From: Sporopachydermia quercuum
Lineage: Eukaryota
DNA: 64,000 nt
Direction of reading: 5' to 3'
Assembly (NCBI GenBank): GCA_001599295.1
Contig: BCGN01000001.1
Location: 1,116,001 to 1,180,000 of the forward strand
Shown: piece after piece, positions 1-64,000 of the stretch
Position numbering within the stretch: the stretch's first letter is position 1
Layout of the letters: each line of letters opens with the position of its first letter
The notes under the pieces: generated by a model
What the model was told of the DNA's origin: nothing
What the model saw: the letters and a program-made list of their open reading frames with translations, nothing else
Database searches by the model: none
Program-made: the position numbers and the translations under genes

Positions 1-646
1 TCTTGTGACGAATGCCACTTGTTGTTGTTGGTGATGGAATCCCATTGGTGATTCTAGTTTGTTCATTGTCAGATTTTCTTCGAGTACTAAGATACATGTC
101 AGATTTGCGTCGATGATCATCAAGAGTCATCAAACCGTCATTAAAGCAAAAAACGAATTCAGGGGCTATGGAATTAGAATCCGTTATTTTGTTAAAAGAT
201 TGAGCTTCATCATCAGACTTAGGATCAGAACCATCAGAATACTGTGAAACTGCAGTAAGCAAGCATGATTCTTGTCTGTTTCTGGACTCCCAATTAACTG
301 AATTCAAAAGCTTCCGCTTTTCTTCATTAACAGGGCAGTAATCAGAAGCCTCAGAATCAGATTCGTATGACTCAACTTGACTATGGTTCACATGATAAGT
401 GCAGATTGCCCGCCTGAGAGTGGCCTTTCGATCAGCTGTACATAAACGTTTGTTAACTTGGTGCTTTTCATCAGAAATCGATCGCTTAGAAATACTACTG
501 TTGCGAATTCTCTTCACAGCAGTATGGTTCAATAAAGAGTTTGGTACATCCTTGGGATCAGAGAATGTATATGAAAATTGTAAATTATCTTTACATTTGA
601 CNGATGGAAAAGGGAATGCTTCAATAGCTAAGTTTCTGGCAGACAT
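1..646 (-). CDS. Uncharacterised protein, 5' part only (runs off left edge)
   Basis: ATG at 646 opens about 215 stop-free codons (MSARNLAIEAFPFP...SPTTTSGIRHK) to the window edge. Absent from the ORF track because no stop lies inside the window. No family recognised. Confidence 0.7.
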   Translation of the reverse strand, partial: MSARNLAIEAFPFPXVKCKDNLQFSYTFSDPKDVPNSLLNHTAVKRIRNSSISKRSISDEKHQVNKRLCTADRKATLRRAICTYHVNHSQVESYESDSEASDYCPVNEEKRKLLNSVNWESRNRQESCLLTAVSQYSDGSDPKSDDEAQSFNKITDSNSIAPEFVFCFNDGLMTLDDHRRKSDMYLSTRRKSDNEQTRITNGIPSPTTTSGIRHK

Positions 647-945
647 GTCTGACAATGTGTAGGGTATAGTAGTAATGAAGCACAGAAATCANACCTCGAT
701 AAATTAATATGAGGAATGATTATGTAAACAAGATTATGATACTACTAAGGTCAACAAATATATATACATATATATATATTCTGAACTTATTAATACCTTA
801 ATCTTAATATCACCTTTAACCCAATAGACCTCCGGTAAAAGAAATCTTCAGAATGGAAATAATAATTATTTTCCGGAGAAGATATCTTATAAAGAGAGCA
901 AGGAAAAATCTTCAGTCCACTAGGGAAAGAACATAAGGGAAGACT

Positions 946-1007
946 AGGGTGTAGTCCAGGGTGTAAATAACACTATAATTTAGTCGAGGGATAAAATTTT
1001 AGGGTGT
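946..1007 (+). promoter_or_regulatory. Three AGGGTGT motifs in a divergent promoter region
   Basis: AGGGTGT at 946, 958 and 1001 (two preceded by T, giving TAGGG). A TATA-like ATATATA follows near 1092. Resembles Tbf1/Tay1/Rap1-type G-rich sites; the factor is not established. Confidence 0.35.
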
Positions 1008-1199
1008 TACGTATCTAGAGTAACGAAATCGTGACGGACAGTGAAATTGCAAGAAGAAGAAGAAGGAAAAAAAATTGGAGAGAAAAAATAATATATATGA
1101 AGCTCTTCAAATTCTTAGAAGATGAAGCTGGTCATCACAATTAGCCAATATAGTTTGTAAGATATGCGCAATTTCTAAGAAGATTTCAGCTACACACTA

Positions 1200-2050
1200 A
1201 AACTTTAATATTATTCTGCGGTATATATGAGCATGATATTTCTCAGAATGGTTAAATATAGAATTTTTGCTAATATTGAAACTTTAATTCATTGATTTCA
1301 GATATGGTTGAGGACTTCGAAAACGTTTCTTGATTACGTAAGACATAATTTGTAACAAGTAGAGGATTGAATATATGTCACGAAACTGTTATTTATAAGT
1401 ATAGTGCTCTATAATCACAAATATCCATGAACCTACTGATTATTTTCCTTCTAGTTCATCGAAANCTAGGGTAGAGTATCAAAATATATGTTGGCATAGG
1501 TTCAATGCATCAAACCTGTAACTGTCCTGCCTCCTGACCATTAACCAATTACATTGTAATAAGAGTACTAGACCCACATATTCCATGTTAATGTATACGG
1601 GTAAATTACTACTTCTTTATGATGTGGAATGTGGAAGAAATAAACTTTATTTTGCTGAGGCCTTCTGTGGAATTTCCAATTTTATCATCCAACGTAATCG
1701 AATAAAAAAAAGAATAAAATGAAAATAAAGTGAAATAATCAAACACCTTCAGCTCAACGGAGGCAAACAGCNAGTACCATATCTCGTTTTGCAGAATTCC
1801 CACTTGATATTCACGGCTCTGATATAATTAACTAAGATTTAGTACAAAACTATGATGAAACCAGTTCCAATATGGGACGTGTTGTCTGAAACGTTGTCCA
1901 GGCGTTTCATTGGCTGGTGAAACATTAAAGTTTCAAATTTTACTGTGTCACTCCAAATTTTCTAAATCGTCTTGAGAATGCCCATTCCCTACTTGTGGCA
2001 AGGTGGCACTTTCAGCAAAAAAGGCCAAATCCCCAGGCTGTGTTTCCATT
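1200..2050 (+). ncRNA. Candidate large structured ncRNA (block F)
   Basis: Helices 1210-1218/1244-1252, 1577-1589/1621-1633 (13 bp) and 1836-1842/1962-1968, the last enclosing 1860-1866/1912-1918 and 1887-1895/1901-1909. G.U pairs favour the + strand. No credible ORF. Confidence 0.35.
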
Positions 2051-2696
2051 TTATTTTCGCTTTTCTCAATAAAACAAATAACAGAACAATACTTTTTGAA
2101 TCATTATCTAACTAACGATACTAGTTTTATATTTGTTGAATAAAAATTGATTTTTCGACTTTCTGACAGCAGGTACCTGACTCTGAGATAATACCCTAGG
2201 GTGTTCCTCTGATTCCGGAAATTATACCATCACGTGAGATGATCTCTTTGTATATCACATAATCAGATATACGTGTAAAGAGAAAAAACAAACCTATAAA
2301 GTTGGCTAGAGTGTTCAACTGTCCAAACGTATCAGTATGATAAGTAGATATAAAGATAATGTAAAAGAAAGGAAGGTACATTGAAACAGTACATAACATA
2401 ATATAACATATATAACATAATCAAATTCATAACATTCATAAAAACATAACCTTCGTAGCCCCATTCTACTCTCAAATGGCAGTCTGAAGTTAAAAGTTGA
2501 AACTTTCCAGAAGTCTCAAAGAGAAAAAGAATATGATTAATAACAACATGAGATATCTCATATATTATTAATATATTATTAATATATTATTAATATACGA
2601 TATGAGCCCATAATTGTTAATGACGATCAGACTCCTTGAGCAAGTCAACAGTTCCTTGTCATATCATCTCGTCCCCAACTAGTACTTTTATTTAGT

Positions 2697-4097
2697 TTAA
2701 ACATAAGTTTTCCCTACATTTGAGATACTATCTAATATTTCCAAATACTTGTCAGGGAACGCAACTCTGAATCTATCGCGAAGATCAGAGCTACTTCGAT
2801 GACTTAAATTCAGTTCCTCGTCCTTTTTGATTTGTTTCCAAGAATTGCCATACTTTTCAAATCCTTTATACAGATTCTCATCTTCCTCTTTAGTGAATTC
2901 TTTCCTTGATTTTCTTGCTGATCCAATTGCTAGTTCGTTTGAATCATTACCAATGAAATTCCTAGTTAACAATTTATTCACATCAATCTCAGTCACTTTA
3001 CCTAAGACTGAGTTAACATGCTTTATCGTTGTTGTTGTTGGAGGAATTGAAGATTTTCTCCCCCGACTCTTCCTTGGTTTGTTTCTCAAGAACTGCTCCT
3101 GTTCAAGAGGTGTCTTTTTAATATGAGTTTTAGCATTTGGATAAAGTGCCCTATATTGCTGAGGGAATGAAGATCTGAATCTATCTTTCAAATCAATTGC
3201 ACTCCTGTTGTTGAATTTCAGTCTTGGATCAGTTAGAATCTTCTTCCAGTTGCCAACACCCCAAATACTGCATCCTAGTAACAAATCATTTGTTTCTTCT
3301 TCTGTCCACATCTTACGAACCAGTCGCCTTTTGTCCGATGTGTTCGGTAGATTTTTGTCCTTTTTGGCTACTTTATCTGTATTTGTGCCCGTAGGNTTCT
3401 TCCTTGAACTAGTAGACAATTTTGTAGAGATACCATCAAACTTAGATTCGGGCTTGGAATTGCTCGGTTCATGGGATAATTGCTTTGTTGATGGATTATC
3501 TTCCTGCTGATTATAAGAGAATGCAGCATTATCTAAATTGAATGTTGAAAGCATGTCAATATCCAACGTTAAGTCTTTCACTTGGTTTACTCCATACAAT
3601 TCCTTGTCTAATGGGGTAATACTCAATGATGAGGCGTTGTTTATTTTATGATGCTTTTGATTAGAATCAAGATTGTAATTCAATTCTGACATAGAAGAAA
3701 CATATCCATTGTTAGACAGTACAGACATATCATGCTTTTCTAGTCCATAGGAGTACAACGGTGACCAACTGGGGAATTCATTCAACCCATTTGATAATTT
3801 GTTAAGCCCATAACCATGATGATTTATTGTATAATTATTGTCCATCCTGATGTTTGAGTCGTTCTCCATTTGAACACTTTTGATCAAATTATGTTCTGTC
3901 TCTGGTTCACTAGTTGCATTTGTATTAGGAGATGATGTGTTTGATTGCAAAGATTTTGGGGTAGAGGCTGATGATACAGAATGTGATCTATTCATCATGA
4001 ACATATTATCATGACTATATTCATCTCTTTCTTCAAATGGATTGAATAGCGACATGATTTGTGATTGAGATAAACCATTGAGTGTTTGTGTGTCCAT
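2697..4097 (-). CDS. TAY1: Tay1/Teb1(Mug152)-like double telobox-Myb telomeric DNA-binding protein
   Basis: 466 aa with two TRF-type Myb repeats: RKMWTEEETNDLLLGCSIWGVGNWKKIL...RSAIDLKDRFR and RKEFTKEEDENLYKGFEKYGNSWKQI...RSSSDLRDRFR. Confidence 0.85.
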   Translation of the reverse strand: MDTQTLNGLSQSQIMSLFNPFEERDEYSHDNMFMMNRSHSVSSASTPKSLQSNTSSPNTNATSEPETEHNLIKSVQMENDSNIRMDNNYTINHHGYGLNKLSNGLNEFPSWSPLYSYGLEKHDMSVLSNNGYVSSMSELNYNLDSNQKHHKINNASSLSITPLDKELYGVNQVKDLTLDIDMLSTFNLDNAAFSYNQQEDNPSTKQLSHEPSNSKPESKFDGISTKLSTSSRKXPTGTNTDKVAKKDKNLPNTSDKRRLVRKMWTEEETNDLLLGCSIWGVGNWKKILTDPRLKFNNRSAIDLKDRFRSSFPQQYRALYPNAKTHIKKTPLEQEQFLRNKPRKSRGRKSSIPPTTTTIKHVNSVLGKVTEIDVNKLLTRNFIGNDSNELAIGSARKSRKEFTKEEDENLYKGFEKYGNSWKQIKKDEELNLSHRSSSDLRDRFRVAFPDKYLEILDSISNVGKTYV

Positions 4098-4499
4098 TTT
4101 GATCCAGTGCCTCTTGATAGAATCAGTATGTGTNATGAATTGAGTTGTAGCTATATCATAACAATTATCACAGCAAATTAGCGAATTAGTAAGTTGAGTA
4201 GAATTTGAAACAATATCTGCTACAATTCAATTTATATTTGAGTCAAGAATACTGTTTTATAAGAGTAAAAGCTATGAGCGAATATATACTAGTAAGTGTT
4301 AAAATTCTACCACACAAATTNTACAATACCAGAGCAGTATGGGAGAATACGATTAGTTTATATATAACTATTTACATGCGTATTAGAAGCAATAAAGCTA
4401 CTTCGAAGTAAAACCTGGAGTTAAAGTTAAGGAAATTAAATTAACATAAAGTTTTGTTGACAAACTATAAGTTTGAATTAAAATTCAAAATCTGTAAAC

Positions 4500-5450
4500 T
4501 ATAATATATCAAACCTTAATTGATTTAATAAATCAAGGCAAAATTGGATGGAGCCTACGAACTAGAATTTGTTCAGTTGCTTTCTGTGGCTCATTATTGG
4601 ATCTTTACTATGTGATGCCGTGACTGAAAACTTGATAAAGTATAATAATTTTGTCAGTAGTCTTCTAGAAAAAGAATCATTATCAATATTACAGATTAGT
4701 TCGCTGATCCAAGGCAGTTTGTTGATGAAATTTNTTTTGTCAAAATTTCATGCTTCATCTAGAATCAGACAGCATTTTGTCAGCTACTTTTATTTTAGCT
4801 CTCAAAAAAGGTTTATCGGTCACTCAGATTAAATTGTTTTAGCTAAGAAAAGAGACTGCTCAGAATTCTCCTAAGTTCGACTTCTTTAGCAATGTTTAGT
4901 AGTTTGCATAACATTCTAACGGTCAGTTTGTCATATCAATTTCAAAAACCTGCTAACCTGCTGAAACAAACAATGAGCATAGGTTTCTGGCTTTCGACTA
5001 CTTCTCTTGATTTTCCCCATGTTTCACTCTCAAATAGGCCGGTTTCATTACTGGATAGATAACTCAGTACCTTAAACTCAGTTTCAACTCTGAATCTGAT
5101 TTTATTTAAGAATATTTAAGCGACCTTGAACATTTGAATGAATCTTGAATAGCTCTCTAGATTATTCCCCTGTCATAAAAGCAAAAACATCCTTTAGTTA
5201 ATAAGCAATCTAATTTTGATCATATTCTGCGTTCGAAAACGTACAGCTATCATTATTGTTCCAAAGAAATCAGTATGATGCTGGAAAGTTTAACAGTCTT
5301 TATTGAATGAATATCATAATCATACTGATACACTAAAAGAAATATATAGTGGGGAACCAAGTCCAACTTACTATTCAGTTCGGCCCGAAGAACAAACTTT
5401 GAAAAATTAACTAAAACTAGACCTCATTAGTAGGAACGTTAAATAATTAC
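4500..5450 (-). ncRNA. Candidate structured RNA or long TAY1 leader (block D)
   Basis: Perfect inverted repeats 5269-5279/5319-5329 (11 bp), 4725-4733/4743-4751 (9 bp) and 4857-4862/4974-4979. G.U-compatible stems read on the minus strand. Confidence 0.2.
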
Positions 5451-5999
5451 TTTGACTATGTTATTGCTAAAATGGTTGTCCTTTCTCCAGCTAACATATC
5501 CTGTCCATAAATTCAGTTAGGAAATGGAAAGAAAGCCTCCTATCGATTTGTTTTCATTAAACAATACGATTATATGATCGAACAATCTTATTATAAGGTT
5601 AAACTACTCCTGCACGTCATTACACTTTATCATTAAAATCTGGGGTAATATCACTTGTACGTACTAAACAAGATATCTCTCTTTGCACTAGTAATGCTTA
5701 ACTTTAATATTTCCTTAACATATACAGCCAGTTCCTTATTTTGTCTTTTATTCTTATTATTTCCCCTCACTCTTCTGCATCAATATTTTAACTTAATTGA
5801 CTTTTCTGGCTTGATTACACATCCACAGTTTTTGGTTGAAACTCATTTGCTTCGTAGAAGACGTTCTTTAAAACAACGGGAAATGATTGAACAAATTATG
5901 AAAGTCGATCAAGACTAAAAGCGAACGGATCAAAAAAAATATAAAGAAAAAAATAAAAAATAAGAAAAATTCATGTGGAAAAGAAAGTGAATCAATTAA

Positions 6000-6800
6000 T
6001 CCCACTGTGTAGAGAGCTGATTATAAATATAGATTCAGTTCTCTCTGCTCCCTGTATTATCACTTCATCATTTATGATAGGTATTCTCTTCAAATGGGCA
6101 GTTTACTTCAAACGAAAAGGATAGATAAACAGTGTGAGTTACATCAACAATAGATCCAAGAACATCGACGACTACCGGAAGTGGAATGTCCGGTGTAAAT
6201 TAGAGACTATAGCCTTCGAATATAGTAACAATTGCATCTTCAGCTTTTCAATTTCCTCTTTCTTTAAAATGATCAAATACTTGAGTCTAAGAAGCTTAAC
6301 GAACGAACAACATTGAAAGATTAGAATAACTAGCAGAAAACTAGCTGGTGTATAGCTCTTTGGTTAGTATGGGGGAGTCACACTCTCTGTCAAGGATCTC
6401 GTAAAACGTCTTGTAGGCTGTTCCAATCAAGTCTTGTATTGTTAAATGATGCCTACTATGCAACAAATAATAGTCAGCAATTCATAAGCTTTACTGCTTT
6501 GATGAGATCCCCTCATTTCATTTTTAGTACAAGTACGAAATATAGCGTTAACTTTATTAATGCATCTACTGCCCCCATATTGGACTTTTCAGAAAAAGAA
6601 AGAGGTTAGGGAAAGTATACAATCATCTTTACATGTCTCCCTTGAATCATATTGAAAGATTNCCAATAGTTCTAATTGTTTGACAGAAAGGTGATGGTTT
6701 ATAAATTATGGAAANGANACTATTGATGACAAATTATAATCGTCAAACTAAGTTGTTTGAACAGCTCTGATTCTAAANCGTCTTGTTAATGATTAATTGT
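6000..6800 (+). ncRNA. Candidate large structured ncRNA (block G)
   Basis: Helices 6011-6020/6035-6044 and 6174-6179/6189-6194. GC-rich 6366-6375/6572-6581 encloses 6394-6400/6504-6510 and 6413-6418/6451-6456. Shared bulged helix at 6689-6749. Confidence 0.4.
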
Positions 6801-7400
6801 CATTCTTCTAATTCAGCATGGCAACAATTCAACTGAACAATACATTGTATTGTCTTTTGAGCTACGCTTCGTTTGATAAGTAAGGATATTAGAAAAAGAA
6901 TCAATTCCTTATCCTTTTTTTCTTTTTGGAATATTTTCTTCTCTCTTACTACAATCAATTTATTATTCTCTCTGATACTGTACCTTCCAACTTCAATGTT
7001 GATCGTTTTGCTCCTGATCAATAATACCTCATTGACCTATCAAAGTTTAATACATAAGTTCGTGTTTCAATAAATAATTGAGGTACTATAAATTAGAGTT
7101 CTTGATCAACATTTTTTTTCCGTTTTAGTTTAAATACTTGGAGAAATGGAAAAGTAGTTGAGTATAGTTTTTACTTGAAAGGTGAGAGATACAATTCTTC
7201 CATTATGACTAATCCGATGAACAAAAACAGCAGTTTTACTGACTACAAGCGTAACAAATACTATTGTTACATGTGAAGCTCTGANCAAAGTGATGGAGCT
7301 TACTCGATGAATAATTGTTGTATACTTCTTGCGCATCTTCTCTCCTCATTACTATGCATAGTTGCTGTATGTTGGGAGGTCTGTGCATGATTATGCATGA

Positions 7401-7443
7401 GGCCAACTGAGGCCCAACTGAGGCCCAACTGAGGCCCAACTGA
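7401..7443. repeat. Tandem minisatellite (GGCCCAACTGA) x4
   Basis: One 10-bp variant GGCCAACTGA followed by three exact 11-bp copies, with no spacers. Confidence 0.95.
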
Positions 7444-7809
7444 TTCAACTGTCAGAAGCTGATAAAAGTTATGAAGCATAGAGCATCGATTGAAAAAAGG
7501 AAGAAAACAATTCTTTGAACAAGGTGTCACATTTTCTTACGCAACATCTGCATTCACTATATAGAAATTGCCGTTTCTATTTCATTGTCACAGAAACTTT
7601 GCCGAATAACTCAGTTCTCTTCCCCACCTCTTGCCTCTCTTTCTCAAAGGACATACAAACCACGTTGTTCTACGATAACATCAAGAATCCATTAGAACTT
7701 CAGCATGCATTTAACGTTTATTTCTTCCTGAAATAGTCTAGTNTTTTTGATTTTTCTGCATTCCTAATCATATACCAGAATGCACCGCTCCACTCTCTCA
7801 TACAAAAAG

Positions 7810-8245
7810 TCTTGATGACAGGGTAATTGCCGTCTCAAAATAGGGTATTTTTTGACAAGCTTCACTTTCTTGCAATAAATTTTTCAAACGAATTCAAACC
7901 ATTGATCACTATAATATCATTATCTCGCCATAGAGTAGAAGAGAGAGCAGATGATATCAAAACATTGCACTATCTTAAGCTAACAGACTGAGCTGGTATG
8001 TCCTGTCAAGAAGATAATTCTATCCGTCTGGGAGTGTGTCAATGTGCATAGAGAAACTCTTATGGCAATAGCACCATTTACCTGCGTTTTGCTGGTTCAC
8101 TGGCTATGGCAATAGGGGATCTAACGGTACCTCAGAAACTGTGTATTGATAATCTGTAGTCATTTGGTGTTTTATCAATTGCTACGTTGTATTTTCATTT
8201 TCATCAGTTAGCTCTAGGTTGATTTTGACACTCTGAGATCAAGGT
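7810..8245 (+). ncRNA. Candidate structured ncRNA (block H)
   Basis: Helices 7914-7921/7950-7957, 7962-7967/8040-8045 (enclosing 7984-7988/8026-8030) and 8131-8136/8232-8237. Confidence 0.25.
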
Positions 8246-8411
8246 TAGTTGGAACATTTTATACAATTCTTTTCACTTCTTCTGTATTACGCGATTCAAT
8301 CAATTTTTCTTTTTTTTTCTATAGTTTTGATGTATTGTATACTACCTTCGGCCCATTGTTTTAACTAATGCAATTATATCATCTGCTCCTAGTGAGTACT
8401 TAGTGAATATT

Positions 8412-9560
8412 CTAAAGTTTTTCTTGTCCACTTTTCCAAAGCCAGAGTGCATCGAGAGCGTAACTTCTGACTGTCATATTTCTTGTCTTGTTTTCATCAG
8501 CAGCTTCTTCCAAAGATTCAATAATTCTCAGATCGTCGATCAATTGTTGCATTTGCTTTTGGAACTCGCTCTCAATTAGTTTGCCTTTGTCTTCTTTTGT
8601 TTTTTCAATTTTCTCATCATATTCGACTTCTTCTTCGTAAACGCCTNTCGTGAATTTGAATAATATTCTTCCTAAAGTTCTTATAGCGATACTCCTCTGA
8701 CCAGGGAAAGAGCTCCTAGCAAGTCTTCCTAATTCGACTAAATTATATCCCGCATCACCAGGATTTTCATCATGATGATGTAAACCATGGATAACAGAGA
8801 GTTCTTTAGACTTACTTCTGGATATTATATTGCCTTTAAAATCAAATCGAATTTGTTTAACATCTGCGTAGAATAAGCTTGGATCGGTCTTCGTAGAGTC
8901 GACTGGGACCATCCATTCTAACTTCTCGGGTTCTTTTGGTAGGTCAGGGAAGTACTTATCGTGAAGATCATCAAAAAAGTCAACTTCACTATCAACAGAT
9001 AAAGGAAAATCCCGACCTTCATCTGGATTAGCAGGGGGCTTTGGAAAGTGAATATTATCTAGTTCAGGAACTTGCGTGGCTCCTTCTTTTTGTAAACTTG
9101 ATTTCTTTTCTGGGAAAAGAGCTTCTTCAATGTCATCTTCGTCCAATGGCTTTCCCCATTTGCTGGGGCCTCCTATCCATTCTGAAACATGTTCCTCTTT
9201 CGTTGATTCATCGTGTGTCATAATACGCTTATATAGTGATTCAAGAACAGAGTGATCTAAATTTTTTATCAACTCTTGCTGTTCGTTCAAAATTTCATCC
9301 TCAGACATGCTTGATAACTTCTGTATGTTTTCCAGGTGTATCTTTTCACTCTCATTTAACGTACTTCCACTTTTCTGAAATTCTGCTTGCACGATGTTAA
9401 CTGGTTCGTCCTCCTTCTTCGCTAGTTTCTTAAGTCGAGCTTCTTTAAACCTATTTTTACCATGGGTTGGAAATCCTGTACTTGATTTTTGAGCAGGTAG
9501 TTTGAACTCAGAATCAGCATCATTGCTATCATGCTCAATGATATTTGCCATTAAATCCAT
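8412..9560 (-). CDS. RBA50: RNA polymerase II assembly factor Rba50 (RPAP1 family)
   Basis: True start MDLMANIIEHD at 9560 (the track starts at an upstream TTG). Motifs IHLENIQKLSSMSEDEILNEQQEL, LHDKYFPDLPKEPEKLEWM, RFDFKG, GLHHH...PGDAGY, LARSSFPGQRSIAIRTLGRIL. Confidence 0.92.
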   Translation of the reverse strand: MDLMANIIEHDSNDADSEFKLPAQKSSTGFPTHGKNRFKEARLKKLAKKEDEPVNIVQAEFQKSGSTLNESEKIHLENIQKLSSMSEDEILNEQQELIKNLDHSVLESLYKRIMTHDESTKEEHVSEWIGGPSKWGKPLDEDDIEEALFPEKKSSLQKEGATQVPELDNIHFPKPPANPDEGRDFPLSVDSEVDFFDDLHDKYFPDLPKEPEKLEWMVPVDSTKTDPSLFYADVKQIRFDFKGNIISRSKSKELSVIHGLHHHDENPGDAGYNLVELGRLARSSFPGQRSIAIRTLGRILFKFTXGVYEEEVEYDEKIEKTKEDKGKLIESEFQKQMQQLIDDLRIIESLEEAADENKTRNMTVRSYALDALWLWKSGQEKL

Positions 9561-9699
9561 CTCTGCCTGTGTCGCCAACCTATGCTATTGTATTTGGTTC
9601 TGCTTTCTGTTAAAGTGCTAACTGTATCAATATTTTCCAACAAACGTCTTTCTAAATTCAACTTCACAATCAAATATAGATTACCAAATACGTATATAA

Positions 9700-10650
9700 A
9701 TATATAGTGCAAACAATAATTCATTCAGACTAGAAATTCATGAGAACAGAACACACAATGTAATAATTATAAAAAAGATTAAACAGTAAAAGGTATGAAA
9801 AACCTTAAAGTTACTGTGTAATCAACCTTATTACTATGGTCTGTTAAACCAGTTAAAAACTAAANGGCTCNATCAGAGCAGATACGATTTGCTTTGATAT
9901 GGAGCTAAGCTTTGAAAAGAATTAAACTAGAATCATTTACGAACATTCTGCATATTGGACATACACGAATCATTGAAGCTAAGTTTTATAGAAACTTCGT
10001 TGGGTCNTGATAGTGTTAAATTCATNTATATAGTAGTACAGGAAGGAAACCTTATTGAAAAACTTGTTAACATATGATAGATAGAACTCGTGGAAAAAAA
10101 ATTCGGTGAATTATTGTAGTCTACAGAAACAGTATACATAGTAAATTTGTATCAATAAAATTTGATATTCGTTAAGTCAGCTGCTCTAGTAATTGCACAG
10201 ATTCCAAANCCATGAAACAATGAAATGGAAGATTGAATAATTGATCACTCCTTAGCTGAAGGGAGGAGAGCAGAGAGAGATAAGGATCAAAAGATCCTAT
10301 CTCCATTGAGACAGAAAGTGACAATAAGTGTTATCAAAACATGTCAAATCGATAATGAACCATAATTTGATGAAGGTGTTGTTATCCTATTAGAGTGTGA
10401 GCCATTTCGATGCTCACTTAGTCTGGAATAAGGATAGTGGGCAATGATAAACCAGGAGTGGAGTAAACCAGGTAAGAATCCCAAAAGGCACAATGCAATA
10501 TTGATTAAAGCTGGAGATTGATTGAAAAGTTAGTTGACGGAACGAAAATATAGCTTCAAATATTAATGTTAACACTTACAATCAGCTGAGAAAACACCCC
10601 TTTTGATGAAAACGGGAATAGGTGGGATAAAGANCGCCACAACCACTAGT
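9700..10650 (+). ncRNA. Candidate large structured ncRNA (block A)
   Basis: 13-bp helix 9713-9725/10105-10117. Compound hairpins 9760-9834, 9866-9906, 10277-10303 and 10377-10443 (UUCG loop at 10406-10409). Long-range pairing 10325-10333/10570-10578. GAAA-capped G.U-rich stem near 10516-10535. No ORF. Confidence 0.5.
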
Positions 10651-12920
10651 AACCAATCTTGACTATGCATCTTCACAATTGTTATATATGGATTACTTTG
10701 TATCAACTAATTATCTACTAATAAATCTTTGAATTCACTTTTCTTGCTAATATCTTCTAATTTGCCTTAATTGCAAGAACAAAACAAATACTATATATGT
10801 GTGGAAAAGATACTGTTTCTAGGAAGAACATAGACTAGGAGAATGTGAAAGTCTTCGTTTTTATAGACTAGCCAGCTTTTTTTGTATTTATAATGGGGAA
10901 GCCGCAGGTCATTGATGATGTCATACTATTAGTTGTACAATAGAAGGAGACTTCATGTTAGGGTATTTCAAAACGGGTTTCCGATATTCGGACATCGGAA
11001 TAGATGTGGGCTACCATGCTCAGCTTACATAAATAACAGAAGGAGATAGCCGAATTGACGATGAAAGTATTTCAAGATGTAGAAGAATTTGTCGAGAATG
11101 ATTTGCACAGCGTTTTCATACATGTAAAAGATGCGAATCAAACAATGAGATTGAAGAAGAATGAAGTAATGAATAATAGCATGTCTCTTCAGAATTAATG
11201 TACAACTTTTTACAATAGTAACATGTAGCTAGCAATTTGTCGGACAAGGTTCCTACAGCATTCATATCGGAAGTGGACGAAGTTTTTAGATCTCTCATAC
11301 TCTGATTTAGTATGTATTTGAATATTGAATACTATGCATCCAAGTTGTCATAAATAGATAGATTATTGTAGTGTAGCCACCGACAACCTAGCCCACCAAA
11401 GAAACCAATGATTAAAATTTCACCTGAACTGTAATTACTTATTACCCGAGTTTTCTCTAATTGCTCAATCACGAGACGTTGAAATGCAGTGACATGATGA
11501 CTTGAAACGAATATCTCGTTTATCCTGATATGATATTTTANCTTGTATCATATCCACTGAATAAAACGTCTTGAAATTCTTCTTATCTTTCAACGAATAT
11601 TCATACTTATTCCCTTTCTTTATCTTTTGTCAATTGTTCTTTTTGATTGATAAGAGAATCTTTACCATTAAGTACACAGTTTCCTGCAAGAGCTATATAG
11701 ATCATATGTACAAAACAAACTTTAACCGTTTCTTCCACATTCAGCCTTTTGACTTCCTAAATGTATATTTATCTTCTTTTCTATGTTTTAATTTAATCAA
11801 TTTCCATAAACGAAGATAAAAGGATCCTTTGGTTGGTCAGTTGCTGCACCATAGTTTTAACGATACGATTGTGAGGATGAGGGAGGAACAAAAGAAGAAA
11901 AAAATTAAGANTGCCGAAAGAAATATACTAAAATTTNTTTATTATGAGACATAGCAACACAGGGGTCACATTTGATAGGGCATATATGAAGTTAGCTGAT
12001 GAAATGTGCAAGTCACTTTAAGAAAAGTGGAAATAAGTTGTCTTTCGTATTAATGTTGTTAGATAGGAAGCTGCAAGACACATGAGACGAGACGGACAAG
12101 GTCAATGATTTTCTTTACTGAAGAAACAAGGTCTGTGAGTGTGAACAACCAAATTTTTATGTATTAACCTATTGAGTCATCGATTTTCATTATCTCCCTA
12201 ATGTCACCTAATTGATGTTTTGCAAAATTGGTCTAGATTTTCATTCCTACGGCAGCTGACTATATGGCAACTCCACAAATCAACAAAAAAGCAAAAAAGC
12301 TTAGGAGTTGAGTATAATGAACATTTGATTCATTTGAATATTTTATTTTATANTTTCGCTATGTTCTATTCGTTTTTATTCTTTCTTCTAATACTTGGCT
12401 CCTACTCTTTGCTACTTTACTTTCTTTGCCTTTATCACTTTCCCAACGATAAGTAGATTTTGGTTGCTTACTGATTATATAGAGTAATTTGACTTCCCAA
12501 GTGGTATATTCTAATTATCCATTGTGTTTCTACCAAATTAGGATATGGCTGCTATTATCTTAGAATGCCGTTCCGTACATAATCATTATACTCTACCTCG
12601 AACTACTAGAAACGCAACTCTCTACACACTAAAAAGGATTATTGGCGTCCATATCGCAATTTATTGTAAAGTATTGCAAAAATTATCAGATTGTGTATTC
12701 CNTCTTGTACCATATAAAAGGACCTAAATCCTCAACGTCGATTTTTTTGTTCCTGAATGTTTTTTCCTTTTTAATTGTGAAATACGGAGGTTATACTACT
12801 ATAGAGTTATACCAACTTTCGCTTTAAAGAACAATTAGTTTCATAAAAGAATCAATTGCTTTCGCTCGCTTTCAGAAGACTAATCAACAACGTCTAACAC
12901 AAATCAAACAAATACTCAAA

Positions 12921-13181
12921 ATGGAATTCAAGAAGACTTTAATCTCCACTGCTGCCTTAGTCGCTGCCGTTGCCGCTGCTAACAACACCACCAACAGGTA
13001 TGTAAAACAATTTCAACAATGAAGATTCTGTTCCAAAGGGGAGACATGAGGGGCAAACTAAATACTTATTACTAACATTCATTATAGCACTGTTATTCCT
13101 TCCAATGAAGGTACTGTTGCTGGTATCTCTGCTGCTCTTTTAGGTGCTGCTGTCGCTGGTGTTGTTGCCTTATTATATTAG
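12921..13181 (+). CDS. 56-aa secreted/GPI-type microprotein, DDR2/HOR7-like; exons 12921-12997 and 13088-13181
   Basis: Intron GTATGT (12998)...TACTAAC...TAG (13087). Spliced product MEFKKTLISTAALVAAVAAANNTTNSTVIPSNEGTVAGISAALLGAAVAGVVALLY has a signal peptide, N-glycosylation sequons and a hydrophobic tail. Strong codon bias. Confidence 0.88.
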
Positions 13182-13799
13182 AAGTGTTGTGATAACATCA
13201 TTATAGAGTTAATAGGAATAGGTAGTTCAAGTGTATAATTACTCAGGATAATAATGAATCTACAGATNTTCTAGAATTAACCGCAGTTGTAAGCCTGTAT
13301 TTGGTTAACTCAGTTTGTAACTGATACAAGAATACTGTACATTCGACATAGTACTGGGGGTGTAAACAAAAGNGGCAACATCATGCTCCATATGAGCGAG
13401 GGCTTATAGTCATGTTGAGCTGACTGTTATCGGATGCACTCACTCAATAGTGTTCATTCCTTATAGAGTATGTGAATACTTATCCTAATAAACTACTTGT
13501 TGTTCTCACACTATTTATTGAAGTAGGCTACATTATTTTCAACATCATAATAAACTAGCGCAAAACAGGTGAAATGCTCCATTAACTATACAATAACTCG
13601 TGGAAAGTAGTAATATTTCAGTAGTATNTAGATACAAGATACCTAGAACCAATAGCAGTGAAACATCATTCATGTGTCAATGAAGTCAACCATTAAATAT
13701 AATTGTCCCCTATACTTTTTCCCATTAGCAGAATTTCTTTTTCTGGTTTGGCGGTATGTCATCGATTGTAAACAATCCAAATAAAAATTAATAAATTGT

Positions 13800-14500
13800 C
13801 TATCGTCTTCCGAAACCACCACGTCCACCACTAAAGCCGCCTCTTGAACCACCTCTTGAATTGCCCCTTGAACCGCCTCTTCCACCACTAAAACCACCCC
13901 TGGAACCGCCTCTTCCACCTCTAGCACCGAAGCCTCCAGCACCGAAGCCTCCAGCACCACCTCTTCCACCAAAGCCACCCCTGGCACCACCTCTTCCGCC
14001 TCTGGCACCTTTAGGCTTAGAAACCTTGGTTCCAGGTAATGGCTTAGGCTTGGGCAAAAACCTTTCAAGAGGTAATAGCTTATCAGGCCCTATGAAAAAT
14101 CTGTCACCTTCTTTGAAACTTGTTGCAACAGCTCCTTCTTGAGGTTTTATAGTAAAGAATACTTCATTTAGAGGTCCCAAAATTTCATCAATCTTTCCTA
14201 CTTGAGTCTTGTTCTCTAGATAAATAGGAGCATTGAAGTATGGTATCTTTGTATTGGTTGATCGGCACACTATATCTCCCTCACAAGGATGCACAAAAAC
14301 TCCGATTTCTAAAGTGAAAAGTAATTCAATTGTTAGTAACATTCTCCTCAACTCCTTTGAGCTATAGGTATAATCTTCCTTCTTTCTTCTATAATGTAGG
14401 AAAACTCACCTTGGACTGTATCTGGGGGACCAGCATTAAATGAGGCACCTCCTCGGCCGCCACGAGAGAATCCTCCTCTTCCTCGGCTACCTCTATACAT
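13800..14500 (-). CDS. GAR1: H/ACA snoRNP protein Gar1; exons 14500-14410 and 14308-13800
   Basis: ATG at 14500 ([10 protein letters not shown]...GPPDTVQ). Intron GTGAGT...TACTAAC...TAG at 14409-14309. Core [11 protein letters not shown]...[25 protein letters not shown] and an RGG tail; 199 aa. Confidence 0.96.
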
Positions 14501-14642
14501 TTTATTATTAAACAGAGAAGTATACTATAATGATTAATTAGGATTGTATACACTTTCTAATTCAATTTTTTGAGCTAAAATCATAGTATCTTCATATACA
14601 CTATCGCAATCACATTCTAGCTTTTATGTAACCTCGTTTTAC

Positions 14643-14653
14643 AAAATTTTTCA
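14643..14653 (-). promoter_or_regulatory. RRPE element upstream of GAR1
   Basis: TGAAAAATTTT on the minus strand about 145 bp upstream of the ATG of a ribosome-biogenesis gene. Confidence 0.7.
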
Positions 14654-15206
14654 TTCTCACCATAGGGGCTCCGGGTAACAAAGAAGAGATATGTTCTGAG
14701 ATTACGTGATCATAATAAGCTTTCTTGAACTGAGAGAGTCAATGTGTTTCGCTCGTTACGGTTACTCTTCGAATTATCGGATATAATGCCATGTAATGAA
14801 AAGGAAGAGAACAGTGTGAGTAGAATTATAAAGCAAAAAAGGATTCAACGAGAGAACTGCTGCGGCTATAATGTTAGGTAGCTGTAATAGCATAGTTCTA
14901 GATACAAGTTGTGAGTATACTCAAATATGACCTAGCTTCTGTAAAATCTCCGTTCTTAATATCGTCTCCGAAATTTAGAAGTCTTACCTTCTCATTAATT
15001 CCATTATAACGGTAGGACATAATCAGTCAATGCCGAATGCCGTACTATTGATGTACTAAATTATGTCTCCTTTGTCATCATTAAATCTATTATAANAACC
15101 GTACGAACCCCTCTTTTATATCATTTCGCCTTTCAGCTCTCAGATGATCTAATAATCAGAGCACNTTGAAGGGACGTACTTGGCATTGCATCTCATTCAT
15201 TCAACC

Positions 15207-18200
15207 ATGGAGCATACAACAGTGAAGATTCAAAATCTTTCTAAAGCTTGGGAGAACAAACCCAACAAGTACCACAGATCCAAAGCACAAGGAAGTATTA
15301 AATTAGTTGCTGATGTCTTGGAATTGATAGTGAAATCCAAGTTCAACTTCGCTGCGATACAAGAGCTTGACAGCTCAAAGTACTTTGAGAATCTCTTATG
15401 GCCCATTCTTGATTCAAACTCACCGGAGACAGTATCAACATCAATCGTAGTTTTCCTTCTTTTTAAACATTCACAAGGAATCGACACATTTGAGTTTTTG
15501 AGCAAAANCGAGAAATTGAGTATTCTGGTTCAACAAGTACTGGAGTTAGGCTTGTCAGAATCTAATTATAAAGGATTGATGATTAGCTTCCTTACTCTGT
15601 TATTTGAACACAGTGATTTACCAACTATCAGAAAAGAATGTGCTCCATTGATTTCAGCGCTAATATGGGAAAATCTTTCAAGCCCTACTCTACGAAATGA
15701 TTTATTAATCAATAATGGGCTAAAAGGCTTGTATGATAGACATAAAGCAAAAGCTGACAGTCTCAAGGAAGAAGAAGCGCAGAAACTGAAACTGAGGAAA
15801 TCATGGATATATTTAATAACAGTTCAAACTATTGAGAAGCTTGCTACCAGAAAACTTAACTCAACGGATGAGTCTACCATTGAGAGATTGTTGGAACTTT
15901 TCATAACACTTCTATCAAGACTACCGACCCGACGATTTGTAAATTCACTGCTTAAAGATTTGAACTTGTTAGCACTATTATACCATTATTGGCAGAAACA
16001 GGGAGTATTGTTAGAACTTATAAGAACACTAGATCACTATATTAATTTCAATGTTGACGACTTCACAGGAGAGTCTCTTAATGACACTGAAGTTAGAGAG
16101 AGATATATTAGTTTCGTTACATCCGTCCAACGACTGGCATTCACAAACTATCCAGACTCCTTGAAACTGTTTTCAGTAGGAACAGTTAACTCTCTGAGCA
16201 AGAAAACAGAATTTTTGGAGTATTTCTCAGACCTTTCAGACCCGGAATTCTTTTTTTTCTGTCAGTCAATGAGCATACGCACAGAGTATCCTCTAAGTAA
16301 ATTTAATGTAACAAGAGCAATACTCATTGATTGCTTGTTTGACAAATTAAGGGAACGACAAACGATTAGCAGGCTGTTTAAATCTATTGATAGCTTTCCA
16401 ACGGAATCCACACTATTTGATTATAATANTACGACAATTGCGGGAGATACAGCTAATGGCAAAGACAACAACGATGACTCTAATTTATTCACTAAGCTTG
16501 TTGTTCCCAATCGACATATTATTCCGCTTCCAAAATTATCATCCCAGTATCTAAGTGTGACCGATTTTGCCCTGAGAGCTTTCCAATTACAACGATTAGA
16601 AGAATATTATCAAATTCAATCTAATATAGAAAATGTCTATAAACGAATGAAGCCTCAGAGAAAAGCAGAAACTTCAAATGAGAGTAACTCGTTACTATCA
16701 TCAGTAAAANTTTCCGGTTTCACTAAAATGGCTTTGCCTTTACAGCAAGAGATTGGAATTCTTAATGTAGGTAGAAAAAATATTGGTGAGACGATTCCTT
16801 CTTTTGTTGAAGCTGAAGTGGTAGTTAGTTATCATAATGTTCCAGAAAACGTTCGTAACGAATGGGACTCATTAAGAGACGGAGAAGTAGTATTTCTATT
16901 AGGACTAGATGAACCAAATCTTTTAAGTAAAGATGCATGGGAAAGAAATGGTATAGTTATGTTGTTNTCTGCTCAAGTAATGGAAATTCAAGATGATCAC
17001 GGTACAAAAATTGACCCTAAGCAATTAGCAGAACCCACTAGCATCAATGATGATAAATCAACGAAGGAGAAAAAATATTGGGGAAAGAAGAGACGGTTTA
17101 AATTGAACTTAGATGCTAAACATTTTCAAAATGTGTCAAGGGATGAGATAACTGGAAATCTGAATGTTTTAATGAGAAGAAATCAAAGAGAAAATAATTT
17201 CAAAGCTGTTCTAGATAACGCAAAGGAATTACTATCACTGAATATTGTTTTACCCCAATGGCTTCATGATGTATTTTTAGGATTCGGTAAACCTGGTGTT
17301 TATCACGGTACAACAAGTGAATCAAATAACTCGAATGTATTCTGTGTGAATGACTGTATTAATGATATAACACAGATTGAAGATGCTTACTCCACCTGCT
17401 CAGTTGAAGTGCTAAGTGAAGGTGATGACAATACTAAAGAGTACGTTGTTAAGAAACAGAAGACAAAGAATGGAAGTAGTAGTAAGAAAAGTTACTTCTC
17501 TAAGGACACAGAGAAAGCACTGATTGATCTTTCTGCATATCATGAGGATAAACATATAACGGTAACTATTGAAAAGAAACCATTCAAAGTTTCAAAAGAT
17601 GACTTTAAGAAAGAAGGGAAATTCCAGACTTTGTGTTTAACGCCTAAGCAGTTGAGAAGTGTTTTAAGTGGCTCATATATTGGTTTAACTGTTATAATTG
17701 GACCTCCAGGTACTGGTAAAACTGATGTGGCATGTAACATTGTTAATAATATTTACCAGAATTTCCCTCAAGAGCGAACTTTGATTATTACTCATAGCAA
17801 CCATGCATTAAATCATATTTTCAGCAAAATCAGTCAGTTTGACATAGCAGAAACACATATTTTACGTTTAGGTCATGGTGAAGAGTCATTGGGCGGATTT
17901 ATTAGTAAAGGAAGCAATTTTGATGGTAGTANTAATGCAAATTCATTTAATAGAAATGGTAGAGTTGAATCATTGAAACAACAGGCAGAGGGCCTTTTAG
18001 TTCAGGTNAACCAATTAGCAGAAAGCCTTGATTTTATAGGCGAGCATGGTTCTTCTTGTGAAGCTGCATTACAATTCTACAATTCTGCTGTACTTCCTTT
18101 GATTAATCGATTTAGAGAAGCTATTGAAAATAGCTGCAATAACAAGGGTGATGATACTAAGAATAACAAAGACTCAACATCTGCTGAACCATCTCCGGAA

Positions 18201-19559
18201 ACAATCGAGTTCCCTTTCAAGAAGTTTTACGTACAACTGGGAAAAAATATTTCAATGTTTGAAGATGAGAAATTATTTGCTATTGACAAAGAAAGAGCTA
18301 TTGGATACATTGTGTATATCGAAGAACTGTTCTGCAAGATTAGAGATTATCGTCCATTTGAAGTTATTTATAGCAATAAAGAAAAAGAAAACTATTTCTT
18401 GAAAAAGAGAGCGAAAATCGTTGCCATGACTGCTTCTTATGCCGCCATTAATAGAAAGCAGCTTATAAAAACAGGATTCAACTATGATAATGTGATCATA
18501 GAAGAAGCAGCTCAACTTACGGAGTTAGAAACACTTTTTCCTCTGTGCTTACAACAAACAGATGGTGTTTCAAATAAAAGTATTAAGCGATTAGTTCTGG
18601 TTGGTGACCATCAACAATTGGCACCAATTGTCAAATATGAGCCCCTGAAAGTATTTTCAAGATTAGATACAAGCTTATTCCAAAGATTAGCTACCTCAAG
18701 TTTCGTTCAAGCACACAAGCTTAATAGCCAAGGGAGATGTAGACCTGAGTTATGCCATTTATTCAGCCATATGTATAAAGATGGTGAGAATGAACTACAG
18801 ACATTGCAATATATTCTAGATGATCCAGCTATTCAGAAAGCCAATCCAGGATTCTTTTATGAACAGCAGTTCATTCAGGTTGATGATTTCAATGGTAAAG
18901 GTGAAATCGAGCCTTCTCCTCATATCTTTCAGAATATTGGCGAAGCAGAGTTTGCAGTTGCTTTATATTCATATATGAGATTGATTGGATACCCCAGTGA
19001 AAAAATAGCTATACTGACGATGTATGCTGGACAAAAGTTCTTGATTGAAGAGATTCTAGGTAATAGATGTGGTAAGAAAGGTCAAGGATATAACCCTAAT
19101 AAAGAAAGAGGAATCAAATTCAAATTTGGATGGCCTGAAGTAAGCACTGTGGATAATTACCAAGGACAAGAGAATGACTTTGTTATTCTATCAATGGTAC
19201 GTACTAAGAGATTAGGATATATAAGAGATATCAGAAGATTGACAGTTGCTTTATCAAGAGCACGATTAGGATTTTATACTTTGGGACAAGAGAAGATCCT
19301 AAGGAGCGATGAAGAATTCAGTAATGAATATGTTGAAGCGATTGAAAGGTTATTGAAGAATGGTAGCGAGAATAATCATAGACTGAAGTTAGTAGGTGGT
19401 GAACTGTATGGTAAATGTGGAAGAAAAGCTGGTAAGAAAGGCCATAAGGAGTTAAGGGAGAATCAAATTTTTGAAATGCAAGGTTTGAAACATTTGTCAC
19501 AGTATGTTTATGAAATGACTAAGACAAGAATAGAGAGAGATCGTTCTGATATTGAATGA
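15207..19559 (+). CDS. CWF11: Aquarius/IBP160/Cwf11 spliceosomal SF1 RNA helicase
   Basis: First ATG at 15207, about 1450 aa. N-terminal YFENLLWP and LPTRRFVN, RRNQRENNFKAVL, Walker A GPPGTGKTD, THSNHALN, Aquarius-type IIEEAAQ, VGDHQQLAP, TVDNYQGQENDFVILSMVRT. Confidence 0.93.
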   Translation: MEHTTVKIQNLSKAWENKPNKYHRSKAQGSIKLVADVLELIVKSKFNFAAIQELDSSKYFENLLWPILDSNSPETVSTSIVVFLLFKHSQGIDTFEFLSKXEKLSILVQQVLELGLSESNYKGLMISFLTLLFEHSDLPTIRKECAPLISALIWENLSSPTLRNDLLINNGLKGLYDRHKAKADSLKEEEAQKLKLRKSWIYLITVQTIEKLATRKLNSTDESTIERLLELFITLLSRLPTRRFVNSLLKDLNLLALLYHYWQKQGVLLELIRTLDHYINFNVDDFTGESLNDTEVRERYISFVTSVQRLAFTNYPDSLKLFSVGTVNSLSKKTEFLEYFSDLSDPEFFFFCQSMSIRTEYPLSKFNVTRAILIDCLFDKLRERQTISRLFKSIDSFPTESTLFDYNXTTIAGDTANGKDNNDDSNLFTKLVVPNRHIIPLPKLSSQYLSVTDFALRAFQLQRLEEYYQIQSNIENVYKRMKPQRKAETSNESNSLLSSVKXSGFTKMALPLQQEIGILNVGRKNIGETIPSFVEAEVVVSYHNVPENVRNEWDSLRDGEVVFLLGLDEPNLLSKDAWERNGIVMLXSAQVMEIQDDHGTKIDPKQLAEPTSINDDKSTKEKKYWGKKRRFKLNLDAKHFQNVSRDEITGNLNVLMRRNQRENNFKAVLDNAKELLSLNIVLPQWLHDVFLGFGKPGVYHGTTSESNNSNVFCVNDCINDITQIEDAYSTCSVEVLSEGDDNTKEYVVKKQKTKNGSSSKKSYFSKDTEKALIDLSAYHEDKHITVTIEKKPFKVSKDDFKKEGKFQTLCLTPKQLRSVLSGSYIGLTVIIGPPGTGKTDVACNIVNNIYQNFPQERTLIITHSNHALNHIFSKISQFDIAETHILRLGHGEESLGGFISKGSNFDGSXNANSFNRNGRVESLKQQAEGLLVQXNQLAESLDFIGEHGSSCEAALQFYNSAVLPLINRFREAIENSCNNKGDDTKNNKDSTSAEPSPETIEFPFKKFYVQLGKNISMFEDEKLFAIDKERAIGYIVYIEELFCKIRDYRPFEVIYSNKEKENYFLKKRAKIVAMTASYAAINRKQLIKTGFNYDNVIIEEAAQLTELETLFPLCLQQTDGVSNKSIKRLVLVGDHQQLAPIVKYEPLKVFSRLDTSLFQRLATSSFVQAHKLNSQGRCRPELCHLFSHMYKDGENELQTLQYILDDPAIQKANPGFFYEQQFIQVDDFNGKGEIEPSPHIFQNIGEAEFAVALYSYMRLIGYPSEKIAILTMYAGQKFLIEEILGNRCGKKGQGYNPNKERGIKFKFGWPEVSTVDNYQGQENDFVILSMVRTKRLGYIRDIRRLTVALSRARLGFYTLGQEKILRSDEEFSNEYVEAIERLLKNGSENNHRLKLVGGELYGKCGRKAGKKGHKELRENQIFEMQGLKHLSQYVYEMTKTRIERDRSDIE

Positions 19560-19775
19560 TTAATTCTATGTAGTGTGTAATACGGTGAGGAGGCATATAC
19601 TAAATACATACATTTGCGTTTCTAATTAATCAACTTTAGAACCATCAACGTTAACCTTATCAAGTTAATAATTGTATTCGTAGTAAAACAGATAAAAATT
19701 TGCAAGCCATTAGAGCTAATAACATAACCATTAATTACTAGTGACATATTTGAAAATTCCAGTTGAAAAATATAG

Positions 19776-19847
19776 TCCGAAATAGTGTAATGGTTAGCAC
19801 GGTCCGCTCTCACCGGGCAAATCGGGGTTCAATTCCCCGTTTCGGAG
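19776..19847 (+). tRNA. tRNA-Glu (anticodon CTC)
   Basis: Acceptor TCCGAAA/TTTCGGA, D arm GTGT/GCAC, anticodon arm GTCCG-CTCTCAC-CGGGC, T arm CGGGG-TTCAATT-CCCCG. T-run terminator at about 19855; no intron. Confidence 0.97.
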
Positions 19848-20684
19848 TAATTTATTTTTTATTTATTTATTTTCTCCTAATATATCATTTCTGATGGATT
19901 GATACACTATTATTATTAATCTTCTGCTGCCGTTAGAATATTTCTTAGCGTAATTAAATAGCTCATACAGTGTAATATACAAGAGTCTTCTGTCTTCACT
20001 CACACTTTGTGTGCAATAAGTTTGAAGAGGATGTATACTATTTGCTGAGGGACAACTGGATCGCTCTTCCAGNAAACAACATTATGTCGATTGTTCTTTA
20101 TTAATAAGTTCCTACTGGTAGTTGCAATAGTACAGCTATTTATTAATTGGTTCTAATATTAGCAGGATGTCTTTTTTATCATCAAGCTAATGTCAATTTA
20201 GTTCTACACTTGAACAATTCTTCAATCCTGTATCATAATTTATATTTACTCTGAGAATTTTACCATACCCAATTAAGCCTTTAAACTTACTAATAGCCTT
20301 TGATAGAGATAAATGCATATATACCACTTAGAGAAACCCTATAAAAATGACTAAAAAAAAAAAGAATTAAAAGATCATGTCATGACAGAGCATTTAATTG
20401 AACCTATTGCCCATCACGCAGTCTGAACTTGATTGCAAGTAAAAGTGACAACCTATAAAAAAAGTTGGGTATATTAGAAGCTACAAAAGGAAATCGATCG
20501 AGAATCAAACGGTTGTATGGCTTGATTTCTTGATTCAGCATTTCCTTNATCTCCCAGCAAAAAGAAATAAAAAGCTTCCCGGTGACAATTTTTGCTTGAT
20601 AGCTCATCTACCAGCGATGAGCTAAAAAATAAGATATTCTATTGCTGAGCTGAACCATAACTAGCCCAGTCAACCAACATTCCT

Positions 20685-20972
20685 TCAAGGCAACGTAGCA
20701 AGTAGACTTACAGCTAACCCAGCAGAAAGGACAGGCAACCAAGGGCTTAATTTTTTCCCGATTTCAGAAATGGTAGAAAAACTAGCTGCATTTATCAATG
20801 GTTCAGTCGCACGAGGTTCAGCGTTGATAGAAGGTCTCCTATGAGAATTTGGACTTACAAAGTATTGGAACCCAGGTAAGCTTTCACCCCTAAGCTCCAT
20901 TATGCCTGACACACATACCATTAATACTAGTAAGATTATTACAAGCTGAACTGTTGAAACCAAACTCATCAT
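20685..20972 (-). CDS. Possible 95-aa secreted/GPI-anchored orphan protein
   Basis: ATG start, hydrophobic N-terminus (LVIILLVLMVCVSG), polar middle, small-residue site (NAAS) and hydrophobic C-terminus (WLPVLSAGLAVSLLATLP). No family recognised. Confidence 0.45.
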   Translation of the reverse strand: MMSLVSTVQLVIILLVLMVCVSGIMELRGESLPGFQYFVSPNSHRRPSINAEPRATEPLINAASFSTISEIGKKLSPWLPVLSAGLAVSLLATLP

Positions 20973-21484
20973 AAATTCATAAATGTGTACTTGCTGGATC
21001 TGATCAAGTATTAGATATGAAACACGGTTATCGGTAGCCTTTTATTGTTGAATTGACAAATTATATATCAAAGGCTATGTGTAGTCTGACAGCCTGCTAA
21101 TGCAGTTGGTGTCTGANAGCTTTCTTCTTGGACTTTTTTGATAGACGAAACAATCTTTTAATCGGTGAACAAAAGTTAGCTTTCACGTCAAGAGCGAAAA
21201 GATTAACTCTTACTCTTTATGAGATGAGCCGGTTGCAATATATATGATATAAAGTGAAGTGGTTTGACTGTTTGATGGTTGAAATAAAACAATAAAAATA
21301 ACTCAAACTTATTCATGAATATGTNGATATAAAACAATAGAGTCAAAAACTTTGTTTCAATCGGCAAAGAGAAGAGTAAATGATAATGGTAGTGAGAATA
21401 TCTCAAATGACAGTCATATACATAGGAGAGTGCTATATTCTCTGTTGTCCTTATTTGTCTTTATAGGCCGTATATTAATTAATA

Positions 21485-22580
21485 TTTAGTACGTTGCTTT
21501 CAACGTGTGAAAAATCAGTTGTAATAAAGTTAGTAAACCTCGCTTGAATAATCAGATGAGACGATTTAAAAGAAAGAAAGTTTAGTCTTACGATTTAGTT
21601 AGTTAGTTCGTGCGTAAAGTTTAAATAGTTCAATTTTTAATGCGGTTGTTATTTTAAAGGAATACCTGATCATGAGGTTATTCATAGAACTGGAAAAGGG
21701 CATTTGAATTTTATGAAGAAAAAAAAATTAAAAAGCAAGAAAAAGAACACTACTATAACAATTTTGTTTTGCAAGGCTAACAGAAATTGCTAGTAGTGCT
21801 TTTCTCTGGTGATCATATCAATCAATGGCGTAACATTAACATTGATTTACAAACTTTAGGTTCAAATGGTCAATATTAAGTTGAACGTTTTCAATTTAAA
21901 GTGTGCTTTTGTATGTAAATGATTAAGTTAATGGGAATGTCAACTGACAATCTGATAAACTAAGTTAGAAAGCCATGAAATCAACAGATTAGCCCATCGT
22001 AGCTGATCGATATTAAAATCACATCGCAATGAATAAAGCCTTAAATTTTTTCTGTTAAACCTCATTAAAAAGAGGTTGCGGTTGTGTTTCTTCTTTTATG
22101 TTGATGTCTCTTCTGATCAATTGTATTAATCCCGTATGGTGTTAATGCATAAAAGAATCGTTTGCCACAACAACAATATTGAATAATAGTCTTAGCTCAC
22201 TGGTAGTAGTCCATTATTTGGTGGAGTTAGTAAAGTAGCCAAATTGATTATCATATCATTCAATTTATTGTATCAGTTATAATGATGTTTCAATTAAATA
22301 TGAGAGTAAACATCTAGCTGACTAACCTATTCAAGCGAGTGGACCTGAAATCAACAGTTTGATTTGTGTAACTCCTTACATTACAATAGGTGAACTGTGT
22401 TAAGCTGCATGCAAAGCTGCTTTTCTCATAAAAAGGGCAGCATAAATTAGATAAAAGTCGATACAAGCAATACAGCGAAGCTAGTTACATGAACAAGTAG
22501 TTGAGGAGTTTCGACAACACGATGTCGATCAAAGAGTTTGTTTTGCTAATCAGACTTTAGTTNNATTCACAACCTAAACT
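21485..22580 (+). ncRNA. Candidate about 1.1-kb structured ncRNA (block C)
   Basis: Nested long-range helices 21519-21525/22380-22386, 21539-21550/22328-22339 (12 bp perfect) and 21595-21606/22314-22325 (12 bp). Inner helices 21701-21708/21861-21868, 21748-21755/21791-21798 and 22091-22100/22148-22157. No ORF. Confidence 0.55.
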
Positions 22581-23215
22581 AATAATTTTCTGTTTACTAA
22601 GTGCTTAATTAAATGAAAATTTAGTAGTTAGGAAGAAATATAAATCCTCTTTTCGTACTTCCCCTATTCATCTTTGTTCCTTTTGTTATTTCCTCGTAAC
22701 TGTAAGGATCAGGCCTACCATCTCAATGAAAAATAGAGTTCAAATACTATAAATAAAATTTAGCTAGTCAAAATGTCAAGTAAGGTTTATACTATTAATC
22801 CTTATCCCAATCAGGAAATAAAAAAGAATCGTCCGATTTTCAGTTTCATTAATACCAAACGTTACTCTAAGACATTTCTCTTCCATCACCAATTTAATGT
22901 TCATCTGACACATGAACATTGTCGATGGATCGAGTAAAATAAGTAAAAGAATGCAAGAAGTTGAAAATGAAAGAAAAATTTCATGATCAGTCAACGCTAT
23001 TTAAATTAACAAAGTATTAAGAGATTCTATTCTGTGTTTTAGTATTTTCATTTTTCAGTGTAATAATGGGTACGGTTTACTATAACGTACTGCATGTAGA
23101 CTTATCTTAGCATGGTTGATGATTCAACGTNATAGATACTAAATTCAAATGAGTATAATATATTATTATGCATACTTAACAACCGCTCTCCATTTCTCTC
23201 CCATAATAATCATTT

Positions 23216-26200
23216 CTATAAGAATGCCATCCAACCTATAAATCCATTGTTAGAAATAATCAATTCAAACCAATATCAGCCAGAGNCCCGCTATCTTATC
23301 ACATTCTAAATATTTCTCATTAATATCGTCAGCGACACATACCAGCATATAATAAAGCAAGCCGACTAGAATCAGTGGCTTCTTGTATAAGCATATTTAC
23401 TATACTCTCAACAGATAAACCTTCAGGATTCAGTTTTTTCTTAACCGATCGAATAGCCAAATCTGCCTCTAAACCTTCGTCTGCCGTCATCTTCGTTAAC
23501 CCATCGAATTCCTCATTGCTATTGATATTCTGAAGCCGATTCAGTCTCAATGGTGATAAGCTCCAAACATATAATGGATCATATCGCAAAACATCTAATA
23601 TACTAAGAATTGAATCAGTTTCATTCTGTAGCACTTGAAATACAATTTCACTACATCTTCTGAAAGTACCTTCAATTCCTGTGACTCCAAACCCGTCAAT
23701 AATATCACGAGTTAACCTGAATGGTACAGTCTCAGGTATTGGTAACATTTTTCCCTATGAGTCATCAGTTCACTGTTAGTCTCAATTATATAATTTCAGT
23801 TGAAACGCTTTTCTTATCATCATCACAATCCCTTTTACTTACCTGATCAAACGCTACACCTAAGTCAATATGAACAGGCTCGCCAGTATCTTGATCCAAT
23901 AATATATTATTGCAATGACGATCACCAAGTCCTAGTATATATCCAATAATCGATATANCAGCAGTACCTTTAACATAACGAGCTCTACTGTTATACCAAT
24001 CATCAGGAATTAAAAACCTTTCAAAGAAAAAGAACCTGAAAACTGGCTCAAGCTTCTCGGAAACTTGCTGATATGCTTTTATCCTTATTGCATTCTTCTT
24101 AGTAGCAGCAGCATTGACTATTTTCGCCCTAGCTTCCTTGATTGACATATCATCAGGAGAATAATCATTATGAGCTTTGCTCAGATATTCCATTAAAGGT
24201 ATTGAATTGTTAACAAATTGTAAAATCCCACCTTGAGGTTGTAGAGGGATTACTTTATACGTTCTAACTGACAAGTTTCTCTCTCTTGTTTCAAGGTTGT
24301 GAAGGAAAAACTGATTCACCAATTGGAAAACTTGTTCCATGATTGCATCTTGTCTTAAATCATCAGAACCACCTTTAAGCACCATTTTATACATTTCACC
24401 GTCATTGCTTCTAACTATAACAATTTTTGGCCTACTGATGCCTGACGCTGCCATTTCAATCTTATTGTCAATACTAACCATTCTTGGAACATTTCTATAT
24501 TTACCCTCCAAATCTATTGCAATATCACAAGTTGGTGATGGTAATCTAAGTTCTTTCAATCCTTTATCCCACCATCTTTTATCTTTTAAATCTGATGTTG
24601 AGATAATCTTCNACCTTTTATCAATTTTCTCGTTGGCTAATCTTCCTGCATATTCACAGAATTCTAACACATCATCAAGAGTGTCATAATTGTTTTTCAG
24701 TATACCAGCAATTTCTTTAGCTGATTTGACTCTGTTGATAGTAACATGATCATCGTTTGTTGGAATAGGATGGAATATTAAGTACACTAAATGATATAAT
24801 GTATGATAAGGGTGTTTAGCAAATACCTTCAACAACAATGATTTCAATACTGATTGAAATAGTTTATCATTATTATTATTACCATTTTTGTTTGCACTAT
24901 CGGTAGTGGCATTGCTGCTATTATTACTATCTCCAAGTCTTGCAGTTAATTGAGGAACCCATGGAATTAGCTTATAAAAAGGGAACTGTTGCAGAAATGA
25001 TAATAGACTCTCATTTATCCTCTCAACTTGATTATTCTCAAACCAAAGGCTTAAAAATTTTAAAANCGAATCATCGAATTTATCGCCATCGATTATTAAA
25101 CATTTAATATAATTATGGCAGGCAATCGTAATCAATTCCAATCTTGAATTCCTTAACATTTCCAGCTCTTCTTCATCATCTTTCAACATTGTTTTAAAAT
25201 AATTGATACTACTCATAATTCTTCTTAATTCAGTTGATCCTGTTTTATATTTCTTGCCTTCAACAAGCAATTCATTAATTTCTCTCTGTTTCTTCTTTTG
25301 AAGATCTCCATATCTTTCTAGTTCTTCATCTATTTTCCCTTTTAATTGATAGTAACAAAATGTAGCAAAATCATAGTAAATCTTACTGGAAATCTCATTG
25401 TCAACTGTTATTTCTTCAAATAGTTTCACAGCTTTATTGAAGTATTTCTCAATTATAATTCCTGGTGATTCTTGTCTTGCTTGGAATGACCAATTGCCAA
25501 TAGTTGAATAAACTAGAGGGATGATTTGTATTAGAAATATTCCTAGTGGTTCATTCTTGCAATCATCAATCAATTTTTCATTCTTGATGACATCTCTAAG
25601 AATTGCTTGAGGCAACTTTCTATCATTTTGACCCCAAAGAGTTATTGCAGTATTATAATTAGAAAGAANATTAACTGTTGTGTTGATGATGTTGTTTTGT
25701 TGCAAATTCGATAATGCGACCGTTGAATTAAAAGATTTCTGAGTTTCTTTACTTTCACAGGCTATTTGATTATACTGGTTCAAGTTGAATGCTTGGAGAT
25801 CAATCAATAATTTAGGATTAGAATAAGGAACAGAATTGGGGTTATTATTATTCGAAGAAGAAGCACTAATATTCTTTCTAAGTAAATCAATTGATAACGA
25901 TCTTGCAGTAAGCAATGTATCGACCTTTTTGAATGGTTTCTTCGAAATCCATTGGTTTCTTTCTTTATAACAATTGACCAACATGATTAATTCTTCCTCA
26001 TTTTTNTCCGTTGTGCTTTTTCTCCAATTCCTAAAAACAGAAAATAAATCTTTACTTTCCACTATAATTGCAATTGTCTGGAACCAATTCTCGATCTCCT
26101 TAAAATCGTTATTCAAATTTGGGAATTTGAATGACAATTGGTTTATAAAATCAATGAAAAACCCCTCGTCAACATTCGATTTATCATTCAAATCAGAGAA

Positions 26201-26319
26201 GAATTTGTATAAAACAGAATTTTGGTTGAACGATGATAATTCATTTATTTCAGTCGGTAGAATATCCCATTGTTGAAGTTTCCACATGATTTCGAATTGA
26301 TTCGATAGCGACTTATTAA

Positions 26320-26355
<36 letters not shown>

Positions 26356-29300
26356 CATAAACAGTCTTTGCTAAACCATTCATTCCTTTATTCAACATAT
26401 TAGAAATAAGATTTTCATTAAACGCTTCATCATTTTCTCCATCAAATCGGTTATCGATTATTTTACCATCTAATCTTGACGAATTATACGCAAATTTGGA
26501 CCATGAGCTCAAACCATCATTCATATTATCAATATTCTTCATTATCAAATCTAACGATGATTTTAGTGGTAATCCTGTTAATAAATCTTTATTATTCAGT
26601 TTTTCATAATTGATCTGTAAGTCATTTCTTATTTGATGATTTCCATGAACTAGATCATTATTGATGTATGAATTGAGTGACATCTTCTCTTCTAGTAACA
26701 ATAACGCAGTTTTCGGTTTATTCAATTCAATTGCTATTTTATGAAGTAAATCTTTACTAATTAGAAATTCTGTTGCTGCCTGTGTTGATGTTTTTGCTGA
26801 CGTAAAGTACTTTTTATAATTTTTTATGATAAGAACTTTTCTAACATAAAGATAAGTGTCTAAGAGTAATTCCTTATATTTGAAACAATCTTGTAATGAG
26901 AGTATTGATGATAATACATTGTTGTAAATAAAGATGAATTGTTCTATATCTTTATGATTTGATAGAATAAAAGACAAAGATACCTGCCTGAAAATTGATC
27001 GAGCAAATTGATGGTTTAAATGAAGCAGATTGAAGAAATGGTTGAATAACCTAATGTTGCATCTTTCAATGAGCCATTTGATTAATTGTAGAAGCCAGTG
27101 GTTAAAGTTTTGATTCGTCAATGATTTGATAGATATGAAATAGTTTATACTATCTTCCTCGTTTTCTTCTTCCTCTTCTTGATGATTAATTTTATGAAGA
27201 AAAACATTCTGATGAGGAATGATTAAATCAAAAATCCAGTTTTCGTTAATAGTTTGGAGACAATGATGTAGTAAAGAATCATTTTCATTGGTTATCAGAT
27301 ATAAAGAAACACCAAGGATTCTTTCCGCTTCAATTGAGTAAATCATATTATGATCATTTGACAGTTTTATCAACCTTTGAAGTATTGGAATGACACATTT
27401 AGCAGATAGAATAGTATTCGCCGTACTGGTAGAATTTGTGCTATTATTATGATCGTTAATACTGTTGTTCCTTGTTTTGCTAATTGTTTTATTATTATTA
27501 GTAGTAGTAGTAGTACTATTGGTGAACGTACTATTATTTGTCATATCGTCATCTTTCCATTCATCCATTGTAAGCCTTTTGCAAGTTGATAATCCGTTGG
27601 ATAAATATATGTTTGCTAATAAAGAAGATTTCCAATAAGCAATTGGTGACTCAACAATAAATATATCAACAGAATCAGTAGTGAAATTATTAGCAGTACT
27701 AGNAATAGTATTCCCCTCGATCCCATTTCTTCCAATGATCGGAAGATCAACAGACAATAACACACTGACAATTAAGTCATTGTTATTATATTTTGGTTCT
27801 GCTAGTTTGACCAAAAGATTTTCATTGTTTTTGAATATTTGCGATAAAATTATCATNGTCATTTTCTGTAATTGATGATCATTTCTGATTATGCAAAACA
27901 ATTCTTCAACATCACTATGACCAATATCCGCAGTATCAACGGCATTAACACTGCTTGCAGAATTAGGATTAACAGTACCTTCAATATGAAAATAGCTTTT
28001 AAGGAAACATCTGATCAACATTAAGCATATGTTTATACTATTTGAATTACTATGAAGAGTATGCTGATTTAGAAGATTATTCTCNTTATTACTAACGAAA
28101 AACAGCCATTTGATTAATAAATCATTCTTGTTCACTTCATAGCAATTGGTAGTATTTATTCCTTTATCATCCACATTATTGTCATTTCCAGTAGTTTCAA
28201 TATTTCCCCTTTTATTCCCCTTCGAGATATTGAATAGAATAGTGAAGTAAACAGTTATGAATAATTGACCATTATTAGTTATAATCCTATGATTTCTCTT
28301 GATGAAAAATAATAAAATTGTTTCTATCTCTTTATATAGCCTGTAGGAGTTCATTATTTCATTGCCAATTATACTTAGGACCTTCCGAATCGAATGAGAA
28401 TTGAAGAAATTACCACTATTAATTATCACAGCTAGTTTTACTCTTCTAAGAGCCATCAGCCTTTTTTCTTCATTTGAATTGTACTGGAAATCGCTTAATA
28501 AGCCAGTAAAACAGTAATTCATAGTTTTGGCATTAAACATTTCATGGGGAGATGATATGTTAAGAAATCGTTGTAACCAGTTCATCGATTTGATGAGTAC
28601 TTGAATAGAAATTCTGGGATCGAAATTTGGATTAATTAAAGNTAGTTGATTTGATAATCCGATCGATTTTAACTCTTCTGATGATATGCTTATATTGCTG
28701 GTACTATTGTTATCATCTCGTGATAAATAGTCATAATTCGCACTCGACAAATCTGTCATGTGAAACAAATTGAGTATGCAATCATCATAACAATCTCCAA
28801 TTAAATGCTCCCAATTCGAATGGCCAATNACAGACCCTAGTAACTCGATCAAATCATTAAGCTCTCCACCAGTTTTAAAAGAGTAATAGGCAAATATTGT
28901 CGATATATTACTACTAACTAATTCAATCAATGATGTATTGTCGAAATATGACTTTATCTCGGTCAATTCGTTTATAACATCTTTCTTATTCCTTGATTGA
29001 GTGAAAGAAATAGCAATTATAATCCCTAGAATTATATCTTGATTCAATGTGAGAAATTGCTTATATGAAGCATAGTCAAGTATCTCATAAGGGAAACAAG
29101 ATAAAGGTTGATCAATTAACCAAAAGGATAGAATTTGATGTCTCAAATTATGAAAATATTGATGGATTGATGTATAATTCAAACTATTTGATAGTTTCAA
29201 TAAACATTGCTTGACATATGGTTTGATGTAATTGAATTTAGAATGTTCAAATAAATTCATACCAACAGCATCAGAGATTGATGAGTTATTATAGATTGAT

Positions 29301-32300
29301 TGGTTAGTCAAAACTTCAAGACGGATTATTCTTGACTCTAATCTGGTATCCTTTTCATCAAATGGTAGAGAATTGTATAATAAAGAATAGCAACTCATTG
29401 TATTTTCAATTGATCTATTGTAGATGAAAAATGATTGAAGGTGTTTAGTTAGCTGTAATTTAAGATAGCAATCTGACACTGTGATTATATTGAAAAAAGT
29501 GTTGATTACAGTTCTGATATTAATGTCAGCATTGATTGTTTGATTAGTAGTACTATTATTATAATTATTGGTGTTAATGATTTCTAACACAAGCTCCCCA
29601 AATGCTTCTAAAGATGCTGTCGTTGTCAATTGATTATCATTATTCATTTTAACTAACCATTCATATATATCTAAACAATCTTTCTGGAGATCATTTGATT
29701 GACTCAGCCAATGAGGAATGAATTGTTTCAAAAGAAACGAAAATGTGATATTTGTCCATAATGTTCTCTCGCATTGGAATTCTGTTAATAGTCGTTCTGC
29801 TAACGTTCTAATCAATTCTTCAATCAAGGACACTTCTAGCTTATCGATTCTAAATGTTTGGTTTAAATGAAAGAAATCTAAGATAAGATAAGGAAGAGAA
29901 TTTAATGATGCCGTAGAAAACAATGTAACAAAAAAACTGATTATGCTGTTGCTACTGTTATTGTTGTTGACGCTGCTGCTGGTGTTGTTTGATTTTATTA
30001 TATAGTAATTCTTCTGAAGAGACAGAAGTTTCTGTTCAAAGCAACAATTCAGTGGCTTCATAGAATGAAATCTAAGAACCAAGTCATCGTCTTCATATAA
30101 GGAAACATCTTGGAACGTATCTTTGCCCCTGATGACACCAAACTCGTCCAATGAGCTTCCTGAGGTTGAATCTTGCGAGAATCCCGCATTTAAAGCTAAT
30201 GACATACTATTAGCATTGTTATTGTTATTGCTATAGCTATTTTGCTGTGACGTTTGATATGAGGATTCTGCTAGTTGGAATACGAGTTCGGATAGTTGCA
30301 ACGACAGTTGTAATACCTGTTCACGTAGTTGTAGCTGTGGTAGAACGTGCAAAGGAGAATTTGCAGTTAATAATTTGGATATATTGATTGAATCCTCTTC
30401 CAGTGATTTGTAGAATGATTGGTAAAAATTGGAAGTGAACTGCTGTAATGAGGATAAAGAAGACTCGATAGAGGAGTGGTTCATATGTAGATGAAGACGC
30501 AGTTGAGCTATTTGGTTATCAAAACACAGCGAGAATATTAGCCATTGGAGAAGTTGATGATCTGGTTTGATAGGTAAGTTAGGCGAATTAGATCTGCTAG
30601 TATTACCAATAGGAGTACCATTGGTAGAATTCCCGTCATTGCTTGAAATGTCCCAAGAAATATTCTTTTGAATTGATGCAATAGCAGTGGATATAATTTT
30701 ATTGAATGTTTCACCATAATCAATTGTTGAATTATGTAGAACTTGTAGTTTCGATTTGATTCTACCTATCGACTTACTACTGCTATTGTTATCATTATTA
30801 TCACTATTTCTTAACTGTATGAAACTTATAACAGTGCCCCTATCTCTAACAAACAAATCAACAAGTTCCAGTTCCGAATCATAACTTGGTTTTACCTGCC
30901 ATTGTTTCAAATTAATATCATTCATACCGAACACCCAACTAAGGAAGACAACCATGCCTAGAATCCCACAGTCATTGAACCCACTATTATCAATACGAGC
31001 CAAAGAAGTTGTGTACCAATGAATCAAAGACTTCCTTCTATCTATTGACTGTCCGTTAAATACTGAGATGCTGTTGCTGAAAACTACTTGCCAGAAAAGA
31101 ATAGACTCAGAGCAAATGATTATAGGGCCAGCAATTAAAGGATCGTTGATGACTCTTCTTAGTTCTTTCACTGATTGTTCATTCAGGGGGCATTTCATTG
31201 CAAGAATGATGGATAGGAGCATACAAGCAGGCTTGAATGATATTTCATTTGATAGATGCTGGAGTGATAGTTTAAGATAATTACTATTCATTGTTACAGT
31301 AGTAGCAGTTCTAGTTCTAGGAGTATCGATTGCTTGATAGAAACTGAATACAGCTGACAACAACCATCCAGAGTTCAATTGAGCTTGACTTTGACTGAGT
31401 AAAGTGTCGAAAACGCTGCTGAACCATTGAAAATTTGTCTGCTTGATACTTGCGCTTGTTTGTAAGTAAAATGTTGATAATTGAAGCCCAGTTTTTCTCA
31501 TTTCTGTTGATGCGTTCAGTACATTTGATAGAAAAGTGATTAAGCAGTCAGATTGGAGTATTAAATCTTCAATTGATATTTGGGGTTGGCCTGGAGTATG
31601 TAGATGTGTCTGGGGATATGAATAAGGATATAAATTGGTAAAGGCGCAAGGATACGATTGACCTTGAGGCGTTCCTTCTCTTCTTCTCCTTTTTAAAGAA
31701 CGTTCTTCTGTTAATGAAGTATTTGCAAAGGATCTCTTTGGTGTAGTAAATCCAATAATCCTTGTAGTGTCATTGGTGATAGGGTCAGTTGCATTGTTGC
31801 TACTACTAAAACTACTCATCTCAGTAGCCTCACTAATATGGAAATAAATATCACATAGTTTTGATAATAAATAAATAGTCAACCATTCAACTTGTTTCCT
31901 CGGATCCTTTAAAAATATTCCTCTCAAAGAAAAGGCAGTATTGGGACGTCTGGACTTATTATTATCGTCACAGTGGAAACCAATGTCAGTTAGCAATGGT
32001 AAATTGTGACCTCTGGTTTCTAATGTTTCCTCTAGAATAGCAACCAACAACATTTGGATAGCCATTCGAGCATTTCTATGCAATTTCAATTTACCTGCTG
32101 CTTGTCCTTGTATCAATTGATCACCAGTATCACGTTCTTGAAACAATGGAGCATTAGGAATATAGTAGAAGTCAATACCTATCAATAGAATCTTCAGTGA
32201 TACATGTTTCAAACTATCATTTCTTCTTGTCCAGTATTTCGCAATCAATCCTGATACGCCAATAATTATATCTTGAGAAATCCATATTCTATCACATATC

Positions 32301-33120
32301 AAATGTATTATTAGATTTGAGACAGCTGACAACAATCCATGGATTATAAACCCAGTGGTCGAATAGCATATGATGTATTTATTCAATACAGACCAAATGT
32401 CCCAAGCGTGATTTCTAGCTTCAAATTCACTGTGACGTAAGACATTGCTTAAGCAATAGAGTAACTCCACATTTATTTGCGATAGTCTTTCATTCTGTAA
32501 AGCACTTAAGTCGTCACCAGGCGAATAATCGAAATCCAATGATTGAAGACAGAATTTGATTATTAGTAGTCGTTCACGAGTGTCTAAATGGTCAAGAAAA
32601 CATGTTCTCTCAATAATTGATGATAATAGTTTGATCCAGCAAACTCCTAATGGTTGTAGAATACGAAAAGGATCTATAGAGCATTTGATGTTGGTTAGAA
32701 TGCCCTCGGTGACTGTCAAAACTGATTTAGTTTCAAATCTGTTGAAATGAATGGAAGTTTCTACCAGTTGTTTCAAACTGGCACCAGCTTTTGTTAGTCG
32801 ATCAATTGTGGATGCATTTTGGTTTTTATAGTAAAGATATTTTTCGGTTTTGACGAGTTGGAAAATTGCTTTAAATAATGATAAGTATGTTTTCTCTTTC
32901 CATCGTTTAACTTTCTTTCTATCACAACATATTGATTCAAGATCTTCTAGGGCTTCTTGACGATCTCTTAACTTCTGGGACGTAAGTTTATCTTTAAAAT
33001 ATCAGTTTCGTTAGCTAGTAATACTTTAAAAAGTGGGTGATGGTTCTATTATAATAATGAAATCAAGTTAAGATACTTACTACATATGATGTTGGTATCA
33101 GGTACTAATGGATAGGACAT
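23216..33120 (-). CDS. TEL1: ATM/Tel1 PIKK kinase; exons 33120-33081, 32991-23843, 23754-23343 and 23235-23216 (3206 aa)
   Basis: TAN motif [13 protein letters not shown] restored by intron 1. Kinase motifs [22 protein letters not shown] and [31 protein letters not shown] end LYAG|WMAFL restored by intron 3. Exon lengths sum to 9621 nt, in frame. Confidence 0.95.
26322..26354. repeat. (TTG)11 microsatellite encoding poly-Asn in Tel1
   Basis: Directly visible trinucleotide run. Confidence 0.95.
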
Positions 33121-33851
33121 TGTTTTGTGACAACAATGAGTGATGGGTACATCTTAATATGCAATGAGTAGTGAAGATGTATGAGGAACGATAGTGGGAC
33201 TAATGANTGTGTTTAATAAGCACTAAGTACNTGACANATAAATGTATTTTAGTGATAAACATAAGATGATCAAGTAGTTTGATACATTATCAAGAGTTTG
33301 TAGATTTATGATATACATATGTTAGTTTTTATAGGTGATTTCAAAAGNCGAGCAGAAGTGTGTTTGTGGTTTATTTCGTGTTTGTCTTATTAGGGGTAAG
33401 GAGAACATATTAGACAGTTAGGAGGTAATGATTATACAATGAAACATGCAATAAGGAGCAGAAGAGGAGCACTAGAAAAGAAAGAAAGAATTGATATGAA
33501 AATGGAAGACATGATTATTAAGCTGTAGATAAAAGACAAGGGAGGTTTAAGTCACAGAATTCGAGAACATCGGTGAATATACAGGTTTGGAGCTTTTGTG
33601 GATTTGAAGTGTTCGTCTGCATGGGAAATGTATAAAATTCAGATTAGCTGCTCCAACGTATAGTAAGTATTAGATTAGTATAGTTCTTACCTTATTGCTA
33701 TTATTTCTCGAATTCTACTTGAGAATGTGNAGATGGATCATAGGTTGAGCAGAAACGTTCGCTCCAATCCACATTCTGCGCCTACATTCGACAAATATAA
33801 ATAAAACGTTATTTTATTATTAGGCGTGTGTATTTAAAGATGTAGCGTGAT

Positions 33852-34769
33852 TTAAACAACAACACCAGAGTTGGAAGCTATTCTTGGCCACAAGTCAGCA
33901 CATTCCTTACCAACGGGACCAGTAATAGCAGAACCCTTCATTTCACCCTTAGGGTTAACAATGACACCGGCATTATCTTCAAAGTATAAATAAACACCGT
34001 CTCTTCTTCTCCATGGCTTGGATTGACGAACGACAATAGCAGGCATAACCTTCTTTCTCAATTCGGGCTTACCCTTCTTGACAGTAGCCTGTTGGGAAAT
34101 TGGTTAATAAAACTGTTCAAATGCAATAAATGTAATAATAATAGCAAAATATCAAACATACGATAACCATGTCACCAACACCGGCAGCAGGAAGTCTGTT
34201 TAATCGAGAACCAGAACCCTTAACGGCAATGACGTAAAGGTTTCTAGCGCCAGAGTTGTCACAGCAATTCATCACGGCTCCAACAGGGAGACCGAGCTTT
34301 ATAAGAAGTTAGTAAAATATTCAATAGGTTGAACAATCTTACTCTTTCGTTATTATTGATGGTGTCTCGGATGGTACTGAAAGCGTAGAATATTCACCGG
34401 CTACTGTTATATTATGATATCTGATATCTGATTCAGCCACAAAATCCCAAACTGTCAATGTGAAATCCGTTTATTAACAATACTTGTATAGTTGTAGTAT
34501 TATCTATATCGCCTTATAGTGTTGTTGCAAATATTTTCTTTCACTTCAATTCTAGCCAACCCAACCAGTTTGATATACTCCTGTCAATAAACCGAAAGCA
34601 CTGTTATTTTAAAAGATTTTGCACATACTGACATTCTGAATTTGTTACCAGAAGCTCCAGATCCTGCTCAATAGTTAGTAACTAAAATCGACAAAAATCA
34701 TTCTCCAATCCGTTGGTGTAATTTACTCGTTCCTCATTCTCTTTAGAATAACTACATACCAGTAGACAT
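33852..34769 (-). CDS. RPL23: 60S ribosomal protein L23 (uL14); exons 34769-34760, 34663-34629, 34296-34162 and 34088-33852
   Basis: Three GTATGT introns (96, 332 and 73 nt) give [36 protein letters not shown]...[14 protein letters not shown], 138 aa. Confidence 0.97.
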
Positions 34770-35505
34770 TTTGAATTATATATTGATTAATATTATATGA
34801 TAACCCTTGGCTATTGAACACAATCAATAATGACTTTTGTATCTTTCAATGAAAAACATATTTCTTCTTACTCAACTCCTGTTTTCACTATAANGAGAAA
34901 CATAAAGTAGATGAGTTCCTCTCGAGCTGAGTGGTGTCGCCAACCAGTAACTCTCGCAAAGATTGCGTTGGTTGTGTGTGCATCTTTCCAGGATAACCCC
35001 AATTTTTCAGATTAATACTTTCAAAAAATATGACTATTTATCAGCCCTAATATAAATCACATGATAATCGTGTGAAAATAGGGTCTATGACAACATCTGC
35101 TTTGTCTTTATCTGAAGAGCATTATGTCTCATCTCATGCTTAATATCATTACTAGTATTTGTTGATGTTGCTAGCAGAATGAGAAAGGTAGAAATTAAAG
35201 CAATAGAAATAAAATGAAATTTAGTTAATTAGTTATCAATCAAACTTCTCTTCAAATTGCTGAAACAGTAAGGCGTTGTTGTTTCTCAGTACAGTATCTT
35301 TACTGTATATATTTGCTTCAGCTGATGTTGCCTCTCTGAATACTCAACGGTTGAAGGTATATATGTCATATATTGACTGTTAGGCAGGTTCGGAAGGAGA
35401 GTAAATGTTTGATTTCGTTCAAGAAGACGTTCTGTTCATTGGTTATTTGGGATTTGTAAAATAATATTGGTGTATCTGGCAAGTCAGGTTTTTTTTTGAT
35501 AGTGA

Positions 35506-36204
35506 ATGAATCAGAGATTTAGCATACAGTCATTGGTATTCAATATGGTTGTCAAANGTTCGCAACAGAGTCACCATAATAGAAGGAGGCGGTGGCAGGA
35601 AGATAGCGAAGGAAGTAGTACGGAGAACAGTTCAGAAAGTGCCGATGATAGAAGAAACTCCGTAATGTTGCTGGAGTCTGAATCTGAGAAAGAGGATCCA
35701 TTGGAAGAGTCGAATAGTAGTACAAGACAAAANAGTAGATCTAGTCGAAGACGACCAAGAGAAAGAGTACACACTGCCAAGTTATCAGAGAGAAGAAGGA
35801 AAAGAGTGAGAATTATATCACCAAGTACTGACAGCATTGAAGAAAATAATCAAGAAAATAGAGAATCTGTGAATGAACTGCATCAGGGAATTGATCCGTC
35901 AGATAATGAGAGTTTAGTTCCTGGTTCAAGGGAGGATTCTATAGTATTATCANACAATGAACAGAATAGCAATAACAATGATAATATTAATGATGATGAT
36001 AGTAATTACTTAACGGAGGATAATTATGATAGTGCAGAAGGTTCTGACAGTGTGAGCTTGGACTCAACGGAAGATGAACTATTAAATGAATTAGCATCCA
36101 TAATAGAACGAAATGGTAGTAATGACAACAACAACAATATTAACACACCAATTAAAGCTGAACAAAATGCAATTATATTAGATGATGATGACGATGATGA
36201 TGAC

Positions 36205-36249
<45 letters not shown>

Positions 36250-36600
36250 NCAAATGAAAATGACCAGGTCCCGGTTTTAATAGAAGAATCGGAAGTGGAA
36301 GAAGGACAGGAAGAGGAAGAAGATAAAGGCCCAAGCATTCCTTTCGAGCATAAAAAGACTCTCAATCTATATGAGTGTCCTGTTTGTTTATCAGCTCCAG
36401 ATAAAGTGATGGTTATAACATGTGGTCACGTATTTTGTTCAGAATGTCTTTATAGATGTGTTGAATCTGCAGCATCAAATTCAAACTTAAGAGTGGGAAT
36501 GAAAAGCTATACTGATGCCAGTTGTCCTATGTGTAGGAAAAGGTTTAAGTATAATAAAACGGTGCCTTTGCAAATCAAAAGAGGTACAGCAGTTACATAG
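35506..36600 (+). CDS. SLX8: SUMO-targeted ubiquitin ligase subunit, Slx8-like RING protein
   Basis: Acidic disordered N-terminus with SIM-like IVLS, IILDDD and VLIEE. C-terminal C3HC4 RING CPVC...CGHVFCSEC...CPMC. Exact start uncertain. Confidence 0.75.
36181..36246 (+). repeat. (GAT/GAC)22 poly-Asp tract
   Basis: Directly visible; follows the SIM-like IIL. Confidence 0.95.
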
Positions 36601-37573
36601 ATGCATATTTGTCACTTAGTAATCATTTTTGGGGCAGCATTTTGGGATTCTGGATTAGTTCTACCACATACTGGATAGTGTATTACTCTTGGTAGAAGTA
36701 CAATTATTATAATTGTATAATATTATTCAAATGATTATGCTTGATCGTGAAGTTTGCGTAATATGAACATTGGTTCTACATGAGGCATTTAGTTGCAATA
36801 GATGAGTTGAACACTATAATGGGTTATTTACATAACCGAGCTACAGTCAATCTACAGCAATATAATATTTGGGTTCGACAATGTCTCTGATAAGATATAT
36901 CGTGAATACCGGGTCCTTTTTCTTCTTTTTATTCAAGGTGTCACGTTCATCATCATAATGATATAGCATTAGGTTAACCGAACTTTGTCAATACTAACAC
37001 TATTCATACTTCTATCAACCAAATATATTGATTACTCTCATGGAGCTCATCAGTTGCCAGAACCTTTAGACAAGCAAGCTTAGATAGCAGAACAAACAGG
37101 AAGAGCAATCACTTCAAACATACAATTTTCCATTATCAGCCTCACTGCAATCCCCGATTGTGAGAATAAGGTATTCCTTTTCATATGTTCTGTAGGGAGA
37201 ATGGGTACTTTCATTTNATCATTTCGTGCTTATCTTGCTTCCCCACAACTTAGTAAACAGCTGTTTTTCCAATAAAAAGAAATAATATAAAATGAGTAAA
37301 CCAAACGACAAGGTTCGCCAGATACACACTTTTCCCAATGATAACAGTGTTTACCTTCCTACATAGGCCATTAGAGAATCTTGAGAAACGAAGCTCATAG
37401 TCATATATCTGTAATATGATTTAATTGATATATAAGATTGAGTCAACCCCGAAACCTTTCTTCCTTCTTTTCTTTCGATACATTCAACTGGGTTTGCCGA
37501 TACAAAATTCATTTTATCTATTATTATTTTCTTTTTCCGACGTAGCTTTATTAGGTTAATGTGAATCATCTAT

Positions 37574-37595
37574 AGCCCTGAGATGAAATTTTTCA
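37574..37595 (+). promoter_or_regulatory. AGCCCT (Tbf1-like) plus RRPE-like TGAAATTTTTCA
   Basis: Motifs at 37574-37579 and 37584-37595, directly upstream of structured block B and far from any protein start. Confidence 0.3.
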
Positions 37596-37599
37596 GTCA

Positions 37600-38870
37600 G
37601 AGAGGGAAAAAGGTTCACCTGACAAAACGGTAACATTAAGCTTTAATTCAAAATCTATAGTGCTAAACTCCAAAACTAATAATACCTTTGTAATCCTATG
37701 AAAATCATCAAAACTTACCCAATAATNAATACTAAAAGGAAAACTTTATATTAAAATAGATGGCAAATTTGTGAAAGAGAATAAAATGAAGTATTAAGAG
37801 AACCTAGCCTGAAATCCCTGAACATGTCTTGTGACATAGGGGACAGTTAAGTAGGACAAGACGTAGGACAGCAGCTAAGACTAAAACTCTTACTTACCCG
37901 CACTAAGTTTGTAAATTGAGAATGTTAGTATTGTTAAGTTAAGATTTGGCTGATCTGTTAATATGGATCAATCAATATCCACTTTTTTCTAATTGTTAGA
38001 GATCGTATCTCCAAACAATAGAAAATTGAAAAGAAACGAACAATACTGTTATTTTTGTAGTTTAGATGGGAGAAACATCCAGCAGTAATTGAATCTCATT
38101 TGACTTGGAAATGGAAACGAGGATTACTAAGTTAAAAAGAATNGTCCGTTGTAGGTGTCCCGTAAATACACTCCCTTCCGCCGTTTAAAATAAAGATGTC
38201 TCTAGCCAAAGTGAATCATTATTATTCAAATCAGGTTATATGAATTTTATCCAAATCTGGCTGAGTGCAATTGGACCACAACTGAATATAATGAACATGA
38301 TTAATTACGAAAAACAAAACTAATTGAGTTAATCTTAAGATTGGGCAATGGTTGTTGTAACTTTCAGTGAAGCCATTGATTCGAGGACAATTGTTGGTGT
38401 AATTATATCACCGGCAAGCTAACTTACTTGACTTTGATTATCATTGGTCAGTTGCTTAAAATCAGATGAAAGACATGTTGGTTTGGAATTAAATAGTGAT
38501 GAGAGAGGAGTCTTTAACTACATTTAGCTGTTTAGTTCAAATTGAGAAAACTGCCATGTCAATTGAGATTTCCATAATACAGGATTTGAACATTACCAAG
38601 ACTAAAGTTTGGGACTGAATGATTAGCAACAGTTAGCAAACTAGCTGAATGTCCCTTTCAGTGAACGATCGAAAAATCTGATTTACAGATTAATAGAAAG
38701 AAACTTAGATAGAATGAATAAAGATACTTGAAGTTTCAAGTAGTTGCAATGAAATGGAAAATGCGCAATTTTTGGATTGACTAATCCATCATGGTAAGGA
38801 GGATTAGCTCAAGTAGTCTTGATTTGGCCATATTCGCTCGATAAACCAATCAAAATCAAATAAGAATGTG
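37600..38870 (+). ncRNA. Candidate about 1.2-kb structured ncRNA (block B), possible telomerase RNA
   Basis: Helix 37926-37935/38039-38048 encloses hairpin 37985-38025. 38140-38147/38385-38392 encloses 38148-38160/38273-38282. 38472-38477/38555-38560 encloses the 12-bp 38486-38497/38527-38538. Sm-type AATTTTTGG at 38767-38775. Confidence 0.45.
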
Positions 38871-41285
38871 AGATACAATTAATAGGGTCTGAAGAGAGAA
38901 TGGATTTACATAATGAACAATTTTCTCATAGTTCCATATATCATATGTCACACAGAATTGGATGTAAAATAGCCCCATTTACTATTATATTACCTATCGA
39001 AAGTATCCGATTTCTTCATTTGTACACTCAATCAAGCAACTAGTCCATGTAATTATTCATTTGAAAACCTTTGGGTTTCAAAACTCTGTTACCTTACCCC
39101 ATACAATTTACAAATTCTACCAACAAATAGCCAAATTCATGCATACACTTACTGGGCTCATTGCATGACATTGCTCTGGACCGACCTACAAGTTATCCAC
39201 TATCTGATGATGATGATAGTAGCCAGTAGTCCATTAACATCCTTTACCTGAACACTCAACTCACTTTTAATATTTATCTCTCTTAGTCGAATATTCGTTT
39301 GCCATTTATCCTTCATTTTAACATCCCTATCTGCAGTCTTTCTAACAATTTTCATTGATTTATATGATTGCCCTCACTATTAACAACTAAGGCCCCAAAG
39401 GGCGAATCGGTTAGTAATTTCATGTATATGCATAGACTTAAAATATGTCAAATGTAGATCTCCNAGAATGTCCCGTTTTATCTCCACCAAACATTTGGGA
39501 CAGTCTTCACGAACGAGAGTATAAAATTAAAAATAGGACCAGAGTGTCAAATAGATACTTTTGACAAAGGGGCTTAAGATGTGCGAAAGAAATCAAAAAC
39601 GAAGAAATGAAGATTTAAATTGGCTACGATGTTGGTGGATTTATTTGACTGATGTACGGAGGGTTAATGAGTGCATTATATTTCCTTGGGAGATGAAGAA
39701 TAGGTAGTGTCCAAAGTTTCTTTTTTGCCCTCCAAATATACTTTCTTATTCTCACATGAGCCAAGTATTCATGGACATAAAACATGAGAAACCTCAATTT
39801 ACAATTTACCTTGCTACTTGCTACGTAAGACGTCTCTGGAGTATCGAATCTCCGTAAAAAATCTCTATTCATGCCTTTAATTGAATGATCAATAGATATT
39901 TTACTTGTTATACATAAAAAGTCCCAATTAATAAGATGCGAAGATATGCCTATATTGAAAATGTAACAGCTCATGTAAGTGGTGAAAAAGGTAACTTCCG
40001 TTTTCGATACAGTGCACAATCCATACTTATCTAATACTTTTTTACTTCCTTATTTCAACTACATGACCAATCAGTAAGACTTGCCATAAAGTACATTGTG
40101 CCTTTGATGTTCCATCAACTTTTACCTGAAAGGTGTTTCTCCGAATAAACGTTCCATTGAAAAATACTCCTTTGTTCTGTGACATAGTAACCCTTTCGGT
40201 CCTATTGTTCGTTTGANACTTCGTTAAATGCCTCACGTTTAAGGGGCCGATTTTATAGGTCTGTAGAAGCATTATTCAAAATTAAAGTCCTATCCCTTTT
40301 TATTCTTGGTTTCTCATGAAAATGAAGTCTCAATTAATAGCAGCTTAATCATGACGGACTTTCGATGCAAGTCCTAAAGGGACAATGGATTGGACAGTAA
40401 TAACGCTACAGCGGACTAACTGGCCATTGTTAATGGGTAACCGTGATTAAGAACTTCTGGCCGCTTTTAAAGTTAAGGTAATTTTTTTGCAGATTCAAAG
40501 CTTAGTTTTAGAAACAACCATAAATAAACCTGCGAATTGTACAATAATAGGTTTAAAAAGAGCCTCCATAAACTTTAAATTGGTCAATCCCAAACCATAT
40601 TATTTGGCTTCCTAAAGTGGTAGTGAAAATATAAACGCTATATTCAAATTGGGACATATTCTGTATTATTAATCCTCATACAACCAAATATGTATAATAG
40701 GCAGCCAGTTGTTCTTTAATTAAGTTACCAATTGGTGGTTCGGGACAATATAAGCTTTGAGACGTTATCAAAATAACCTTAAGATTGCTGCAACAAAGTT
40801 TAACTTTGAACCGCAAAATTTTAACCGTTTCTTTACTCTTTTTTGATATAATATTCGCTAAATGGAAAACAGTTTCTAAGAAAAATTCGTTCCGAGGGAG
40901 GTAAATTGTTTGAAGCAACTGGTGCATCGATTATGAATCTCTCGATTAAGTTATTTATGTTAACAATCTCTCACTTATTACTTTCTTTCACCGTTGTGGC
41001 AACATTTCTCTCTTCTTCTACTTCGACTTAATCAAAGTGCACCGCTATTCAGTAATCAAAGAAGTTTCACATCTGGTCCCAACCTACGAAACGTAATACA
41101 TTCTCCTAGGCAAAAAATTACTGGTTCACGTTCTTGGATGTAAAATTGAAAACAGTTCATTTTCCACATTATTCAGCACCTTATTGAAATATTCGAAAGA
41201 GGCTCAACACAATTTACCTACCAATTTCATTTCAATCTCATTTTCAATCTCCATACCAGTTGAAAGGTCCAGACAGAATGCAACA

Positions 41286-42233
41286 ATGTCTGTGAGAAGG
41301 CAATTAACAAACGGCGTTAAGAAGACCGTGAGGTCTCTGAAACGAAATAGATCAGAACAAGATTCAACAAAAGAAGAGAATGAATTATCAAGCGATTGCA
41401 ATTCTATCAGCTCTAATCATTCTAACGATTTACTACATCAACATGTCGTCTCAACAAACTCCTTGTTAACAGCAACCAGCATTGTATCGCCCATATTGAC
41501 TTCTCAATCAAGTTTTTTAGCATCTACTTCTACATCTACATCAGCACCCACTTCCCCAGTTCAGCAGTCATCTTTTTCACATTCTCCTAATTCATCTATA
41601 TCAATTGCCTCAACGAAATCTAGAAATAGATCATACACTGGTGTTTCTGTTCAATCAAATGGATCGAATTTCACTCAGCAGCAAGCAACAACGGCAGCGG
41701 TAACAAAAACAGCATCATCCACAGAAACATCTCTTGGTTGTAATATAAATGACACTATACTGAATCAACCAAGCCAAGCATCTAGTCAAGGTTACTCCTT
41801 TGAATCAGCACCTCTAATGAGGAATTCAAGTAGTAGTAATAGTAATAGTAATAATAGTCTCACTACAACTATATTCAATTCTGATTCCAACCAAAATCCA
41901 ATAAGACCACAAATAATTGATTTACACTCCCACAGCAATTCTACTACCAGTACATATCAATTATCAAGCCCAACAACTCCAATTTCACAAACAAACCCTT
42001 CCGGGATACCTTCATGCACCACACCATTGATGAATACCAAAGCAGGGCTAATGATGGACTTCGATCCCGATGCAACATTGACAGAATATAAAGTGTGCAA
42101 AGAAGAATCGCTATTCAATAACAGAAATGAAGCTTACAATACAGATGAAGTTGCTGATAACATGGCAATGGAAATTCTTCAAGTTGTTACTGATGTTAAA
42201 GCTAGTAACGAAGGAAACGAGTGGTGTATTTAA
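41286..42233 (+). CDS. Ser/Thr-rich low-complexity orphan protein
   Basis: First ATG at 41286 (MSVRRQLTNGVKK), 315 aa. Basic N-terminus, S/T/N-rich body, more complex acidic C-terminus ending EWCI. Confidence 0.7.
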   Translation: MSVRRQLTNGVKKTVRSLKRNRSEQDSTKEENELSSDCNSISSNHSNDLLHQHVVSTNSLLTATSIVSPILTSQSSFLASTSTSTSAPTSPVQQSSFSHSPNSSISIASTKSRNRSYTGVSVQSNGSNFTQQQATTAAVTKTASSTETSLGCNINDTILNQPSQASSQGYSFESAPLMRNSSSSNSNSNNSLTTTIFNSDSNQNPIRPQIIDLHSHSNSTTSTYQLSSPTTPISQTNPSGIPSCTTPLMNTKAGLMMDFDPDATLTEYKVCKEESLFNNRNEAYNTDEVADNMAMEILQVVTDVKASNEGNEWCI

Positions 42234-43433
42234 TATTAAAAAGTGATAAGACAAACTAGAGGAAAAACTTTAGCTCAATGATTGAGCTAACAATATGAAC
42301 AATTACAATAACAATAACGAGCATAATAAGAAGAATAACAGCAGGAAGATTTGGAATAAAACATATAAGTGATAATAGTAATACCGACTATATTATGGTT
42401 CACTTAAGAAGAACATCATTAACTAGTTCCATTATTATTGGTCNGCCGATTCATTTAGCTGGTTTTAGCTTCCGACAGTGTTCTTTATTATTATTTTTTT
42501 TTATCATTCATTTTACAATTTTACATAGAAAGGTTTGATGGGGCTAGGTTAGAGGTTTAGTAGATATAATAACAATTTACTTTTATCAAAAGTACTGTAG
42601 GCAGTAAGTATCATGTAGAATGTGCACCAAAGAAACGGGAAGATAAGGAAAGGGATTATGACTTGTAAACAGTAAGTAAGCGCTAAGTGATTTTAAGACC
42701 AATGAACAAGAAAAAAGTGTATTAAACGAATCTGATAGAACACTTCAATTAAAACAAGATAGTAACTNTCCTGCTTATTAGGATGAACCATGTTTAGTAA
42801 TTCCACTGCATGTTGTAGTTTCATTCTTTTAGCAACAGTGGNGTTTCATTCAATGGTTGAAGGGGTCTCAGTTCAACGAACGAATAAATAACCAACACTA
42901 TTCACTAATTGATTTAATCATTTGATGGAATACAAGAAACTAATACTGCCTATTTCCTTTTACAGTGAGGTTTTACTATCATCCTCCTTCTATAAACAGT
43001 CTCCAATAGCCATACTTATTATTGCAGGTTCTGTTGACAACATAATTGGCATAAGTGAATGAATAGACAATGAAGAGGGAGAGATTCATGAATTATTATA
43101 TATAGTGTACTGTGATATCAGTAAATAAATATTATATTATCATGCCTAATATTATGAGAACACAATTCAGTCATAATTGATACAATCAACCTCTTACTTA
43201 CTACTCATTAAAAGACATTTCTTCTCTGAAATTAGTTGTCTTCTCTATGATGAACAACAGCTACGTGCTTTACTCGCTCTTTACAAATATCAACCTTACT
43301 TGTTATGTACACTTTTGATATTCATTGAGCCTATACTTACCAACAAATGAACAACTAAGAACTAAAAGTAAATGCTAAAATTTTATTTCTGTATTGTATT
43401 AATCACCTCAAGAATGAAAACGCCCTATAGAAT

Positions 43434-43774
43434 TCAAGCCTTTATGGTGCGAATACCAGCGTTTGTTCTGAATATGGCATCTCCTTCAGCATATCCTCTT
43501 CCTAAACCAAATCCAATACCTAACCAAACGGGGAAAGCACGTCTTTTAAATAACAGAACTGACGCAAATACACCGAATCCAAAGCCTAATCCTGTCTTGA
43601 CAATTGTGTTGGAAATAACAACATCCCACTAAATTGAGTTAGTATTTGCATTTGATATGAAAACAAATATCTATTCGAAAATCTTGTATATCTAGTTGAT
43701 GTATCAGCACTTACCTTATCGTCCAATAAGGATTCTGAAGCAGCAGACTTTTGAATAGTAGCAGGAGCAGACAT
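43434..43774 (-). CDS. MIC10: MICOS subunit Mic10; exons 43774-43715 and 43628-43434
   Basis: Intron GTAAGT...TACTAAC...TAG at 43714-43629. 84 aa: ...[58 protein letters not shown]. Confidence 0.96.
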
Positions 43775-44126
43775 CTGTTTTGTTGTTAGTATACTTGACA
43801 ATACCAAGTAGTAGAGGTTCTGAATAACTAGTTCCAGAATATATTCATTCGCTAGGTTACTGTGGTATTAGGAATAATAAGAACAGCATGATAGATCAAA
43901 CACTAATGAGTAAACCCGAACCTATATTCATCATTTGTTTTCCTATACTGATCACCGAGAAAAAAGTAACAATAACATCCACATATCAGCTATATCCATC
44001 TCCCCGAATCNTTTTCATCTATCATTCCCTACCATTTTCCTACCATAACTTATTATTATCATTGTATCTCTTTCATATATTCCGTCACAATCCATAATCA
44101 TCATTACCATATCCAAAACAACATAC
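43775..44126 (-). other. 5'-UTR intron of MIC10 ending exactly at the start codon
   Basis: GTATGT at 44126 and TACTAAC-AACAAAA-CAG immediately before the ATG at 43774; 352 nt. Confidence 0.75.
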
Positions 44127-45024
44127 TTTATACTTTAATATATAGACTTGTTTCTAGTATTCGTTGATAAAACAATCAATCAACTACTTTGATGCAAGAT
44201 ACAATAATTACTTTCAAATTCAAAACCTATGAAAAGTTCCGATCGGCTGTTCTGCTCTTACGTTGTATCATTCGTTCGCTTTCTCATAATCCTTTTGTTC
44301 TCCATTGGCTTTCCACCCATTCCGTTATCCTCAATTATTGATGTTTCGGCATAAATGAGGTATACATTATGACATTTATACCACAAAGAAAAGGGACTCT
44401 CACAGGATATGAATGAGTGTCTTGGNAGTTACTGGGCAGGTGTTTATGGACGGAGATTATTCGTGATAAAGACTGCCTAAAAGAGACGCGACAATTGGTT
44501 TCTCTAAAAAGATGAAAAAAGATAAGATAAACTAGGAATGGAGGAGGTATATTGGAAATTGGGCTATGGTAGTGGCTAGAAGGTGAACTTGGACTTTTAT
44601 ATCTCGTTTTTTATTTTAATTAACTTTATTTTTGATGCAAATACTAGAANGAAGAGTTCGAAGTATGATTCTGGTTTTCCACCTGCAAATTCATTATCAT
44701 TGGTTTACCACTTCATAGGNTATCAGTAGGAGAGTTTCTCTACACCTTGTTCAAGTAAGATCTGTTGTTGAGGNCGAGTACTACAAAACGTTATTTCTAT
44801 CATCAACCTGATATTTGAAACCGCATATCCTATTAAAGACCAGTATTGGGAACTATACGTATCGTCATCATCACTCATATACATACTACTATTCTTCAGA
44901 AACGAACGTTTCCCTCATAAAACACTCTAATAATGATAACATAATCAGCGAATATTTGCTCTATTTACTCATCACATAATCATAAATATCTTGATACCAC
45001 ACAGATCAATCAATAACAGAAGAA

Positions 45025-47451
45025 ATGAGGGTTAGGGAAATAAATAACCCACGTAATACAACAGCTAGTGAATTACCAATGCATCAACAACAACATATTC
45101 GATCGCATTCACAACAGCAAGAACCTTCGTCATCATCGCCTGTTGTTGAATTAATTCTATCAGGAATTGTTCTTATTGCTTCAGTATTGATGTTCTGTAG
45201 ACACTCGTTAGTGAATCTCGTTAAAGCTCGACCAGTTCTAACTAGTACTATAGCTGCAACAACAACACTTGTCGCATCTACGACACTTGTTACAAGATAC
45301 TGTAACGGGAGCTCAATATTTATAACACCAAAATTTTTTGATACTTCTAGGAATTTTTCATCCAGCACAGNCTCAGCTTCAATTTCTGATTCTATTTTGA
45401 ATATGACTTTCCCAGAACCACCGGTTGCCGCTCCGGATTGGGTCATCACTCCAGAGGAAATTTTGTCTAAGACNAACTATTTGATTGCTCGTGCAAAGTC
45501 AATTGATGATACAATTGGAGCTTTAGGAGATGATGCTCTGTTTGAATCAGCTATTGNACCATATGTTTTCAATGAGAACGAAGAAAATGGTTCGGTGAAC
45601 CAAATCTGTTTCCATCAACACGTGAACACAGATCAGTCAGTCAGAGACGCTTCATCCAAAGCTGATGAACTTTTATCAGAATACAGTATTGAGGCAGGTC
45701 TTCGTGAAGATGTTTTTAAGTCAATAAGTAAGGTTTATGAACTGTTACCTGAATTGAAGAAGACTTTAGACCCAGAATCTGTGCGTTTGATAGAAAAGCT
45801 ATATAATCAATACAAGAGAAATGGTTTGGCTTTGAATGAGACAGATCGTGAGAAGGTTAAGCAATNGAAGAAAGAACTATCCAATTATTGTATCCAATTT
45901 TCTAAAAATTTGGGCGAAGAATCAGAATTTTTATTGTTCACTTTAGAGGAACTTGATGGCGTCCCGCAGGACGTTATTGATCAGTTTGAAAAAGTAGAAA
46001 AAGATGGCGAACCAGTTAGGTACAAAGTGACATACAAATATCCAGATTTGTTCCCTGCTTTAAAGCATGCTAAAAACGGTCAAACAAGAAAGCAATTGTT
46101 TGTTGGCGATCAAAATAAAGTGCCCCAGAATAAAGAATTAATTATTAAAGCAGTTAAACTTCGCTACCAAATCGCTAAGCTTTTGGGCTATAGTACCCAC
46201 TCTGAATTTGTACTGGAAAACAGAATGGCTAAGAATCCGAAGAATGTCTTGGAGTTCTTGAATAACTTGAAGTCCAAGTTGAAAGAAGGTGGTGCTAAGG
46301 AACGTGATGAGCTTCTTGAATTGAAGAATAAGGATTTAAGTTCAAGAGGTTTACCTACTGAATCTACTTATTATGTATGGGATCATAGATTCTATAACAA
46401 CCTTTTGATTGAAACCANCTATCAAGTTGATTTCCAGAAGATAAGCGAATATTTCCCAATGGAATCTACTGTTAAGAAAATGTTGGAGATTTTTGAGAAG
46501 CTGTTCAACTTGAAATTTATTGAAGTCACCACCAAGGAAAAAGGTTTATCCACTTGGCATGCTGATGTTAAGCAATTTGCTGTTTGGAATACTGACGATA
46601 AGGAAACTCCTCAGTTTGTTGGTTGGCTTTACTTTGATTTACATCCAAGACAAGGTAAATATGGCCACGCTGCTAATTTCAATTTGTCACCTGGATATAC
46701 TGATGCTAATGGTAAAAGGGTCTATCCTGTAACAGCTTTGGTTTGCAATTTCTCCAAACCTACTCCAACCAAGCCATCGTTACTGAAACATGATGAAGTT
46801 ACAACATTCTTCCATGAACTTGGGCATGGAATTCACGATTTGATGGGTAAGACTAAATATGCTAGATTCCATGGTACATCCGTCGCCCGTGATTTTGTTG
46901 AAGCACCTTCCCAAATGTTGGAATACTGGACTTGGTCTAAGAATGAATTGAAAATGCTATCATCTCATTATGAAACTGGTGAGGCTATTTCTGATGGGTT
47001 ATGTGAAAAATTGATTGCTACGAAACATGTAAATGGTGCTTTATTCAATCTTCGCCAACTTCACTTTGCTCTCTTTGATATGACCATTCATACAGTCGAA
47101 ACCGAAGCTGATATTGAAAGCTTAGANATTTCTGAGTTATGGAACAAAATGAGACAAGAAATCGCANTAGTTGATAACGGCAATGAAGTTACATCTGGTT
47201 ATGCATCATTTGGCCATTTGATGGGTGGTTATGATTCCGGCTATTATGGTTATTTATACTCTCAAGTGTTTGCCGCTGATATGTATGCCTCCAAGTTTGC
47301 TGCAAATCCTTTGAGTGTGACCGTTGGCCTTGAATATCGTGATAAGGTTCTTTCAAAGGGTGGATCGCGTGAAGAAATGACAAGCCTAGTTGATTTCTTA
47401 GGACGTGAAGTCCGCAATGAAGCTTTCTTGAAAGAGCTTGGTGTCAACTGA
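45025..47451 (+). CDS. PRD1: M3 family zinc oligopeptidase (saccharolysin/thimet oligopeptidase)
   Basis: FFHELGHGIH (HExxH), DFVEAPSQMLEYW, DLHPRQGKYGHAA, ASFGHLMGGYDSGYYGYLYS. True start uncertain (45025, 45190 or 45403). Confidence 0.93.
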   Translation: MRVREINNPRNTTASELPMHQQQHIRSHSQQQEPSSSSPVVELILSGIVLIASVLMFCRHSLVNLVKARPVLTSTIAATTTLVASTTLVTRYCNGSSIFITPKFFDTSRNFSSSTXSASISDSILNMTFPEPPVAAPDWVITPEEILSKXNYLIARAKSIDDTIGALGDDALFESAIXPYVFNENEENGSVNQICFHQHVNTDQSVRDASSKADELLSEYSIEAGLREDVFKSISKVYELLPELKKTLDPESVRLIEKLYNQYKRNGLALNETDREKVKQXKKELSNYCIQFSKNLGEESEFLLFTLEELDGVPQDVIDQFEKVEKDGEPVRYKVTYKYPDLFPALKHAKNGQTRKQLFVGDQNKVPQNKELIIKAVKLRYQIAKLLGYSTHSEFVLENRMAKNPKNVLEFLNNLKSKLKEGGAKERDELLELKNKDLSSRGLPTESTYYVWDHRFYNNLLIETXYQVDFQKISEYFPMESTVKKMLEIFEKLFNLKFIEVTTKEKGLSTWHADVKQFAVWNTDDKETPQFVGWLYFDLHPRQGKYGHAANFNLSPGYTDANGKRVYPVTALVCNFSKPTPTKPSLLKHDEVTTFFHELGHGIHDLMGKTKYARFHGTSVARDFVEAPSQMLEYWTWSKNELKMLSSHYETGEAISDGLCEKLIATKHVNGALFNLRQLHFALFDMTIHTVETEADIESLXISELWNKMRQEIAXVDNGNEVTSGYASFGHLMGGYDSGYYGYLYSQVFAADMYASKFAANPLSVTVGLEYRDKVLSKGGSREEMTSLVDFLGREVRNEAFLKELGVN

Positions 47452-47898
47452 ATCAAAGTTACGTATGAATATAATTGATTAGCGAAAGACCGGTTCATTG
47501 AATATGATCTTTCAGCTCCCTATATAATGTAGAATAGGATGAAATACTTCTTATGGAGGATCATAGTATTGTCAATTACTGCTTATGTGATACATTATTT
47601 ACAATTAATAAGAAAATCTCCAGTTTATTTCACATAGTCTCCGTATTTCCGAAAAGGGTAAGTCACCATTTTCCATTGCCAGAACAGCGAAGAACCAGGA
47701 AAACTAGGAACTCCCTTGCAGATGATTATTCACTTACAACCAAACATCGGACATTTAAATCAATTGCTACNTAGGATTATTAAGTATATTCGTACACAAT
47801 AGATACAAGTTTGATTCTGATCGAACCATTGATGTAAGAATTGTCCTTTTGAGTAGTTGATTGGATAAGGTACACTGGTAACAACTAGTTGATACAAT

Positions 47899-50299
47899 AT
47901 GAATATGGAGGCCAACGTATGTATTGGAGGGATGGATCATAGAATATGCGTTGTTGTAGCTTACTTTGTTATTGTTATCATTGAGTTTTTATAATCAAAG
48001 CTGAATCAAAACCACTGATTAGAAAAATAACTGATATTGAATAATAAAAAGTAGCTGATTGAGATTAGTAGTAGATTCACTGGACTTTGAGTAATCTAAT
48101 CTTCAGGACATACCCTTCTATGGTTAATGAGATTATTTATACTGACATGAGGTTTCCCAACTTTTCATAGGTCACTGGATTCAACAAAATAACAAGTGAA
48201 AACTTGATTGAAACCAATGGAACTCGAATATTGTGTTTAGCTGAAGTCAGAGGTATGTTTTGTTCTTGCTTAGCAATTATTCTTGTTCTCAACGATAATT
48301 GCAACCTTAGCAATTGAGAGGATTTTCTAGTGTATCCTATTTGTGTATCATATTCTATTTTATATGAAGAGTTGATTTGGACTAACTAACTGTTTGTTTT
48401 ACAGGAAATCTCACAAAGATAAATGAATTGGCAGCCCAACATAATGCCGATGTTGTGATTCATACAGGAAACTTTGGATTCTTCGATGATGAGTCAGTTG
48501 GAAGAATTCATGACTCTTATTTGCGACATATTGCTGCATTTGCATCTACAGTTGAACGACATGTGTTATCAAAAGTCAATGAATTATCCAGGATTGGTTT
48601 AGAAAAAGATAAATCGGGCACAGCCTCTTTTAGTGGATCCAATAATGAGTTAAAGAAAGCTCTTAGTGGGTCCAGATTATCTGAACTCCCATTATTTTTA
48701 GCAAAGAAAGAGAAGTTCAACGTACCCGTATATACAATATATGGAGTGGCAGAAGACAGTATAGTGGTTAACAAGTTTAGAGATGGTGCTTATCACGTTG
48801 ATAATCTTTATCTTATTGATGAGTGTAGAGTGCAAACTATAAAGTCGAAAAGTGGCCTTAAGATCAGTTTATTTGGTTTAGGTGGTACTCTATTAAAACA
48901 TAAGTTATTTCACCATGGATCGACAGAAATACTGTCAAAACGGTCAATTATGTGCGCAGGAGGTGATCCTGGAAACATGTGGATAACAGCATTACAAATC
49001 GGTGAACTAATCAGAACAGTTAACAATAATTTTGATAAAGAAGCTGTTCAGATATTTGTTACTCATCCTTCACCATCACGTGAATGTTTACTAGGCCAAC
49101 TTGCTGTACTGTTACGAACGGATTACACTATCTCCAACTCGTTACATTTCTTCTATCCTAGCAGTTTCAATGAATTGAGTGTTAATCCAACGTTTGATCA
49201 TTATAAGACAAAACTAGCTGAAGCCAGACAAGAGTTCACAACAGTATGGAATACAGTTAGAGAACCGGTAATTCGGCTTATGGCTAGAAACTCTGAGTTG
49301 AAAAAGTTGATGTCATTAGCTTTGGACGCTTTTGATCGAATCCCCACTGTAACAAGAGGTAACCCTGAACCCATAAATCTATTAGATGGCCCTAAATATC
49401 CTGGCGTGTCTGCTGTATCCGATATAGCATGTTTCAGGAAAGAAAGCGATAATCATTACCTTGCATTCCAAAACCTTTGGCATTTCAACTTAGGAGATGT
49501 CCCAATCAGCTCACTTGTTATTGATGTAACTAATAACAAGTTTCAGCTTGAAATCAAATCGCAGGGGTTTGATTTTAGTCACAGGACTAAAAATCCCGGA
49601 TCCAGCGATAAGTCATTTTCTTCATTGTCTAATAAAACTACTCCAACCCATAATAATGCTCTCTCTACTAGTCGTACAGCTTCTGGAAATGGAATACTGC
49701 TTGATAACAGCATAAACAATATTAGTCCACCAGTAAAGAGCAAATCACCAGGAAGCAGACCTGTCAGAAAGCCGGAAAGTCAACGAGGAACATATAATAG
49801 CGATCTTATTAAGAATAGTGAAGCACCAACAGAGAAAAGAGAAGAAAAGTCAAAGGAAAAATCAAGGGAATCAGAAGGATCATCATTTGACGATACCCTA
49901 GTCAAGACTCAATCACAGCCGGGAGTCTGGATTTCTAACGCCAATGGTTTGTCAGGCGCAGATGAGGAACAACATGAGAAGATCAAACTCTATTTTGATG
50001 AACTGGACCGTCCTAATATCAAGGAAGTTCTTATCAAGTCTTTCTCATCATCAATACCGCCAGGAATGACTACAGATAAAAGTGGTAATATTGTACCAGC
50101 ACCACCAAGAAAATTTGCTTTAGTTTACTTCAAGGATCTGGAAAGTGCTGAACANGCATTACGACGAGTCGATCTGGAAAAAGCTAAGAAAGCGGCATTG
50201 ATTGATGAATCTACAACGTTAGCGAATAGAAGCAGGAAACATTTTTCCACTAGAGGTTCTCGTGGTTCTAGAGGAAGAGGCCGCCCAGGAAGAAATTAA
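47899..50299 (+). CDS. Fungal calcineurin-like phosphoesterase-fold (DUF2433-type) protein with RRM-like and RG tail; exons 47899-47916, 48171-48252 and 48405-50299
   Basis: Two GTATGT introns restore RILCLAEVRGNLTKINELA...VIHTGNFGFFD, 664 aa. C-terminal RKFALVYFKDLESAE.AL and RGSRGSRGRGR. Confidence 0.8.
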
Positions 50300-51041
50300 T
50301 CTCTTTCATGACTATCGTGCTATATACTATATTCGTATGAATACCGATAAAATTAATCTCTACCTTGTACGAAATTTATCTATAGTATTAATGAGATTCC
50401 AGCTTTGATAGCTATGGAAAAAAGAATCAACTAAGCATCGTACTTTTTATTTGTATGAGCACGAAGTTTGACTTAGAAAATACGAGATGCGATAATCTTA
50501 GCTGAAGTCGCACTTCGAAAGAACTTCTCAACAATTTGGATGTAGATTAAATGTAGATTAATAATATAATGCACATCTTGCGAAACAGGGACTTATTGTG
50601 ATAGGTAATGAAGTCTCTTATGAAGGGGAATAGAAGGGGAAACTTCTATTTTGACGAAATTAATAAATCTATGCGATATCCCATCACTTTCTATGCGAGA
50701 TCGTCCCAGATACAAATATAATACAGTCATCATTCTACCAATTTTGAACCTTCAACCAGTAAATCAAATCTAATGATTATTAACACCTATAAGAAAAGAA
50801 TTGAACCGGCGCCGAATACAGACCAGTTTATATAAATAATGCACCATGAACTCCCAGAACTACAGGTTCCGTAATATATGTTTCTTTTTGTTACTTCTTC
50901 TACTAATACTACCACCATNATCACAATCACCATTAACAATTGCTTTGAATGGACATCTTAATCATCTTTCTGAATATCTCAATGATCTGACCAAACAAAA
51001 TGCCTTTATAACCTACAAAATCCACCGATGATCCTTACTCT

Positions 51042-51365
51042 TCAATGTTCAGCTTCTCCATGTGCTGAGTGATCTCCATGTTCCTCTCCGTGNCCATGTC
51101 CACCATGATGTAGTTCCCAAGGATGTTTCATACCCTACGTTGAATGATTACGTTAGTTTCTTATCTACCACTCCTACCTAGCTGAATCTCACCTAAAAAA
51201 CCCAGGAATACTTACAAACATAACAGGACCGTCTTCTTTGACTCGGTATAGAATCCAGAACCACATAGTAGCACCTAAGAGCTTAGCAGTGTAAGCGTAA
51301 AACTTAGGAACATGAGGTAATGGTGGGGGAGCATGAGGCTTATAATGAACATGATGACCTCCCAT
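51042..51365 (-). CDS. NDUFB2: Complex I accessory subunit NDUFB2 (AGGG)-like; exons 51365-51216 and 51134-51042
   Basis: Intron GTAAGT...AACTAAC...TAG (81 nt). 80 aa with the signature LGATMWFWILYRVKEDGPVMF|GMKHPWE. Absent from the ORF track. Confidence 0.9.
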
Positions 51366-52047
51366 TGTGCGTATAGTAGTATATTGACTGATATTATATT
51401 CCTATATTTCGGTTCAATACCAGTGCTGATTACGTTAATATAAATAACAGTAGATGCCGGTAATTTATTCTATTGTTGTATCGTATATTTGTAGCCATAA
51501 AGCCTATTCNATTTCACATATTTTGTAAGGTAAGTCAATAAGCATTATTTCATTGGAAGGATATAAAGGCTTCAGCCGGGTAACTGTAGTTCATAGGTAA
51601 TCTGGATCACTATAATGAAGAAGGGCAGTCCTGAGATCAGTGGAAATTGCACCTATACACCTCAATGATATTCATGTATAAATATACAGAAAGATGCAGG
51701 GAGAGATATGTGGATAAGGCGAAGGAAGAAACAAAAAGGAATAGAAAGAGAGAAGGATAACTTCTATCCTTATTGGATTTACTGCCAGATAGACTGCTGG
51801 ATCAANTAATAAGAAGAAATCAGATTTTGCAATTGAAGTGAACGATCNTCTAATCAATTTGTTAATAATTCACAGTGATTCTTGACATGTTGGCCACCGT
51901 TCATTCTCTCTATCCATTGTCAACTCCAGTGCCATACTACCTATGCGATGCTTGAAAAATAACAGACTATTCATTGCATACCAAAGCATATTAATAAAAC
52001 AATAAAAAATACGTCATTCATTAGATTAATTAAATGTATATATATTT

Positions 52048-52267
52048 GACCGCCGACCCTCCATAAAAAATTTAAATGTGTGTTGAAGACATTAATTCGT
52101 AGTTATAAGTTTGAGAAAAATGTAAGAATTATTAACATGATAATTGACAAATATAGATAAGAGTAGATATGCAACACTCAGATCTATCACTAAAAATATA
52201 ATTCCAATTGGAACGACATTATACATCATGCCGTTGCTTAAATATGACCACCAGACCCTCCATAAAA
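52048..52267. repeat. Dispersed direct repeat GACCRCC(A)GACCCTCCATAAAA x2
   Basis: Exact 14-mer at 52055-52068 and 52254-52267 with a similar 5' flank; downstream of the MFS gene. Confidence 0.8.
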
Positions 52268-52362
52268 TATTGATATCAAATAAATCAACAGGAAATCTAA
52301 GGATTTCCTTTGACAGTACAGAAATCGTAATGATGCTATCAACATCACTATTGAATCAAACA

Positions 52363-54099
52363 TTACGCGATCGATTCTTCGGTTGTATTAACTTCTGAAG
52401 CAGGAGTTTCCTCATCGCGCTTTTCTTCCATTTCAGGAGCGTAAAAAGTATACTTCGAAGCTTTTCTAAGTCGTTCACCATAACAATACAGAAGATAGAA
52501 CAATCCAGTAAGAACGGTACTAACGATTGCAAGCATAGTACAGCCCCAGTTCACACCCATTGCATCGTACATTTGGTAGGCAAATAAAGGAAAAGCAAAA
52601 CCAAATAATGCCCTCACCGCACCATTCATAGCTAAGACTGATGCTTCATTACCAGGATAAATAATTGGTAAATAGACCATAAGACATTGAAACAACAATA
52701 CTAGACCCGGAACATAAAAGGCTGCACCAACAATTGAAACCATCCAGTGGACATCCGGATTCGCACTCCATCCAAACATAAGTAATGATACAGGGATACA
52801 TAAACTTGCAATAACTGCTGGTAACAATCGTTCTTCAGGCCTGAGAAATCCATATTTTTCCATCTTAGGGTTCACGACTTTTTTTGCATAAATCCAAGTA
52901 ACCAAACCTGCTACAGCTGCACCAACAACTTGTCCTAAGAAAGGTAAACCTAATTCACCTAAACTAAATCCATATTTTCCTTGATAGACGATGGGAAAAG
53001 CTTCAAACCAAAGGTAGAATGTACCATAAGCAAGACCCAAATAAAAATTGCAGAAGAGAAGAATTGGATCAAGAGAAATAACAAAAGGTTTATACAAAGC
53101 TTGAAGGATAATCTGTAAATCTCCTTGTTTCTTTTCTTCGATTTCAGCTTTACAAGTAATGTTAGTCATACCAGTGATTCTCCTTAGTCTTTTGGCTTTA
53201 TTTGTTAGCACAGCATCAGTGAGCGTTTCTGATGAAAGTAAGTATGTCATTAAGAATGCAACTCCTATCATTATTAGAAACAAGTATAATGGCCAAAGGT
53301 AATTCAGATTCATTGCCAGGTAACCNCCAAACAATGGAGCAAAAGACGGTCCAAGATTGATAGCTATATCCCATGGGATAATAGCAAATGGTAGACTTTG
53401 TTCATCATACATATCGTTTAAAGTAGCAGGAGCAGATGCAATAGCATTAGAACCAAGAAATCCTGTCAAAAATCGCATGAACATCAAACAATGATAATTA
53501 TGAACAAAACATGCAACTATCTGGAAGATAAATGCACCAAATGCCGTCCAAACATAAATCCCACTTCGACCAATGGATGGAATCTCTGACAGTGGTGAGA
53601 ATATCAATGGTCCTAAACCGTATCCTAAAACGTAGGAACTGATACCTAAAGCAGCTCCTGTATACCCAACATTATATGTTTCCATTATACCCTCGACAGA
53701 TGGAGTGATGATAGAGGAACCGAAATAAAAGACAAATGATAATAAACTCATGAGAAACACGTGCAGTTTCTTCTTTGTTGGAGACCAGTTTCGTGGATTT
53801 TCAGTATCATCTTCAGAGTAATAATCGATAACTAACAATTCTGACTTCTCTTCAGCATTCGATTCAGCTTCATCAATTTGTTCATCTTGCTCTTCTCTTG
53901 CGGTTACTACCTCCACGTCTTTTTCAAACAATTCTCCTTGACGTAAGACAGGTTTAGTATATCCTTTTTTCAATGTTTGTAAATATTCATTAACATCAAA
54001 ATCTGGCTCCTCTTCCTTGAATAAAAACACTTTATAGCCAGACATACGTCTGACAAATAGACCAAACTCGGTTTCTCTTAGAATATTTGTCCAGCCCAT
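52363..54099 (-). CDS. MFS drug:H+ antiporter, DHA1 family (Flr1/Mdr1/Tpo-like)
   Basis: DTENPRNWS, GYGLGPLIFSPLSEIPSIGR, PEERL, about 12 hydrophobic segments, 578 aa. Confidence 0.92.
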   Translation of the reverse strand: MGWTNILRETEFGLFVRRMSGYKVFLFKEEEPDFDVNEYLQTLKKGYTKPVLRQGELFEKDVEVVTAREEQDEQIDEAESNAEEKSELLVIDYYSEDDTENPRNWSPTKKKLHVFLMSLLSFVFYFGSSIITPSVEGIMETYNVGYTGAALGISSYVLGYGLGPLIFSPLSEIPSIGRSGIYVWTAFGAFIFQIVACFVHNYHCLMFMRFLTGFLGSNAIASAPATLNDMYDEQSLPFAIIPWDIAINLGPSFAPLFXGYLAMNLNYLWPLYLFLIMIGVAFLMTYLLSSETLTDAVLTNKAKRLRRITGMTNITCKAEIEEKKQGDLQIILQALYKPFVISLDPILLFCNFYLGLAYGTFYLWFEAFPIVYQGKYGFSLGELGLPFLGQVVGAAVAGLVTWIYAKKVVNPKMEKYGFLRPEERLLPAVIASLCIPVSLLMFGWSANPDVHWMVSIVGAAFYVPGLVLLFQCLMVYLPIIYPGNEASVLAMNGAVRALFGFAFPLFAYQMYDAMGVNWGCTMLAIVSTVLTGLFYLLYCYGERLRKASKYTFYAPEMEEKRDEETPASEVNTTEESIA

Positions 54100-54999
54100 G
54101 GTGAATAGCGATTTGATGTACTATACTAAACTCTCCATATGGTTATATATCAACTGAAACAGTACTTCGTTGTAACTTCTCGGAAACCTGTTGCTGTTTT
54201 TCGCTTTTTATCCTAATAGCTTTTAAAGAAAACCTATCTTTTGGATCTTGCCTATTGTAGTACTTTCAGCAATTGTACCTGATGATCCTAGTATCTTTTT
54301 TTTTTCTTTTTTTTTGTTAACTCTTTAGCCAACAGCAATATTCAAGTTCCCTCTTCTGCGAATTGGACACTTTTTTCTTTATATATAAGATTTTCTTTTA
54401 TTCAAATATGTTAAGTAAAAATTATTCCAAACAGAAACCCTCCTCTTCCAGCAAGTAAATTCATTTATTATATACCATTAATAATAAATATAACAAACCA
54501 AGGAACTTTATGTTTAAGTTGTTACGTACAGAATGTTTGGATTGTCGTACAAACTCTTCTCAATAAAGTTAAATAAGTTTTTTTAAGGAGCTTATTAATT
54601 TACACCGCTACTAACTTGAGATGCTCTGAATAGGTACAGGGAAGGTATTGAGTTGAAGAGGACGATGAGGATGATGATGAGAAAGATGAAGAAGAGATAA
54701 GTCAAAAGTTGGGGGTCTGGATGGGAGACGAGTTTTGCTGGTAAGTGATTCCATGGAAGTATTGTTTCTAGGGTAAGTAACAAGGAAGAAATATCAACTC
54801 ACTCATTAGTTTATATTTGGTTTTAGGCGGCAACAGAGTGATGTAAACAGTTGATTAGTAAGGAGTAGTAAAGAGAATATTATGATAATACGAGATACGA
54901 CAACGTCAAGAAAGAAATCTGATTTATAAGCTTGTCCATTTCTAGTTTGTANATTCGTAGAGCCAGAATTTTTGTGGATAAAAAAAGAAATATCATCTT

Positions 55000-55960
55000 A
55001 TATGCTATTCGCAACCGATCATGATTTAGTCGTATTCTATACGAGCAGAAGCAGGACTTAATAATACAGCGCTAATTCGATCAAAACAGGGAGACTTTCG
55101 CTAAATGGATAACATCAATTGAATTATATTTTGTGGTGGCAGATAAACAAAAGCCTTCCAGTAGCTCATTAACAAACACTTTCAGTAGTAAACTCTACTC
55201 AGTTCTTTGATATTTTTCGATTTTTGGGTATATTTTTATTTTCCTTTCAGAAAGGAACGGGCCTCAGCGGGGCACCCAATGATTCTGTTGTCGCTCTCCA
55301 ACAAACGAGTACTTTATTAGAATTAAGATATTCTATTTAATATGGTCATTAAACCAGTACTATGATTAGTCAGAATAACATTCTACCAAGACTTTTATCA
55401 GGGAAAAAAACAATCCTTTTGAAAATACTGATGAGTCAAATCTTTCATCAAATTTACTACATTGAATTCCTCCATAGCTCACTCCTCCCATCGTTTTCTT
55501 TGAGTTTTTTGTCTGAATTTTGAATGGAAAACAGACACTGTAACTCTTTCCTATTCTTTTGCTCATGATGTAATTCTTCGGTCAGCATTTCTTAGGACCA
55601 GCAAGCACCTAAATATATTCAGTTTTCCTTATCATACAGCTAATAGTCATCAGTTTCTCAATTGATCTTAGGCCAGGTAAGATAGTAAGAGGATTAACAT
55701 TTCACTTACCTGTAGCCAAGTGGGAATTACCGCTACGTACAGATATTTTCAATTTCCTTAAATAGACAAACCACATAAATAGAGAAAACCCGCGCAATAG
55801 TTTCCTCAATTGATTGACAGACCCTCAAAATAAAAGTCAAATATTAGAAACTGAATCCCCTGTTATGTGAGGTAGTGAACATTGGATCTCTTTTCAGGCT
55901 AATGACTTGAACTTAAAGGGTTGGGAATTGGATATGCTCGTGACAAAGATCCAGAGAGGA
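55000..55960 (+). ncRNA. Candidate structured ncRNA (block E)
   Basis: Multi-branch unit 55224-55229/55274-55279 holding 55241-55257 and 55261-55273. Further helices 55674-55681/55705-55712 and 55883-55889/55947-55953. Confidence 0.25.
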
Positions 55961-56879
55961 AGCGAGAGAGGAAAATAGTACGAATATACAAGGTTCAAAG
56001 TAATGGTCCACATTTTCAGGAAATCAACTAATTATTTGAGTGCTTTTTAGACGATACACTTTCATCTGGCATCTGTTACCTGGTAATACTTGTATTTCTG
56101 TCGCTCTTCTTAAACTTACACCTACATGATGTCTCACTTCAAGCGAGGTCTTGAAGTCTTCAGGTCACCCTGGGACAAAAGGAGGGTTACAATCGGGATC
56201 ATTTGATGATTACTTAAACATCTTTTTAGAATATTGGAACGGACATGAGCAAAGTGATATGGGCCCAAACGATGTGTTCTACTGATGAATGATAAGGGAT
56301 AATATTGTAAACAGCATTCATTGATATTGAGAACAAGTGGGCGATGATCAATTCTCAAATAAGCTGTACACTAATATCAAGAAGAAATCTGTTGCATTTA
56401 ATANTTATTTCAAGTGTTCTACTGGATATCATCAGTCATCGCAACAAGCAAGTAAGCCATCACAATAGTGTAGCTAATTGAAGAAGGAAGACTCATATTG
56501 ACGAACAGAACTGATTACTACTTCGTATTCAATTTTAATGATCATTGCATGCCTTCATTTGTGTTTAGGATTGAGATATTATTGAAATTTTGGTGTGAGT
56601 TACAAGTTTCGCCATTTAACAAATTGGAGACATTACTAATATTAGGGTAGTCTCACAAGGCAGAAGATATTTGGCTTCTGAGGATTTATTTTTCGCTTCA
56701 TCGAGTTTAATCATTTGAGAGAAGTTAACAGCTGAAAACCTGATACCTTGGTCTTTATTCGCCATTTTGATAGAAGATAATGAACCAACTTTCGTAATTT
56801 CAAGAAAGAATATCAACATAGCCATATAGAAAGTGATCCAGTAACTATCGTACAACCAATAGTAAGTAAATGAGCTGCA

Positions 56880-59768
56880 ATGAGTGATCAGCAAATTTAT
56901 ACAGCCACGTACTCGGGTGTGCCTGTATATGAATTTTCTGTGAAAGGAAATGCTGTGATGAGAAGGAAAGAAGATGGTTGGGTAAACGCTACCCATATCC
57001 TTAAAGTCGCAGACTTCCCGAAACCTCATCGGACAAGAATTCTAGAAAGAGATGTTCAAAAAGGNGAACATGAAAAGGTTCAAGGTGGCTATGGTAAATA
57101 CCAAGGCACTTGGGTGCCATTAGAGAAGGCCAAACAGATAGCTACCCAGTTCAATGTATATCACTTGCTGGAGCCTTTATTCAGATTTGAAACATCGGAG
57201 GAACTATCTGGCTTACTTCCCGTACCAAAGAAGTCCAATTCCGCTGCTAAGAAGGAAAAATCCGCGAGTCAGAATGCTGCAAAAGCAGTAACAGCTAGAG
57301 CAGCAAGGGCCAGAGATTCAAATGTTGGTTTAAATGCTGCTGTTGTATCTAAGGATGTCTCTTTAGTCGAAGACAATGGAGAAAAGAAGAAAAGGGGAAG
57401 AAAGAAAACTTCTGCTGTAGAGGATTTATCAGATCCTCAGCCTAAACGGAAATATAATCGTAGAACAAAAGCTTCTGGANATCTTTCAGACAACTATATC
57501 AGCTTGGCGACATCACAGCAACAGATAGCTCAAAAAAATAACTCTAGTTTTGTCGATACATCTATTATATCCAACACACAGAACGACAGTATGATCTCAT
57601 ACGGTTCAAGCTTTAGACAAAGACAAGATGACGAGCTGAGTTCAACAGGAACAATCCCTGATTCCAAAATTGATGAAAGTACTGAATATGATAATAGAGA
57701 CAACCATATAATGCTTAGCCAACAGGATCAGCACCAACATCAATATCAACAGCAGCTACGGCAGCATCAGCGGCATCAACTCCAACCAAATCAACCACAG
57801 CAACTTAATAATGATTCAGACTCAGTATCTGGGTCTTATCAATCATCATCTCCAAGTGAATTTATGTCTGATGATGATTTAGATGCAGCACTGAAAACTC
57901 CACAGTCCATAACCAGATTACAATACTTACAGCAACAAGCCCAGGCACAACAAGAGCTGCAACACCAATTACAACGTCGACATGAACATGAACATTCAGC
58001 ACTTTTACCTGTCAATTATTCACAGCAACAAATATCCGATGGAGCTAATGAGAATGAGAGTTTTGTCTCGTCCTCAAAATCGTCTGACCAGGTATATGAA
58101 CAATCTAATCGCAATACCAATGAATCATCAACAAAACAAAGATCTTTACCACAGGTGAAATATAGACATCCTGGTACTTATGATCAAGGCAAAGAATATG
58201 CTAATCGTTTACTTGATTTCTTTCTCACTTCTGAAGATGATATTGTACCGGATTTTCTTCTGCATCCGCCAGAGTCATTTGACGTCAACCAAGTTATTGA
58301 TGAACAAAATCATACAGCTTTCCATTGGGCATGCGCTATAGGGAACCTGCGAGTGGTAGAGATTTTGTTAAACTCTGGTGCTAACATTCATGCGTTGAAC
58401 AACGAAGGGCAAACTCCATTAGTAAGGGCAGTTGTGTTCAGTAATGCTTATGAGAAAAGAACTTTCGCTAAATTAGTAGATTGGCTACGAGATTCGCTAA
58501 CATTTATTGATCGACAAAACAGAAGAACAATTTTCCACCATATTGCACTAGCCACTAACGTGCGACCAAAACTTGCTGCTGCAAGGTACTATATGGAAAT
58601 TGTTTTGGGGAAACTCAGCGAGTTTCAACCCTTCGAAGTGATAACGAACTTGGTAAATGAACAGGATATTAATGGCGATACTCCTTTGCATATATGTGCT
58701 AGAAATGGAGCAAAGAAATGTCTTAAAGTGTTACTTAGTTATGGAGCTAAAGATGATATCGAAAACAATAATGGTCAAACCGCTTTACATGAGATTACTA
58801 AAAATTATAATGAACTGCTAAACACTCCTATTCAAGGGCTAGAACCAGGAAGACTGCATGTATTGGAAGGCCTTATACAGAAGAAAAATAGTGTCAGTAG
58901 TAGTAAAAGCAAAGGAAAGAGTAGCTCGGGGTCTCAATTCGGCAAGATTCTTACTTATAATGCCAGTTTGAATAATAGTATTAGTTCATCGGCTATGGGA
59001 GGAGTTGATACCAGAATTGGAACTATGGCGATTGCAGAACCCAGATTATCAGAAACAGCTATGAAGGTTACTCAAACATTGGTTCCTGAATTTATGGATA
59101 TGTTCAATAGTTTGGTTGTTTCTTTTGATGAAGAAATGCTGCTCAAGAATAACGATGTTGATGAAGTTCGACGTATGCTCACTAATATGAATAATGAATA
59201 TGAAGCTACCCAAAGCTGNGTTAAGAAAGAGTTTATCGATAAGTATTTAGCAGGAGAACTGGACTATGGAGGTAGTTCCAGCAATAACGAGAACGAAATT
59301 GAAACTGTGGAAGGCAATGGTAATAGTAAGAAGAATAGAGACAGTATGGAAAAGATAACAGCAGTATTAGAATCAATTATTGGAAAAGAACAAAAAAAAG
59401 TGGGTGAAAAAATGAAGACTCTGTCCACTTTAGTTGAAAAACGACAGAAGCAAGAATTAGATAGGACAATCAAGAATCAATTAAAGATATCTGAAGATAA
59501 AGATGTTATGGATGTTGATGTAAAAAACGATTCCAAGGAAAATATAATAGAAAATGTTAATTTAGCTGTTGTGTTGAGTGAACTACAACTAGAAAGGAAG
59601 ACTATAGTGAAGGATATCGTTGACTTATATGCGGGAGCAGGAGGAGTTGGTAATAAGATGAACCAATACAGAAGACTAATTTCTGTATCTTGTGGAGTTC
59701 CACCTGAGGATCTTGATGAATTATTGGATGGAATTGCTCAGGCCTTAACGGAAGAAACTGGCAGTTAG
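56880..59768 (+). CDS. MBP1: G1/S transcription factor Mbp1/Swi4/Res family (APSES/KilA-N, ankyrin repeats, coiled coil)
   Basis: [14 protein letters not shown]...[19 protein letters not shown]...[18 protein letters not shown]. Ankyrin segments [11 protein letters not shown] and [13 protein letters not shown]-terminal [10 protein letters not shown]. The MBP1 versus SWI4 call is tentative. Confidence 0.85.
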
Positions 59769-62202
59769 ATATATGTATCACGGGTGTATTATGAAAATCA
59801 CTATTCGTATGATGTATGGATACAGTAGTGGGTTGGTGTGATTTTACAGTATGTTAGAATATCTGATTGACATTATAATTAATTTTCTACTTATTATACT
59901 TTTTTAATAGTATTTGAGCTTTCTTATTTCTCTGTATAATTATTTGATCAACTGTTTATATTGAATGTGTATTATTACTTTTCTTTTCTATTATATATAT
60001 GTATTCACAATATGAGTCAAATGAAAGTAAATTCGAAACAAGAGCTGGCAACGGTGTCAGCCAAGGAAAAAGAAAGAACTCCGTATGAAAGTGTATACTT
60101 TATGTGCTATCCAAACAATCAGACCTTCTTGGTTAACAAGCTGTTTAGAGAAGGTGTTCCTTATTAAATACAGAGACCTCATTGAAACACCACATACACT
60201 GTTTCTCCTAAATTTCTTTTACAATTGGTCATCATGAACCTTAAGGTTGTATGAAGGATATTTCCCTTGCCTAATAAGGAGCTTACATAAACGCTAATTT
60301 GTGGTAGGGCCTCTTTCATTGATGTAACGATATTGCTTCTTTTTCTTCTTCGAAAATATTCTTAGAAAGAAAAAGAGAATTTAGTTTCAAGAGTCTATTT
60401 GATCCTAAAATCAGTCACTTATGATATAAACAGTCATGGAACAAAAAATGAAGTTAATAACTTTCACTCTTATAATGAAAAATTCATCTGGAATGTTGAA
60501 TAGTTAGATGAGTCATTAGGGTCTAGTGGCAAATAACGTTGGATATTAAGAGACATGATTGAAAATACAATTAACTCTAAGATATATGGAATAAGGTTAA
60601 ACTGTAATTTCCGAATCTAACCTTAATTGATATATTCTTTTGAATGTTACAGATTTTCCTCTTAAGAAGCTGCATAGTCATAGTAAAAAGTAATCAAACA
60701 GTATTCTGAAATGAAAAACGTATATTAAATAATGTGATTTAATTTATAATTATAACCGGTTTTTCTCACTCTCTACATGTAATGAAGGATGATCTTTTTT
60801 GTACCGCAGACGATGCTATGAGAATTTCGTTCTGATAGATTATGGTTTTTGTACCTATTATTACCTTATTCATGCTAAGTCAATTGATAAAATTGTTCTA
60901 ATTAGTAATAGATGGATGGAAAAAATAAACTTGGGAAAAACAATGTGACAGTTGACGATTGACTCATTTTGAATATTATTACCTCTTAAGTGATAAGTGA
61001 AGGAAAGTTTAAGTATTAAGAAAGAAGAAAGATTAGTAATTAGTAAGTTTATCATTATCTTTTTCAAAGGAGGTTTCTTATAAATAGTTGATTCATTGGC
61101 TTAACATAAACAGATGAATGTAACAAGACTGTGGATGGGCTTGAATCAGAGAAGTAATGATCACTCCAACTGCAACCACAACTTTGTCGATAGACAATAG
61201 AACAGCTTTTTGAAGTAAGTATTTTTAGTACCCAATTTAACACATATGCTTCAAACTAAATGAATGCAAAAAAGAAAGAAAAAAAGAAAGAAAAAAAAAA
61301 AGAAAGGGAAAAGGTGCTGATAATGTTTTCTCCTAAACGTTTCTGATCTCAACGTTTGAGAATATCCTAAATCAAAACTCCTCTTCTGGAAAACTCATAA
61401 CCATCATAAACTCTCAACGAACATAGCAAAGATTCTACTCTACTCTTCCTGCAGATCATCAATTCTCTGCATTTCTGTCCCATTACTCCACAGCATTCAT
61501 AATATCAAGCTTTTCATCACATCTACTTTCTCTCTCCTTTTCTGAAGAATACCGTATACATCATGTGACATTGACCCTTAGAATTAAAATAGCAGTTGAT
61601 ATGCATTAGCATGTGGGTTGGGTTAAACGTTAACTTAATTACCCCAAACCAGATTTATCTTCTAATCCGAAGTTAATTCATGAATACTGAGGAACTTCCG
61701 GTAAACATTAATGAAAAAAAAAGAAATTCAGATCCAGACTTGGGAAGCAGTAATGAAATGAGAAGGAAGATGCTTCCAGAGAATTATCAGATCGTTAATT
61801 GTCTTCTAGTCTATACATTTGATAGCGTGATAATTACTGTGTAAGATAAATATTGAAAACGGGCTTATTATTTCTCTTTTTCACAAAGTCACGGCGCATC
61901 GAAGTGATGGTATATGATAACATGAGGAGGTAGGTATGTGGGTAGATGAATTGTCAGATAACTATTAACTTTACAGTATGCTTTATTGAAATCAATAGAA
62001 AGAGGAGAAAGATCTTGCTTATATTCGTCGTTTATCGAATGTTATGATATTCATTAATGTTCCTTACTATGCAACAGCACAGGTTATCAATCGCATTCTA
62101 ACCAATTCTTCTAGAAAGTAGAATCCATGATCATCAGCTAATCCGTCAGTCCTTTGTGTGAGATTTATCAACTTTTTCTTCGAAAACTAAATAAGCATCA
62201 AT

Positions 62203-64000
62203 ATGCCATTGGTTAATAACCATTTGGATCAATTTATCTACAAAGAACATACCTGTACAAGTAGTATATCAACAAACAGGAATTTAGCTTTAGAAGTATT
62301 TGCATCTGAGTGTCCGTTATATATGACACATTACCAAACAAACAACTCTTCGAAACTCCTGAGGGAGGCTGTATCAGATGAGCTAGATTCTAATCCTGAA
62401 GATGACAACCGCTCACAGCAAGTTCTTCCAGATTATGTTGATATTCTGAAGGAATCGGAGTCACTGCCGAACTGGGATCAACATGGTTATGTTGTTGCTT
62501 CGGATTCGCAGTCGCTATTGAGTTCATTGGTGAGTAGAGATCATGAAATGGACCCAAGCACTACCAATGAATCAGAATATGTCTCATCACTGACCTCTAA
62601 TAGTGAAGAGTTGATGGTTCCTCATATTCATGCGCAACAACCTAGTATGTCTCCAAACAGATCGTCAAGAGACAGTTACCATCAGTTACCATCAATACCT
62701 TCATTAGCTACTAAGGTGAATATCGCGATTGAATTGCTGCCGTCTACCGCGAACTTATCAAAAATAACATCTGTAACCGAATATACAAATGGTGATATTT
62801 TATCAGGTATAGCAACTGTAACCAACGTATCAATGAAAGCAGTCAAATTCAGTGATTTCATCATTAAGCTACAAGGAGTTGTTGCATCAGAGCTAGATGG
62901 TACATTTCAGAGGTCTGTCAATGAGCGAGTGTTTCTGAAAGTATATGATCACACTGCTTGTTTCAATGGTTTTAATAATGAGAATGATCTACCTAAAGAC
63001 CAGATATTACCACCAAAAAGTTCTTTCAAAATCCCTTTCAAATTCGTTATCCCATACAACTTGCTAGAAACAGCTTGCTCTTGCGAGCTGTTAAGTCACC
63101 GAATACTACCGCCTTCGTACGGCATTGATACTAGTTTTGCTTCAGCTTCTACAAAGAAAGACTTCAAAGTGAAGGAACCTTTAGGCTATTTTGCTGCTGG
63201 GAAACCAGGTACGTTACTGGTAATAGATGACAAATCTTCCCCATTATGGTCAACAACCTATTCAATTGTTGCAATAATGACAGCGGATATTGAATCTGAT
63301 CAAAGTAGCAAGAAGATGCAAAAACCTTCATTAATGCCAATGAGATCAGACTCCTCGTCTAATGCAAATTTTCCTATGGCGGTTGGGTTATCGCCCTCAA
63401 CAACTCATGATAGTGGTGGTACGGGCGTTATCAAAAAAAGAACGTTCTATTTAAGGTTCAAACCAACGATTAATGCTTCTCAGAAATTAACTCTGCAAAA
63501 TGATTTAACCCCTAATAACAAACTGAAGTTTCAACAGATGATTAACAGTTATCTTGACTACTGCAGGAGAAACATAGCAACAATTGAGCCAACGTTCGAT
63601 TATGATACAGCTGAAGCTAATGAACTGATCAATTCCTTATCAAGAAATAGCTCCTCTGAGAAAATGAATACTGCTTCATCAACAACAGTCTTCAGAGGTA
63701 AACGGTTCATATTCAATCACCCAGAAATAGAGGAGACTGCTGATATCGATATCATCAATAACTACATTACAGAAAGATTTCAACTAGCAAAAACAAGTAA
63801 ACTTTTCCATAAAACAACTTTTAAGCATAAACATGCAACAAAATCAGATAAGGCAGAGACGTTGCCAGAGTTGACCATCAAATGTAAGTTTGATGAACTG
63901 AAAAATATTCCAACAAAACTTCCAAAAATCATTGAGAAAACAAATGAAAGATTATACTCTTCGGGGTCGTTGGAAGACTATTTAACTCATATTCCCTTAA
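62203..64000 (+). CDS. BUL1: Bul1/Bul2-like Rsp5 adaptor, 5' part (runs off right edge)
   Basis: ATG at 62203, open to the edge. PY-type LPDY and Bul1_N-like EYTNGDILSG, FLKVYD, FKFVIPYNLLETAC and HRILPPSYGID. Confidence 0.75.
   Translation, partial: MPLVNNHLDQFIYKEHTCTSSISTNRNLALEVFASECPLYMTHYQTNNSSKLLREAVSDELDSNPEDDNRSQQVLPDYVDILKESESLPNWDQHGYVVASDSQSLLSSLVSRDHEMDPSTTNESEYVSSLTSNSEELMVPHIHAQQPSMSPNRSSRDSYHQLPSIPSLATKVNIAIELLPSTANLSKITSVTEYTNGDILSGIATVTNVSMKAVKFSDFIIKLQGVVASELDGTFQRSVNERVFLKVYDHTACFNGFNNENDLPKDQILPPKSSFKIPFKFVIPYNLLETACSCELLSHRILPPSYGIDTSFASASTKKDFKVKEPLGYFAAGKPGTLLVIDDKSSPLWSTTYSIVAIMTADIESDQSSKKMQKPSLMPMRSDSSSNANFPMAVGLSPSTTHDSGGTGVIKKRTFYLRFKPTINASQKLTLQNDLTPNNKLKFQQMINSYLDYCRRNIATIEPTFDYDTAEANELINSLSRNSSSEKMNTASSTTVFRGKRFIFNHPEIEETADIDIINNYITERFQLAKTSKLFHKTTFKHKHATKSDKAETLPELTIKCKFDELKNIPTKLPKIIEKTNERLYSSGSLEDYLTHIPL

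Follow-up and report, generated by a model that had tools for sequence, protein, structure and literature searches.

In this study, the stretch that most likely runs from 21146 to 22600 (the 5' end lying alternatively at 21465) is tentatively explained as a stand-alone, plus-strand gene for a multi-armed scaffold RNA of about 1.1 to 1.45 kb, which would be made by RNA polymerase II and would belong to a family outside those tested. Although this is the best of the explanations considered, it is held with reserve, and both ends are predicted ones. The region folds more stably than expected, favors the plus strand, is single-copy, matches no RNA family and contains no template for the telomere repeat. 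In the proposed mechanism, transcription would start in an AT-rich TATA region that would also serve a small divergent ORF, and it would end before a pyrimidine-rich terminator. The transcript would fold around a central junction with three arms, namely a 5' hairpin domain, an 800-nt domain and a 3' arm. Like the long arms of yeast telomerase RNA, it might serve as a flexible scaffold for a putative protein partner in a ribonucleoprotein, acting neither as a template nor as an rRNA guide.

To our knowledge, only a handful of kilobase-sized structured RNAs are known in yeasts (telomerase RNA, expanded U1 and U2, snR30, snR86 and expanded RNase P and MRP). If real, a folded RNA of 1.4 kb would be an addition to this short list, because the known RNAs that were searched for map to other loci and telomerase RNA is excluded by the template test; if no transcript exists, the region is an ordinary spacer. 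The literature on yeast TER, snR86, P3-like sites, structured introns and novel yeast RNAs yielded no published description of the locus, and supplements could list such RNAs. According to the accessible part of its report, a conserved-structure screen covered five model fungi, and the present lineage lies outside them (PMC8216456).

Genomic setting and predicted architecture

The window, meaning the whole 64-kb stretch that was analyzed, corresponds to G000:C1:1116001-1180000 of a 16.4-Mb genome in 15 contigs, and all simple positions refer to it. To the left of the folded region lie an Aquarius helicase gene (15207-19559, plus strand), a tRNA-Glu gene at 19776 and a 95-codon ORF (20972-20685, minus strand). 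To the right lies the end of a TEL1/ATM-like gene on the minus strand, with its stop read by eye near 23216. The stretch carries no plus-strand ORF of at least 60 codons and no ORF assignable to a known family. Since the 64-kb window has many gaps of 3-4 kb, the gene-free space is no argument for an RNA gene. The earlier note held that no protein gene lies downstream on this strand; none is recognizable there, but a 54-codon ATG frame (22773-22937, plus strand) is present, with a good start context and a TATA-like site upstream at 22639, and a search for its homologues found none.

The neighborhood offered several further observations. The product of the 95-codon ORF begins like a signal peptide, is amphipathic in the middle and ends in a hydrophobic stretch, and a TATA lies 95 nt upstream; no Pfam family, homologue or clear Atlas match was found for it, and its sequence would possibly fit a lineage-specific secreted or membrane peptide. 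The TEL1-like gene (23216-33100, minus strand) was read by eye as having at least three introns, with the branch points GACTAAC, AGCTAAC and TTCTAAC and one apparent AAG acceptor. A small two-exon gene at 12921-13180 (plus strand) shows a signal-peptide-like start, a hydrophobic tail and a clean GTATGT-TACTAAC-TAG intron. A peptidase encoded in the window shares 57-60% identity alike with Lipomyces, Pichiales and Cyberlindnera proteins, which puts the organism among the budding yeasts, with no close annotated relative; its lineage is taken to be an early-branching one.

The folded stretch has one match in the genome. A mobile or repeated element was rejected on this single match, the lack of an ORF remnant and chance-level phage matches. 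Exact-word scans returned three metagenome matches and one prokaryote match (a bacterial contig, unaligned); when aligned, the three metagenome matches shared only an 18-mer with the stretch. The same type of scan of viral contigs gave no match, and phage blastn gave chance matches only. The sequencing runs listed for the stretch were five DNA runs and no RNA run, which is no evidence either way. One sequencing run of another organism covered only 22687-22937, at low depth and with no differing letter, and therefore gave no comparison.

The predicted parts are collected in the table. A TATA followed by a pyrimidine run is also found upstream of this genome's U1, U2 and U3 genes, and the TATA, pyrimidine run and T-rich tail of the region are arranged as at the snRNA genes of this genome. 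The Sm-like site is interrupted, unlike the uninterrupted U-tract sites of the organism's own U1 and U2. In the pyrimidine-rich run beyond it, the TCTT and GTAA motifs are those associated with Nrd1/Nab3. For the possible helix closing the whole fold, alternative closures were 6.7 kcal/mol worse, and the 5'-3' closure varied with the stretch that was folded.

Predicted features of the region (positions in the window; splice-like and box-like motifs included)
Feature	Position	Strand	Basis or remark
TATATA, candidate shared promoter for the plus-strand RNA and the minus-strand small ORF	21062..21067	both	motif scan; putative role
Pyrimidine-rich run	about 21120-21140		downstream of TATATA 21062; motif scan
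5' arm of possible closing helix of the whole fold	21146..21159, pairs with 22532-22545	+	probability 0.97 and 0.88 in the 21140-22640 fold
Long 5' hairpin	21206..21378	+	local z -5.0, 6th of 268; shuffle z -3.7 (+), -2.2 (-)
Alternative TATA, TATAAAA	21328..21334	+	together with the pyrimidine run at 21436-21462, would start a shorter RNA near 21465; motif scan
H-box-like AAATGA, then weaker hairpin	21378; 21386-21471	+	two-hairpin fold
Central multibranch domain, 801 nt	21539..22339	+	closed by perfect 12-bp helix, CTCGCTTGAATA at 21539-21550 with its exact complement at 22328-22339
Stacked helix of central domain	21551-21579/22087-22117	+	predicted fold
First five hairpins of central domain	21613-21715, 21748-21798, 21820-21847, 21853-21902, 21920-21967	+	
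Last four hairpins of central domain	21987-22008, 22122-22149, 22173-22271, 22273-22321	+	
3' arm: 9-bp base helix, internal loop, small-junction cap	22370..22510	+	z -4.2 (+), -0.4 (-), with bounds drawn from the plus-strand fold, which bears on its plus-only folding; helices 0.95-1.0
TACAATAGG, 5' strand of the 3' arm internal loop	22382..22390	+	P3-loop-like; contains ACAATA
Hairpins 22511-22528 and 22533-22558 and weak closing stem of 3' domain	22511..22580	+	
AATTTTCTG, non-consensus Sm-like site near likely 3' end	22584..22592	+	occurs twice in the window
Run of pyrimidine-rich sequence with the motifs TCTT and GTAA	22647..22704	+	possible terminator of ncRNA type, or promoter region for the small frame downstream
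Splice-like signals	GTACGT 21489, GTATGT 21911, GACTAAC 22320, AAG 22335 or CAG 22358	+	frequent by chance

Folding compared with chance

The region had been picked out in the earlier note because three stacked long-range helices seemed to close an 800-nt multibranch domain. The perfect 12-bp helix was recovered with a pair probability of 0.98-0.99 in every fold; alone, it is unremarkable, because a perfect inverted repeat of at least 12 bp occurred in 129 of 1000 dinucleotide shuffles of the region and in 10 of 111 same-size real windows elsewhere in the 64 kb. The inner 12-bp helix can be drawn (21595-21606/22314-22325, with two G-U pairs), but its probability was 0.0015 and forcing it cost 5.4 kcal/mol; in the favored fold, the stacked helix of the table sits on the 12-bp helix instead, and 22308-22321 forms part of a local hairpin. 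The outer 7-bp helix, AAATCAG/TTGATTT, formed in a fold cut at 22480 but was displaced once the 3' domain was included, and five different outer helices of 7-8 bp are possible. Thus, the proposed stack comes down to one solid helix and two alternatives. The many inner stems were likewise counted (22 perfect stems of at least 8 bp), but at the chance level (expected 20.4 +/- 4.8).

A separate 3' domain does exist, but 22356-22580 bounds it better (z -3.8 on the plus strand and -0.1 on the minus strand) than the original 22387-22576, for which z was -1.6 and 10 of 100 shuffles were as good. Taken whole (22356-22581), this domain ranked 32nd among the 268 non-redundant local structures of the window with z of -2.5 or below, a list in which the tRNA ranked 30th. 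The structure also extends 5' beyond the region first drawn, taking in the long 5' hairpin and, possibly, the closing helix.

The z-score folding that had been suggested as a check came out in favor of structure, since both the 801-nt domain and the region fold better than shuffles. The domain gave z of -4.9 on the plus strand and -4.4 on the minus strand, with none of 20 shuffles as good on either, values to be set against boundary-matched controls because its ends were chosen. Seven other helix-closed domains, the most stable in the window, served for this comparison: six gave z of -1.4 to -3.1, and the seventh (685-1299), the only one to beat the 801-nt domain, gave -5.2 and holds a (TA)n hairpin. 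Among unselected 800-nt tiles, the overlapping tile ranked only 3rd and 7th of 158. Among 92 unselected 1200-nt non-coding folds in the window, however, the plus strand of tile 21360-22559 ranked first, at -3.0 sd for its composition, versus -1.4 on the minus strand. For the round-number 1.5-kb window 21100-22600, z was -5.0 on the plus strand and -1.6 on the minus strand (20 shuffles). The comparison set of four 1.5-kb non-coding windows, which included the three most stable rival tiles, gave -0.6 to -1.7 (nine shuffles each).

The genome-wide controls comprised 116 folds, namely both strands of 58 half-overlapping, mostly non-coding tiles from 24 other loci. Against these, four placements of the region ranked 1st, 2nd, 2nd and 3rd on the plus strand (-2.6 to -3.3 sd) and 3rd to 13th on the minus strand. 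The region therefore stands in the top 1-3% of this genome's non-coding DNA, which is unusual and not unique. Two of the 116 control folds, at -3.1 and -2.8 sd, were equally stable, and neither is a known RNA gene (the second was only read). The first, L148:240-1500 on the minus strand (G000:C1:900240-901500), looks by eye like a long, A-rich and structured leader ahead of a Gln-rich ORF and had no Rfam match; the second, L068:5200-6700 on the minus strand (G000:C9:937291-938791), lies near a contig end. Within the window, strong local folds also occur in the 9600-12900 gap, at 11426-11683 and 9717-9925 (both plus strand) and at 10183-10460, none with an Rfam match at the gathering score.

Pairs with a probability of at least 0.8 numbered 331 on the plus strand versus 174 on the minus strand in the 21140-22640 fold. 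The strand difference of the 1.5-kb window was only 1.9 sd beyond shuffles, and the central domain folds nearly as well on the minus strand.

These data bear directly on the reading in which there is no functional RNA at all. The region would then be an AT-rich spacer, holding the TEL1 terminator and the small-ORF promoter, whose folding energy falls in the upper tail and which was picked for looking structured. This is fairly unlikely but deserves real weight: the 12-bp repeat is frequent in shuffles, the inner stems are at the chance level, local structures abound in the window, two control folds are as stable, no RNA family matches, and the region was chosen by the earlier note for its structure. 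On the other side, z stays near -5 at each of three scales, one of them a window whose ends do not coincide with helix ends; the plus-strand bias rests on G-U pairs, which DNA-level inverted repeats do not need; and the sole better boundary-matched control, one in seven, contains the (TA)n hairpin. The claim of a large structured plus-strand RNA is supported by the folding statistics, but the giant H/ACA identity attached to it is not.

Guide RNAs, introns and known families

The scan of the window with Rfam left the region without a match at the gathering score, and up to an E value of 10 only chance-level matches appeared. U1, U2, U3, RNase P, RNase MRP, SRP and snR30 had no match here, and each was found at another locus; U4, U5 and U6 snRNA gave no covariance-model match in the region. 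Group I and group II intron and U4-like readings were dropped after inspection by eye for their motifs. As for C/D guides, the longest antisense rRNA matches were 10 nt with no D box behind them, and the Rfam C/D matches fell far below the cut-off. At 21363, 10 nt are complementary to the 5' end of U2, which is within chance. Beside these searches, snR66 was seen directly behind the RNase MRP gene (L061:1204-1300, minus strand), and the U3 gene (L144:1400-1520, plus strand) is interrupted after nucleotide 14 by an intron (GTAAGT, TACTAAC, CAG), as the U3 gene of baker's yeast is.

A giant H/ACA RNA resembling snR86 had been suggested from an ACAATA box before the 3' domain and an ACA at its end. 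The ACAATA is present at 22383, but it lies inside the 3' domain rather than before it, and its first two bases are paired in a helix that has a probability of 0.98. The final ACA, at 22569, is likewise present but falls in a stem strand with a probability of 0.2-0.6. In the favored fold, the H box is thus outside any single-stranded hinge, and the ACA is probably outside a single-stranded tail. A covariance scan gave no Rfam H/ACA match in the window, either at the gathering score or at E values up to 10. The guide search was made against the rRNA of other fungi (loci L084, L089, L120 and L137), because the organism's own rDNA is absent from the assembly, and against its own U1 and U2, leaving out U4, U5 and U6; a few undetermined bases hide one last pocket from it. 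The only LSU rRNA-like pieces in the assembly, L075/L076 (G000:C2:51633-51952), are probably an inserted fragment. When ten well-supported helices were taken as pocket tops, none had both a box 14-16 nt away and a credible target, and no two-sided guide pairing to the LSU site modified by snR86 was found in the region. All 33 guide matches of at least 10 bp fell on stems outside the favored fold.

Orphan H/ACA RNAs exist, and two alternative drawings place box-like motifs at hinge-like positions. The first takes the 3' arm as the 3' hairpin, with an H-like AAATCA at 22348 and an ACA at 22514; the second takes a separate 270-nt two-hairpin RNA at 21206-21477 (plus strand), with an H-like AAATGA at 21378 and an AUA tail. 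A size argument can be added, since snR86, which guides LSU position 2314, is described in the available parts of two reports as about 1 kb long with only its 3' hairpin conserved (PMC2551606, PMC5824354). According to the sections consulted, it has been reported from Saccharomycetes alone, with no copy found in CTG-clade yeasts (PMC5824354, PMC5033589). Nevertheless, the ANANNA pattern occurs 108 times in 21000-23000, AAATCA and AAATGA fit only the alternative drawings, no credible target was found for the 5' unit, whose best match is in a variable LSU region of another fungus, and snR30 is located elsewhere. An orphan or giant H/ACA RNA, whether as originally drawn or in either alternative, is quite improbable.

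The structure might instead belong to a different transcript. It could be a long intron that pairs with itself inside a non-coding host, or it could form a very long, structured leader preceding the 54-codon frame at 22773. This too is unlikely, though less so than an H/ACA RNA. In the intron version, either donor of the table would be joined through GACTAAC to the AG at 22335 or 22358, and the 12-bp helix would act as a zipper beside the branch point. The 800-nt domain does have splice-like signals on both sides, and TEL1 introns here use GACTAAC and AAG. However, the window contains many such signals, and GTACGT itself is tied up in a hairpin with a probability of 0.96. An arm of the helix separates the branch point from the acceptor, neither of the two spliced products would gain an open reading frame, and no Rfam snoRNA lies inside. 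The leader version gains from the equally stable control L148, which by eye resembles a long leader before an ORF, but the 54-codon frame lacks a homologue and has its own TATA-like site. On the minus strand, two perfect TACTAAC motifs lie inside the element, at 21529-21535 and 22226-22232, the first 56 nt after a GTAAGA and with no nearby YAG.

Telomere template, P3-like loop and known systems

The telomere repeat, read from contig ends (for example, L003:1-95 and L019:1406-1500), is the 11-mer GGGAGGTAGTT, for which no yeast record stood among the literature matches listed. The candidate contains no template for this unit, the best plus-strand match to any permutation being 8 of 11 and lying outside the folded region; telomerase RNA was therefore rejected. 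Exact template-like sites of 14-16 nt are present elsewhere in the genome. Eleven internal exact matches of at least 13 nt to the telomere unit were seen on C1-C7. In a 4-kb gap, at about 7400-7440 and 7371-7380 (minus strand), three to four tandem telomere-like 11-mers (CAGTTGGGCCT) lie beside a 10-nt match to the telomere C-strand.

A telomerase RNA, or a template-less duplicate of it, would explain the size, the long arms around a central junction, the P3-like loop and the Sm-like site near the 3' end, features comparable to those of TLC1 as far as the available text describes it (PMC6049500). Against it stand the missing template, the exact sites elsewhere and the absence of a U-rich H-type pseudoknot on the plus strand in a strict small-pseudoknot scan, uncalibrated on known TERs. 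This reading is scarcely credible, and as an active TER it is nearly excluded.

The internal loop of the 3' arm starts with TACAATAG|G, like the Rfam consensus loop of MRP P3, and it has the same helix-loop-helix context as the organism's own MRP and P RNAs, its open form costing 3.5 kcal/mol. The motif itself occurs 14 times in the window versus 18.5 expected, and one of the 13 other copies has a similar loop context. In the excerpts of two papers, Pop6/Pop7 is described as binding to P3-like loops of RNase P, MRP and the telomerase RNAs of budding and fission yeast (PMC6049500, PMC13303942). Binding of Pop6/Pop7 by the 3' arm loop would be a testable guess from sequence likeness, and it is offered as a post-hoc lead only, after many motifs were tried. 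If such binding occurs, reuse of this module would extend beyond RNase P, MRP and telomerase. The fuller version, a template-less, telomerase-sized, Pol II-made P3-domain ribonucleoprotein that carries Pop6/Pop7 (and possibly Pop1) on its 3' arm, perhaps with an Sm ring, and acts as a scaffold, is very improbable; if true, it would be a fourth kind of P3-domain ribonucleoprotein in yeast.

The scaffold RNA proposed here can be compared with five known systems. Like snR30/U17 (RF01271), it would be an expanded, multi-branched Pol II RNA, but it lacks m1/m2 motifs, and the genome's snR30, at G000:C3:151067, carries what we take to be these motifs. With snR86 (RF01272, the 25S Psi2314 guide) it shares the size class and the combination of a very large 5' region with a compact 3' domain; its favored fold differs in having no single-stranded H hinge or ACA tail and no guide for the Psi2314 context or other credible guide. 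Long structured yeast introns with zipper stems, as partly described in the literature, resemble it in the long-range helix beside the branch-point-like GACTAAC, and it differs from them in lacking a coding host, in the helix arm downstream of the branch point and in structure that runs beyond both candidate splice sites. The P3 domain of RNase MRP and P has a comparable helix-loop-helix with a UACANNNG|G 5' strand, whereas the candidate loop, which measures 11x11 nt in its open form, is partly closed at minimum energy, has a 3' strand unlike the consensus and is not accompanied by catalytic-core motifs, both genes being elsewhere. TLC1 and Yarrowia TER, in the parts of the two reports at hand, share with the predicted RNA a size of about 1-1.5 kb, long helical arms from a central junction, a candidate P3-like loop, a U-rich site near the 3' end and, probably, transcription by Pol II (PMC6049500, PMC6746865). 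The candidate differs from them in that it has no template, no pseudoknot was found in it, its Sm-like site is non-consensus, and its P3-like loop is placed in the 3' arm, whereas theirs is found at the Est1 arm or next to the pseudoknot. By analogy, the scaffold RNA, if real, would work most like the scaffold arms of telomerase RNA.
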